Below are positions 1 to 64,000 of a DNA stretch of 64,000 nt, one piece after another. The notes beneath the pieces are model-generated. The model did not search any database and was not told where the DNA came from. It saw only the letters and a list, made by a program, of their open reading frames with translations. Numbering within the stretch: position 1 is the stretch's first letter; every line of letters begins with the position of its first letter. The stretch lies in the IMG/VR virus record IMGVR_UViG_3300045988_154477. One strand, given 5' to 3'. The translations under genes were made by a program, and so were the position numbers. Origin of the DNA: a virus (lineage: Duplodnaviria > Heunggongvirae > Uroviricota > Caudoviricetes).

Positions 1-21847: not shown

Positions 21848-22484
21848 CCGCTTTTACATGATGTGCTTGCGTGAAACTGTGGGTAATAACGCCTCATTCC
21901 ATTGCCATAACGGCAATGGTTACAGTTCTGATATCGATCGCGCTCATGTTTACACGCTGGAAGAAGCCCAAAAAGCCTGGAGTTGTGGGCGAGATATCGA
22001 TCAGCCTGTTTGTGCCGATAGTGTGGATGCAATGGCTGTGTGGCACGTTGATTGCCAGTACATCCCTACAGAAAGCCTGATTGAGTCAGATTGCACTGCG
22101 TATGTGGCCTACAAAAAAGGTAGCTGGAACGGCAACGATGTTTACTGGCTTCAACACGGTGGATTGCCAACAGATGACTTCAGTAAAGCGACCATCTTTA
22201 GCGTCGCCAACAAAAACGAACCAGGAATAGTTTGGTTGCCATTTTCCATTGCTGATGCAGCAAAGCGCCGGACGTTCAATATCAATAACTTTAACCGCAG
22301 AACAATGGTTCAGGGCGCAGGTTTGGTCATGCCTGACTGGTTGAAAAAGCAAAACAGAAGAAAGAAGTCGCGAAGCGGGAAGGTGCGTTGGAATTGTCCG
22401 CATTGCGGAAAAATAACCTGGCAGTACAGCCCATATGATTTTGAAGGCTGTAGTGATTACAACTGTGAAGGATGGCGAGAATGA
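21840..22484 (+). CDS. hypothetical protein
   Basis: 214 aa; C-terminal CPHCG...C..C cluster. Confidence 0.45.
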   Translation: MNNRFYMMCLRETVGNNASFHCHNGNGYSSDIDRAHVYTLEEAQKAWSCGRDIDQPVCADSVDAMAVWHVDCQYIPTESLIESDCTAYVAYKKGSWNGNDVYWLQHGGLPTDDFSKATIFSVANKNEPGIVWLPFSIADAAKRRTFNINNFNRRTMVQGAGLVMPDWLKKQNRRKKSRSGKVRWNCPHCGKITWQYSPYDFEGCSDYNCEGWRE

Positions 22485-23134
22485 CAATTGACTATCAGGT
22501 ACTGCGTGAGGCGGCAGAAAAGGCAACACCAGACGAATGGGTCGCATTTATTTCGACGGATACTGGTACTTATGCGGTGCACACGCCCGGTGATGAACGA
22601 TGTGAAGACGTTATCAAATGGACCGGCTTTGATGGACAGAAAAATGCAGAGAACAACGCTCGTCATGTTGCCGCGTTCAACCCAAAGGTTGCACTGGAGC
22701 TGCTTGGTGAAATTAAGTGCTTGGAGGACACAAATATTGATGCCACGTGCCGAATTTCAGAGCTTGAGACTAATCTCGCTGCGCTGGTGGCAGAGAACGC
22801 TGGGCTGAAACACGCAATGGCCGTAACTCTTGAGCATGTGTCGGTCACGGATGCAGGGCAGGCCGGAGTTGCTGCAATGATTATCAACGATGCCCTGCAC
22901 CACAGCGAAACTCCAGCTACCGATGCTTTCCTGTCTGAAGTGCGGGCGCAGGGGGTGGATGCTGCTATAGAAGCTGCAAAAAATCTGGTGGCCCAAGAAT
23001 ATGAGTATAAGGATTTCAAAGCGGCGCAGAGTGATTGCTGTATGCACCCTGGTTCAGACCTGGTAGGGAAGGTTGAAATGACTGAGTGGTTAGTTGACTT
23101 TGCTGCCCAGCTTCGCAAAGGAGGCAACCAGTGA
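22472..23134 (+). CDS. Ea22-like protein, paralog 1
   Basis: 220 aa; N-terminus TIDYQVLREAAEKATPDEW shared with next gene. Confidence 0.55.
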   Translation: MARMTIDYQVLREAAEKATPDEWVAFISTDTGTYAVHTPGDERCEDVIKWTGFDGQKNAENNARHVAAFNPKVALELLGEIKCLEDTNIDATCRISELETNLAALVAENAGLKHAMAVTLEHVSVTDAGQAGVAAMIINDALHHSETPATDAFLSEVRAQGVDAAIEAAKNLVAQEYEYKDFKAAQSDCCMHPGSDLVGKVEMTEWLVDFAAQLRKGGNQ

Positions 23135-23883
23135 GCGAAATTAATTACCAGGCACTGCGTGAGGCGGCGGAACGTGCAATTCCAGCAATGGAACGCCTGT
23201 TAATGTTGCCAGCTGATGATGATTTGTTAAGTGAACAGGAACTTAAAGATTACGGTGTGGATATTGATGCGCTCAACGCCTTCAAATTTCTGACCGGACC
23301 AGAAACCGTGCTGGCGCTGCTGGATGAACGGGAAAGAAACCAGCAATACATAAAACGCCGCGATCAGGAGAACGAGGATATTGCGCTAACGGTAGGGAAG
23401 CTGAGAGTTGAGCTTGAGGAAGTAAAACAACACGCTGAAGAATTATCCGAAACCAAGGCTGTTCGTAACCAATGGCGGCCAGATATTTGCCCAATAACCG
23501 GACGTGCATTTTTCATGTGGATTGAGCATCCAACATTGGGAAATGTGCCGACATATGGTGGCCCATTAGATAGTTACACCATTCCAACAAAGGACGGTGA
23601 CGGTGAGTTTTCATGTGAGCGTTACGATCATGATTTTGGCGGTTGGGTAGAAAGCGAATGTCTTGGGTTATATCTGATTGATGATAGAGAACAATGCAGG
23701 GTCTACGAACTGGAGGAACGCGTTAAGGAACTGGATGCTCGGGAAATATCGCTCCCGGAACGTAGCAGCATGCTTCATCGAACAGATTTTCACGATGATT
23801 ACCAAACGGTAATGGCATACAAAGTTTCTGAAGTCATCGCTGCAATCCGCGCCGCAGGCATTCGCATCAAAGGAGGTGAGTAA
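23131..23883 (+). CDS. Ea22-like protein, paralog 2
   Basis: 250 aa; N-terminus EINYQALREAAERAIP. Confidence 0.55.
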   Translation: MSEINYQALREAAERAIPAMERLLMLPADDDLLSEQELKDYGVDIDALNAFKFLTGPETVLALLDERERNQQYIKRRDQENEDIALTVGKLRVELEEVKQHAEELSETKAVRNQWRPDICPITGRAFFMWIEHPTLGNVPTYGGPLDSYTIPTKDGDGEFSCERYDHDFGGWVESECLGLYLIDDREQCRVYELEERVKELDAREISLPERSSMLHRTDFHDDYQTVMAYKVSEVIAAIRAAGIRIKGGE

Positions 23884-24059
23884 TGCGTGTGGCATGTATC
23901 GGCTTGTTACCGTACCCGACTCGTTTTTGGGCTTCTGCGCTAATTGCAAAGCCACATGTCCTGATGGCTGACAACATCATCCCGGCACCAAAGCGCCGCC
24001 ATACCGGTATTGCAGCGGCACGACGAGCAGCAAAGAGACGCAGGAGAGCAAAGCGATGA
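23883..24059 (+). CDS. small basic protein (58 aa)
   Basis: MRVACIGLLPYPTRFW...RRAAKRRRRAKR; start and stop overlap neighbours. Confidence 0.3.
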   Translation: MRVACIGLLPYPTRFWASALIAKPHVLMADNIIPAPKRRHTGIAAARRAAKRRRRAKR

Positions 24060-24250
24060 AAAACCGTAAAGCAAAGATTCTGTTAGTTCGTAGAAACGCT
24101 CCTGGCGTCTGGCAGTGGGTGAGACTCAGCAACCGACGGATGGGGTTGATGAAATATTACGGGATGATGGATTGTGGTTTTTGCAAAAAGCCCAGCGCGG
24201 CGCAAAACCGCTGGAAAAACCACTGTTATCTGCGCACTAAAGGAGAGTGA
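24056..24250 (+). CDS. hypothetical small protein
   Basis: 64 aa ORF from track; ATGA overlap upstream. Confidence 0.35.
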   Translation: MKNRKAKILLVRRNAPGVWQWVRLSNRRMGLMKYYGMMDCGFCKKPSAAQNRWKNHCYLRTKGE

Positions 24251-24251
24251 G

Positions 24252-24767
24252 ATGGCGTTAACACACCGCGAACTCTGTCAGATTGCGTACAAGTTCCTTA
24301 AGCGCAACGGGTTCAAGGTTTGCTTTCATGACCGCTTTATAGCTGTAACCAGCACCGGAGAACAGCCAGATGCTATGGGATTCAGAAGTTCAGCATCATG
24401 CTTGATAGAGGCGAAGTGTTCTCGTGCTGACTTGTTGGCAGATAGAAAAAAGCGTTTCCGTAAAAATCCGTCTCTTGGAATGGGCGACTGGCGATTCTTT
24501 ATTAGTGAGCCGGGAATTATTTCAATTGAGGATTTACCACCTGGCTGGGGATTACTTCACGTTGTTAACGGAAGAGTACGGAAAGTACATGGGTGGCCCA
24601 AGGGTAATTGCTGTTGGGGTAATCCTGACGATAAGCCATTTACTGGAAATAAGCAGGTTGAATGCGATTACATGTTATCTGCATTAAGGCGCATGGAGTT
24701 GAGAGGGCACCTTAATGAAATATATGACGGTGTAATTGTTAATAAGAAAGAAGGAAACGCGGCATGA
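24252..24767 (+). CDS. putative PD-(D/E)xK-fold nuclease
   Basis: 171 aa from ATG 24252 (AAGGAGAG SD); D-x(n)-E-x-K pattern PDAMGF...IEAKCSRAD. Confidence 0.45.
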   Translation: MALTHRELCQIAYKFLKRNGFKVCFHDRFIAVTSTGEQPDAMGFRSSASCLIEAKCSRADLLADRKKRFRKNPSLGMGDWRFFISEPGIISIEDLPPGWGLLHVVNGRVRKVHGWPKGNCCWGNPDDKPFTGNKQVECDYMLSALRRMELRGHLNEIYDGVIVNKKEGNAA

Positions 24768-25633
24768 TCACTATTACCAATAAGAAACAGTATCCCAGCG
24801 AGCAATATCTTAATGAGCTGATCACCAACATAGAGTTTGCTGCAAGGGCACCAGTTGAAGTCGTGAGAGCAATGGCAGCAGAGCTACAGAAGCGGCGCGA
24901 AGCTGATAGTGCAGAACCAGTTGCTTATATTTTCAAACATCCGGCCGGGAAATTATTCTGGGCTTTAACGGATGAAAGCAATAAAGAGCAAGCGGACGTT
25001 ATTCCTGTTTATGCTGCCGCGCCTGCGTCGGTTGTGCCGGATAATGCATCAGAGCCTCTTGCTTATGCTTACAAAGAGCTTACGCCTGAGATTATGCGCA
25101 ACCATTTAGCTGTATTCGAGCGATATGGAATAGCCCCAAACGATAGCTCTACCACAATTCATGCACTGCGAATCGCGCTGGATGGCATAGAGCGGAGCGA
25201 CGCCATGCTTCATGGTGCCGAACCTGTAAGCCAAACTTACAAGTTGCCAGTTAATACACCTTGCAAAGATGCGCCAGCCCATATCTGGCTGCAAACGGCT
25301 GGAGTATGGCCAGAAGATGGCGAGTTAAGCGAATTAACGTGGTGCAGCCACAATCAGCACCATGATGACACGCTATATGTTCGAGCTGACTTGGTAAATG
25401 GCAATTCTCCGGTAACTCTGGATGATTGGATAAGCTGTAGTGAGCGAATGCCGGATAGCAAAACAGCTGTTCTTGTTGCCAGGGAGTTTGACGGGAAAGG
25501 TGACTGGCGAATGAAGTGGGCGACTTACATACCGGGACATCCTGACGCTAATGATGGTTGGATAATTCCTGGTGCGTCGTGGATTCCATCACACTGGATG
25601 CCGCTACCAGAACCGCCGCAGGAGGCGAAATGA
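24764..25633 (+). CDS. hypothetical protein with DUF551-like C-terminus
   Basis: 289 aa; C-terminal WISCSERMP...DGWIIPGASWIPSHWMPLPEPP. Confidence 0.5.
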   Translation: MITITNKKQYPSEQYLNELITNIEFAARAPVEVVRAMAAELQKRREADSAEPVAYIFKHPAGKLFWALTDESNKEQADVIPVYAAAPASVVPDNASEPLAYAYKELTPEIMRNHLAVFERYGIAPNDSSTTIHALRIALDGIERSDAMLHGAEPVSQTYKLPVNTPCKDAPAHIWLQTAGVWPEDGELSELTWCSHNQHHDDTLYVRADLVNGNSPVTLDDWISCSERMPDSKTAVLVAREFDGKGDWRMKWATYIPGHPDANDGWIIPGASWIPSHWMPLPEPPQEAK

Positions 25634-25890
25634 TGGATGTAAAAGAGAAGGTTTTGCAGGTGATGCGTTCCCGTGCTGCCCTACAAGAGAAAGCTCTCGG
25701 CGGTGAATATCCATTCACGATAGCAACCTGGAATCTGCGGTTGGCAATGGAGAAGGAATTTCCTGATGAAGAATGGCGCTCGGCAGATTTGCGCAAAATT
25801 CTTATGGAGCTGGCTAAAGACGGAACAGTATCCAAAGATACCCATGCCAGCCGGATTGGTCAGGCGGTATGGAGACTTGAGGTGCGGTAA
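25630..25890 (+). CDS. hypothetical protein
   Basis: 86 aa from ATG 25630 (GGAGG SD; ATGA overlap). Confidence 0.45.
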   Translation: MMDVKEKVLQVMRSRAALQEKALGGEYPFTIATWNLRLAMEKEFPDEEWRSADLRKILMELAKDGTVSKDTHASRIGQAVWRLEVR

Positions 25891-25966
25891 TGAGCTGGCC
25901 TGAAGCATTTGCGATTGTAGGCGTAGCTATGGCGATTGCCGCTATTTTTATCTTCTGGGGGTAACG

Positions 25967-26200
25967 ATGGGAAAATTAACTTTTGTTGTCGAATTTGAGG
26001 ATGGCAAAGAGCCACCTGTTAGCGCCAATCTTGATGTTGCTGGTGGCAGGCTGGTTTCGGTTCTATTTGGTGATTACCGCGACGACTTCTTTCAGCCTGA
26101 AGAAGTTGATGTAGTGCGAGAGGCATTAAACGAGTTAAGTGTTGATAACGATGATGCTCATGCGGAAATCATCCAAAAAATGGAACTGCTAACTCACTAA
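25967..26200 (+). CDS. hypothetical protein
   Basis: 77 aa ORF. Confidence 0.45.
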   Translation: MGKLTFVVEFEDGKEPPVSANLDVAGGRLVSVLFGDYRDDFFQPEEVDVVREALNELSVDNDDAHAEIIQKMELLTH

Positions 26201-26248
26201 ATTATCAATTATGGTGCTATCACCTACGACACCGAGAGAAAATTTATA

Positions 26249-26371
26249 ATGTCAAAAGTAAATGTTTTGATTTTTTCAGCAATTGTTGGCTTTGGTTTTA
26301 CTGCCGGAGTGCAGATTTATATTACGTGGGAAAAAATCATCAACTACGCATGGAGTTGTTTTATTAAGTGA
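26249..26371 (+). CDS. hydrophobic micro-ORF (40 aa)
   Basis: MSKVNVLIFSAIVGFGFTAGVQIYITWEKIINYAWSCFIK. Confidence 0.3.
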   Translation: MSKVNVLIFSAIVGFGFTAGVQIYITWEKIINYAWSCFIK

Positions 26372-26378
26372 GGTAAGT

Positions 26379-26672
26379 ATGTGGAGAGGTAATAGTCATG
26401 GCAAAAGCCAGATGATACTTACCGAATATCAGTTTGACCATAAAACCAATAAATCACGTTCAGTATATTTGCTTCGGCACAATAGCCGCGTAAGGAATAC
26501 CGTGCTGGAGCAAAATCTGACAGTTGAAATGGATAATTACGGGGGCTTCAAGCCAACAATTTCGCTTGATGATTTTCCTCGTGGTTTAAGCGAAAGAGAA
26601 GCAATGCTGAAATTAGCAGAATGGCTACAAAGATTAAGCATTGCTATTGAAGATAACTGGTCTGAACCTTAA
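26379..26672 (+). CDS. hypothetical protein
   Basis: 97 aa from internal ATG 26379 (track ORF 26283..26672). Confidence 0.4.
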   Translation: MWRGNSHGKSQMILTEYQFDHKTNKSRSVYLLRHNSRVRNTVLEQNLTVEMDNYGGFKPTISLDDFPRGLSEREAMLKLAEWLQRLSIAIEDNWSEP

Positions 26673-26678
26673 ATTTAT

Positions 26679-27053
26679 ATGATGACACTAAAACATTTTC
26701 TTGACCGCCCATTATGGGCGGCAGCCGCAGGCTATGACTTTAATTATATGGATTGCATGTCTTATACTGCCAATGCATACGACCATGCGTTCAGCCTACT
26801 GTTTAATTCTTTAAGAATATTGCCGGAAACAGAAGTTGGAGAGCTTCATTTATGGATATTGAGCTTTATCGCGGCAGTCGTTGGTATTGCTGTATGGCCT
26901 TTTATTTTCTGGCTGGTGGCTGTTGTAGTGTGGTTTAAGTGCAAGACATACCGGAGAAAGTATTTCTTAGGTGATGGAATGACCGATATTGCCAAAATGA
27001 ACATTGAAAAATGGACTAAGGAATGTGAAAAGAAATGGCGCAAAAAGAAATGA
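26679..27053 (+). CDS. membrane protein
   Basis: 124 aa; two hydrophobic segments, Lys-rich C-terminus. Confidence 0.5.
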   Translation: MMTLKHFLDRPLWAAAAGYDFNYMDCMSYTANAYDHAFSLLFNSLRILPETEVGELHLWILSFIAAVVGIAVWPFIFWLVAVVVWFKCKTYRRKYFLGDGMTDIAKMNIEKWTKECEKKWRKKK

Positions 27054-27967
27054 CCAGAATCACTGAAGAGCGTATATCAGAGATTATTTCCCGTATCGAA
27101 ATGTATGGTCACGGTGCTGGATATACGGCAGATGAAGTATTGGCACTTGCCCAAATGGCTTTGGCGGCTTGCAAAGATGATAAAAAAATGAAGCTTATCG
27201 ACTTGTTAGTGAAGGAGCTGCCTAAGTGCGGCGGGTGGCCTGATGGAATGAGTTATTGTTACCTACCCAGTGTCAATTTAATGGCACCATGCGCGACTTT
27301 TGCTTTTGGCTCAGACCACAAAAAAGACACTTTCTTTGGGCGCAATTTTTGTTGTGAGATTGAGCTTCCAATTGGTGACCTTGATAGCGATGAATACCAG
27401 TCAGTTGTCACTCGCGAACAATACGAATCAGCTCTCATAGCGTCGCAGAAAGTCGAGTTCAATGGTGATGAACTTGAAAGTAAGACTTACAGGTTGGATT
27501 TTGGGCAATGGCTGGAACAGCAACGCGGGAAAATCGATGTGGACTGTGGTTGTGTGTCCACTGAAACATTCATGCACTGGCTGCGGGTAGCTTACGAGGC
27601 TGGCAACTATCCGGATATTCCGGATAGTTCGGTGCCAGCGCCAGGAAAGGGCGTCACCGGTGAACGTATCCGAATTAAGCCGCATGTTTATCGCGAACTG
27701 GTTAACCGCCTCCACGATACAGCGGTCAAGTGTGCTGGCACCCAGCAATTACGAGAAAGAATTAGCCGTGTTTTGGGCGACGTTATTACGCCAGATCATC
27801 ATAAACAAGCCGAGAAAAGTGACCTGGAAAGGTGTCACCTTGAGGCGGCATTAAACATTAAGCCGGGGCATACGCTTGGCATTATTGATGCACTGTTGGT
27901 TCATAAGATGGCCAGGGCTTTATTGTCGTTGGTGGACGCTGGTGATACAAGCGAGGGTGAAGTATGA
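27035..27967 (+). CDS. hypothetical protein
   Basis: 310 aa ORF. Confidence 0.55.
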   Translation: MAQKEMTRITEERISEIISRIEMYGHGAGYTADEVLALAQMALAACKDDKKMKLIDLLVKELPKCGGWPDGMSYCYLPSVNLMAPCATFAFGSDHKKDTFFGRNFCCEIELPIGDLDSDEYQSVVTREQYESALIASQKVEFNGDELESKTYRLDFGQWLEQQRGKIDVDCGCVSTETFMHWLRVAYEAGNYPDIPDSSVPAPGKGVTGERIRIKPHVYRELVNRLHDTAVKCAGTQQLRERISRVLGDVITPDHHKQAEKSDLERCHLEAALNIKPGHTLGIIDALLVHKMARALLSLVDAGDTSEGEV

Positions 27968-28326
27968 GAGTTGCAGATCACATCAAACACCTTGAAAGAA
28001 TTATCGAAAACGGTGAACTCTTAAGAGATCAGATGAGACGCACGGCAGAAGCCAGGGAGGCGATAATCCGCAGTCAGGCTGGTAAATTAAAGCAATTGTC
28101 AGAGATTAACACGCTATACAAGAACAGACGTAACCGGGCGGTGATGCGGCTTCAGAAAGCACGTAATGAAATTAAATTGGTGGAGGCAAAACTGAAAAAA
28201 CAGATCCAGCGTTACGATCAGCAAGATGCTTTTTATGCCGCCATCAAGGCGGCTGCTAATGAAATAGGCATCTGGAAGTTGCTGGTGGAGAAAGCAAAGA
28301 CGAAGTTAAATGCCAACGAAAGCTGA
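27964..28326 (+). CDS. coiled-coil protein
   Basis: 120 aa; ATGA overlap with upstream gene. Confidence 0.5.
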   Translation: MRVADHIKHLERIIENGELLRDQMRRTAEAREAIIRSQAGKLKQLSEINTLYKNRRNRAVMRLQKARNEIKLVEAKLKKQIQRYDQQDAFYAAIKAAANEIGIWKLLVEKAKTKLNANES

Positions 28327-28401
28327 ACTACAGGTGCCCACCAGCACATACAGAAAATGATTGTTTCCACATCAAGGAGATTTTAATGTTTCACTGAAAC
28401 A

Positions 28402-28539
28402 TTAAGTAAGCCAGTGCATAATTCCATTTTTTACTGACCTTAAAAGCAAAATCAAAACGATGATGAGGATAATAGCCAGAATCTGGCTAATAATAGGCGC
28501 ATCTAAAAATGCACTCAGGAACTGAAAAAAAGCGTTCAT
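28402..28539 (-). CDS. 45-aa hydrophobic peptide in AT-rich intergenic island (small membrane protein or type I toxin-like)
   Basis: MNAFFQFLSAFLDAPIISQILAIILIIVLILLLRSVKNGIMHWLT; only plausible ORF in the 28327..29401 gap. Confidence 0.3.
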   Translation of the reverse strand: MNAFFQFLSAFLDAPIISQILAIILIIVLILLLRSVKNGIMHWLT

Positions 28540-29401
28540 TCAGGTGGTTCCTTGTCAAATGTAAAGGTGCACTTGCTCACGTTGACGTAGAAACCCAACC
28601 CCTATATAGTTGGATTCGGTGAATGAAAGTCGTTAACGTGAGCTTACGGCACATGTTTTCGGAAAAACATCAGGGAACGGCTAATTCCTTGATGCGGGTG
28701 GGGTCTGTAATGCAGACCCTATCTATTAACGTCATGATTGCATCTCAAATTTTCTCCTTATCTTCAATTAATCTACATTCATTTCATCTGTTAGCCACCA
28801 CAATATGTAGAAAATGGCCCTCTTGCAAGTGCATAACTTTGTGGATAACTCAGGAAGGAAAAAGTGGCTTTCGCGCACCTTCGGTCAGACAAGGTGTCCG
28901 GGAAAGTCAACGCAAAGAAAAAAATTGTTAAAAATAACGTTTGTTGGAATTGTATATTTTTATCCCCTTCAATGGTTAGCATTCTATTAACATCTTTTTT
29001 TAGAGACAGAAAAACATATCGTAACAACATATATACAGTGTTAAGAGGCGAGTATTATCCTGCGGTGGGAATTCTGGGCGCTGTTAGATTCGACTTTCTC
29101 AGCAGGATTACATCGTCAACTTGCGACGTTGCCGTATGACTTTCGTGTGATAGGTGACAATGATGCGGCTAGTGAGTTACTTGTGAAGTTTTTCGGAAAA
29201 GGTTTTGTGGCCTCGGATCTTGATGAGCTACAGCAACATGAAGTGTCTAATTTGATTTTTAGCCATAGCCAATAAGCCTCCCTCCTCCATCAAGGCCACA
29301 ATTTGTGACCTTAAACAATTTGTTTTCTGCTTTTTCTTATTTGAGAAAATAACGTTGTTGACAGCTAATAGGCTCGTTGTTGTTATACATGCCTGTATAG
29401 A

Positions 29402-29758
29402 TTATGACCGTAAATTATTAGCGGATTTTAAGCCATATTCACCGTTGTAGAAATTACTTATGTTCCACTCATTAGGAAGTTCTTTTCTGTCCAATGTATA
29501 GTGGCGCACGATATAACGATCTTCATCTTCTTCGATGGACAGGCGGACATAGCCAATGTGAATCACCGATACGGGCGGTGTTCGTATTGCATAGATGTCG
29601 CGGAGATATACCGGCAGCTCGACAAATGCATCAGGTGCATCTGTGATGCTCGTTTTTTCACAGTATTCATATAACGCATCGTTGATATCGTTAAGAGATT
29701 CATGATCGTATATTTCCAGGTAATTACCGCGATAGCGATGGTACTCGACTTTAGCCAT
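29402..29758 (-). CDS. hypothetical protein
   Basis: 118 aa; start abuts stop of upstream gene. Confidence 0.5.
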   Translation of the reverse strand: MAKVEYHRYRGNYLEIYDHESLNDINDALYEYCEKTSITDAPDAFVELPVYLRDIYAIRTPPVSVIHIGYVRLSIEEDEDRYIVRHYTLDRKELPNEWNISNFYNGEYGLKSANNLRS

Positions 29759-30073
29759 TCAAAATCCCCTGTTATCGTTTTGCATTTCTCTAATCCGGTT
29801 CAGAACTACTTCGTGCTGGACTTGGATAGCGGCTTTTTCGTTTTCAAGCCGGGCAATAGACATCTCTAATTCTTTGCTGTACCAGGCGAGCCGGGCCAGG
29901 TTCATCCGGTTGTGGTCGAGAGTTGGAGACACTTCGACGCGATCCCTTTCTTCCTGCTTTAATGAGAAGAGATTCATCTCATCCCTTGAGGAAAATTCAG
30001 CAACAATTTCTTGTTGATGATCCGGTCGCTGCGGCATCCTCGCCAGTATAAATGGCGGTTCTTTTGAAAACAT
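29759..30073 (-). CDS. hot: DNA polymerase III theta-subunit-like protein (P1 Hot candidate)
   Basis: C-terminal region (LKQEERDRVEVSPTL...) resembles HolE/theta as recalled; internal ATG at 29977 would give a 72-aa theta-sized product; full ORF reported. Confidence 0.45.
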   Translation of the reverse strand: MFSKEPPFILARMPQRPDHQQEIVAEFSSRDEMNLFSLKQEERDRVEVSPTLDHNRMNLARLAWYSKELEMSIARLENEKAAIQVQHEVVLNRIREMQNDNRGF

Positions 30074-30127
30074 GAATGTCGGTTCAGACCGTGTTTTTAC
30101 CCAGCTTGCCTGCTGTCTTTCGGCAAG

Positions 30128-30343
30128 TTAACAGGCTTCATCATAGTTATCTGCCAAACAAAGCACGGATGGACGGTCCCACGCCCCACCATTCAGACAA
30201 TAAACTACAATTTTCCCGTCAGGTTGTGTAACCCCATATGGATGGTCCCACCAGGCGTCCAGCTGAGTTTTAGAGCGTTTCTCGTTAGGAGTGCAGTCAA
30301 AATTTTTGGGCAATACAGGATCGAGAGGAATGCGATTAGGCAT
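30128..30343 (-). CDS. lxr: small protein at P1 lxr position
   Basis: 71 aa; named by position between hot and humD. Confidence 0.5.
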   Translation of the reverse strand: MPNRIPLDPVLPKNFDCTPNEKRSKTQLDAWWDHPYGVTQPDGKIVVYCLNGGAWDRPSVLCLADNYDEAC

Positions 30344-30478
30344 AGCTAATTCCTTATTAACTGATTGGCAACGAGGTTACGCTGATCCGTTGGTGATGAA
30401 TAGTAGCAAAGAGCACAAAATCATCAGCGGTGGTTGATGTACGTAACGCGTTTGCACCAAAGGTGTCTCTTTAATGTA

Positions 30479-30498
30479 TACTGTATAAATGAACAGTA
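30479..30498. promoter_or_regulatory. LexA (SOS) box TACTGTATAAATGAACAGTA
   Basis: CTG-N10-CAG with AT-rich spacer, 20 nt upstream of humD ATG. Confidence 0.8.
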
Positions 30499-30517
30499 TT
30501 ATTGGGGTGAAAACGCT

Positions 30518-30907
30518 ATGGGCTTCCCTTCTCCTGCGGCGGATTATGTTGAAAGCCGAATTTCTCTTGATCAGCAACTAATCAGGCATCCATCAGCAAC
30601 CTACTTCATGCGGGCAGCTGATAGCCATCACCGTGAGGGAATATTGCAGGGTGCTTTGCTGGTGGTTGATTCCTCGCTTACTCCGGTTGATGGTTCTCTG
30701 CTTGTGTGCGCTATGGAGGGTGAATATCGCATAAAGAGATACAGGAAGTATCCGCGCCAGCACCTGGAGGATTTAAGCACCGGGAAGAAAGAGGCGTTAC
30801 CAGTAGATGACGATGGATGCACGGGCAGTAATGCTGTTTTTGGTGTGATCACTCATGTCATCAATGATGCCCGAAGTGGGGAGTTTGATGATTGTCCGGT
30901 TATTTAA
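30518..30907 (+). CDS. humD: UmuD' homolog
   Basis: 129 aa from ATG 30518; UmuD/LexA C-terminal peptidase S24 fold; LexA box immediately upstream. Confidence 0.85.
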   Translation: MGFPSPAADYVESRISLDQQLIRHPSATYFMRAADSHHREGILQGALLVVDSSLTPVDGSLLVCAMEGEYRIKRYRKYPRQHLEDLSTGKKEALPVDDDGCTGSNAVFGVITHVINDARSGEFDDCPVI

Positions 30908-30979
30908 GCTGCAAAGGGCTGGTGCTTTATGCCTGTGAGGTTTATGATTGTGTACACATAACGAGTACACGAGGTGTTT

Positions 30980-31201
30980 ATGCAATCCATTAACTTCCGT
31001 ACCGCGCGCGGCAACCTTTCTGAAGTGCTCAACAATGTTGAAGCCGGGGAAGAGGTTGAAATCACCCGCAGAGGCCGTGAGCCAGCAGTAATTGTCAGCA
31101 AGGCTACTTTCGAAGCCTACAAAAAAGCGGCGCTGGATGCTGAATTTGCATCCCTGTTTGACACCCTGGACTCCACCAACAAGGAACTGGTTAACCGATA
31201 A
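30980..31201 (+). CDS. phd: Phd antitoxin
   Basis: 73 aa [39 protein letters not shown]... matches P1 Phd as recalled; ACGAGGTG SD. Confidence 0.9.
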
Positions 31202-31581
31202 TGAGGCATATATCACCGGAAGAACTTATTGCGCTTCATGATGCGAATATAAACCGCTACGGCGGCCTGCCTGGCATGTCAGATCCGGGCAGGGCAGAGG
31301 CCATTATCGGGAGAGTCCAGGCCAGAGTTGTGTACGAAGAGATTACCGACCTTTTCGAAGTCTCCGCAACCTACCTGGTGGCTACTGCGAGAGGGCATAT
31401 ATTCAATGATGCCAATAAGCGTACCGCGCTAAACAGTGCGCTGTTATTTCTACGCCGTAACGGGGTGCAGGTATTTGATTCACCTGAACTGGCAGACCTT
31501 ACCGTAGGGGCTGCGACCGGAGAGATATCTGTATCTTCTGTCGCCGACACGTTACGTAGATTGTATGGTTCCGCAGAGTAG
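31201..31581 (+). CDS. doc: Doc toxin (Fic-fold kinase)
   Basis: 126 aa; Fic motif [11 protein letters not shown]; TAATG overlap with phd. Confidence 0.9.
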
Positions 31582-31765
31582 ATTAATGGCACGTAAATAC
31601 AACAAATTGTCCCGTGAAGCGTTAAAGATGCTTCTTGATGGCGTGAGTCGCCGCGAGGTAAAGCAATACCTGGTTGGTAAGCAAATTGGTGCCAGGACCG
31701 CTATTGCTGTGTTATGCCGTCAGGAAATGGTTGTGCTTAAACAGAGAATGCCGGGCAGCAGATAA
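31565..31765 (+). CDS. small protein downstream of doc
   Basis: 66 aa ORF overlapping doc end; P1 pdc position. Confidence 0.4.
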
Positions 31766-31792
31766 AGCCCAATCAGTGATGAAAGGTGTGAT

Positions 31793-32836
31793 GTGAAAGC
31801 CGTAATTACTCCCTTTGTACAAAAAGAGCTTGGCGTCGCCACATTCAAAGTGGATCAGGAAGTCAGAAAGCTGGTGGAGGCTGGCCGTAAATTTATTATG
31901 GAGCCGGTGCCGCGTGAGTTAATCGAGCACATGGACGACGGCCTCGTTGTTTCCGAGCAGACTATGGCAACAAATGAGGCGTTGCAGCCGTTTTTTAACA
32001 GCGATGAACTGTTTCGCCGTATTGGTGGAATTGACGCGCTGGTGGCGTGGTTGCGTAGGAAAGAGGGTCAATGCCAGGCCGCAGATCGTAGTTGGTGTGA
32101 CAACCATATTGTCCACGCTGAACGAGACAATAGCGCGGTGTTGTTGTGCTGGCATCACGATAACCATTACCGGATGCGTGGTTTTAATGAGCTGAAAGAA
32201 ACGCTGCATAATAATCGCGTTAACTGGATACTGGATGTCGCCCGTCAGGAAATGGGGCTTTCAGATGGCCATGATTTAAGTATTCAGGAACTGTGCTGGT
32301 GGGCTTTCATGCGCAACATGATGCACCTGATGCCGGAAGAAGTTTGCCGTATATCAATAAATAAGATGAAAGCCGCAACGCAGGATAGCGGACCTCTGAA
32401 AGAGGCGGATATTCGCCCGTATGACGATCGCGCTACAGCATATGTTCAGATGATGGAAGAACGCGCCGCGCCGATGCGTGCAAAAGTATGCCCTGTGGAT
32501 GTTGACTCCGACCCTGGCATGGCGCATTTTAAAATACCAAAACTTCAATCGCTAAAATTGCCCGAGTACATGGATTTTGTGGCTTCCCGTCCATGCTGTG
32601 GCTGTGGAGCTGCGGGAGCTGGCGCTCACATTACGCCTTATATCGTTCGTCATAGTCGATTATGCGCGCATGACATTTATGCTATTCCTCTGTGCCAGTC
32701 ATGCCAGCGTGATATTGAGCGTGACCGCGATAATTGGGAGAAGACGCACGGTAGGCTGGCGATGCATCAACGATTGTTCTTTGATTACGCGCTTGGAGTC
32801 GGCGCTATCACAAGTCATTCGTCGAGCGTTAGATAA
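31793..32836 (+). CDS. hypothetical Cys/His-rich protein downstream of doc
   Basis: 347 aa; GTG start with AAAGGTG SD; C-terminal PCCGCGAAG...CAHD...CQSCQ cluster. Confidence 0.55.
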
Positions 32837-32837
32837 A

Positions 32838-32854
32838 ATTGCTCTAATGTATTG
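32838..32854 (+). promoter_or_regulatory. C1 operator-like site (ATTGCTCTAATGTATTG) upstream of lpa
   Basis: 13/17 match; TTGACA at 32898 downstream. Confidence 0.5.
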
Positions 32855-32924
32855 CTATTTCTTTAATCGAGGGTATTATATTCGACGTTGATTAGTTGAC
32901 ATGGGCTAATCAGTAGGTGACAGG

Positions 32925-33377
32925 ATGTTACTTAACTGGCAGGGACGCCACTTCATGGAAATAAATCACTCACGAATAACATCGTACGAGATTGCGGATT
33001 ACATGATCCGCACTAAATCTCTTCTATCAGCGAAAGAACTCGCAGCAATTCTTGAAAAGGAATACCCGCATCTGGATGTCGATAAGCGCGATGTTTATCT
33101 GCGCTTAAAGGCTATCGCTGTGTCTAAGTATTCGTCTGTTTTGATTGATGACAGTACACGCCCACGTAGATTTCAGATCCACTCTCTGAATCCTGAATTC
33201 TTTCGCCGCAGCCGCGCTCCGCGCCGGTTTGATGAAAAACTCCAGAACGAACTCTATATGACGCAGGACGAAAAGGAACGCCGGGAGCACCAGCCTTGGG
33301 TGATGGCGCGTCAACTTTTCAATAAGGTGGTCCGTCAGCACCGTCATTACGGTAATGCCACATCCGCACGTATCTGA
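32925..33377 (+). CDS. lpa: late promoter activator
   Basis: 150 aa; position immediately upstream of pacA as in P1; C1 operator upstream. Confidence 0.65.
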   Translation: MLLNWQGRHFMEINHSRITSYEIADYMIRTKSLLSAKELAAILEKEYPHLDVDKRDVYLRLKAIAVSKYSSVLIDDSTRPRRFQIHSLNPEFFRRSRAPRRFDEKLQNELYMTQDEKERREHQPWVMARQLFNKVVRQHRHYGNATSARI

Positions 33378-33406
33378 TTGATTGCTTGCCCGTTCCGGGC
33401 CTTTTG

Positions 33407-33427
33407 ACATGTGACTTTCGTTACCCT
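33407..33427 (+). promoter_or_regulatory. candidate late promoter (ACATGTGA-N7-TACCCT) upstream of pacA
   Basis: shares ACA(A/T)GTGA core with prt, lyz and tail-operon sites. Confidence 0.4.
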
Positions 33428-33463
33428 CGCGTCAAAAAGAGTTTTATACGAAAGGAAGCATAA

Positions 33464-34657
33464 GTGACCTGGGACGATCACAAGAAGAATTTTGCTCGCC
33501 TGGCGCGAGATGGTGGTTACACCATCGCACAGTATGCCGCCGAGTTTAATCTTAACCCTAATACCGCACGTCGTTATCTCCGTGCCTTCAAAGAAGACAC
33601 CAGGACAGCGGACAGCCGCAAGCCAAATAAGCCAGTCAGGAAGCCTCTAAAAAGCATGATCATTGATCACGCTAATGATCAACGTGCAGGTGATCACATT
33701 GTGGCTGAAATGGCTGAAAAACAAAGAGTTAATGCTGTTGTCAGTGCCGCAGTCGAGAACGCTAAGCGCCAAAATAAGCGCATAAATGATCGTTCTGATG
33801 ATCATGACGTGATCACCCGCGCCCACCGTACCTTACGTGATCGCCTGGAACGCGACACCCTGGATGATGATGGTGAACGCTTTGAATTCGAAGCTGGCGA
33901 TTACCTGATAGATAACGTTGAAGCGCGGAAGGCCGCGCGCGCTATGTTGCGTCGGTCCGGGGCCGATGTTCTGGAAACCACTCTTCTGGAAAAGTCTCTT
34001 TCTCATCTCCTTATGCTGGAGAACGCCAGGGATACGTGTATTCGTCTGGTGCAGGAAATGCGCGATCAGCAAAAAGACGATGATGAAGGTACTCCGCCTG
34101 AATACCGTATCGCGAGCATGCTAAACAGCTGTTCCGCGCAGATAAGCAGCCTGATCAACACCATTTACAGCATCCGGAATAACTATCGAAAAGAAAGCCG
34201 GGAGGCGGAAAAGCACGCTTTGTCTATGGGGCAAGCTGGCATTGTTAAGCTGGCATACGAACGAAAGCGTGAAAATAACTGGTCAGTGCTGGAAGCAGCT
34301 GAATTCATCGAGGCGCATGGCGGGAAAGTGCCGCCCCTGATGCTGGAGCAAATCAAAGCCGATCTGCGTGCTCCGAAGACCAATACCGATGATGAGGAAA
34401 GGCAAACAGCCGTCGGTGGCCCTTCTCTTGAAGATCTGGACAAAGTTGCGCGAGAACGGGCCGCCAACCGCCGCGCCGATGCCGCATTGTGGATTGAGCA
34501 GCGTAGGGAAGAAATCGCCGATATCGTTGATACAGGCGGTTATGGAGATGTTGATACTGAAGGTGTATCAAACGAACCATGGCTGGAACAAGACCTGGAC
34601 GAAGACGAGGAGGAAGACGAAGAAGTTACCCGCAAGCTATACGGGGATGATGATTAA
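33464..34657 (+). CDS. pacA: terminase small subunit
   Basis: 397 aa; GTG start with AAAGGAAG SD; contains the pac site in its 5' third; acidic C-terminal tail. Confidence 0.85.
33657..33816. other. pac packaging site: two clusters (4 + 3) of TGATCA/G hexamers
   Basis: TGATCA x4 at 33657-33697 and TGATCG/TGATCA x3 at 33787-33816, each containing a Dam GATC. Confidence 0.8.
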
Positions 34658-36141
34658 TGGCCAGAAGTTGCGTAACGGATCCACGTTGGCGCGAGCTGGT
34701 GGCGCTATATCGTTATGACTGGATTGCGGCCGCTGATGTTTTGTTCGGCAAAACACCTACCTGGCAGCAGGATCTGATTATTGAGTCTGTGCAGGAACAG
34801 GGTAGCAAGACATCTGTTTCGTCTGGCCACGGTACCGGGAAATCAGACATGACTTCTATCATGATCATGTTGTTCATAATCATGTATCCCGGTGCCCGAG
34901 CCATTATCGTTGCGAACAAAATTCAGCAGGTAATGACCGGTATATTCAAGTACATCAAGATAAACTGGGCTACTGCCACCAGCCGTTTTCCATGGCTTGC
35001 TGATTATTTTGTTCTGACAGAAACCGCTTTCTATGAGGTTACTGGTAAAGGTGTATGGACTGTAGTACCGAAGGGCTTTCGTCTGGGAAGTGAAGAAGCT
35101 CTCGCCGGTGAACACGCAGATCATCTTCTGTATATTATCGATGAAGCCTCCGGTGTCAGTGATAGAGCTTTCGGTATCATCACCGGTGCTCTTACCGGAC
35201 AGGATAACCGCATCTTATTGCTGTCACAGCCTACACGCCCAAGCGGCTATTTCTACGATACACACCATAAACTGGCCAAGCGTCCTGGTAACCCTGATGG
35301 CGTTTATACGGCGATCACGCTTAACAGTGAGGAATCACCGCTGGTAACGCCAGCATTTATCAAAATGAAGCTGGCGGAGTACGGCGGGCGCGATAACCCT
35401 ATGTACATGATTAAGGTACGCGGCCTATTCCCTAAATCACAGGATGGCTTCCTTCTTGGACGTGATGAGGTTGAACGTGCAACGCGGCGGAAAGTCAAGA
35501 TTGCCAAAGGATGGGGCTGGCTTGCATGTGTGGACGTTGCTGGTGGTACGGGAAGGGATAAGTCCGTTATCAATATCATGATGGTGTCCGGCCAGCGAAA
35601 CAAACGCCGTGTAATCAACTATCGAATGCTGGAATACACAGACGTTACAGAAACGCAGCTTGCCGCCAAAATTTTCGCAGAATGTAATCCTGAGCGATTC
35701 CCAAATATCACCATAGCGATAGACGGTGATGGGCTGGGTAAAGCAACGGCGGATCTGATGTACGAGTATTATGGTATTACCGTACAGCGTATACGCTGGG
35801 GTAAAAAGATGCATAGCCGTGAAGATAAGAGCCTGTACTTTGATAAACGTGCTTATGCCAACGTTCAAGCCGCAGAGGCCGTAAAATCTGGTCGTATGAG
35901 ACTGGATAAGGGTAATGAAACTATTGAGGAAGCGTCGAAAATCCCTGTAGGGATTAACTCCGCAGGTCAATGGAAGGTGATGAGTAAGGAGGATATGAAG
36001 AAAAAACTCAACCTGCACTCACCAGACCATTGGGATACATATTGTTTCGCTATGCTGGCGGATTATGTTCCCCAGGATGAAGTGCTTAGCGTCGAAGACG
36101 AAGCGCAGGTTGATGAAGCTCTGGCATGGCTTAATGAATAA
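34657..36141 (+). CDS. pacB: terminase large subunit
   Basis: 494 aa; terminase ATPase/nuclease-like architecture; TAATG overlap with pacA. Confidence 0.85.
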
Positions 36142-36165
36142 CTCATTGACCATGCCGGATAGAAA

Positions 36166-37017
36166 CTATTGCGCGCTTTCGGGGTTGTCGTTTACTGGCT
36201 GCCCCTTCTTAGTTTTACGGCTGCGCGTAACTGATGCGGCTGATTTGACCTTTTTCTCTTCGCGAGTGATGGCAATTTGTTTTTTTACATTTTCAATATC
36301 TGCCAGGCGATATATTTTTGCCTGCGGCCAGCGGTCGCAGATGATCGGTTCTATAGAGTCATAAAGGCTAAATTTTGCTTTCTCGAATTCACCGTTGATG
36401 ATGATTCCATCACGGAGAGTTTCATCGCAGATAAACACACCACACAGCGGCACATGGTAACTAACTGATTTACCATCATTGTAGTTAGGGCTACTGGAAA
36501 TGTAATGGACGCGCAGCATTGTTTCGCTAAAGCCGTGTACACGCATACGGAATTTTTCATCCTCCGGGTACTGCTTCATTAGCTCTTTTGTTGCTTCCAG
36601 GTTCTCTATGTATTTCGCACTGTGCTCATTGATCCCCGCGCTTTTCTGGATGCGAATGTCCTTATCAATCAGGTGAATAATGCGGCCAGCGGTCATGTTG
36701 ACGCTGTTCACAGCTTCTGTCTGATAAGTTGTAACCTTACGCACACCGCGAAGGATGTTAGGCACTGGATATAAAATAGTCTTTGGGATATTGAGGTCTG
36801 GGTACTGTTCCAGTTCTCGCGCCATTAAAGTCCATTTATCAATTTCAGCCTGAATGCTGTCCGTTTCTTTGAACGGCAGGACGACAACCGGGCGAACAGG
36901 ACGACCGTCGCTGGCGGCATCAACGTGTTGGGCGCGTGCAACAGCTTTTTTTAGAAAGAGATCCCTGAAGCTGACGAACTCCTGGTACAGTTGTTCGCCG
37001 TAGACATAATTTATCAT
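36166..37017 (-). CDS. c1: C1 repressor of lytic functions
   Basis: 283 aa MINYVYGEQLYQEFVSFRDLFLKK...; GGAGGAGG SD; operator sites upstream. Confidence 0.9.
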   Translation of the reverse strand: MINYVYGEQLYQEFVSFRDLFLKKAVARAQHVDAASDGRPVRPVVVLPFKETDSIQAEIDKWTLMARELEQYPDLNIPKTILYPVPNILRGVRKVTTYQTEAVNSVNMTAGRIIHLIDKDIRIQKSAGINEHSAKYIENLEATKELMKQYPEDEKFRMRVHGFSETMLRVHYISSSPNYNDGKSVSYHVPLCGVFICDETLRDGIIINGEFEKAKFSLYDSIEPIICDRWPQAKIYRLADIENVKKQIAITREEKKVKSAASVTRSRKTKKGQPVNDNPESAQ

Positions 37018-37110
37018 TGATCCTCCTCCAGAATTGACATGGCCAACAACTCACAGCGGATTACACTGGGAGTTGTTGGCCACCATTATAGAAGGATCCA
37101 ACGAAAATAA

Positions 37111-37127
37111 TAGATTTATTAGTGCAT
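37111..37127 (-). promoter_or_regulatory. C1 operator-like site (ATGCACTAATAAATCTA) between coi and c1
   Basis: 14/17 match. Confidence 0.5.
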
Positions 37128-37337
37128 TTATTGTGAGTCTGGCTGGTTAGTGGCCATGAGATATTCGATTGTGTCAGTGAGATCATCCAGGTCGTCTTGG
37201 GTGATGCGGTACTCCTGATTGGATATCTTTGAGTAGTGTTCAGCAATGGCGCGGGCAGCGTCGGTTTCGGCGGGGTCTACAGATAAAGCGTTAGAGCAAT
37301 GTCTAACGTCGTCGATGGTTGGTGGAATGAAAGCCAT
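37128..37337 (-). CDS. coi: C1 inactivator
   Basis: 69 aa acidic protein immediately upstream of c1. Confidence 0.75.
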   Translation of the reverse strand: MAFIPPTIDDVRHCSNALSVDPAETDAARAIAEHYSKISNQEYRITQDDLDDLTDTIEYLMATNQPDSQ

Positions 37338-37575
37338 AATTATGCCTCACTGTATTGACAACACAGAGCCTGAAGCTCTGACCTACTGTTTCACCCATGA
37401 TCCATGCTGGGGTAATCTAACAACATTGCGCTGTGTGTAAGATGAGCAATGCATAGCTGTAATGCCGTTGTATAAGGTTTCCCTGTTTGCTCATTTCCTT
37501 CTGAGCCGCTCTACAACGCTGAAGACACATTAAATAGTGAATCCAAAGTCGTATTACGAAACGGCGGCAAAACTA

Positions 37576-37592
37576 TAATTTATTAGAGCAAT
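37576..37592 (-). promoter_or_regulatory. C1 operator (ATTGCTCTAATAAATTA)
   Basis: 16/17 match; upstream of coi-c1. Confidence 0.6.
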
Positions 37593-37658
37593 TGTCAAAC
37601 AACTATGAAAAACAATCCAGTTTTTGGCTGGTGGAGTGGGATTTTTCTCTCAAAATTT

Positions 37659-37675
37659 ATTGCTCTAATAATTCT
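37659..37675 (+). promoter_or_regulatory. C1 operator (ATTGCTCTAATAATTCT)
   Basis: core match; 44 bp from loxP. Confidence 0.55.
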
Positions 37676-37718
37676 TGATTTTTATGCGCAGCTGGACGTA
37701 AACTCCTCTTCAGACCTA

Positions 37719-37752
37719 ATAACTTCGTATAGCATACATTATACGAAGTTAT
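37719..37752. other. loxP site (Cre recombination target)
   Basis: exact ATAACTTCGTATA-GCATACAT-TATACGAAGTTAT. Confidence 0.97.
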
Positions 37753-37941
37753 CTTAAGGGTTATTGAACATGATCAATTTACCTGTAAATCCATACAGTT
37801 CAATACCTTATCAGGTCAAATAGTGATCACTTGATCATTTGATCAAGGTTGCGCTACGTAAAATCTGTGAAATGTTGGCAGTGTTAGTGCTCCAGATTTC
37901 GCGTAGCGCACTTAGCACCACCAATCAATCAGAGGTGAAAA

Positions 37942-38163
37942 ATGGGATATTCAGCTGCTAAAGTGTCCACTCATATTGAGCTTGAGAAAAACCGTGGTTA
38001 CTGGCGGGCAAAAGGGTTTGATCGTGATAGTTGTCAACTGTCATTATCGCGCGGTGAAGAGAAAATAGAACGCACGCGCGGTCGCTGGCGTTTCTATGAC
38101 GAGAACCATAAACAGGTAAAGGCAGAGCCGATCCTGTACACTTTACTTAAAACCATTATCTGA
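37942..38163 (+). CDS. hypothetical small protein upstream of cre
   Basis: 73 aa; AGAGGTGA SD. Confidence 0.4.
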   Translation: MGYSAAKVSTHIELEKNRGYWRAKGFDRDSCQLSLSRGEEKIERTRGRWRFYDENHKQVKAEPILYTLLKTII

Positions 38164-38170
38164 GTGTTAA

Positions 38171-39202
38171 ATGTCCAATTTACTGACCGTACACCAAAAT
38201 TTGCCTGCATTACCGGTCGATGCAACGAGTGATGAGGTTCGCAAGAACCTGATGGACATGTTCAGGGATCGCCAGGCGTTTTCTGAGCATACCTGGAAAA
38301 TGCTTCTGTCCGTTTGCCGATCGTGGGCGGCATGGTGCAAGTTGAATAACCGGAAATGGTTTCCCGCAGAACCTGAAGATGTTCGCGATTATCTTCTATA
38401 TCTTCAGGCGCGCGGTCTGGCAGTAAAAACTATCCAGCAACATTTGGGCCAGCTAAACATGCTTCATCGTCGGTCCGGGCTGCCACGACCAAGTGACAGT
38501 AATGCTGTTTCACTGGTCATGCGACGGATCCGAAAAGAAAACGTTGATGCCGGTGAACGTGCAAAACAGGCACTGGCGTTCGAACGCACTGATTTCGACC
38601 AGGTTCGTTCACTCATGGAAAATAGCGATCGCTGCCAGGATATACGTAATCTGGCATTTCTGGGGATTGCTTATAACACCCTGTTACGTATAGCCGAAAT
38701 TTCCAGGATCAGGGTTAAAGATATCTCACGTACTGACGGTGGGAGAATGTTAATCCATATTGGCAGAACGAAAACGCTGGTTAGCACCGCAGGTGTAGAG
38801 AAGGCACTTAGCCTGGGGGTAACTAAACTGGTCGAGCGATGGATTTCCGTCTCTGGTGTAGCTGATGATCCGAATAACTACCTGTTTTGCCGGGTCAGAA
38901 AAAATGGTGTTGCCGCGCCATCTGCCACCAGCCAGCTATCAACTCGCGCCCTGGAAGGGATTTTTGAAGCAACTCATCGATTGATTTACGGCGCTAAGGA
39001 TGACTCTGGTCAGAGATACCTGGCCTGGTCTGGACACAGTGCCCGTGTCGGAGCCGCGCGAGATATGGCCCGCGCTGGAGTTTCAATACCGGAGATCATG
39101 CAAGCTGGTGGCTGGACCAACGTAAATATTGTCATGAACTATATCCGTAACCTGGATAGTGAAACAGGGGCAATGGTGCGCCTGCTGGAAGATGGCAATT
39201 AG
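38171..39202 (+). CDS. cre: Cre tyrosine recombinase
   Basis: 343 aa MSNLLTVHQNLPALPVDATSDEVRKNLMDMFRDRQAFSEHTWK... matches P1 Cre across its length as recalled. Confidence 0.97.
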   Translation: MSNLLTVHQNLPALPVDATSDEVRKNLMDMFRDRQAFSEHTWKMLLSVCRSWAAWCKLNNRKWFPAEPEDVRDYLLYLQARGLAVKTIQQHLGQLNMLHRRSGLPRPSDSNAVSLVMRRIRKENVDAGERAKQALAFERTDFDQVRSLMENSDRCQDIRNLAFLGIAYNTLLRIAEISRIRVKDISRTDGGRMLIHIGRTKTLVSTAGVEKALSLGVTKLVERWISVSGVADDPNNYLFCRVRKNGVAAPSATSQLSTRALEGIFEATHRLIYGAKDDSGQRYLAWSGHSARVGAARDMARAGVSIPEIMQAGGWTNVNIVMNYIRNLDSETGAMVRLLEDGN

Positions 39203-39219
39203 CCATTAACACGTAAATG

Positions 39220-39236
39220 ATTGCTCTAATTCTTTG
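39220..39236 (+). promoter_or_regulatory. C1 operator-like site (ATTGCTCTAATTCTTTG)
   Basis: 12-nt core match, between cre and cra. Confidence 0.45.
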
Positions 39237-39252
39237 ATATTTATGGTGGCAT

Positions 39253-39564
39253 ATGAGAAAGGATTTCAACATCGACGGAAAATATGTAGTGCTGTCTGTA
39301 AGCACTAATATTCTGTCGCCATCTGTCATTGTCACCGTAAAGTTGAGCGATAGGATGCCTGATATCGACTCGATATCTGTTGCGTTCCCCGTTAAAAGCA
39401 TGCGGAGTGCTGAACATTTTGTGATGAATGCAACGGAGGAGGAAGCGCGGCGCGGGCTTACTAGAGTGATGGGGGAATTTGGCGAACTCCTGGGTAAGGT
39501 AAACAATGCCCTTTCAATCAGTTCAGCAAGGTCCAAAGCGTTAACAGCTTCCATGATGAAATAA
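39253..39564 (+). CDS. cra: Cre-associated small protein
   Basis: 103 aa; named by position. Confidence 0.5.
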   Translation: MRKDFNIDGKYVVLSVSTNILSPSVIVTVKLSDRMPDIDSISVAFPVKSMRSAEHFVMNATEEEARRGLTRVMGEFGELLGKVNNALSISSARSKALTASMMK

Positions 39565-39696
39565 AAAAAAGCCTGGCAAGGAGCCAGGCTGCACAAAAGA
39601 GCGGGTTTGTATTCCGCATCCAATCAATCAAGAAGGAGTATAGCACACAGGTACTGAAGTGAAAAAATGTGATTCGCGAGAAACAAAATATCTACC

Positions 39697-39726
39697 ATTG
39701 CTCTAATTGATTGCTATAATTTAGCC
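39697..39726 (+). promoter_or_regulatory. two overlapping C1 operator-like sites upstream of ref
   Basis: ATTGCTCTAATTGATTG and ATTGCTATAATTTAGCC. Confidence 0.55.
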
Positions 39727-39780
39727 GCAGTTTTTGTCAACTACGAAGACGTTGCCATTACTTCACTCCTTGACATCATT

Positions 39781-39805
39781 GGCGGCCATTAGGCCGCCTT
39801 TTTTT
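39781..39805 (+). terminator. hairpin plus T-run between the C1-operator promoter and ref (terminator/attenuator-like)
   Basis: GGCGGCC-atta-GGCCGCC then T7, 6 nt before ref ATG. Confidence 0.55.
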
Positions 39806-39810
39806 GCCAT

Positions 39811-40371
39811 ATGAAAACAATCGAACAAAAACTTGAACAGCGCCGCGAGTGGCAGAAGGCAGCCAGAGAACGAGCGATCGCTCGGCAACGGGAAAAGTTG
39901 GCTGACCCCGCCTGGCGAGAATCGCAATATCAGAAAATGCGGGATTCTATCGACCGCCGTATCGCTAAACAGAAAGAGCGCCCACCAGCCAGCAAAACGC
40001 GGAAAAGTGCGGTAAAAATAAAATCTCGTGGCTTGAAGGGGAGAACACCAACGGCGGAGGAACGGCGCATCGCCAATGCTCTTGGCACTCTCCCCTGCAT
40101 TGCCTGCTATATGCATGGAGTAATATCTAATGAGGTGTCTCTGCACCATATCGCCGGTCGTACCGCGCCGGGTTGTCATAAAAAGCAATTGCCACTTTGT
40201 AGATGGCACCACCAGCATGCAGCACCGGCTGAAGTAAGAGCAAAATACCCCTGGCTGGTCCCTGTTCATGCCGATGGTGTGGTTGGAGGCAAGAAAGAAT
40301 TCACCCTGCTGAACAAGTCAGAGATGGAGTTACTGGCTGACGCCTATGAGATGGCAAACATCATGCACTAA
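39811..40371 (+). CDS. ref: Ref HNH endonuclease (recombination enhancement function)
   Basis: 186 aa; HNH-type Cys/His motif CIACYMHGVISNEVSLHHIAGR...CRWHH. Confidence 0.8.
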   Translation: MKTIEQKLEQRREWQKAARERAIARQREKLADPAWRESQYQKMRDSIDRRIAKQKERPPASKTRKSAVKIKSRGLKGRTPTAEERRIANALGTLPCIACYMHGVISNEVSLHHIAGRTAPGCHKKQLPLCRWHHQHAAPAEVRAKYPWLVPVHADGVVGGKKEFTLLNKSEMELLADAYEMANIMH

Positions 40372-40379
40372 TAAATATA
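40363..40379 (+). promoter_or_regulatory. C1 operator-like site (ATGCACTAATAAATATA) overlapping ref stop
   Basis: 14/17 match; TTGACA at 40391. Confidence 0.45.
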
Positions 40380-40521
40380 TTATTTTTAATGATAAATGAT
40401 TGACAACTGACAAGTGACTTCAGTCAGAATCATCACATGCCCGGTACGGATGGATCCCTTTTCAAATATTCCATGGACGGCACAGTCTGAGTACCGGGCG
40501 CTACCTTCAGTTGTATTGCTA

Positions 40522-40547
40522 AGCCGCCGCTGGTGGCTTTTCTTTTT
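40522..40547 (+). terminator. hairpin plus T-run in the leader of the next gene (attenuator-like)
   Basis: GCCGCC-gct-GGTGGC then TTTTCTTTTTT. Confidence 0.4.
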
Positions 40548-40560
40548 TGTAGGGGGCGCT

Positions 40561-41202
40561 ATGGATAAGAAAATATGCGTTGTTTCGATGAGCGTCGGCA
40601 AACCGGCGTCAATGACTGCTGCATGGATCAATAACGAGCTGATAATGGCTGAGCGGACCAGCTACCCTGAACGCCGCCGCGATATGGAACTCCAGCTGCT
40701 GCGCGAATTGCGAGAAAAAGAGGAAAAGGGTTTTATCGTGCTGGTGGAAGAGGAAAACAGCTTTATTACTGGTCGAGTTGGCCAGCGTGTAAGGTTGCGC
40801 GATCCCTTCATGAACGGCAGGCCGGTACTAATTGAGGCAATGCAGATTTATAAGGAGCTGGAACGCCAGAAAGCAATCAAGTTACCGCGCAAGGAATCCG
40901 GCAAATACATTCTCCACCAAAGCATCTTCGATTCCGAACACGATAAAAAAGGCGATGAATTTTTCAACATCAACTGGAGCGAAATAACGACAGAGCATGT
41001 TCTGACGTTACTATGTTGCTTTGCGACGGAATACAACAACGTTGCCAGCGCCGACTACATCAGGGCAATGGCTGGAGAAGTTGAGGCCCGCCAAGAACCA
41101 TCGTTACTAAGTCCACTGATTAACATAATTCTGGGCACCCAGATACTGGAACAAAAAAAAGTGCCGAAAGGGGTATTAACAGGCAAGCATAATTATTTTT
41201 AA
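40561..41202 (+). CDS. mat: particle maturation protein candidate
   Basis: 213 aa from ATG 40561 (GGGGG SD); track ORF begins at GTG 40414 but that extension contains the hairpin/T-run; named by P1 position. Confidence 0.5.
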   Translation: MDKKICVVSMSVGKPASMTAAWINNELIMAERTSYPERRRDMELQLLRELREKEEKGFIVLVEEENSFITGRVGQRVRLRDPFMNGRPVLIEAMQIYKELERQKAIKLPRKESGKYILHQSIFDSEHDKKGDEFFNINWSEITTEHVLTLLCCFATEYNNVASADYIRAMAGEVEARQEPSLLSPLINIILGTQILEQKKVPKGVLTGKHNYF

Positions 41203-41295
41203 CAATTACATACAGTAATTTTGTGGTTACATTCTCCATTGATTTTCTAACCGCTTTATCATTAGATGTAACAGCATGTAAATCATTTAAAATGG

Positions 41296-42432
41296 ATGAA
41301 AGCAATGGGGAATGAAGTTTATCAAAGTCAAAAATGCAAGTTGAAATATTCAAAATCTCAAATTGATAGGGCTGCTCAATTGATAAGGCACGGGTGTAGT
41401 GACGAAGAAAGGCAGCAATCTATTGAAATGATACAAAATTTCCGTGAGCTGCATCTTTATCCATTAATGCTCATGAAAAATCATTTAGCAAGAGCAGCTG
41501 CTAAGGTTGACAAGGACAAAAAGATTCTCGTTGCAAGAAGACTTAAGCGACTTTCTACCATAATAGATAAACTAGAGCGTCCTAGTCTTGATGGAGGCAG
41601 AACTAGCAATGCAATTAAATTAACACGGATGCAGGACGTTGGCGGATGTAGGGCCATTGTCAGAAACTTAGACCAGTTGATACAGCTAAAGGAACGTCTT
41701 TTAAAAAGCAAATCTGTTCATAGGATTGTTAAAGAGTATGATTATCTTACTCCCAAAGACAGCGGCTATAGTGGAATCCACCTTGCATACAGTTGCTTCG
41801 ATCAGAAAGAGGATCAATATCCGTGGCGAAAAACAAAGATTGAGATACAGTTAAGAACTCAATTGCAGCATGCTTGGGCTACTAGCCTTGAAATAATTGA
41901 TACCCTTGAAGGTATCAAGCTGAAAACTTCAAGTGAAGGGCATCCAGAATGGAGACGATTTTTCTATCTAGCCGGATGTCTTGTAGCGCACGACGAAAAA
42001 GCCTGCACTCTTGATGAGCTAGTTGTATCTCAGTATGAAGGCGAGCTTAAAGAGCTGGAACGGACTTTATCTGTACGGAGGAAACTAAGCACATACACCA
42101 TCGCCTTAAATTTAACTTCTGACGCGAATTTGATTAAGAAGTTGCCAAAAAATCATAAGGGGCATTACTTAGTAACAATGAGAAATGCAGAAAACAAGCC
42201 CAATACAAAAAACAAAAAAATGTTCCTAGTGTCTGTTCGCGCATTTAAAACAAAAGAAGCAGATGAAGCCCTTGAGGCCTTAAATAAAGACGATTCTAAT
42301 CCTAATGTATTGATATCTGTTCTCGTTGCTACAGATAACATTAAGTCACTAAAAAAAGCCTACCCCAACTATTTTGGCTCAACAAACCAGTTTACAAAAT
42401 TCTTAGATAAGCATCTTCGTAACGAAGGATAG
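41296..42432 (+). CDS. RelA/SpoT-like nucleotidyltransferase (toxSAS) with C-terminal extension: candidate fused toxin-antitoxin antiphage protein (CapRel-like)
   Basis: 378 aa; synthetase-domain motifs DVGGCRAIVRN, DSGYSGIHLAYSC and EIQLRTQLQHAWATSLE; about 130 aa C-terminal extension; single gene in the mat-lxc slot where P1 has res-mod; alternative ATG 41305. Confidence 0.75.
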   Translation: MKAMGNEVYQSQKCKLKYSKSQIDRAAQLIRHGCSDEERQQSIEMIQNFRELHLYPLMLMKNHLARAAAKVDKDKKILVARRLKRLSTIIDKLERPSLDGGRTSNAIKLTRMQDVGGCRAIVRNLDQLIQLKERLLKSKSVHRIVKEYDYLTPKDSGYSGIHLAYSCFDQKEDQYPWRKTKIEIQLRTQLQHAWATSLEIIDTLEGIKLKTSSEGHPEWRRFFYLAGCLVAHDEKACTLDELVVSQYEGELKELERTLSVRRKLSTYTIALNLTSDANLIKKLPKNHKGHYLVTMRNAENKPNTKNKKMFLVSVRAFKTKEADEALEALNKDDSNPNVLISVLVATDNIKSLKKAYPNYFGSTNQFTKFLDKHLRNEG

Positions 42433-42468
42433 TTGCTTAATTTTGCCCGGTAATTCCGGGCAAAATTG

Positions 42469-42717
42469 TCAATCTGCATTCAGGAGCAATGCGTTATCTA
42501 TGATGATCTGCTCCCATTCTTCGAATGCCCGATCGCGGACGCCCTGGGGAACACTGTTAGTTTTGAAATCGACCACCGTCCGCCATTTCCCGTCCGGGCG
42601 GTACATGCGCAGAGCTTTACTTCCCCCTTCCCTGCGCACCTCAACGTTATGCTTATCAGCAAACTCTTGTAATGCTCGTAGCGTCCCATGCTTTACTGTG
42701 TAGTATCGCTTTTTCAA
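42469..42717 (-). CDS. lxc: small modulator protein at P1 lxc/bof position
   Basis: 82 aa; position between defence slot and ulx. Confidence 0.6.
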   Translation of the reverse strand: MKKRYYTVKHGTLRALQEFADKHNVEVRREGGSKALRMYRPDGKWRTVVDFKTNSVPQGVRDRAFEEWEQIIIDNALLLNAD

Positions 42718-43154
42718 GTTTTCTCTCCAGCCTGTGCCAAGGCTTCAACTTCCAAATCGTAAGACTCAAACTCATAGTCCTGGTCGTCAACTTCTTCAGG
42801 CACTGGCAGTAAATGCCAGGCTGAGTATATCTGACCATTATCAAAACGCTCCTGGCTGTAGAGCGTCGCGGCTATGAGTGTTAGCGCCGGGCGGTCATAA
42901 CGGTAAATTTTGCGAACGTCACGGTCAACGAGACGACCGAAATTACCATAACCGCGCTCCAGTAATAATTTTTTAATTTCCGGCCAGTATGGACCATAGC
43001 TGCGGTACAGGCGGGGATTTTTCAGTAATCGCCCGCGTAGCCCTGACAGGAAGAAATCAACGTATTCGTCTTCTGTCTTTCCTAACAACGCTGTACGGAG
43101 TACCGCCTCAAGATATGTTTTATTCGGTTTTATTGTATCAGATAGTGTGGCCAT
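42714..43154 (-). CDS. ulx: hypothetical protein upstream of lxc
   Basis: 146 aa; overlaps lxc start by 4 nt. Confidence 0.55.
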   Translation of the reverse strand: MATLSDTIKPNKTYLEAVLRTALLGKTEDEYVDFFLSGLRGRLLKNPRLYRSYGPYWPEIKKLLLERGYGNFGRLVDRDVRKIYRYDRPALTLIAATLYSQERFDNGQIYSAWHLLPVPEEVDDQDYEFESYDLEVEALAQAGEKT

Positions 43155-43187
43155 ATTATGCGACGCCCGGCGAACCGGGCGCTCCTG

Positions 43188-46100
43188 TTATGCGTATTGT
43201 TGGATGACGGCCAGAACGTCCGCCACGTTGTGTTTTGTCTCGATAATCCACCAGTTACCTGGGAAGTCGCTGTTCTTCGCCTTCGCTGGCAACCAGCGAG
43301 CGCCGAATTTCGCCTTGATTGCGTCTTTCGCACGGAAAAGAACCCCTTTCATGCCGGAGGCTTCCTGAAGCCCAAATACCTCGCCAGCGGCGAATTTTGG
43401 TGCGTACATCATCTTCAGGTCGGCGGTGGATACGCGATAATTCAGACCAAGAGACTGAGCTATGCTGGTGGCATCACCCTGTATTGATGATAACTCTTCT
43501 TGTTTCTCGTTTCTGGCGGCAATTTCTTCCTCCGTGATGTTGCCAAGGGCCAGGTTTATCCGATCAGCGTCTGCCTGTTTCTCTTCATCGGTGCGCCCGG
43601 CAAGTACCGTGTTAATTCTGTGCAATATCTCCACATGATTCTTGCGCATGCTGAGCAATTCCGGCGTAACCTCGTTAAGGTCCACCAGCCCAAGGATGGC
43701 AAGGTCGGTAAACATTGATACCAGGTTGTAGGTCATGCGATAGCTGAGTTGCCCATAGGCTGATGGCAACTGCACCGCATCCATTTGATAGGCATCCATA
43801 AATTTAGAGCCGTCGTTTACGACATCCGCAATTGCCGGTGTGATTTTCCCTGTGGTGGCGGCCTCCCTGATTGCTGTTACCCACGATTGAGTCAGCGCGG
43901 CGACTGCATGATTCAGATTGGCTTTCCGTTCTGCTGCAATGCGCGCGCTTGCTGCGTCCATTGTCTGCTTGATCTCGTCTTTATTGCTGTAAATGCCAAT
44001 GGTGCCAAACTGTGCTGTGGTGATCTCATAATCTGACGCCCGGAACTCATTGGTACCGAAAATGGCATTGGTGACTTCAAGTTCAGAATCCCCGTTACGA
44101 GTAGCCCCCTGGCTTGTTTTTTCCGGCATTCTGGCGATCGCATCCGCTATTTTCTCCTGAATTGCTTCAGGGGATAGCGTATCTCCGTATGACGCGATTA
44201 CATCGCCATAATTGGAGCCAAACAGTTCAACCAGGAATGTTTCTGCCGAACGGATCTGGCGGTTATTCCCTTCCGACATCATACCAAGCACCCATTTTGC
44301 AATTGACGACTTCAGCGCGCCGTCACGGCGATCCGGGTAAACCGCATGCTTCAGTGGGTCCGTATAGGTACCAACAAAATCAATGCTATAGCCTGACTCT
44401 GTAGTCTGAACGCCGTATGAGTCAGTGATTTTGATCATGCCGCGCTGCTGGAAACGGTAGAAATCGTCACAGGAAACGATGTCGTTAATCCCGGCGATGG
44501 AGACGCCACCACTGATTTTCTGCATAACAGCATCTTCATCGGGAGTTACATCAACCTGTTTATCCAGCGTCTTCACATCCCAGTTACCCGATTTGGTGCC
44601 TTTGAAGGTAAAGATGATCTCCACGTCTGCGCGCTGGCTGTCGAAGTCCAGCGACTTAATGCGAACGATATCACCGGCACAATCATAGTATTGGCCTACA
44701 CGCCATGAGCGATCGCCGATAACAAGGAACTCATTCGCATGGTTAACCAGATCAGGATCAACATCCAGAATGCCTTTATTTATTGCATCCTCCACCAGCG
44801 GGCGCAGGCGTTTGATATCCGTCGCGGCCTTCTGAGTACGGTTCAATAATTTCTCATAGCGGGAGATGGCCTGAGAGATATTAGCCTTGCGCTGAATGGC
44901 GCTTTTCAACGACGCGCGATACTGTGCTAACAACATACGGTCTGTGTGATGGACGCTACCCCAGCGGGCTTTCCAGTCTGCGTTATCAGCTGCTTTGGCC
45001 ATTACCGCCTGTTTGAATTTGGCGACGTCGGCGGTGGTCTTTTCAAGTTCCGCTTTGCTTCGCTCCAATTCAGCGGTAAGTACCTCCACATCCTCACCAG
45101 CTGCGTGCTGCGCCTTGATGTAGTTCTGAAGGTCGATAGTAGCCTGTTCTTTCTGGCGAGCGCGTTTCGCAGCTTTCGCCTTATCCATTTGAACCTGCAT
45201 CATTGCCAGACGTTCGCCGTCATCCTTCGCGGTATACATCTGCATTTCGATCATATCGTTGGCGTCGGCGTTCTCCATTTCTGACTTATCTGAACGGAGG
45301 ATATCGGAGATCCAGCCTGCTTTACGCTTCAGCGTCTTCAGTCGGTATTCATCGAAAGACCCCTTGCCGCAGTAGTAGTGAACGCGAACGCTTGCACGGT
45401 TGGAGCCAACTCGGGCACCGCGACCGTTTCGTTGCGCAATACTGGCTGGAGTCCATGGCAACGTCAGATGATGGATGTCAGTCGTTCCTCGATGCAGGTT
45501 GATACCCACCTCTGCCTTTTTGTTGCAGATGATGATCGGAGTCCGGCCCTCCTGGAAGTCGGCTGCAATCTTTTCCAGACCGCCCAACGACATTTCATTT
45601 TGCTGCACGATATAGGCGTCATACAGAGCCATTTGCTCGTTGTATTTCGCTATCTGTGCATCTGTTGGTTCATCCGGTAACTCTTTCGGCGGTTTAACCG
45701 CTTTCAGTTTCTTACCGGTTTTACCTGCCTCGGCAACCGTCTGAGCATTCAGTATCCCCACCTTTGAAGGTTCAAGGTTAAGAGCATTGCAGATAATGCG
45801 CTTGAGCTTCTGGTGCTGCGTTTTTTCATCGGTGAAGATGATTTGCTTACCTTCCGGGAAAAACTCCTTCAGCGTGGCAATCAGCTTCGCGTATTTGGGC
45901 GTAACGGGGTGAGTTACGGTCTGTTCGTCAATGCCAAACCTGGCCAGGCGCTTATTCACTTCCTGCTCGAACGCTTCCGGAACCTGCAACTGAATAAACT
46001 CGCCCTTATCTATCAGGGAGTATTGCGATTGCTGCGTGATTGAATCATCACTGTCGTCGTCTTCGCTGGTGGCTTGTTTAGGCAAACTGTCCGCCAGCTG

Positions 46101-49100
46101 CTGCACCGCATCGGCGTACTCCGGCAGGAAACGATAGGTGATCCGGCGATAGTACAGGTCCATGTCAGTACATACGCGGTCCATATCCCTGATTATTGAG
46201 AAGATCGGACGAGCTTTCTCGTGCTCAATCACGCCGTCTTCATTGACCGAGGTCGTTACGCCATTGTTGGCTTTGGCTGCCGCTTCCGCCTGCTGACGCA
46301 ATTCTTCATACGCCGCCAGTTGTTCTTCAGTAAGTGGTGCATCCTGCTGGTGTTCGTCCAGCTCCGGGATCTCCACGGTATCCTTAACGTCTTCCGCCGT
46401 TTTAAGCGTTACCCAGCGATGGAATATACCGCGCAGCGCATCAAGGTTTTCAAAGCCCACCAGCGCCATTTTTTCTTCAACTTCACCGCTAATTTTCTGT
46501 ACCGTTTCCAGCCTGGTCTTGCCGAAGAATTTAACGAAGTCATCAGGACCGTAGATCCCCATGTTCTGCCAGTATTCCTTCGGCAGAACATGAGAAAGCA
46601 TGTTGTATGCATCGATCGGGGTGTTAACGACTGGCGTTGCAGTCAGGAGAACCGGCCCGCGCCCACCATTCTTTTTCATCAGGTACGCGTTTTTAATTGC
46701 CATATCTCGCGCCGATTGCGCCACCGCGCTGGTGGGCAGATAGGCCAGTTGTGACGCTTCGCGACCATTTTTATAGCTATTGCGGTAGTTGTGACCTTCG
46801 TCAGCGATCACACTATCGAAGCCCATATCCTCAAAGTACGGATACTTCTCTGCTTTTTCGGTACCGGTATCTGAATACTCCGACAATACCCGGCGACGCG
46901 CGGCCTCTTTGCGGTGGGAGTCGGAGTCCATTGCGCTGGCTACGCGTCCGGCGGCAACGAAGTCATAAAGCATATCCTGTGCATGCTCATCTACGGTGTC
47001 ATCACGTAGCGGAATGCGGGCGTATTGTTCTTTGGTAAACACGACTGCACGGTAATTTGAGTGCGGGATCGCGTTCATCCGCGCCGTGATAGTGGCTTCA
47101 TCTGCCAGCTTAAGAGCATCGCGCATAACTGGAGTGCCATCAGTACCAAGAACAGGTTTACCGTTCTCATCGAGCACCTGCACCTGGCGAATCTGATCGC
47201 CATCCATCAGCACATCAAGACCGACGAACAGGTAGTTACTGAATGCCTCTTCACTCAGGAATTCTTTTGCTTCGTAATACCAGTTTTCCAGCACTGATTT
47301 AGGCACTACATACGCAGTACGGGTGGAGCGACCGTTCTCATAGTTGAACGCCTCAAGCGCCAGCGCGGTCGTGGTTTTACCCAGCCCGGTGCCGAAGCCC
47401 AGGATGCCGCGCCCATCTTCGGACAGTCGGCGCACCTCGCTATTCTGGTAATCAAATGGCTGGCGCTTACCGCTTAATCCCTTCAACCCAAGCGGATCGC
47501 CAGAGTGTTCATACGGGATATTGCTATTGAACACATCGTTGTATTTGGCAACCAGCTCATCGTAGCGATCGTGCGTCTTGATCCACTTATTGAACTGGTC
47601 CTCAAGCAGTGCCATCTGCTCGCGGTAGCCGTTCGCCGTCGCGCTATCTTTGCCACCGATACGCGCACCATTGAGATACTTTTCCAGCTGTGCCGGGAAC
47701 CCGGTCGCGTTTTCACCTGATTTACGGTCCCACTCGTAGCGAATCTCACCTGTTTCTTTATCCTTGCGCTGGACGACACCGTATCGGTGCCCGACGAACA
47801 GACCATCACCACCGTGATAGGTGTCAGAAACCATTTCGTCGCCTTCCAGCTGCACTGACTGCACATAGCGCAGATCCGGATAGCCGTTTTCCTGCAAAAA
47901 TTCCAGAATGACGGAACGGTCGAACCAACGGCTATTGAGCTTAAACCGGATATTCTCTGCTGGCGTCTTGATGCGCTTCTCTTCGATAGCTGCCAGCTGA
48001 TTAAGGACGTTGTTCTTTACTGGACCGTCGGGGAGTGTGGCGAGGAATTCCTGTTTTGGAGCCACTATCTCGTTAATGTCGCCGCTGGTGGCGCGGGCGA
48101 ACGGAACAATCCCGCCATACGGTGAAACCGCAATACCAGGGGTGCTGGCCAATAAATTAAGCAACTCTTCATCACTGGCTGGCAGTTCGCCGGTAAACGC
48201 AAGGCGGAAATCATCGAGCTGGATTGGATCGCGGGTGAGATCGCTATAGAGATAACGCAGGGTGTCCTGATAGCTGGTGGAGTCATAACTTGCGCTGGAA
48301 TCATGCGTAACCAGCTTCCCTGTCAGCTCGTCAGAAATAGTGCCATCCAGCTTAATTGCACCACGGAAAGCAAACCAGGCGCGCGCACCGCTCCCCGACA
48401 ATTTCGCTATCGGACCGCGACCGGGGTTACCAAAACGGTCAATCTCTGCCTGCAAACGGGATACCAGAGAAAGGCGCTGCTGTTCGATTTGTTCAGCACT
48501 ATGCCCGGCGGCCTTCATGTCCTGATATTCAATTAACATCCGGCCAATCATCGCCCCGCGATACAAGCGTTCACGGTATTTTTCAGGCTGGCTGTTAATC
48601 CAGTCCACCAGCTGCACCATATCGTCGCTGATTGATGTGGTGTACTTATCGCGGACATTTGCCATCTGGGTAAATGTCATGCCGAGACGGCCTTCTGTTG
48701 TAGTCAGGTTACGCTGAAGAGCCTCCCAGCTATCCGCGCCATAACTGGCAGCATCGATCTTAAGTTCCTTCCCGGCATCAGCTTCAATCCAGCGACCACC
48801 AGCATATTTTTGCCATACGCCATTAATCAGGCGCATTTCCCCTTCACCAACAACGTCTGCGGTCGGTGACGGTTCAGCCATATCGAGCAAAGACCAGTCG
48901 ATACGGCTTTCGAAACGATGAATCAGCTTCGCTTTAAGAGCCTGGTTATCAATCTGACCGTCGGCACGAACCTCAATACGCCCCTGGAAGCCCTTTTCCT
49001 GGGTGCCATGAACAAACCGGCGGCCGTCCTTTTCAAACCACTTGCCAGAAATAAACGTTGGCCAAAGCACATTTGCCGATTCGAGAGTGCTTTCATCCAC

Positions 49101-49955
49101 CAGGGGGATTTTCTCAGCCATCTCTGCCGGATGTTTGCGCATCAGCACCACATCAACAACTGTACTGGTCCCGTTTGCGTCAAAAGTACCGGTAGGCAAG
49201 CGGTGGGCACCAAGAAATTCAGCTTTCCGTGATAGGCGCAGGCGTAACCGCTTCATGTTTGAACCTGAAACAATGGACGGCGGCACAATCACGCACATGA
49301 ATCCGCCTGGCTTTATCTTGTCCAGCATGCGGAGCATGAAGTAAGAACCCATGTCCGTTTCTTCTGCGTAAGGCTTATCGATGTTGCGTGTGTTATCACG
49401 ACCACCGAACGGAACGTTACCCACAACATGGTCGAATGAATCGTTAGGCGTGCTTACAGCCAGTTGTTCGAACGGAGAAATCTGTACGCTGTCTTCCGGG
49501 TGCAACAGCTGGTTTATACGACCGGAAACACTGCTGATCTCAGTCGCGGTCATCACCGTACCAACCGGTTTTGTCTCATTAAAAACGCCGGTTCCCGCCG
49601 ATGGTTCCAGAGTGTTACCTACGTCCGCGCCGTAGAGCTTCATGATCTCCCAGACACCTTCAGCGATCGGCTTTGGTGTGTAATATTCGGAGACGGACCC
49701 GCCAATGCCGCCTTCACCGGTGTACCCAGCCAGGATCTGGCGCTGTTCATCTGTCAGTGTCGCGCCGTCCACCAGCGAATTAAGCAAATCTATCGCCTTC
49801 TGATTCGCCTCACGGCGCAGTCGGTCATAGCTTTTGCCTTCCACCTTTTCCACGCCGTATTTAATCGGCGCTCGGTGAGATGTTATTGCCCTAATGTATT
49901 TCAATATTTCGCTGACACTTGAACAGCGAAACACCCCCATAGATAGCTTGTTCAT
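43188..49955 (-). CDS. darB: DarB antirestriction protein: giant N6-adenine methyltransferase + SF2 helicase
   Basis: 2255 aa; MTase motif I LEPSAGTGVF and catalytic-like GNVPFGG; helicase motif I GFGTGLGKTTTA and motif II ADEGHNY; TAAGGA SD. Confidence 0.9.
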   Translation of the reverse strand: MNKLSMGVFRCSSVSEILKYIRAITSHRAPIKYGVEKVEGKSYDRLRREANQKAIDLLNSLVDGATLTDEQRQILAGYTGEGGIGGSVSEYYTPKPIAEGVWEIMKLYGADVGNTLEPSAGTGVFNETKPVGTVMTATEISSVSGRINQLLHPEDSVQISPFEQLAVSTPNDSFDHVVGNVPFGGRDNTRNIDKPYAEETDMGSYFMLRMLDKIKPGGFMCVIVPPSIVSGSNMKRLRLRLSRKAEFLGAHRLPTGTFDANGTSTVVDVVLMRKHPAEMAEKIPLVDESTLESANVLWPTFISGKWFEKDGRRFVHGTQEKGFQGRIEVRADGQIDNQALKAKLIHRFESRIDWSLLDMAEPSPTADVVGEGEMRLINGVWQKYAGGRWIEADAGKELKIDAASYGADSWEALQRNLTTTEGRLGMTFTQMANVRDKYTTSISDDMVQLVDWINSQPEKYRERLYRGAMIGRMLIEYQDMKAAGHSAEQIEQQRLSLVSRLQAEIDRFGNPGRGPIAKLSGSGARAWFAFRGAIKLDGTISDELTGKLVTHDSSASYDSTSYQDTLRYLYSDLTRDPIQLDDFRLAFTGELPASDEELLNLLASTPGIAVSPYGGIVPFARATSGDINEIVAPKQEFLATLPDGPVKNNVLNQLAAIEEKRIKTPAENIRFKLNSRWFDRSVILEFLQENGYPDLRYVQSVQLEGDEMVSDTYHGGDGLFVGHRYGVVQRKDKETGEIRYEWDRKSGENATGFPAQLEKYLNGARIGGKDSATANGYREQMALLEDQFNKWIKTHDRYDELVAKYNDVFNSNIPYEHSGDPLGLKGLSGKRQPFDYQNSEVRRLSEDGRGILGFGTGLGKTTTALALEAFNYENGRSTRTAYVVPKSVLENWYYEAKEFLSEEAFSNYLFVGLDVLMDGDQIRQVQVLDENGKPVLGTDGTPVMRDALKLADEATITARMNAIPHSNYRAVVFTKEQYARIPLRDDTVDEHAQDMLYDFVAAGRVASAMDSDSHRKEAARRRVLSEYSDTGTEKAEKYPYFEDMGFDSVIADEGHNYRNSYKNGREASQLAYLPTSAVAQSARDMAIKNAYLMKKNGGRGPVLLTATPVVNTPIDAYNMLSHVLPKEYWQNMGIYGPDDFVKFFGKTRLETVQKISGEVEEKMALVGFENLDALRGIFHRWVTLKTAEDVKDTVEIPELDEHQQDAPLTEEQLAAYEELRQQAEAAAKANNGVTTSVNEDGVIEHEKARPIFSIIRDMDRVCTDMDLYYRRITYRFLPEYADAVQQLADSLPKQATSEDDDSDDSITQQSQYSLIDKGEFIQLQVPEAFEQEVNKRLARFGIDEQTVTHPVTPKYAKLIATLKEFFPEGKQIIFTDEKTQHQKLKRIICNALNLEPSKVGILNAQTVAEAGKTGKKLKAVKPPKELPDEPTDAQIAKYNEQMALYDAYIVQQNEMSLGGLEKIAADFQEGRTPIIICNKKAEVGINLHRGTTDIHHLTLPWTPASIAQRNGRGARVGSNRASVRVHYYCGKGSFDEYRLKTLKRKAGWISDILRSDKSEMENADANDMIEMQMYTAKDDGERLAMMQVQMDKAKAAKRARQKEQATIDLQNYIKAQHAAGEDVEVLTAELERSKAELEKTTADVAKFKQAVMAKAADNADWKARWGSVHHTDRMLLAQYRASLKSAIQRKANISQAISRYEKLLNRTQKAATDIKRLRPLVEDAINKGILDVDPDLVNHANEFLVIGDRSWRVGQYYDCAGDIVRIKSLDFDSQRADVEIIFTFKGTKSGNWDVKTLDKQVDVTPDEDAVMQKISGGVSIAGINDIVSCDDFYRFQQRGMIKITDSYGVQTTESGYSIDFVGTYTDPLKHAVYPDRRDGALKSSIAKWVLGMMSEGNNRQIRSAETFLVELFGSNYGDVIASYGDTLSPEAIQEKIADAIARMPEKTSQGATRNGDSELEVTNAIFGTNEFRASDYEITTAQFGTIGIYSNKDEIKQTMDAASARIAAERKANLNHAVAALTQSWVTAIREAATTGKITPAIADVVNDGSKFMDAYQMDAVQLPSAYGQLSYRMTYNLVSMFTDLAILGLVDLNEVTPELLSMRKNHVEILHRINTVLAGRTDEEKQADADRINLALGNITEEEIAARNEKQEELSSIQGDATSIAQSLGLNYRVSTADLKMMYAPKFAAGEVFGLQEASGMKGVLFRAKDAIKAKFGARWLPAKAKNSDFPGNWWIIETKHNVADVLAVIQQYA

Positions 49956-49966
49956 TGGTAATCCTT

Positions 49967-49988
49967 AACAAGTGACTAGTGTTAAATT
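49967..49988 (+). promoter_or_regulatory. candidate late promoter (AACAAGTGA-N7-TAAATT) upstream of prt
   Basis: core shared with lyz and tail-operon sites. Confidence 0.45.
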
Positions 49989-50022
49989 TCCGTTCAAACA
50001 CGATGCGAATTATTCTAATTAA

Positions 50023-52753
<2,731 letters not shown>

Positions 52754-52764
52754 CCACCAAAAAT

Positions 52765-52786
52765 AACCCCGGCAGCTGCCGGGGTT
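52765..52786 (-). terminator. rho-independent terminator for the minus-strand lysis transcript
   Basis: AACCCCGGCAGCTGCCGGGGTT palindrome followed on the minus strand by ATTTTTGG. Confidence 0.6.
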
Positions 52787-52800
52787 CTCGTTAACTATTA

Positions 52801-53052
52801 TCACCTTCGCCTGCGTGCCATATATTTGCGCACCGCGCGGCCTGGACAATCTGAAGCTGTTTCTTTCTGCTGCATCAATCTTGCAGCCATGCTCAAAAAT
52901 GTCAGGCACAGCCGAAGCCCGGCATACAATAGCGGTTCCAGTGGCCACGTCTCATTGAGCACATATACCGCCATGAAAATCGAGTCGAAAACTATCGCCG
53001 CCAGCGATAACTTCATTGTCGAAAGTCGGCGGAGCAGCCTGAGTTTATTCAT
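52801..53052 (-). CDS. small membrane protein downstream of lyz
   Basis: 83 aa; hydrophobic segments; overlaps lyz end by 8 nt. Confidence 0.4.
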   Translation of the reverse strand: MNKLRLLRRLSTMKLSLAAIVFDSIFMAVYVLNETWPLEPLLYAGLRLCLTFLSMAARLMQQKETASDCPGRAVRKYMARRRR

Positions 53053-53602
53053 TGACCAGCCCCGTCAGGCAAAGCTGGCGTTCTTTTTCACGGCGAATCT
53101 TTAAACCTCGCAAGGGCACGCCGTTACTGTTCACGAAATCAGGGAGATGGTTACACATATTCACCCATTCCCCTTTCTGCGCCCACTTGTGGATGGACGT
53201 TTCGACTCGCATGCCTCGCGCTTTGCTGTAGTAGGTCCGTAAACTATTGCATCCCATATTGAATGCCGCGCTTGTCATTGCACTGAAGGCATTATCGGGC
53301 ATGTCTTTGCCCCGGAAGTGCTGATTAATACAGCGTTCAGCGATCAGGATATTCTTTTCCCAATCAGCGGCGATTTGCTGGTCTGTTTTTCGCACACCCG
53401 GCGTTACCCCGTGTGTATTACCGATCCCGTCAGTCCATACCCCTGCCGGGCACATGTATGGATCACGTCGGCAACCTTCAGCGTTTCCGATAAGCTCAAG
53501 CCCCGCCTGGTTGGTTCGCACATTGCCATTACCCATCACGATGGTAATCATCACCGCGATAGCGCAAATTGCACCGCCTCCTGCGGCTGTTTTTCCCTTC
53601 AT
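53045..53602 (-). CDS. lyz: SAR endolysin (T4-lysozyme family)
   Basis: 185 aa MKGKTAAGGGAICAIAVMITIVMG (signal-anchor-release) then E-x(n)-D-x(n)-T catalytic region ELIGNAEGCRRDPY...; GAGG SD. Confidence 0.9.
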   Translation of the reverse strand: MKGKTAAGGGAICAIAVMITIVMGNGNVRTNQAGLELIGNAEGCRRDPYMCPAGVWTDGIGNTHGVTPGVRKTDQQIAADWEKNILIAERCINQHFRGKDMPDNAFSAMTSAAFNMGCNSLRTYYSKARGMRVETSIHKWAQKGEWVNMCNHLPDFVNSNGVPLRGLKIRREKERQLCLTGLVNE

Positions 53603-53689
53603 AAAGACCTCATAAGCGAATTTTTTACGCTCCAGGACAAACACCCATTCACAGCCAATACCGACTGACTCGATCCCTTTAGAAGGCAC

Positions 53690-53711
53690 AGGATAATGCA
53701 AATCACTTGTT
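53690..53711 (-). promoter_or_regulatory. candidate late promoter (AACAAGTGA-N7-TATCCT) upstream of lyz
   Basis: minus-strand TAACAAGTGAtttgcatTATCCT. Confidence 0.45.
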
Positions 53712-53735
53712 AGCTACGTTTCAAAGATATACATT

Positions 53736-53752
53736 ATTGCTCTAATTAATTT
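53736..53752 (+). promoter_or_regulatory. C1 operator (ATTGCTCTAATTAATTT) upstream of ssb
   Basis: 15/17 match. Confidence 0.6.
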
Positions 53753-53771
53753 ATTTTATTAGGTAAGATAA

Positions 53772-54260
53772 GTGGCACAACGCGGTGTAAACAAAGTCAT
53801 CCTGATTGGTACCCTGGGGCAAGACCCGGAGATCAGGTATATACCAAATGGCGGAGCAGTCGGAAGACTCAGCATCGCAACGAATGAATCATGGCGCGAC
53901 AAGCAAACGGGCCAACAGAAAGAGCAAACAGAATGGCATAAAGTCGTTTTGTTCGGAAAACTTGCTGAAATTGCGAGTGAATATTTACGAAAAGGTTCTC
54001 AGGTCTACATCGAAGGGAAACTTAAAACCCGTAAGTGGACAGATGACGCCGGTGTAGAACGTTACACGACGGAAATTATCGTCAGCCAGGGCGGCACCAT
54101 GCAAATGATCGGCGCTCGCCGTGACGATTCACAGTCCTCAAATGGCTGGGGGCAATCAAACCAACCTCAAAACCACCAGCAATACAGTGGTGGCGGTAAA
54201 CCTCAGAGCAACGCCAATAACGAACCTCCAATGGACTTTGACGACGATATTCCGTTCTGA
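53772..54260 (+). CDS. ssb: single-stranded DNA-binding protein
   Basis: 162 aa; OB-fold N-terminus ([18 protein letters not shown]), Gly/Gln-rich linker, acidic tip DFDDDIPF. Confidence 0.9.
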
Positions 54261-54457
54261 ATGTGTAAAAAACGACTGAAAGAAAAGCGGTGGTCCAGAC
54301 GCCGACAAAAGCACGAACTCGCAAACAAACGCCAAAGTTGGCAATGGCACGCGCTTTTAACGAATAGAACACCCCGAGATATTGCTTTCGCTGGTGGGAA
54401 AACATTCCTGACCCACCTGAAGGCGCAATACATCAGGTTTTAAGCAGAGGAAAGACT

Positions 54458-55135
54458 ATGAATAACATGACAACGAAAGAGCTTTTGACGGTACTTCCAA
54501 AATACAAAAGCCATAAAACAGTTCGTGCCTCAAAAATCAAAGATATCGAAATTATCGCCCTAATGGATGTGGTCCTTTTTTGCAACATCGAAGTCGTTGA
54601 GCCAGAAGGGGTAAAAGTCCATGTTGATAAAATGTTTTTGCAAAAACACCGACCAGAAATTGGCGGATATCTGGTCGCTTATGAGGACGGATCTCTGTCC
54701 TATTCACCAGAAAAAACATTTGAAGAAGGCTTTAGTCGGACTAACGACTTCTTCGAAAATGGGGTATCGCTCAGTATTGAAGGTCACAATGGGGTGACAT
54801 TCATTACAGCCAGGGACGTAACTATTGCTGCCAGTGGCATCATTACCACACAAGAAGAAATCGACCTTGAAGCAGCCGACTTTTCTGACGCGCTGATGTG
54901 GCTGAAGGATGGCAAGAAAGTTGCTCGACGCGGGTGGAACGGCGAAAACCAATTCTGCTGGCTGGTTCCTGAAGGACAGTACCCGGCACGAATGGAAGCC
55001 ATTAAGGGATATTTCCCCGGCGACCTCGTTCCGTATGGTGCTTATTTCGCCTTAAAAAATGCACAAGGTGTAGTTGTTCCGTGGGTTCCTTCTGTAGGCG
55101 ACTTACTGGCATGTGACTGGTTTGTAGTGGAGTGA
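54458..55135 (+). CDS. hypothetical protein
   Basis: 225 aa; DUF2829-like C-terminal half; lies where P1 carries IS1 between isaA and isaB. Confidence 0.55.
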   Translation: MNNMTTKELLTVLPKYKSHKTVRASKIKDIEIIALMDVVLFCNIEVVEPEGVKVHVDKMFLQKHRPEIGGYLVAYEDGSLSYSPEKTFEEGFSRTNDFFENGVSLSIEGHNGVTFITARDVTIAASGIITTQEEIDLEAADFSDALMWLKDGKKVARRGWNGENQFCWLVPEGQYPARMEAIKGYFPGDLVPYGAYFALKNAQGVVVPWVPSVGDLLACDWFVVE

Positions 55136-55141
55136 TTTAAC

Positions 55142-55930
55142 GTGGAAAATACTAAAGCAATTCAATACCGCCTGCGTAATGGTCAGAGTGTCGAAGTGAC
55201 CATCAATAATGATGGTGTGCCTGGCGAAAAGGTTTCGATCTCTGATCTGGCTATCGAAAAAACCATCATGTGCCACCTTGGCTTTACTGAAGAAGTGAGC
55301 AAAAAGCATGGTGTAGCTATCTGGCGCACAATGGATACTGGCATGCGCAGATTCATTACTGCTCGTACCCCTGGTATGACCATGATGGACCTCATGCAGA
55401 TTGCGCCGCTGTTTGAGTGTGAACCTTTGGATGTATTCAGCAATCCAGCTATCTGCCAGCAGTTATATGGTGAGATGAAACTCGCGGTTACCCCCATTGT
55501 GCTGCATGAAGGATCGCTTGCTGGCGTGTGGAAAGTAGAGCGTATTTCAAGTTACATGCCCTTCCATTTCCATGTCAACGGCATAATCACTGGTGAAAAC
55601 CAACCTGTTTCCGTTACAAAGTCAGACCTCAAGCGCGCAATTCTTGAAGCAAGTTGTCGAGTTATCGGCCTGGGCAAACAGTCTTATGTTTCCTTCCCGG
55701 CTGGCCCTGAAGGCCCGGCAGAAATTCTGATTATGGATGCCGATCTGCTCTGGCAAATACAGTTTCTGATTGGCAAAAGCATCATCCGCGCTGAAGAACT
55801 CGATCAGTACATTACCTGCACGATGACGGATGAAGTCAAAAGTGTGGCTATAGCCAATGCCCGGAACCTATGTCGTGCTGCATTAACAGAACTGCAAGAA
55901 AACACCACGGAAGAAGTGGAAAGCGATTAA
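55142..55930 (+). CDS. hypothetical protein
   Basis: 262 aa; GTG start. Confidence 0.55.
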   Translation: MENTKAIQYRLRNGQSVEVTINNDGVPGEKVSISDLAIEKTIMCHLGFTEEVSKKHGVAIWRTMDTGMRRFITARTPGMTMMDLMQIAPLFECEPLDVFSNPAICQQLYGEMKLAVTPIVLHEGSLAGVWKVERISSYMPFHFHVNGIITGENQPVSVTKSDLKRAILEASCRVIGLGKQSYVSFPAGPEGPAEILIMDADLLWQIQFLIGKSIIRAEELDQYITCTMTDEVKSVAIANARNLCRAALTELQENTTEEVESD

Positions 55931-55960
55931 AAAAAATCCCGCCAATCGGCGGGATTTCTT
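55931..55960. terminator. bidirectional rho-independent terminator
   Basis: A-run, ATCCCGCC-aatc-GGCGGGAT, T-run; separates convergent genes. Confidence 0.7.
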
Positions 55961-56277
55961 CAATATACGATCTGGTCTACATGATCCCCAAAATCATCGT
56001 CGTCATCGTCGTCGTCCTCATCGCCACCCTCTACTGCTGGCCAATCAACAAACCAGCCAGCGTAAAGATGCAGCGTTCGGAGAACATCACTTGCGGGAGC
56101 ATCAAGGGTGTTAACGAATCCCATATAGCTATTGGGATTTGCCCCAGCTATGGCTTCAGCGATCATGTCCTCGGTAATGTCACCGGAGATAATGCTTAAA
56201 CGCCCGGAAACTTCTTCATTATCATCAAATTCGATAATGGCATCTCCGCCTAATGGCGCTGCGATTTTAATCTGCAT
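55960..56277 (-). CDS. acidic small protein at end of dar operon
   Basis: 105 aa; poly-Asp tract; P1 hxr position. Confidence 0.5.
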   Translation of the reverse strand: MQIKIAAPLGGDAIIEFDDNEEVSGRLSIISGDITEDMIAEAIAGANPNSYMGFVNTLDAPASDVLRTLHLYAGWFVDWPAVEGGDEDDDDDDDDFGDHVDQIVY

Positions 56278-59254
56278 TATTTAGCTCCTTTGCCACACCT
56301 AATAACAGTTCCAGCAATCCGTCACCATTCATCAGTGATGCGGCAGCGGCCTCTTTGTCATGATACAACTGAAGAGCCATAGAGAATACTTCCGTTGCTG
56401 ACGTTTTGGAAATAGTCGGTGATTTCTGCCGAATTTTCCCGGTGTTACTTACTGAGGCTGGCGGGTATACCTTCGCCATATAAATATTACTCAATCGAGA
56501 TCTGAAGCACCATTCAGGCTTGCCACGCCCACCGATATTGACGAAAGATGGCTTATCCCCTTCAACATTGGCCTTCAGGAATGATCGGGCTTTCTCTAAC
56601 AAACCAGGGTTACTGTACTCAAGATGATGACCCAGCTCGTGCCACAGTGCACTTGCATTTTCATCGTTCAAATTGACAGCAACAACACCATTTAGATTTG
56701 CATATGCCCTTCCCTGGTGGTGAACTACCTTTGATAAGGTCGATATTTTCCCGCCGGTCAGGCGATAAATATCAGCAAGTTCCTTGCGCAGGTCTATCCC
56801 ACCATTCTGTCCAGCGCGAGCTTCTTCCACTTCTTCCGTGATAAAAGAGTCGGCCCACTCAAGAGCTTTTTCTTCAGATACGGATGAGTTTGCGATCGCA
56901 CTGTTCATGGCAGATAACACTTTCTCGTGGACCGAACCCATACTTCGCTGATTCATTTGCCAGCGTGTCTGCGGGTTATATGAGAATCGCTTAAGTAGTT
57001 GGTCAAGCTGCTCAAGTTCTTCTTCACTGACATACTTTTTAGCCTCACCAATAATGCCAGGGAGAATATTGCCGTTAGGATTAAACGCTCGCGAAAGGAA
57101 GAGTTTCAGCGCCCCCATGCCCTCCGATGCTTCAATATCACCAATAACCCGGTTAACAATGGCCGCACTCTTCGGATTAGCATCCGCCAACGCTCTGGCT
57201 ACAATTTGCAGGGACGATACGACCTCACGCTGCATATCCGTCCTGATCTCATCAATAAACTCTGGTGTTATGCCGTGCTCTTTAAGGATATCCCGGCCTT
57301 CCGCCGTTACCCCATCGATATCACCGACATGTTTATTAACACGACTTTGCAATGCCTTAAATGCCTTCAGAATTCCACGGGCATCATCCGCTTTACTAAC
57401 GGCCTTCCTGAATGCTGGCAAGAAGTCTGAGTTAACCTCATTTTGTTGATCGGCCCACTGAATGGAGGCTTCTTTCATCTCGTCCAGAGTCAGATCACCC
57501 AACGCGGTATGGTCTGTGAATATGAGCGACAACCTCTGAACCATTTCTGCCAATGGTGATGCCGAATGCGCCGCGCTAAGGAATGCTTTCACCCTGGTTG
57601 GGCGAATGGAAAACCAGTCAATAGCTGGTGGCATATCTCCGTTTTTTATCGCCTGCGCTATCTCGTCAAAGCCATCGCGCCCAAGGGAGGATGCGTGATT
57701 TAACAAGCCGCGAAGTAACGAATTGCTGATACCGAATAATCGGCACCATTTTTTCACGTCGGCAACAGGCATTCGAACAAAATGCGCAAGCACTTGTACA
57801 AGCTGTTCATCCTGGGGATCTGTGCGGGAAAGCAGCCTGATCAGATGAATAATGTCTTTGATGCCGGATGTCCGATGTAATAGCAAACTGGTATACGGAG
57901 CAACACCGTTGTAACTACCGCCGGAAACGGACTCGAAAAGACCGCCGGATATCCCTTGCATGCCTTCGTTTTCCAGTTCCTGAGACACCTGGCGAAGGAT
58001 ATCCTGTAACGACACATCGCCGCCGCCAAACATATCCCCCAGCGCCTGGCCCTGGTGCTGTAACTCATCATTGATACGTTGAGCCATCAACTTAAAGGCG
58101 GTGGCCATACGCTTCGCGCTACGGTTATTCGCGACGATGAACAACGCGAGTGCTTTCACTTCCGGGGCCATTTCGCTGAACATATCCCCCTGAGCAATAA
58201 CATCGGTAATATGCTGGCCTGACTCCTTCGATTGCCTTACCAGGTCTACCGCATCTTTCAATGCCGCCAGCGCCTTTTTATCGAGGCTATCCGCTGTCTC
58301 AATGCCATCAACAATAGTTGTCACAGCCTGCTTGTGCGCTTCTCCTGATAAAGCCTGCATCTGGACAAAATCATTGGCTGCCGCATTAAGCGCCGTCAGA
58401 ACATTACGCATATCCGGATCAGGTTCTTCTGCAACCATCCTTACCAGGCGCGCATCCTTATATGCCTTGGCAAAGATCGCGTTTTGTATACGGTCAACAA
58501 GTTGCCGCGTTGGTCGCCCATCTTCCGTTACAAGGCCAGCCGCCTGTGTGGCACCAACTTGCGTCATAAATCCGCGAATAAACGCGTCATTACTGCGGCT
58601 AAGCAGATCTCCGCTTTCTGACGGGTTAAAAAGCGCCATCATCGCCGGTGTTATGCTGTCGGCATCAACAAAAGCCTTTTCACTGGCTGCCATTTCCTGA
58701 AGATCAGAAATATTTGAGTCCTTGGCAAACTGAACGCGGTCAACCTTGGTTAACCGGCGGCGCACCAGTACCGGAGCCGTCATTGATTCAACCTTTTCAG
58801 GTCGTATGCCGAATTCGGTCGCATGATCAATCAGGTACTCACGATACCGATCCGCATTGCCGTCCTGATAGGCTTTGATGATCCCCATGGTCCGTCCATT
58901 ACCTGACTCAACGGCATTGTCCTCACCAATTATCGGCGCACCATGGCTGGATAAACCGGAATCAGTAAGCTGAGCAGGCCGCAAATCTTTGGATATCTGG
59001 TTAACCTGAAGAAGGCTGGATGCGCGGGTCCGGTCGCGCGGCTGAAGTTCCTGGGGATAGTCAGGATTAATTTTCCCATCCAGAGTATTGGATACCAAAA
59101 GAGCTGAGGCATCGACGATATCAAACGCTGTTTTTACCTCGTCTCCCTTCGCTGTCACCACATACGAAACCCGCCCATAATCGGGCAGGTTCTTTAGCAG
59201 CTCGATCAGCGTTTCTATGCTGGTGGCCATTACCACCTGATCGCTTAAGCTCAT
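56267..59254 (-). CDS. ddrB: DdrB-like large antirestriction-operon protein with HExxH motif
   Basis: 995 aa; C-terminal WHELGHHLE zincin-like motif; position downstream of ddrA. Confidence 0.7.
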   Translation of the reverse strand: MSLSDQVVMATSIETLIELLKNLPDYGRVSYVVTAKGDEVKTAFDIVDASALLVSNTLDGKINPDYPQELQPRDRTRASSLLQVNQISKDLRPAQLTDSGLSSHGAPIIGEDNAVESGNGRTMGIIKAYQDGNADRYREYLIDHATEFGIRPEKVESMTAPVLVRRRLTKVDRVQFAKDSNISDLQEMAASEKAFVDADSITPAMMALFNPSESGDLLSRSNDAFIRGFMTQVGATQAAGLVTEDGRPTRQLVDRIQNAIFAKAYKDARLVRMVAEEPDPDMRNVLTALNAAANDFVQMQALSGEAHKQAVTTIVDGIETADSLDKKALAALKDAVDLVRQSKESGQHITDVIAQGDMFSEMAPEVKALALFIVANNRSAKRMATAFKLMAQRINDELQHQGQALGDMFGGGDVSLQDILRQVSQELENEGMQGISGGLFESVSGGSYNGVAPYTSLLLHRTSGIKDIIHLIRLLSRTDPQDEQLVQVLAHFVRMPVADVKKWCRLFGISNSLLRGLLNHASSLGRDGFDEIAQAIKNGDMPPAIDWFSIRPTRVKAFLSAAHSASPLAEMVQRLSLIFTDHTALGDLTLDEMKEASIQWADQQNEVNSDFLPAFRKAVSKADDARGILKAFKALQSRVNKHVGDIDGVTAEGRDILKEHGITPEFIDEIRTDMQREVVSSLQIVARALADANPKSAAIVNRVIGDIEASEGMGALKLFLSRAFNPNGNILPGIIGEAKKYVSEEELEQLDQLLKRFSYNPQTRWQMNQRSMGSVHEKVLSAMNSAIANSSVSEEKALEWADSFITEEVEEARAGQNGGIDLRKELADIYRLTGGKISTLSKVVHHQGRAYANLNGVVAVNLNDENASALWHELGHHLEYSNPGLLEKARSFLKANVEGDKPSFVNIGGRGKPEWCFRSRLSNIYMAKVYPPASVSNTGKIRQKSPTISKTSATEVFSMALQLYHDKEAAAASLMNGDGLLELLLGVAKELNNAD

Positions 59255-59266
59255 CCCTGTTACGCC

Positions 59267-59632
59267 TTATGCTGCCTCTTTAATGTTGGCGGCTATCCAT
59301 GCCGCCGTGTGCTGTTTAACCTGGTCCAGGTCGATGTATGTGCCAACATATTGACTCAAATCCTGCAAGGTACCGATAAATGCATCGGTGCTCTGATCGA
59401 CGAATTTATCAGCCAGGAAATCAGCAACCAGTTTTGGCACACCATCATGTACCGAAGGTTGTTTTTCCTCGCCACTACTGCCGCCGGACACACCGTACCC
59501 CATCTGTTGCATGATCTGGTCAATTTCATCGCTGATATCCAGCAACTCCATGCCACTCGCGGTAGCCGCTTTGGACATCAGAGCATCCAACTTATCGCTG
59601 AGATCCATTAACTCAATAGCTGATAGTGTCAT
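59267..59632 (-). CDS. ddrA: DdrA-like protein
   Basis: 121 aa; 4-nt overlap with darA stop. Confidence 0.55.
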   Translation of the reverse strand: MTLSAIELMDLSDKLDALMSKAATASGMELLDISDEIDQIMQQMGYGVSGGSSGEEKQPSVHDGVPKLVADFLADKFVDQSTDAFIGTLQDLSQYVGTYIDLDQVKQHTAAWIAANIKEAA

Positions 59633-61548
59633 GCCGCTACCCCCGCTTTCTGGATTGCTACCAGCAGATCAGCCAGGTGGCGAGCAGCGCCATTAACCAG
59701 CTCTTCGTTTTCCTCAAAACGCCCGGCAGCCTGAAGGGCTGCAATCGCTTCCCGGACATTACCCCGGGCGTTACGGATCTCCGCCATGTCAGTGCTTTGC
59801 ATATCCATCACGTTATTGAGATATTCAATGGCTTTATTAGCCTCTGCATCTGCTTCGCTAACCGTTTCATCAGGCTGTGCCGGGGCAGGTTCTGGCTGAG
59901 TAATCTCACCGACTTCGGCCTGCAATGCATTGATCATGCTCTGCACCATTTTCTCGGTGCCAGCGCCCCCCGGATACGCAATATTGGGGAAAGTTTTTTG
60001 AAACTGAGTTTTCAGCATTACGCGGAACTCGTCTGGTGAGCTGGTGGCCAGCTCCAGAGCTTTTTGTGCATATTTGCCAAACGGACCATTAGTAAGTGTC
60101 TTCGCCAAGAAGTCGAAAGAATCCTCGCGAGGCAATAACTTCAGGTCGTACTCACTCATTTGCTGATCAGAAAGCGGGGTATCGTAAGTAGCAATGCCGT
60201 AGCGTGCATATTCATAATACGGGTCACCTTCATCAGGGCGCGGCAGAATTGCTTTGTTACCTTCAGGTATTGCGCCAGGGGCCGCCGGACGCATTTGCAA
60301 GGCATATCGATATGCACCTACAGAGACTTCTGGTTCAGGCGAAGAGCTACCGGTATCCTCCGCTGGTTCAGGTTCGACGTTTTCCGGTTTATGTTCTTCT
60401 GGTTGGACCAGATATTCCGATACATTACCCGCTTTATAGGCTTTAAACAGCTTGCCGATCGCATCTGCCATGTCCACACCCTGTATGGATTTAGCCTTGA
60501 TCATGTACACGCTGCCATCCGAATCGGTTAACTGGATATACCCTTCGCCGTCCTCAATGAATTGCTTCATTGATGCTCCATTACTGAGCGTCACTTCCCC
60601 GTTCATATGCATACGATTTTTGATACTGGCAAGGCGATCCGTCAGCGCGCGCGAGTGCCCACCAGTCATCCCCGCTGGATCAATGGTATCGCGCCCACCT
60701 GTGCGATTGAGCTGATCAATCTCCGTCTGCAAACGTTCATTCTCTTCATAAAGAGAATCCGCTTCCGATGCAACAGCGTTAATTTTCTGCTCCAGATCTA
60801 CCTTCTGCCCTTCTACCGCTGCCACCTGATCCGCGAGGTCGCTCATGGCATCCTCTTTCTGGTCACTGTCAGCCTGTAGTTGGGTTATTTCATCAACCAG
60901 GGCTTTTTTCTTCTTCTGCGCACGCTGGAATTTTGCCGAGTTTTTCTCTGCAAGGTTGGCAAGTTTCATGGTGACCTGCGCCAGCGTCATATCACGTCCA
61001 CTCATCGGAGCAACGGTGTGAGTAACGTCTTTTTTATTCAGTAAGAACTGGAAAGCAACCAGCGTATCGCTATTGGTGATCCGGTTTTCCGCTGTCGGGC
61101 TATGAAACAGAATGCTGATAGTCTGACCATCACTGAGCGGAATAATGGCTGGCAGGACCGGCAGCCCGTTAACGTTACGTGCCCGGCCAATTTCAGCACC
61201 GCCGATCGCGCGCGCGCCGCTCTGGGCCACCTCCCCCGTTTTATCACTCCCCGCAGAGATTCCGGTACCATTCAGCTTCTGGTTCAATGCCCGGACAAAT
61301 GCCTGCATGGTCCGGTGTAACTGCAAACGAGTAGAACTAATCGCCTCCAGTAAATCCGTAGCACACCAGTGGATCGGCGTGTCATAGAAGAACGTAGCCT
61401 CGATTTCCTCCAGGGTGTTGGATTCCGTCATCAGATAGCGGTCCTCACCGGCCATTAATGCGCGATATTCATCATCAGTCACTGGCGGGGGAAGCACGTC
61501 AAGCCCAGGCTTGATCGTCACCCCTTTATTGATATTTAACTGTTCCAT
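59629..61548 (-). CDS. darA: DarA antirestriction protein precursor
   Basis: 639 aa; coiled-coil centre; position after hdf. Confidence 0.8.
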   Translation of the reverse strand: MEQLNINKGVTIKPGLDVLPPPVTDDEYRALMAGEDRYLMTESNTLEEIEATFFYDTPIHWCATDLLEAISSTRLQLHRTMQAFVRALNQKLNGTGISAGSDKTGEVAQSGARAIGGAEIGRARNVNGLPVLPAIIPLSDGQTISILFHSPTAENRITNSDTLVAFQFLLNKKDVTHTVAPMSGRDMTLAQVTMKLANLAEKNSAKFQRAQKKKKALVDEITQLQADSDQKEDAMSDLADQVAAVEGQKVDLEQKINAVASEADSLYEENERLQTEIDQLNRTGGRDTIDPAGMTGGHSRALTDRLASIKNRMHMNGEVTLSNGASMKQFIEDGEGYIQLTDSDGSVYMIKAKSIQGVDMADAIGKLFKAYKAGNVSEYLVQPEEHKPENVEPEPAEDTGSSSPEPEVSVGAYRYALQMRPAAPGAIPEGNKAILPRPDEGDPYYEYARYGIATYDTPLSDQQMSEYDLKLLPREDSFDFLAKTLTNGPFGKYAQKALELATSSPDEFRVMLKTQFQKTFPNIAYPGGAGTEKMVQSMINALQAEVGEITQPEPAPAQPDETVSEADAEANKAIEYLNNVMDMQSTDMAEIRNARGNVREAIAALQAAGRFEENEELVNGAARHLADLLVAIQKAGVAA

Positions 61549-61549
61549 G

Positions 61550-62161
61550 TTAATTTCCTGCTTTCAGTTGCTTAAGACGACGTTTGAGTTCGCCATTCCG
61601 TGCCTTTTCGTTATTGAGTCGGCCCGTCTCCTTATCCAGCTTCGCCCGCAAATCAGTGATCTGCTGTTGATTGAAAGACACCGAATTCTGCGCGGACTTA
61701 TAAGCGGCAACCACCTGAGCATTCCGCTGTTTTGCTTCTTGCAGGCGCTGAAAGTTGGATTTAACTGCCGGTTTCTTGTCTACCGGATTGGCAACACGCT
61801 TCGCTTTGGCGATCAGTGATTTCTGGAATTTTGCGGAGTTTTTGCGGGCCGCCTGTCCCATGACGGTACCAAGCGTCTTGATATCCGGCGACTGAGCGTT
61901 AGGAATAGCTTTTCCATTCAGTTTCACAGACGATATATCGCCAGTATCGTTTACCTGTATGGCAAGAATTTGTCCGTCGTTAAGAACCAGCTTTGCGGTT
62001 TTAACTTTAACGCCATCTTTCGTTGTTGCGCGGTTGCTGGAGTCAACCTCAATTACCGTAACACCGGTTTTATTGATCGCCGCGATAAGGGATTTCAGCC
62101 CCTTTTCATTAACCTGGTCAAAATCGACCGTTGCATACTTATTTTTCGTCATCTGACACAT
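61550..62161 (-). CDS. hdf: Hdf-like protein (head/defence function)
   Basis: 203 aa, basic; first large gene of dar operon. Confidence 0.65.
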   Translation of the reverse strand: MCQMTKNKYATVDFDQVNEKGLKSLIAAINKTGVTVIEVDSSNRATTKDGVKVKTAKLVLNDGQILAIQVNDTGDISSVKLNGKAIPNAQSPDIKTLGTVMGQAARKNSAKFQKSLIAKAKRVANPVDKKPAVKSNFQRLQEAKQRNAQVVAAYKSAQNSVSFNQQQITDLRAKLDKETGRLNNEKARNGELKRRLKQLKAGN

Positions 62162-62582
62162 CCTGTGCGAGATTTATTACGTAACTTCTGCGGATTTGCT
62201 GAGTAACAGGGAAAATCCGATACAACGGGTTAATGAACGAGTCGCCATGCGTAACCATGACGTTGAAATGCCACAGTCGCTCTCCTTTACCCATATATTC
62301 AGTGGGTATGTACAACCATTCACTGTTTTCGCCCTGTTCAGCCGACGTCAGACAACGTTGTTCACCTTCAATCACTGTCGTCGGCTTCTGAACATCGCGG
62401 ATCCAATATCTGACCGTTGCGCCGCGCAAAAACGGGAATTTAGACCGGTACTTGAACGGCACCCGGATGAAACCCGGTTTAATTTCCACATCACCAAGTT
62501 CTAAATGCGTGATGTCCTTGCGTTTTAGCAAATAGCGATCGGCTAAGGCTAACGCAAGAACGCATACACCCCAGCCAATCAT
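62139..62582 (-). CDS. hypothetical protein
   Basis: 147 aa; hydrophobic N-terminus; P1 lydE position. Confidence 0.45.
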   Translation of the reverse strand: MIGWGVCVLALALADRYLLKRKDITHLELGDVEIKPGFIRVPFKYRSKFPFLRGATVRYWIRDVQKPTTVIEGEQRCLTSAEQGENSEWLYIPTEYMGKGERLWHFNVMVTHGDSFINPLYRIFPVTQQIRRSYVINLAQDVSDDEK

Positions 62583-62908
62583 TTCCCGCCTCCCTTTTTC
62601 ACCAAACTTGTAAGAACATTCAGAATGCTATCGATATTCACTCGTTTCATCCCTGAAATCACCTCATGACCGTTATTGCTGGCTATCGTTACCATTAAGT
62701 ACGTAATTGATAACTCCCAGCCCTCGTGTTGCCCCAATAGGTACGCCACCGCGCCAGCTGTCACTGCAACAAAGATCTCCGTAACCAATCCCAACAAATT
62801 GCCAGACTGGCGACCGTCTCGGACATCCATCAGGAACGTGCCTATCCCACCAATTACTGAAAGCAGGAGCGCAATAGCAACTGGAGCTAATTCCTGTGTG
62901 TCAAGCAC
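62579..62908 (-). CDS. holin-like membrane protein
   Basis: 109 aa; three predicted TM segments; P1 lydD position. Confidence 0.5.
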   Translation of the reverse strand: MLDTQELAPVAIALLLSVIGGIGTFLMDVRDGRQSGNLLGLVTEIFVAVTAGAVAYLLGQHEGWELSITYLMVTIASNNGHEVISGMKRVNIDSILNVLTSLVKKGGGK

Positions 62909-62950
62909 AAGTTCCCTCCTACGTTGTCAGGAGGTAATGGTATGCAAAGT

Positions 62951-62973
62951 AACTTCTCAACCGGTCATTTGTT
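62951..62973 (-). promoter_or_regulatory. weaker late-promoter-like motif (AACAAATGA) upstream of the lyd/dar operon
   Basis: core present but -10-like hexamer AGAAGT is poor. Confidence 0.3.
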
Positions 62974-62975
62974 GC

Positions 62976-63257
62976 TTAAGAGGCATTTCTATTGAGGTAC
63001 GAATCGATAATCCTTTGTAACTTTTCAAGAATGAGCCTGTTATTGATGCTGCAAATAATAGTCACGCAATTCTGAAGACTTTCATCCATACCCTTATATT
63101 CCGCGAAATACATGCCTATAAAGCCTGCAAGTACGGCAGCAATACACTCGGCCATCAATTGCCTGCATGACGCTTCGTAACGTTTTTCACGAACCCCATT
63201 CAGAAACGAATGCACCCCGCCAAGGATGGAGAGGAGCATTATTGTGAAATCACACAT
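62976..63257 (-). CDS. small membrane protein
   Basis: 93 aa; two TM segments; P1 lydC position. Confidence 0.45.
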   Translation of the reverse strand: MCDFTIMLLSILGGVHSFLNGVREKRYEASCRQLMAECIAAVLAGFIGMYFAEYKGMDESLQNCVTIICSINNRLILEKLQRIIDSYLNRNAS

Positions 63258-63384
63258 AACTATTTCCTTAATAGTGAATTAAATATCATTGGGAAACGGT
63301 ATGTACTTTGTGATTTCCACACATACTGGTTTTTGTTAATTAAAATCCGCAGCTTGCTATAAATAACGATAGTGAGCAGAAAAT

Positions 63385-63945
63385 ATGCTAATAGGCTATG
63401 TACGCGTATCAACAAATGAACAAAACACTGCTTTACAACGAAACGCTCTTGAAAGCGCAGGATGTGAGCTAATTTTTGAGGACAAGGCGAGCGGCAAAAA
63501 GGCTGAACGCCCTGGGTTAAAAAAGGTTCTCCGTATGCTTTCCAGAGGTGACACCCTAGTCGTATGGAAGTTAGATCGTCTTGGGCGCAGCATGCGTCAC
63601 TTAGTTGTGCTGGTGGAAGAGCTGCGTGACAGAGGCATTAACTTCCGGAGTCTCACTGACTCCATCGACACCAGTACACCAATGGGGCGCTTTTTCTTTC
63701 ACGTAATGGGGGCGCTGGCAGAAATGGAACGTGAGCTTATCGTTGAACGTACACGCGCTGGACTTGATGCAGCTCGCGCAGAAGGTCGTATAGGTGGACG
63801 TCGGCCTAAATACCAAGAAGAAACATGGCAGCAAATGCGGCGATTGCTCGAGAAGGGCATCCCCCGTAAGCAGGTTGCAATCATCTATGATGTGGCTGTT
63901 TCCACGCTTTATAAGAAGTTTCCGGCGTCATCATTTCAATCCTAA
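63385..63945 (+). CDS. cin: Cin serine DNA invertase
   Basis: 186 aa MLIGYVRVSTNEQNTALQRNALE... Hin/Gin/Cin family with catalytic Ser in the VRVST motif and C-terminal HTH. Confidence 0.9.
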   Translation: MLIGYVRVSTNEQNTALQRNALESAGCELIFEDKASGKKAERPGLKKVLRMLSRGDTLVVWKLDRLGRSMRHLVVLVEELRDRGINFRSLTDSIDTSTPMGRFFFHVMGALAEMERELIVERTRAGLDAARAEGRIGGRRPKYQEETWQQMRRLLEKGIPRKQVAIIYDVAVSTLYKKFPASSFQS

Positions 63946-63962
63946 ACCTTGGTTTAAGAGAA
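63937..63962. other. cix inversion crossover site
   Basis: CAATCCTAAACC-TT-GGTTTAAGAGAA: 12-bp imperfect inverted half-sites around a 2-bp core, overlapping cin stop. Confidence 0.7.
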
Positions 63963-64000
63963 CTCGGTACCAGCGGTGAAAAGATCCCCCTGTTGAGCAC

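What the first reader, a model, noticed from the sequence alone, without database searches (positions are those of the whole stretch)
28327..29401. AT-rich 1-kb gene-poor island with a 45-aa hydrophobic micro-ORF and an outward promoter-like element
In a genome with almost no intergenic space, this 1.07-kb stretch has no credible long ORF. It contains a minus-strand 45-aa strongly hydrophobic peptide (28402..28539), a 7-bp hairpin (28699..28717) and a plus-strand TTGACA-N17-TGTTAT element (29358..29386) that would transcribe antisense to the convergent gene block ending at 29402. It could hold a type I toxin/small RNA pair or another regulatory RNA.
Basis: seen in the sequence. Interest (0 to 1): 0.45.

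Follow-up and report, generated by a model that had tools for sequence, protein, structure and literature searches.

The report
Recombination scar hiding peptide–antisense RNA module
This AT-rich gap in a P1/P7-like phage-plasmid is half decayed gene fragments and half a conserved, mostly unannotated module (a 45-residue membrane peptide, a structured antisense RNA candidate, and a promoter copied from the host nrdA gene) that looks like a type I toxin–antitoxin pair but has not been shown to be one.

Summary
The window is a P1/P7-like phage-plasmid. The gap 28327..29401 is real and AT-rich (39.4% GC against 48.5%, lowest 1% of same-size windows), but it is a mosaic.

Right half, 28903..29401: scars from SSU5/pHCM2-like phage-plasmids. 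These are a humD leader with half its LexA box deleted, and the last 66 codons plus terminator of a toprim/primase gene.

Left half, 28336..28935: conserved in P1 (about 96%) and in SSU5-like plasmids (about 77%). It holds:
- the 45-aa hydrophobic ORF on the minus strand. Start, stop, Shine-Dalgarno and length are kept, dN/dS is about 0.4, it is intact in all 75 complete loci, and PGAP calls it in P1-type plasmids;
- a much better conserved 190-nt non-coding block with a plus-strand promoter (TTGACG-17-TATAGT) and three hairpins (fold z = -5.6);
- a copy of the E. coli nrdA upstream region (71/71 nt identical, DnaA boxes, -35) aimed leftwards through that block toward the ORF.

This layout resembles hok/sok or ldr/rdl. 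No known toxin or antitoxin family matches, covariation is thin, and no transcript or toxicity data exist. The type I toxin reading is plausible, not proven.

The parts
28402..28539 (-). Conserved 45-aa single-pass hydrophobic peptide gene (MNAFFQFLSAFLDAPIISQILAIILIIVLILLLRSVKNGIMHWLT)
   Evidence: ORF list. Same 45-codon length, ATG and stop in window-type, P1-type and SSU5-like DNA, with no indels. dN/dS about 0.41. Neutral simulation: P(intact ORF) = 0.115, P(intact and at least as similar) = 0.014. Intact in all 75 complete loci. Called by PGAP as WP_000123562.1 in P1-type plasmids.
28548..28553 (-). Shine-Dalgarno AAGGAA, 8 nt upstream of the micro-ORF ATG
   Evidence: Read from the sequence. 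SSU5-like relatives keep GAGGA at the same spacing although the surrounding bases have changed.
28582..28610 (+). Sigma-70-like promoter TTGACG-N17-TATAGT (annotated PupfN in P1). It would start a plus-strand RNA near 28617-28619.
   Evidence: 10 of 12 consensus match. Both hexamers and the spacer are invariant apart from one base in all three DNA groups. Annotated as a predicted promoter in NC_005856.
28575..28643 (.). 13-nt inverted repeat (GCTCACGTTGACG / CGTTAACGTGAGC) bracketing the plus-strand promoter. It could be an operator pair, or a leader hairpin of the minus-strand mRNA.
   Evidence: Inverted repeat I7. Invariant in all groups. No further copies in the window beyond chance.
28617..28728 (+). 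Candidate structured small RNA, possibly running on to 28762. Three hairpins: H1 28630..28662, H2 28668..28694, H3 28696..28724 (core 28701..28719).
   Evidence: Minimum free energy -43.2 kcal/mol, z = -5.6, against -27.9 kcal/mol and z = -2.9 for the opposite strand of the same interval. G-U pairs form only on the plus strand. One compensatory U-A to C-G change and two G-U to A-U changes in H3. H2 stem essentially invariant (only its closing pair differs in SSU5-like) while its loop carries 3 changes. Plus-strand ORFs are not conserved. No Rfam family matches.
28800..28848 (-). nrdA-type promoter pointing leftwards: -10 TATTGT 28800..28805, -35 TTGCAA 28823..28828, DnaA boxes 28828..28836 and 28840..28848. 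Predicted start near 28793.
   Evidence: The -35 and the 17-nt spacing match the E. coli nrdA promoter, whose inferred -10/-35 place the start about 108 nt upstream of the nrdA ATG. Annotated as 'nrdA-like promoter' and 'dnaA box' in M95666. Coordinates.
28810..28935 (.). Copy of the E. coli chromosomal nrdA upstream / ypaB region
   Evidence: 28810..28880 is 100% identical to a segment found in 5426 of 5426 complete E. coli genomes, upstream of nrdA. The alignment extends with a few mismatches to about 28935, and the homology breaks 4 nt upstream of the -10.
28903..29058 (+). Decayed leader of a humD (S24 peptidase) gene of the SSU5-like type. Only half of the LexA box survives (29030..29040), and the start codon is lost.
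   Evidence: Alignment with L005 shows an 11-nt deletion that removes the left half of TACTGTATGTATATACAGTA, and homology stops at the humD ATG.
29064..29356 (+). Remnant of a toprim/primase gene: the last 66 codons plus its terminator hairpin (29292..29312) and T-rich tail
   Evidence: 89.5% DNA identity to L004. 56 of 66 aa identical to residues 109-174 of the 174-aa toprim protein. The 48-aa ORF matches phrog_17952, 'DNA primase', C-terminus. P7 carries an IS903 insertion at about 29148.
29358..29386 (+).
   Evidence: Not reported by the promoter scan.

Best explanation
The island is a recombination junction in a known variable region of P1-like phage-plasmids.

Right half (28903..29401): non-functional debris imported from SSU5/pHCM2-like phage-plasmids. 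It holds a humD leader with a broken LexA box and the 3' end of a primase gene with its terminator.

Left half (28336..28935): a conserved three-part module.
1. A promoter copied from the host nrdA gene (DnaA boxes plus -35, with its own -10) fires leftwards from about 28793. This step is inferred.
2. Its transcript would carry a leader of about 250 nt and then the 45-aa membrane-peptide ORF, which has its own Shine-Dalgarno. The ORF is shown to be conserved; its transcript is inferred.
3. A convergent plus-strand promoter at 28582..28610 makes a three-hairpin RNA of about 110-150 nt. This RNA is fully complementary to the middle of that leader. The promoter and fold are conserved; the transcript is inferred.

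The most likely mechanism is cis-antisense control of a small membrane peptide, laid out like hok/sok or ldr/rdl type I toxin-antitoxin loci. The plus-strand RNA would pair with the leader and block translation or trigger decay. The nrdA/DnaA-type promoter would tie peptide expression to the replication status of the host. Whether the peptide is toxic is not known.
For: Mosaic structure and remnants.

Micro-ORF:
- 45 codons kept with no indel at about 26% nucleotide divergence, while the flanks have indels. Shine-Dalgarno kept. dN/dS 0.41. Substitutions mostly I/V, L/F, R/K.
- Neutral simulation p about 0.014.
- Intact in all 75 complete loci.
- Called by PGAP in P1-type plasmids.
- A possible 33-aa homologue sharing AFLxAP[ILV][ILM]SQ lies in unannotated gaps of IncFII plasmids.

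Non-coding block:
- 28576..28762 is about 90-97% identical between elements whose flanks are 57-77% identical.
- Plus-strand ORFs are broken in SSU5-like relatives.
- Fold z = -5.6 on the plus strand against -2.9 on the minus strand.
- One compensatory pair, and loop-only changes in H2.

Promoter:
- 71 of 71 nt identical to the E. coli nrdA upstream region.
- Same orientation toward the ORF as toward nrdA in the chromosome.
- -35 and spacing preserved.

Distribution: the module occurs in 216 of 5426 complete E. coli genomes, in 222 of 223 places on plasmids.
Against: - No transcript evidence. In a P1vir lytic RNA-seq preprint, plus-strand signal simply decays pmgV > upfM > upfN > upfO, with no sign of an abundant independent plus-strand RNA. 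Small RNAs and lysogens were not assayed there.
- Covariation is thin: 30 of 35 pairs never vary and there is only 1 compensatory pair. 101 of 500 shuffles do as well.
- H3 is not followed by a clear U-tract, so the 3' end of the RNA is undefined.
- The hybrid promoter has only a 4/6 + 4/6 consensus match, and its -10 is weaker still in SSU5-like relatives (TACTGT).
- Only about three independent lineages are available, so the ORF statistics rest essentially on one comparison.
- No match to any toxin family in Pfam, NCBIfam or PHROGs, or to any antitoxin RNA in Rfam.
- No complementarity between the RNA and the ORF's ribosome-binding region beyond shuffles. Control therefore requires the long leader to exist.
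- From memory of Lehnherr et al. 1993 (paper not held here): host killing on loss of P1 mapped to doc alone. This argues against strong post-segregational killing by this module.
- High identity of the block could partly reflect recent exchange between plasmid families rather than selection.
Confidence: 0.4

Rival explanations
1. The plus-strand promoter and hairpins are a leader, attenuator or small RNA serving the downstream plus-strand genes hot and humD. These genes follow the block in P1, in P1-type plasmids and in SSU5-like plasmids. In this phage hot has been replaced by debris, so the element is an orphan. The micro-ORF would be an unrelated, non-toxic small membrane protein with its own short transcript.
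For: In L001 (P1), L147 and L006 the order is block, then nrdA fragment, then hot, then humD, all on the plus strand. H3 looks like a weak terminator or attenuator. The RNA has no complementarity to the ORF's ribosome-binding site beyond chance.
Against: The block is kept at 96% identity or better in the window type, which has no downstream plus-strand gene. The micro-ORF and the block always occur together. No good minus-strand promoter lies between the block and the ORF (and inspection). P1 has its own late promoter, LPhot, just before hot.
Confidence: 0.22
2. The conserved block works at the DNA level. The inverted repeat around the promoter and the DnaA boxes would bind proteins (for example DnaA titration or a regulator). 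The micro-ORF would be a fortuitous open frame, and no functional small RNA would be made.
For: The promoter spacer and the 13-nt inverted repeat are invariant, which promoter function alone does not need. Covariation support for the RNA fold is statistically weak. Two DnaA boxes were copied from the host.
Against: The fold asymmetry between strands and the G-U pairs point to RNA. ORF preservation has p about 0.014, with the Shine-Dalgarno retained. The inverted-repeat motif does not recur elsewhere in the window.
Confidence: 0.15
3. The whole gap, including the left half, is non-functional recombination debris that hitch-hikes with neighbouring genes. The apparent conservation would reflect recent exchange among phage-plasmids.
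For: The region lies in 'variable region 8' of P1-like phage-plasmids (PMC9603915). upfN and upfO were scored non-essential for lytic growth by CRISPRi; upfM was not tested there (no PAM site), but all three are listed non-essential from a cited deletion survey (PMC10695390). The right half is demonstrably debris. P7 tolerates an IS903 insertion here.
Against: Divergence is strongly uneven within 500 nt (57% to 100% identity). The ORF is never disrupted in the 75 complete loci, and indels avoid it. The same module sits in two unrelated phage-plasmid families.
Confidence: 0.15

Closest known systems
hok/sok (plasmid R1) and ldr/rdl (E. coli) cis-antisense type I toxin-antitoxin loci
   Same: A small single-pass hydrophobic peptide of 45 aa. 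A long leader upstream of the ORF. A short structured RNA whose gene sits inside the leader on the opposite strand with its own strong promoter. Location on plasmid-like elements next to another addiction module (phd-doc).
   Different: No sequence match to Hok/Gef, Ldr, Fst or any NCBIfam type I toxin, and no Rfam match to Sok, Rdl or other antitoxin RNAs. No overlapping mok-like frame reaches the toxin ORF. The RNA is longer, with three hairpins. The toxin promoter is a captured nrdA/DnaA-type promoter. Toxicity and pairing are untested.
tisB/istR-1 and dinQ/agrB (stress-induced type I systems of E. coli)
   Same: The putative toxin would be wired to a DNA-replication or damage-responsive promoter, and it sits in a cluster of SOS/replication genes (hot, humD, lxr).
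   Different: The control element here is a DnaA-box/nrdA-type promoter, not a LexA box. The RNA would be fully complementary (cis) rather than a divergent partial match. No sequence similarity.
P1 upfM / upfN / upfO and P7 upf91.3-91.7 annotations, PupfN, and the 'nrdA-like promoter' with DnaA box (NC_005856, NC_050152, M95666)
   Same: Same DNA: the left half is 96.6% identical to P1 and at least 99% identical to P7. The plus-strand promoter and the nrdA-like promoter were already annotated there.
   Different: Those records annotate plus-strand ORFs that are not conserved in SSU5-like relatives. They do not annotate the conserved minus-strand 45-aa ORF or any RNA.
E. coli nrdAB promoter region (ypaB-nrdA intergenic)
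   Same: 71 of 71 nt identical, including two DnaA boxes and the -35 TTGCAA. Same orientation relative to the downstream transcript.
   Different: Homology stops 4 nt upstream of the -10. The -10 is TATTGT instead of TATCTT. The region that in E. coli lies at and just downstream of the -10 (NrdR boxes, as I recall them) and the nrdA leader are absent.

Membership tests
Type I toxin-antitoxin system (generic definition) | Small (under 60 aa) hydrophobic or membrane peptide ORF that is genuinely coding | tested here: met
   45 aa, GRAVY 1.56, one predicted transmembrane segment. ORF, Shine-Dalgarno and length conserved; dN/dS 0.41; neutral-model p about 0.014.
Type I toxin-antitoxin system (generic definition) | An antisense RNA is transcribed and base-pairs with the toxin mRNA | tested here: inconclusive
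   Conserved promoter and a strongly folding plus-strand element. Full complementarity exists only if the mRNA starts at the nrdA-type promoter. No complementarity to the ribosome-binding region otherwise. No transcript data. The lytic RNA-seq shows no abundant plus-strand RNA.
Type I toxin-antitoxin system (generic definition) | The peptide is toxic when expressed without the RNA, and the RNA neutralises it | not testable with these tools
   Needs inducible expression and co-expression experiments.
Hok/Gef, Ldr, Fst, TisB, DinQ/Dql, Ibs, ShoB, Zor toxin families | Sequence match to the family profile (Pfam or NCBIfam) | tested here: not met
   No such family appears at E <= 10 for any of the three peptide variants. 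No PDB relative. A resemblance of the D-AP-I-I-x-x-I-L-A stretch to Ldr/Fst is from memory only.
Known antitoxin or regulatory RNA families (Sok, RdlD, IstR, OhsC, Sib, SymR and others in Rfam 15) | Covariance-model match | tested here: not met
   No hit at E <= 1 in 26000..32000, and none at gathering score in the whole window apart from 3 tRNAs.
E. coli nrdAB promoter | Homologous upstream region with DnaA boxes and the -35 at conserved spacing | tested here: met
   71 of 71 nt identity, boxes at 28828..28836 and 28840..28848, TTGCAA plus a 17-nt spacer.
E. coli nrdAB promoter | Native -10, NrdR boxes and nrdA leader | tested here: not met
   Homology ends at 28809/28810. The -10 is replaced by TATTGT, and the E. 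coli sequence at and downstream of its -10 is absent.
Toprim-domain primase gene (SSU5-like phage-plasmids) | Full-length ORF including the catalytic N-terminal part | tested here: not met
   Only residues 109-174 of 174 are present, at 85% identity. Homology starts abruptly at 29064. This is a gene fragment.
LexA-regulated promoter (SOS box) | CTGT-N8-ACAG palindrome | tested here: not met
   An 11-nt deletion relative to L005 leaves only ...TATATACAG (29030..29040).

The most novel reading that the evidence does not exclude
P1-like and SSU5-like phage-plasmids carry a previously unrecognised type I toxin-antitoxin family: a new 45-aa membrane toxin and a new three-hairpin antisense RNA. The toxin promoter would be a captured copy of the host nrdA/DnaA-box promoter, so that toxin synthesis reports the host's replication-initiation or dNTP status. 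This would be a second, RNA-controlled addiction or stress module next to phd-doc in a classic model phage.
Probability: 0.3. Interest if true: 0.6.

Novelty: new member of a known kind. Interest (0 to 1): 0.4.

Why it matters
P1 is a textbook phage-plasmid whose only recognised addiction module is phd-doc. If the module is real, three things follow:
- It would add an RNA-controlled small membrane peptide to P1 biology.
- It would show a phage-plasmid re-using a host cell-cycle promoter (nrdA/DnaA) to time a peptide.
- It would correct the current annotation, in which the plus-strand ORFs upfM/upfN are probably spurious and the conserved minus-strand ORF is missing from the P1 and P7 records.

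The right half documents DNA exchange between two otherwise unrelated phage-plasmid families (P1-like and SSU5/pHCM2-like), and between both families and the E. coli chromosome. If the module turns out to be inert, the finding is an ordinary recombination scar.

Tried and rejected
- Rfam scans of the region at E <= 1 and of the whole window: nothing but 3 tRNAs.
- Pfam, PHROGs and NCBIfam scans of all gap ORFs. The only informative hits were the primase fragment, and PHROGs of unknown function for previously annotated ORFs.
- PDB profile search with the peptide alignment: no hit.
- Peptide searches of 5.8 billion and 1.84 billion protein sets: only near-identical or C-terminally altered copies.
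- The metagenome scan found only the same three lineages.
- Plus-strand coding of upfM, upfN or the 102-aa ORF: rejected, because of stops and a frameshift in SSU5-like relatives.
- A 21-codon minus-strand leader ORF (28735..28670) stays open, but its changes are almost all non-synonymous, so it is not treated as a protein (by inspection).
- Trans pairing of the RNA with the ORF's ribosome-binding site: no better than shuffles.
- An 11-nt match of the H2 loop to the lxr-like ribosome-binding site is at chance level and is not conserved.
- The inverted-repeat motif as a repeated operator: no other copies.
- Nucleotide similarity between the IncFII 33-aa locus and this locus outside the ORF: none.
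- Literature: no paper describes this ORF or RNA. The Lobocka 2004 P1 genome paper is not held.
Full report
**Identity of the window and of the gap**

The 1.8 kb around the finding is 99.4-99.7% identical to P1/P7-type phages (Punavirus P1 MH422554, P7, SJ46). Only its left half matches the reference P1 genome, at 96.6%. The gap 28327..29401 lies between the pmgV homologue (27964..28326, +) and Upf93.6 (29402..29758, -).

- In P1 the corresponding stretch is annotated with upfM, upfN, upfO, the predicted promoters P1/P2upfM and PupfN, a 56-bp similarity to an E. coli region with DnaA boxes, the late promoter LPhot, and hot.
- GenBank M95666 labels a minus-strand 'nrdA-like promoter' and a DnaA box here.
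- P7 annotates upf91.3-91.7 and carries an IS903 insertion at about window 29148.
- The region belongs to 'variable region 8' of P1-like phage-plasmids (PMC9603915).
- upfN and upfO were scored non-essential for lytic growth by CRISPRi. upfM was not tested there, but all three are listed non-essential from a cited deletion survey (PMC10695390).

**Check of the observation**

- The gap has 39.4% GC against 48.5% for the window, in the lowest 1% of 1075-nt windows.
- ORFs of 100 aa or more cover 88% of the window. Once the non-conserved 102-aa ORF 28623..28931 is set aside, this is one of the two largest ORF-free stretches.
- The 45-aa ORF coordinates are exact.
- The hairpin is at 28701..28719, 2 nt off the stated position.
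- TTGACA-N17-TGTTAT is at 29358..29386. Such matches are no more frequent than in shuffles: 3 observed against 3.9 +/- 2.1. The promoter scan did not list it, and its -10 lacks the A at position 2.

**The gap is a mosaic**

A blastn search against plasmids split the gap into pieces with different relatives.

1. **28336..about 28900.** This piece is shared with P1 and, at about 77%, with about 110-kb SSU5/pHCM2-like phage-plasmids. In those plasmids it sits in a 1.1-kb unannotated gap upstream of hot and an S24 peptidase (L006).
2. **28810..28880.** This piece is 100% identical to a chromosomal segment present in 5426 of 5426 complete E. coli genomes, annotated ypaB and lying just upstream of nrdA.
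   - The alignment runs with a few mismatches to about 28935.
   - In the chromosome, oriented like the window, nrdA lies to the left on the minus strand.
   - The E. coli -35 (TTGCAA), 17-nt spacer and -10 (TATCTT) predict a start about 108 nt upstream of the nrdA ATG, which agrees with the leader length I recall for this promoter.
   - The window keeps the DnaA boxes (28828..28836, 28840..28848), the -35 (28823..28828) and most of the spacer. Homology stops 4 nt before the -10, where the window has TATTGT (28800..28805) at the same spacing.
3. **28903..29058.** This piece matches the region just upstream of an S24 peptidase (humD-like) gene in L005. An 11-nt deletion removes the left half of the LexA box, and homology ends at the humD start codon.
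4. **29064..29356.** This piece is 89.5% identical to the 3' end of a 174-aa toprim-domain gene plus its terminator hairpin (29292..29312) and T-rich tail in L004.
   - The translated fragment matches residues 109-174, with 56 of 66 identical.
   - The 48-aa ORF 29129..29275 hits the C-terminus of PHROG 17952, 'DNA primase'.
5. **29357 onward.**

An 11-nt direct repeat, AAAATAACGTT, lies at 28931..28941 and 29346..29356, at or near segment ends. It may be the microhomology used in the rearrangements. The right half is therefore pseudogene debris, which explains why it has no credible ORF.

**The micro-ORF**

I collected 54 viral loci, several plasmid loci and 19 metagenomic loci. The DNA falls into three groups: window-type, P1-type and SSU5-like.

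- All three keep a 45-codon minus-strand ORF with the same start and stop and no indel. Indels do occur in both flanks.
- The peptides are MNAFFQFLSAFLDAPIISQILAIILIIVLILLLRSVKNGIMHWLT (window) and MIVFFQFLSAFLNAPVLSQVLAIVFIVVLIWFFKSVINRGVRWLI (SSU5-like). They differ at 19 of 45 positions, mostly I/V, L/F and R/K exchanges.
- Nei-Gojobori counts are 12 synonymous changes over 30.2 sites and 21 non-synonymous changes over 104.8 sites, giving dN/dS of about 0.41.
- The Shine-Dalgarno (AAGGAA at 28548..28553, 8 nt from the ATG) is kept as GAGGA at the same spacing in SSU5-like DNA, although neighbouring bases changed.
- I simulated 33 random substitutions with the observed transition bias. The ORF stays intact in 11.5% of trials. 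It stays intact and at least as similar in 1.4%.
- The ORF is intact in all 75 complete loci that carry the adjacent promoter motif. One locus has a replaced C-terminus.
- PGAP calls the ORF in P1-type E. coli plasmids (WP_000123562.1, 'hypothetical protein'). The SSU5-like version is deposited as a hypothetical protein.
- No Pfam, NCBIfam or PDB relative was found. A weak PHROG 1184 hit (E = 0.058) has unknown function.
- Large protein searches return only near-identical copies, some with altered C-termini.
- tblastn gives one more distant candidate (E = 0.1): a 33-aa ORF, MVLLLDAFLSAPLLSQCAATVFLLLLIWLKKME, preceded by AAGGAA.
  - It lies in unannotated gaps of 22 IncFII plasmids of Klebsiella, Enterobacter and Citrobacter, and shares the motif AFLxAP[ILV][ILM]SQ.
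  - One copy is 0.9 kb from an annotated DinQ-like type I toxin.
  - It is a lead only. Outside the ORF there is no nucleotide similarity.

**The conserved non-coding block**

Identity between the window and SSU5-like DNA is 57-77% in the ORF and flanks. It rises to 90-97% in 28576..28665, falls to 83% in 28665..28724, and is 93% in 28725..28754.

- Plus-strand ORFs here (upfM/upfN-type, and the window's 102-aa ORF) are broken by stops and a 1-nt insertion in SSU5-like DNA. The conservation is therefore not protein-coding on that strand.
- The block starts with TTGACG-N17-TATAGT (28582..28610), a 10 of 12 consensus match. Its hexamers and spacer are invariant except for one base.
- The promoter is bracketed by a 13-nt inverted repeat, 28575..28587 and 28631..28643. 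The repeat does not recur elsewhere in the window.
- An RNA starting at about 28617 folds into three hairpins (H1 28630..28662, H2 28668..28694, H3 28696..28724). The energy is -43.2 kcal/mol with z = -5.6.
- The opposite strand of the same interval gives only -27.9 kcal/mol and z = -2.9, because several pairs are G-U.
- Across the groups, H3 has one compensatory U-A to C-G change and two G-U to A-U changes. The H2 stem is essentially invariant (only its closing pair differs in SSU5-like) while its loop carries three changes.
- Overall, 30 of 35 pairs never vary, 3 cells are broken, and 101 of 500 shuffles score as well. The fold is therefore supported by thermodynamics, strand asymmetry and the placement of substitutions, not by significant covariation.
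- H3 is followed by UAUCUAUUAA, a poor terminator tail.
- Conservation continues to 28762 (CATCTCAAATTTTCTCCTTATC). On the minus strand this reads AAGGAG-N10-ATG and opens a 3-codon ORF and then a 21-codon ORF. The 21-codon ORF changes almost only non-synonymously.
- No Rfam family matches.

**How the pieces fit**

If the nrdA-type promoter is active, its transcript starts near 28793. It would run through the conserved block as a leader of about 250 nt and reach the Shine-Dalgarno and the micro-ORF. The plus-strand RNA would then be perfectly complementary to the centre of that leader. The two promoters would be convergent and about 176 nt apart.

This is the architecture of hok/sok and ldr/rdl, which I know from the literature on those systems. 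It is why I rank cis-antisense control of a small membrane peptide first. Without the long leader there is no meaningful complementarity to the ribosome-binding region. No convincing minus-strand promoter lies closer to the ORF (and inspection).

The module is found in 216 of 5426 complete E. coli genomes, in 222 of 223 places on plasmids.

**Evidence against, and limits**

- Nothing here shows transcription, translation or toxicity.
- A P1vir lytic-infection RNA-seq preprint reports log2 fold changes at 20 min of 8.1 (pmgV), 6.6 (upfM), 4.3 (upfN, not significant) and 2.2 (upfO). This looks like read-through from pmgV, not an abundant independent plus-strand RNA. Lysogens, small RNAs and the minus-strand ORF were not assayed.
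- From memory of Lehnherr et al. 1993, host killing on P1 loss depended on doc alone, although their clone contained this module. If so, strong post-segregational killing is unlikely, and a stress-responsive role would fit better.
- Only three lineages exist in all the collections searched, so the statistics rest on few independent comparisons. Recent exchange between plasmid families could inflate the apparent conservation.

**Verdict**

- The type I toxin / small RNA reading is partly supported for the left half and wrong for the right half.
- The DNA and several of its signals are already in the P1 and P7 records. The conserved minus-strand peptide gene, the candidate antisense RNA and their wiring to a captured nrdA promoter are not described in any paper I could find.
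- I rate the finding as a possible new member of a known kind (type I-like antisense-controlled membrane peptide). Interest is 0.4, and confidence in the mechanism is 0.4.

Noticed in passing
window 30128..30130 (minus strand; gene 29759..30343): The lxr-like gene (homologue of P7 upf94.2, 194 aa) carries a premature TAA where P7 has GAA. This splits it into a 71-aa and a 104-aa ORF, so it is a likely pseudogene or a sequencing variant.
   Followed up: partly
L125 2492..2593 and L126 2492..2593 (IncFII plasmids of Klebsiella and Enterobacter): An unannotated 33-aa hydrophobic ORF (MVLLLDAFLSAPLLSQCAATVFLLLLIWLKKME) with an AAGGAA Shine-Dalgarno shares the motif AFLxAP[ILV][ILM]SQ with the micro-ORF. 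It lies in a conserved module of about 215 nt. In L126 it is 0.9 kb from an annotated DinQ-like type I toxin, DqlB.
   Followed up: partly
window 28931..28941 and 29346..29356: An identical 11-nt direct repeat, AAAATAACGTT, lies within the right end of the nrdA-upstream copy and at the right end of the toprim-remnant homology. It may be the microhomology used in the rearrangements that built the gap.
   Followed up: no
window 28814..28990 (+): A 58-aa ORF begins exactly where E. coli ypaB begins and shares its first ~22 codons. P1 upfO and P7 upf91.6 are therefore carried-over ypaB fragments rather than phage genes.
   Followed up: partly
window 28681..28691 and 30345..30355: The same 11-mer, GCTAATTCCTT, occurs on the plus strand at both sites (H2 of the candidate RNA and the lxr-like gene region), so the H2 loop/3'-arm is complementary to the minus-strand Shine-Dalgarno region (AAGGAATTAGC) of the lxr-like gene. 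About four such matches are expected by chance, and the loop part is not conserved in SSU5-like DNA.
   Followed up: partly
window 28367..28378 and 28686..28697: A 12-nt inverted repeat with 11 of 12 matches could pair the minus-strand leader with the 3' untranslated region of the micro-ORF mRNA, reminiscent of hok fold-back inhibition. It is only partly kept in SSU5-like DNA and is within the chance range for this region.
   Followed up: no
window 28383..28405: A perfect 11-nt inverted repeat, TTAATGTTTCA / TGAAACATTAA, overlaps the micro-ORF stop codon. It has no U-tract on either strand and is not conserved in SSU5-like DNA.
   Followed up: partly
window 5518..5590, 5596..5668, 7299..7371 (+): Three tRNA genes, as expected for a P1-like genome.
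   Followed up: no
window 37018..38170: The largest stretch of the window (1153 nt) without any ORF of 100 aa or more. Not examined.
   Followed up: no
L002 3149..4205 (P7), equivalent to about window 29148: P7 carries an IS903 insertion inside the toprim remnant, which fits that part of the gap being dispensable.
   Followed up: no

Follow-up and report, generated by a model that had tools for sequence, protein, structure and literature searches.

A putative CapRel-type fused toxin-antitoxin gene in the mat-lxc slot of an Escherichia coli P1-like phage-plasmid

A single ATG-started ORF of 378 aa is present between mat and lxc at 41296..42432 on the plus strand of the window, by which the whole analysed stretch of 64,000 nucleotides is meant. 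A first-pass annotation had proposed that this ORF is a single-gene, CapRel-type fused toxSAS protein, and the motifs on which the proposal was based (DVGGCRAIVRN, SGYSGIHLAYS and EIQLRTQLQHAWATSLE) were all found in its translation. The reference for most comparisons below is CapRel-SJ46 from the Salmonella phage SJ46, a Punavirus (Zhang et al., Nature 2022 and 2024). The features of the locus are listed here from left to right.

40450..41202, plus strand: mat (maturation control), the left conserved arm, collinear with P1 mat 2716-3468
41204..42470, no strand assigned: single-gene cargo cassette that replaces P1 res-mod (P1 3470-9751), GC 0.380
41239..41267, plus strand: candidate native promoter (TTGATT, 17 nt, TTAGAT), read by eye
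41296..42432, plus strand: capRel allele, putative fused toxSAS toxin-antitoxin, 378 aa, or 375 aa from the ATG at 41305
41539..41883, plus strand: predicted toxSYNTH core (RelA_SpoT nucleotide pyrophosphokinase), residues 82-196, PF04607; its R82 and R119 map to SJ46 R79/R116 (adenine coordination, roles from PMC9712102)
41767-41769, plus strand: codon of the G-loop Y158, which maps to SJ46 Y155
42097..42429, plus strand: predicted C-terminal antitoxin/sensor region with the anchor-1 helix, the pseudo-ZFD and the anchor-2 helices
about 42160-42330, plus strand: pseudo-ZFD, three beta strands and a helix in the secondary structure of the model
42361..42372, plus strand: putative YXXY autoinhibition motif Y-P-N-Y, residues 356-359, equivalent to SJ46 Y352-Y355
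42438..42468, no strand assigned: perfect 13-bp hairpin without a T-run, RNAfold -19.5 kcal/mol, between the convergent stops of capRel and lxc
42469..42717, minus strand: lxc (modulator of C1), 82 aa, the right conserved arm, P1 lxc 9750-9998

The window was collinear with P1 (NC_005856) at 94-99% identity in blastn. This homology stopped at position 41203 (P1 3469), one base beyond the stop codon of mat, and restarted at 42471 (P1 9752), at the stop codon of lxc. Consequently, 1267 bp in the window stand for 6282 bp of P1, a segment that holds res, mod and IS5. The break bears out the earlier claim that the res-mod genes between mat and lxc are replaced by one ORF. The P1-like gene order claimed at the same time stood with respect to collinearity, but not in its detail: the order annotated in P1 is cra, cre, c8, ref, mat, res(-), mod(-, with IS5), lxc(-), ulx(-) and darB(-), so that the left part reads cra-cre-c8-ref-mat and not cre-cra-ref-mat. 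In the same way the description of the next genes as convergent was correct for lxc downstream, whereas mat, upstream, shares its orientation with capRel. Inside the cassette the ORF is preceded by 92 bp of non-coding DNA and followed by 36 bp before lxc. A second ORF or a separate antitoxin gene was not present in the ORF list of the 1267-bp cassette, as had been stated. The GC content of the cassette was 0.380 against 0.485 for the window, and local GC was 0.37-0.41 along capRel versus about 0.49-0.52 on both sides.

The ORF has an alternative start at Met4 (ATG at 41305). The database cluster that is 100% identical to the protein has a length of 375 aa, and the crystallised CapRel-SJ46 begins at the Met equivalent to Met4 of the window protein; the in-frame ATG three codons 5' of this Met is kept in the window allele and in SJ46. 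From these sequences the start is ambiguous between Met1 and Met4, a choice that is unlikely to matter. Upstream of the gene, the aligned place of the candidate promoter in SJ46 reads TTGATT, 17 nt, TTATAT. A consensus promoter scan of 40900-42800 returned fewer sites than shuffled sequence, left the intergenic regions empty and did not list this candidate. Downstream, the hairpin at 42438-42468 is probably a terminator or an insulator for capRel and lxc. It was not listed by the terminator scan because the T tail is absent. A hairpin is found at this position in SJ46 as well, unrelated to that of the window but equal in energy.

Phage SJ46 is P1-like too, and in its record capRel occupies the slot that it has in the window, flanked by lxc and by mat, which is annotated there as maturation control protein. 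It stands alone in this slot as well, with an upstream region and a downstream hairpin of its own. Over 50-nt windows the flanks of the two elements were 94-100% identical and the cassettes 50-84%. The boundary of the divergent region was sharp on the right, at the lxc stop, and gradual on the left, over the last ~100 bp of mat. Synonymous differences between the two capRel alleles amounted to a pS of about 0.85, and by domain to 0.69-1.26, which means saturation; because of this, dN/dS by domain is not given and dN alone is reported (0.17 for the toxin half and 0.25 for the antitoxin half). As synonymous sites are saturated and the flanks are near-identical, the alleles did not diverge in place. 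From this comparison they appear to be old lineages that have been swapped as cassettes between conserved arms.

Contig look-up revealed that the identical Lxc protein adjoins many different cargo genes. Elsewhere the mat-lxc slot was either empty or held a SIR2_2 or a PIN_12/PIN_8 protein, a YaaC-family protein together with a 169-aa partner, a GNAT acetyltransferase, or else an ORF6N/ANT gene. In PADLOC, the slot's SIR2 protein matched models of PDC-S25 and ThsA, and a partial match to PDC-S34 was obtained with the PIN protein. This pattern fits a defence-cargo hotspot. The EcoPI type III res-mod genes of P1 occupy the same slot and are likewise a prophage-carried defence; they differ from the window cassette in their unrelated proteins and mechanism, in their opposite strand and in their size (6.3 kb vs 1.3 kb). 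The presence of CapRel in P1-like phage-plasmids and the variability of their res-mod region are already published. The region was described as 'highly variable region 1' of low GC (PMC9603915), and in a 2025 preprint, in which DefenseFinder was applied to P1/D6 elements, P1-like phage-plasmids of E. coli were reported to carry commonly CapRel or dGTPase and those of S. enterica mostly type III R-M, with Tad2 in 56% of P1 elements.

The protein was then compared with domain models, with which the first-pass annotation had suggested to check the alarmone-synthetase motifs. The Pfam model RelA_SpoT (PF04607) matched residues 82-196 significantly, at E=3e-12 and 47.2 bits with a cut-off of 27. 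PADLOC gave a full-length match to the candidate family PDC-S33 (E=6.7e-86). CapRel-SJ46 matched PDC-S33 too (7e-87); therefore PDC-S33 is the PADLOC label for the CapRel family. Among the PHROGs the match was phrog_4773 (E=9e-148). Matches to Sec23_helical (Pfam, E=0.015) and AbiEi (PADLOC, E=0.0066) did not reach any threshold and were ignored.

An alignment to characterised CapRel proteins had also been suggested. Searching the PDB with phmmer returned two matches over the full length (residues 4-374), 7ZTB_A (E=4.9e-185) and 9ERV_A (E=2.5e-184), which are the open structure of CapRel-SJ46 (PMC9712102) and CapRel-SJ46 with bound Bas11 Gp54 (PMC11578894), respectively. The next PDB matches were housekeeping SAS proteins at ~1e-8. 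In a global alignment 275 of 373 positions (73.7%) were identical between the window protein and CapRel-SJ46, and length and domain order were the same. The window protein keeps each of the 12 residues (SJ46 numbering) that were mutated in 2022 and whose roles are taken from that mutagenesis (Zhang et al., PMC9712102). They comprise A77, R79 and R116 of the ATP site and interface, the catalytic G-loop residue Y155, V338, L339, A341 and A351 of the autoinhibition interface, Y352 and Y355 of the YXXY motif, and L280 and L307, which are involved in capsid-protein sensing. The window gene is thus a full-length homologue and, by its position, an orthologue of the gene for CapRel-SJ46, and the single-gene, fused architecture that had been proposed for it is upheld.

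Identity to SJ46 was not evenly distributed along the protein. It was 79% over residues 1-200 and 65.9% over 251-373, and in the pseudo-ZFD it was 63% over 261-330 and 53% over 286-330. In this alignment it is the sensor region that departs furthest from SJ46. The substitutions in the sensor are K269N, K277I, S279K, R314K and K315T, and the beta6-beta7 loop is rewritten, including an insertion of 1 aa. In an alignment of 58 homologues assembled from a database search, R79, R116, Y155 and A-Y-P-N-Y were invariant and the pseudo-ZFD had no consensus. Mean column entropy in this family alignment was 0.82 bits for the toxSYNTH core, 2.42 for anchor-1, 2.21 for the pseudo-ZFD and 1.11 for anchor-2/YXXY. 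This pattern of column entropy agrees with the published conservation of the CapRel family. Cys is absent from the C-terminal region of the window protein, including residues 283-345, which cover the pseudo-ZFD, a domain without Zn-binding cysteines in CapRel.

An AlphaFold2 model of the window protein, built on the alignment of 58 homologues, had a pLDDT of 81.7 and a pTM of 0.78. Its C-terminal secondary structure consisted of strands at 286-294, 307-315 and 335-342 and a helix at 316-330, with flanking helices. Foldseek aligned the model with 9ERV_A over 361 columns (TMq/TMt 0.87/0.95, rmsd 1.8 A) and with the 7ZTB chains at TMq 0.83-0.84, TMt 0.90-0.92 and rmsd 2.9-3.0 A. Compared with CapRel structures as a group, TMq was 0.84-0.87 at 70% identity, whereas SAS enzymes were matched over the catalytic core alone (TMq 0.33-0.38, identity 19-25%, rmsd 4.2-9.1 A). 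The predicted fold is the same as that of the CapRel crystal structures. The model was nearest to the open, Gp54-bound state 9ERV_A and did not reproduce the closed docked state that the first-pass annotation had proposed to look for; since its rmsd to 9ERV_A was lower (1.8 A) than that to 7ZTB, it represents an open conformation resembling the trigger-bound one. Autoinhibition of the window allele is accordingly predicted from the conservation of the interface residues.

Taken together, we regard it as highly probable (roughly 0.9) that this cargo gene of an E. coli P1-like phage-plasmid specifies a defence protein of the CapRel type, with toxin and antitoxin fused. For CapRel-SJ46 it was described that the N-terminal fragment is toxic and that the C-terminal fragment rescues in trans, that the pseudo-ZFD docks on the ATP site via YXXY, that Y352A and Y355A cause constitutive toxicity, and that substitutions at the interface residues V338, L339, A341 and A351 are likewise constitutively toxic (PMC9712102). 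Its triggers are a phage major capsid protein or Gp54, which bind the pseudo-ZFD and the anchors and stabilise the open state (PMC9712102, PMC11578894). Once activated it pyrophosphorylates tRNA, which leads to a block of translation and to abortive infection (PMC9712102). The window protein retains all catalytic and regulatory residues and is, for this reason, expected to act like that of SJ46. Toxicity, autoinhibition, tRNA pyrophosphorylation and phage protection by the window allele are inferred by analogy with it. In an uninfected cell the C-terminal pseudo-zinc-finger domain would fold back on the toxin, and the 3-10 helix with the YXXY motif would insert between the two adenine-coordinating arginines and so keep ATP from binding. 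During infection a freshly synthesised phage protein would bind the pseudo-ZFD together with the anchor helices and hold the enzyme open. The open toxSYNTH domain would then pyrophosphorylate the 3' CCA ends of tRNA, translation would stop and the infection would abort, which would shield the host population of the P1-like prophage from competing phages.

Related toxins whose antitoxin is a separate gene are PhRel/ATphRel of the temperate mycobacteriophage Phrann and FaRel2/ATfaRel2. These have a tRNA-pyrophosphorylating toxSYNTH toxin that is neutralised by a small protein domain, in contrast to the window protein, in which the two are fused. FaRel2/ATfaRel2 (8PU3_C) was a distant structural match to the window model (Foldseek, E=1.9e-3). 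A bicistronic toxSAS pair at the window locus was ruled out, as capRel is flanked by mat and lxc, which are conserved genes of P1, and the cassette has no second gene.

The similarity to Phrann bears on another possible role, in which this CapRel homologue would serve plasmid or prophage addiction, or exclusion of P1-like elements, rather than defence against unrelated lytic phages. The toxin-like and antitoxin-like parts of the SJ46 protein are related to PhRel/ATphRel, which blocks superinfection by other temperate mycophages (PMC9712102), and the carrier is a low-copy phage-plasmid; P1 already relies on an addiction module, phd-doc. However, a separately degradable antitoxin is absent in a fused protein, which would make classical post-segregational killing mechanistically unlikely. 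Furthermore, CapRel-SJ46, encoded in the same slot, guards against T2, T4, T6, RB69 and SECphi27 (PMC9712102), and the slot houses other defence-like cargo, for instance the SIR2 protein with its ThsA-like matches. Addiction or exclusion is therefore considered improbable as the main function of the gene.

The distribution of the allele is relevant to a second alternative, namely that it is a decaying or inactive remnant of a cassette exchange. At an identity of at least 99% the allele was found in 52 PLSDB plasmids, all from Escherichia, mostly non-mobilizable and of ~95 kb; 30 full-length plasmid copies listed of the 52 matching records were 99.8-100% identical. Of 5426 complete E. coli genomes, 83 carried it, again at ≥99%, and 83 of the 87 places where it occurred lay on plasmids. 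Among phage records one carried the allele, vB_EcoM-673R5. This copy appears to be split or frameshifted (2 nt shorter, with three tblastn pieces and two annotated products) and is what a decaying allele might look like. In the window, by contrast, the reading frame is intact and every catalytic and regulatory residue is kept. The intact, near-identical copies suggest that the allele is maintained, and decay is very unlikely, even more so than a role in addiction.

Least probable of all, and close to negligible, is the reading as a RelQ/RelP/YjbM-like enzyme, a small alarmone synthetase with a housekeeping role, which would provide (p)ppGpp for host or plasmid and would not be a toxin: the RelA_SpoT domain, weak matches to YjbM/RelP structures (E=2e-8 to 1e-4) and an NCBIfam GTPPhKinYjbM match (E=8e-9) agree with it, but the YjbM equivalog model NF053588 gave 35.5 bits, far below its curated cut-off of 320, so that the ORF is not such a synthetase, the SAS structures cover no more than the catalytic core, and the C-terminal sensor domain with YXXY, which extends the protein by ~110 aa beyond SAS-type length, is specific for CapRel, SAS proteins being single-domain and ~200-250 aa long.

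Related CapRel alleles respond to unrelated triggers (PMC13423816). For CapRel-Ebc from Enterobacter chengduensis the trigger is T7 Gp0.4 in complex with FtsZ (Nat Microbiol 2026, PMC13423816); this protein is 70% identical to CapRel-SJ46, and 47% in the C-terminal domain, which sets specificity (PMC9712102, PMC13423816). Its fused architecture is that of the window protein and it has the same catalytic Tyr (Y153 in Ebc), but it differs from the window protein, as judged by the Y153/Y155 offset and by a ceiling of 78% identity among database clusters. None of the clusters other than that of the allele itself exceeded this 78% identity to the window protein. On this basis, the window allele is none of the three CapRel proteins that have been tested (SJ46, Ebc and Kp), and a literature search found no paper in which this allele was tested.

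Relative to SJ46, the sensor surface of the window protein is altered at Gp54-contact and flanking positions, several of which were important in experiments. In SJ46, Gp54 activated the S279P variant less or not at all, and a triple substitution addressed positions 278, 314 and 316 together (PMC11578894). We tentatively propose, at somewhat less than even odds, that the window allele represents a third CapRel specificity class, in which the diverged anchor-1/pseudo-ZFD surface would sense a different phage protein or phage-host protein. Such sensing may be unrelated to that of the SECphi27-type capsid and Bas11 Gp54 by SJ46 and of Gp0.4-FtsZ by Ebc. If this were so, the mat-lxc slot would be an allele-swapping immune locus, in which sensor specificities are shuffled by recombination in the arms.

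Few single-protein phage sensors are understood as well as CapRel, whose prototype is encoded in the mat-lxc slot. The two old alleles, 74% identical and with near-identical flanks in otherwise near-isogenic P1-like elements, offer a natural comparison. In the protein collection searched the window allele is the commoner one (a 90% cluster of 313 members vs 122 for SJ46). Knowledge of its trigger would reveal to what extent the pseudo-ZFD sensor can be retuned within one lineage, and also whether P1-like phage-plasmids trade immune specificities as cassettes. The cargo of the slot in sister elements (SIR2, PIN, YaaC and others) is, besides, a convenient source of single-gene defence candidates.

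The first-pass annotation had seen no obvious accessory cargo swap in the window other than the capRel cassette. This did not hold, as blastn revealed four more segments without a P1 counterpart, at 5765-5937, 21549-27591, 28948-29775 and 54462-55145, and IS1 and isaB of P1 are absent at 55930-55962. Three of these places could be described further.

21549-27591: insert of ~6 kb with two Ead/Ea22-like genes and a DUF551 gene
28948-29775: replacement of the hot region
54458-55135: Tad2-like (anti-Thoeris) domain protein, 225 aa

PADLOC gave no matches on the ORFs of these other non-P1 segments. The differences from P1 outside the capRel cassette all fall in variable regions that have already been catalogued (PMC9603915). 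The best plasmid match to the window over 24 kb was E. coli NZ_CP026725.1, at 99.0% identity.

Among sister P1-like elements whose Lxc is identical to that of the window, the slot between mat and lxc is a hotspot for cargo. In the contigs of these elements (L004-L013) the cargo was read just downstream of lxc, at locus coordinates of about 9250-11400, and comprised the following:

L006 and L012: SIR2_2, with PADLOC matches to PDC-S25 and ThsA-like
L009 and L011: PIN_12/PIN_8, with a partial PDC-S34 match
L004: YaaC and a 169-aa partner
L005: GNAT acetyltransferase
L008: ORF6N/ANT gene
L010: slot empty

In the Salmonella phage SJ46 (L001), which carries its capRel in the same slot, a Tn1721/IS903D block with blaCTX-M-27 (555-8007) lies directly upstream of mat. 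Resistance cargo has therefore been inserted beside the defence slot in this phage, whereas the window is free of such an insertion. The IS5 that interrupts mod in P1 is missing from the window because the entire res-mod region has been replaced. Both alleles have a perfect hairpin between the convergent stop codons of capRel and lxc (window 42438-42468; SJ46, L001 about 10136-10160), but not the same one. Predicted stability is equal in the two (-19.5 kcal/mol each); conservation is seen in the structure and not in the sequence.

The sole phage record with the capRel allele of the window was that of Escherichia phage vB_EcoM-673R5 (ON470615.2, 39775-40909). This copy is 2 nt shorter, aligns by tblastn in three separate pieces and is covered by two annotated products. 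Such a pattern points to either a frameshift or an error in sequencing.

Elsewhere the window differs from P1 in these segments:

21549-27591: insert of ~6 kb at the pmgT/pmgU junction (P1 85182)
22472-23134 and 23131-23883: two Ead/Ea22-like genes, inside the insert
24764-25633: DUF551 gene, inside the insert
28948-29775: segment replacing the hot gene region of P1 (86535-86842)
29402-29758, minus strand: 118-aa ORF, inside that segment
54458-55135, plus strand: ORF of 225 aa in which Pfam recognises a Tad2-like domain (Thoeris anti-defence 2)

The ~6-kb insert lies in a variable region of P1-like plasmids that has been published as region H; several further ORFs in it had no Pfam or PADLOC match, and searches of both collections with the 118-aa ORF likewise gave none. 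At window 55930-55962 the IS1 and isaB of P1 (22531-24246) are missing. The Tad2-like domain spans residues 141-224 (E=1.9e-22), and the 0.7-kb segment that carries this ORF is without a P1 counterpart and sits between ssb and isaA (P1 21740-21747). Tad2 was described in 56% of P1-like elements (2025 preprint).
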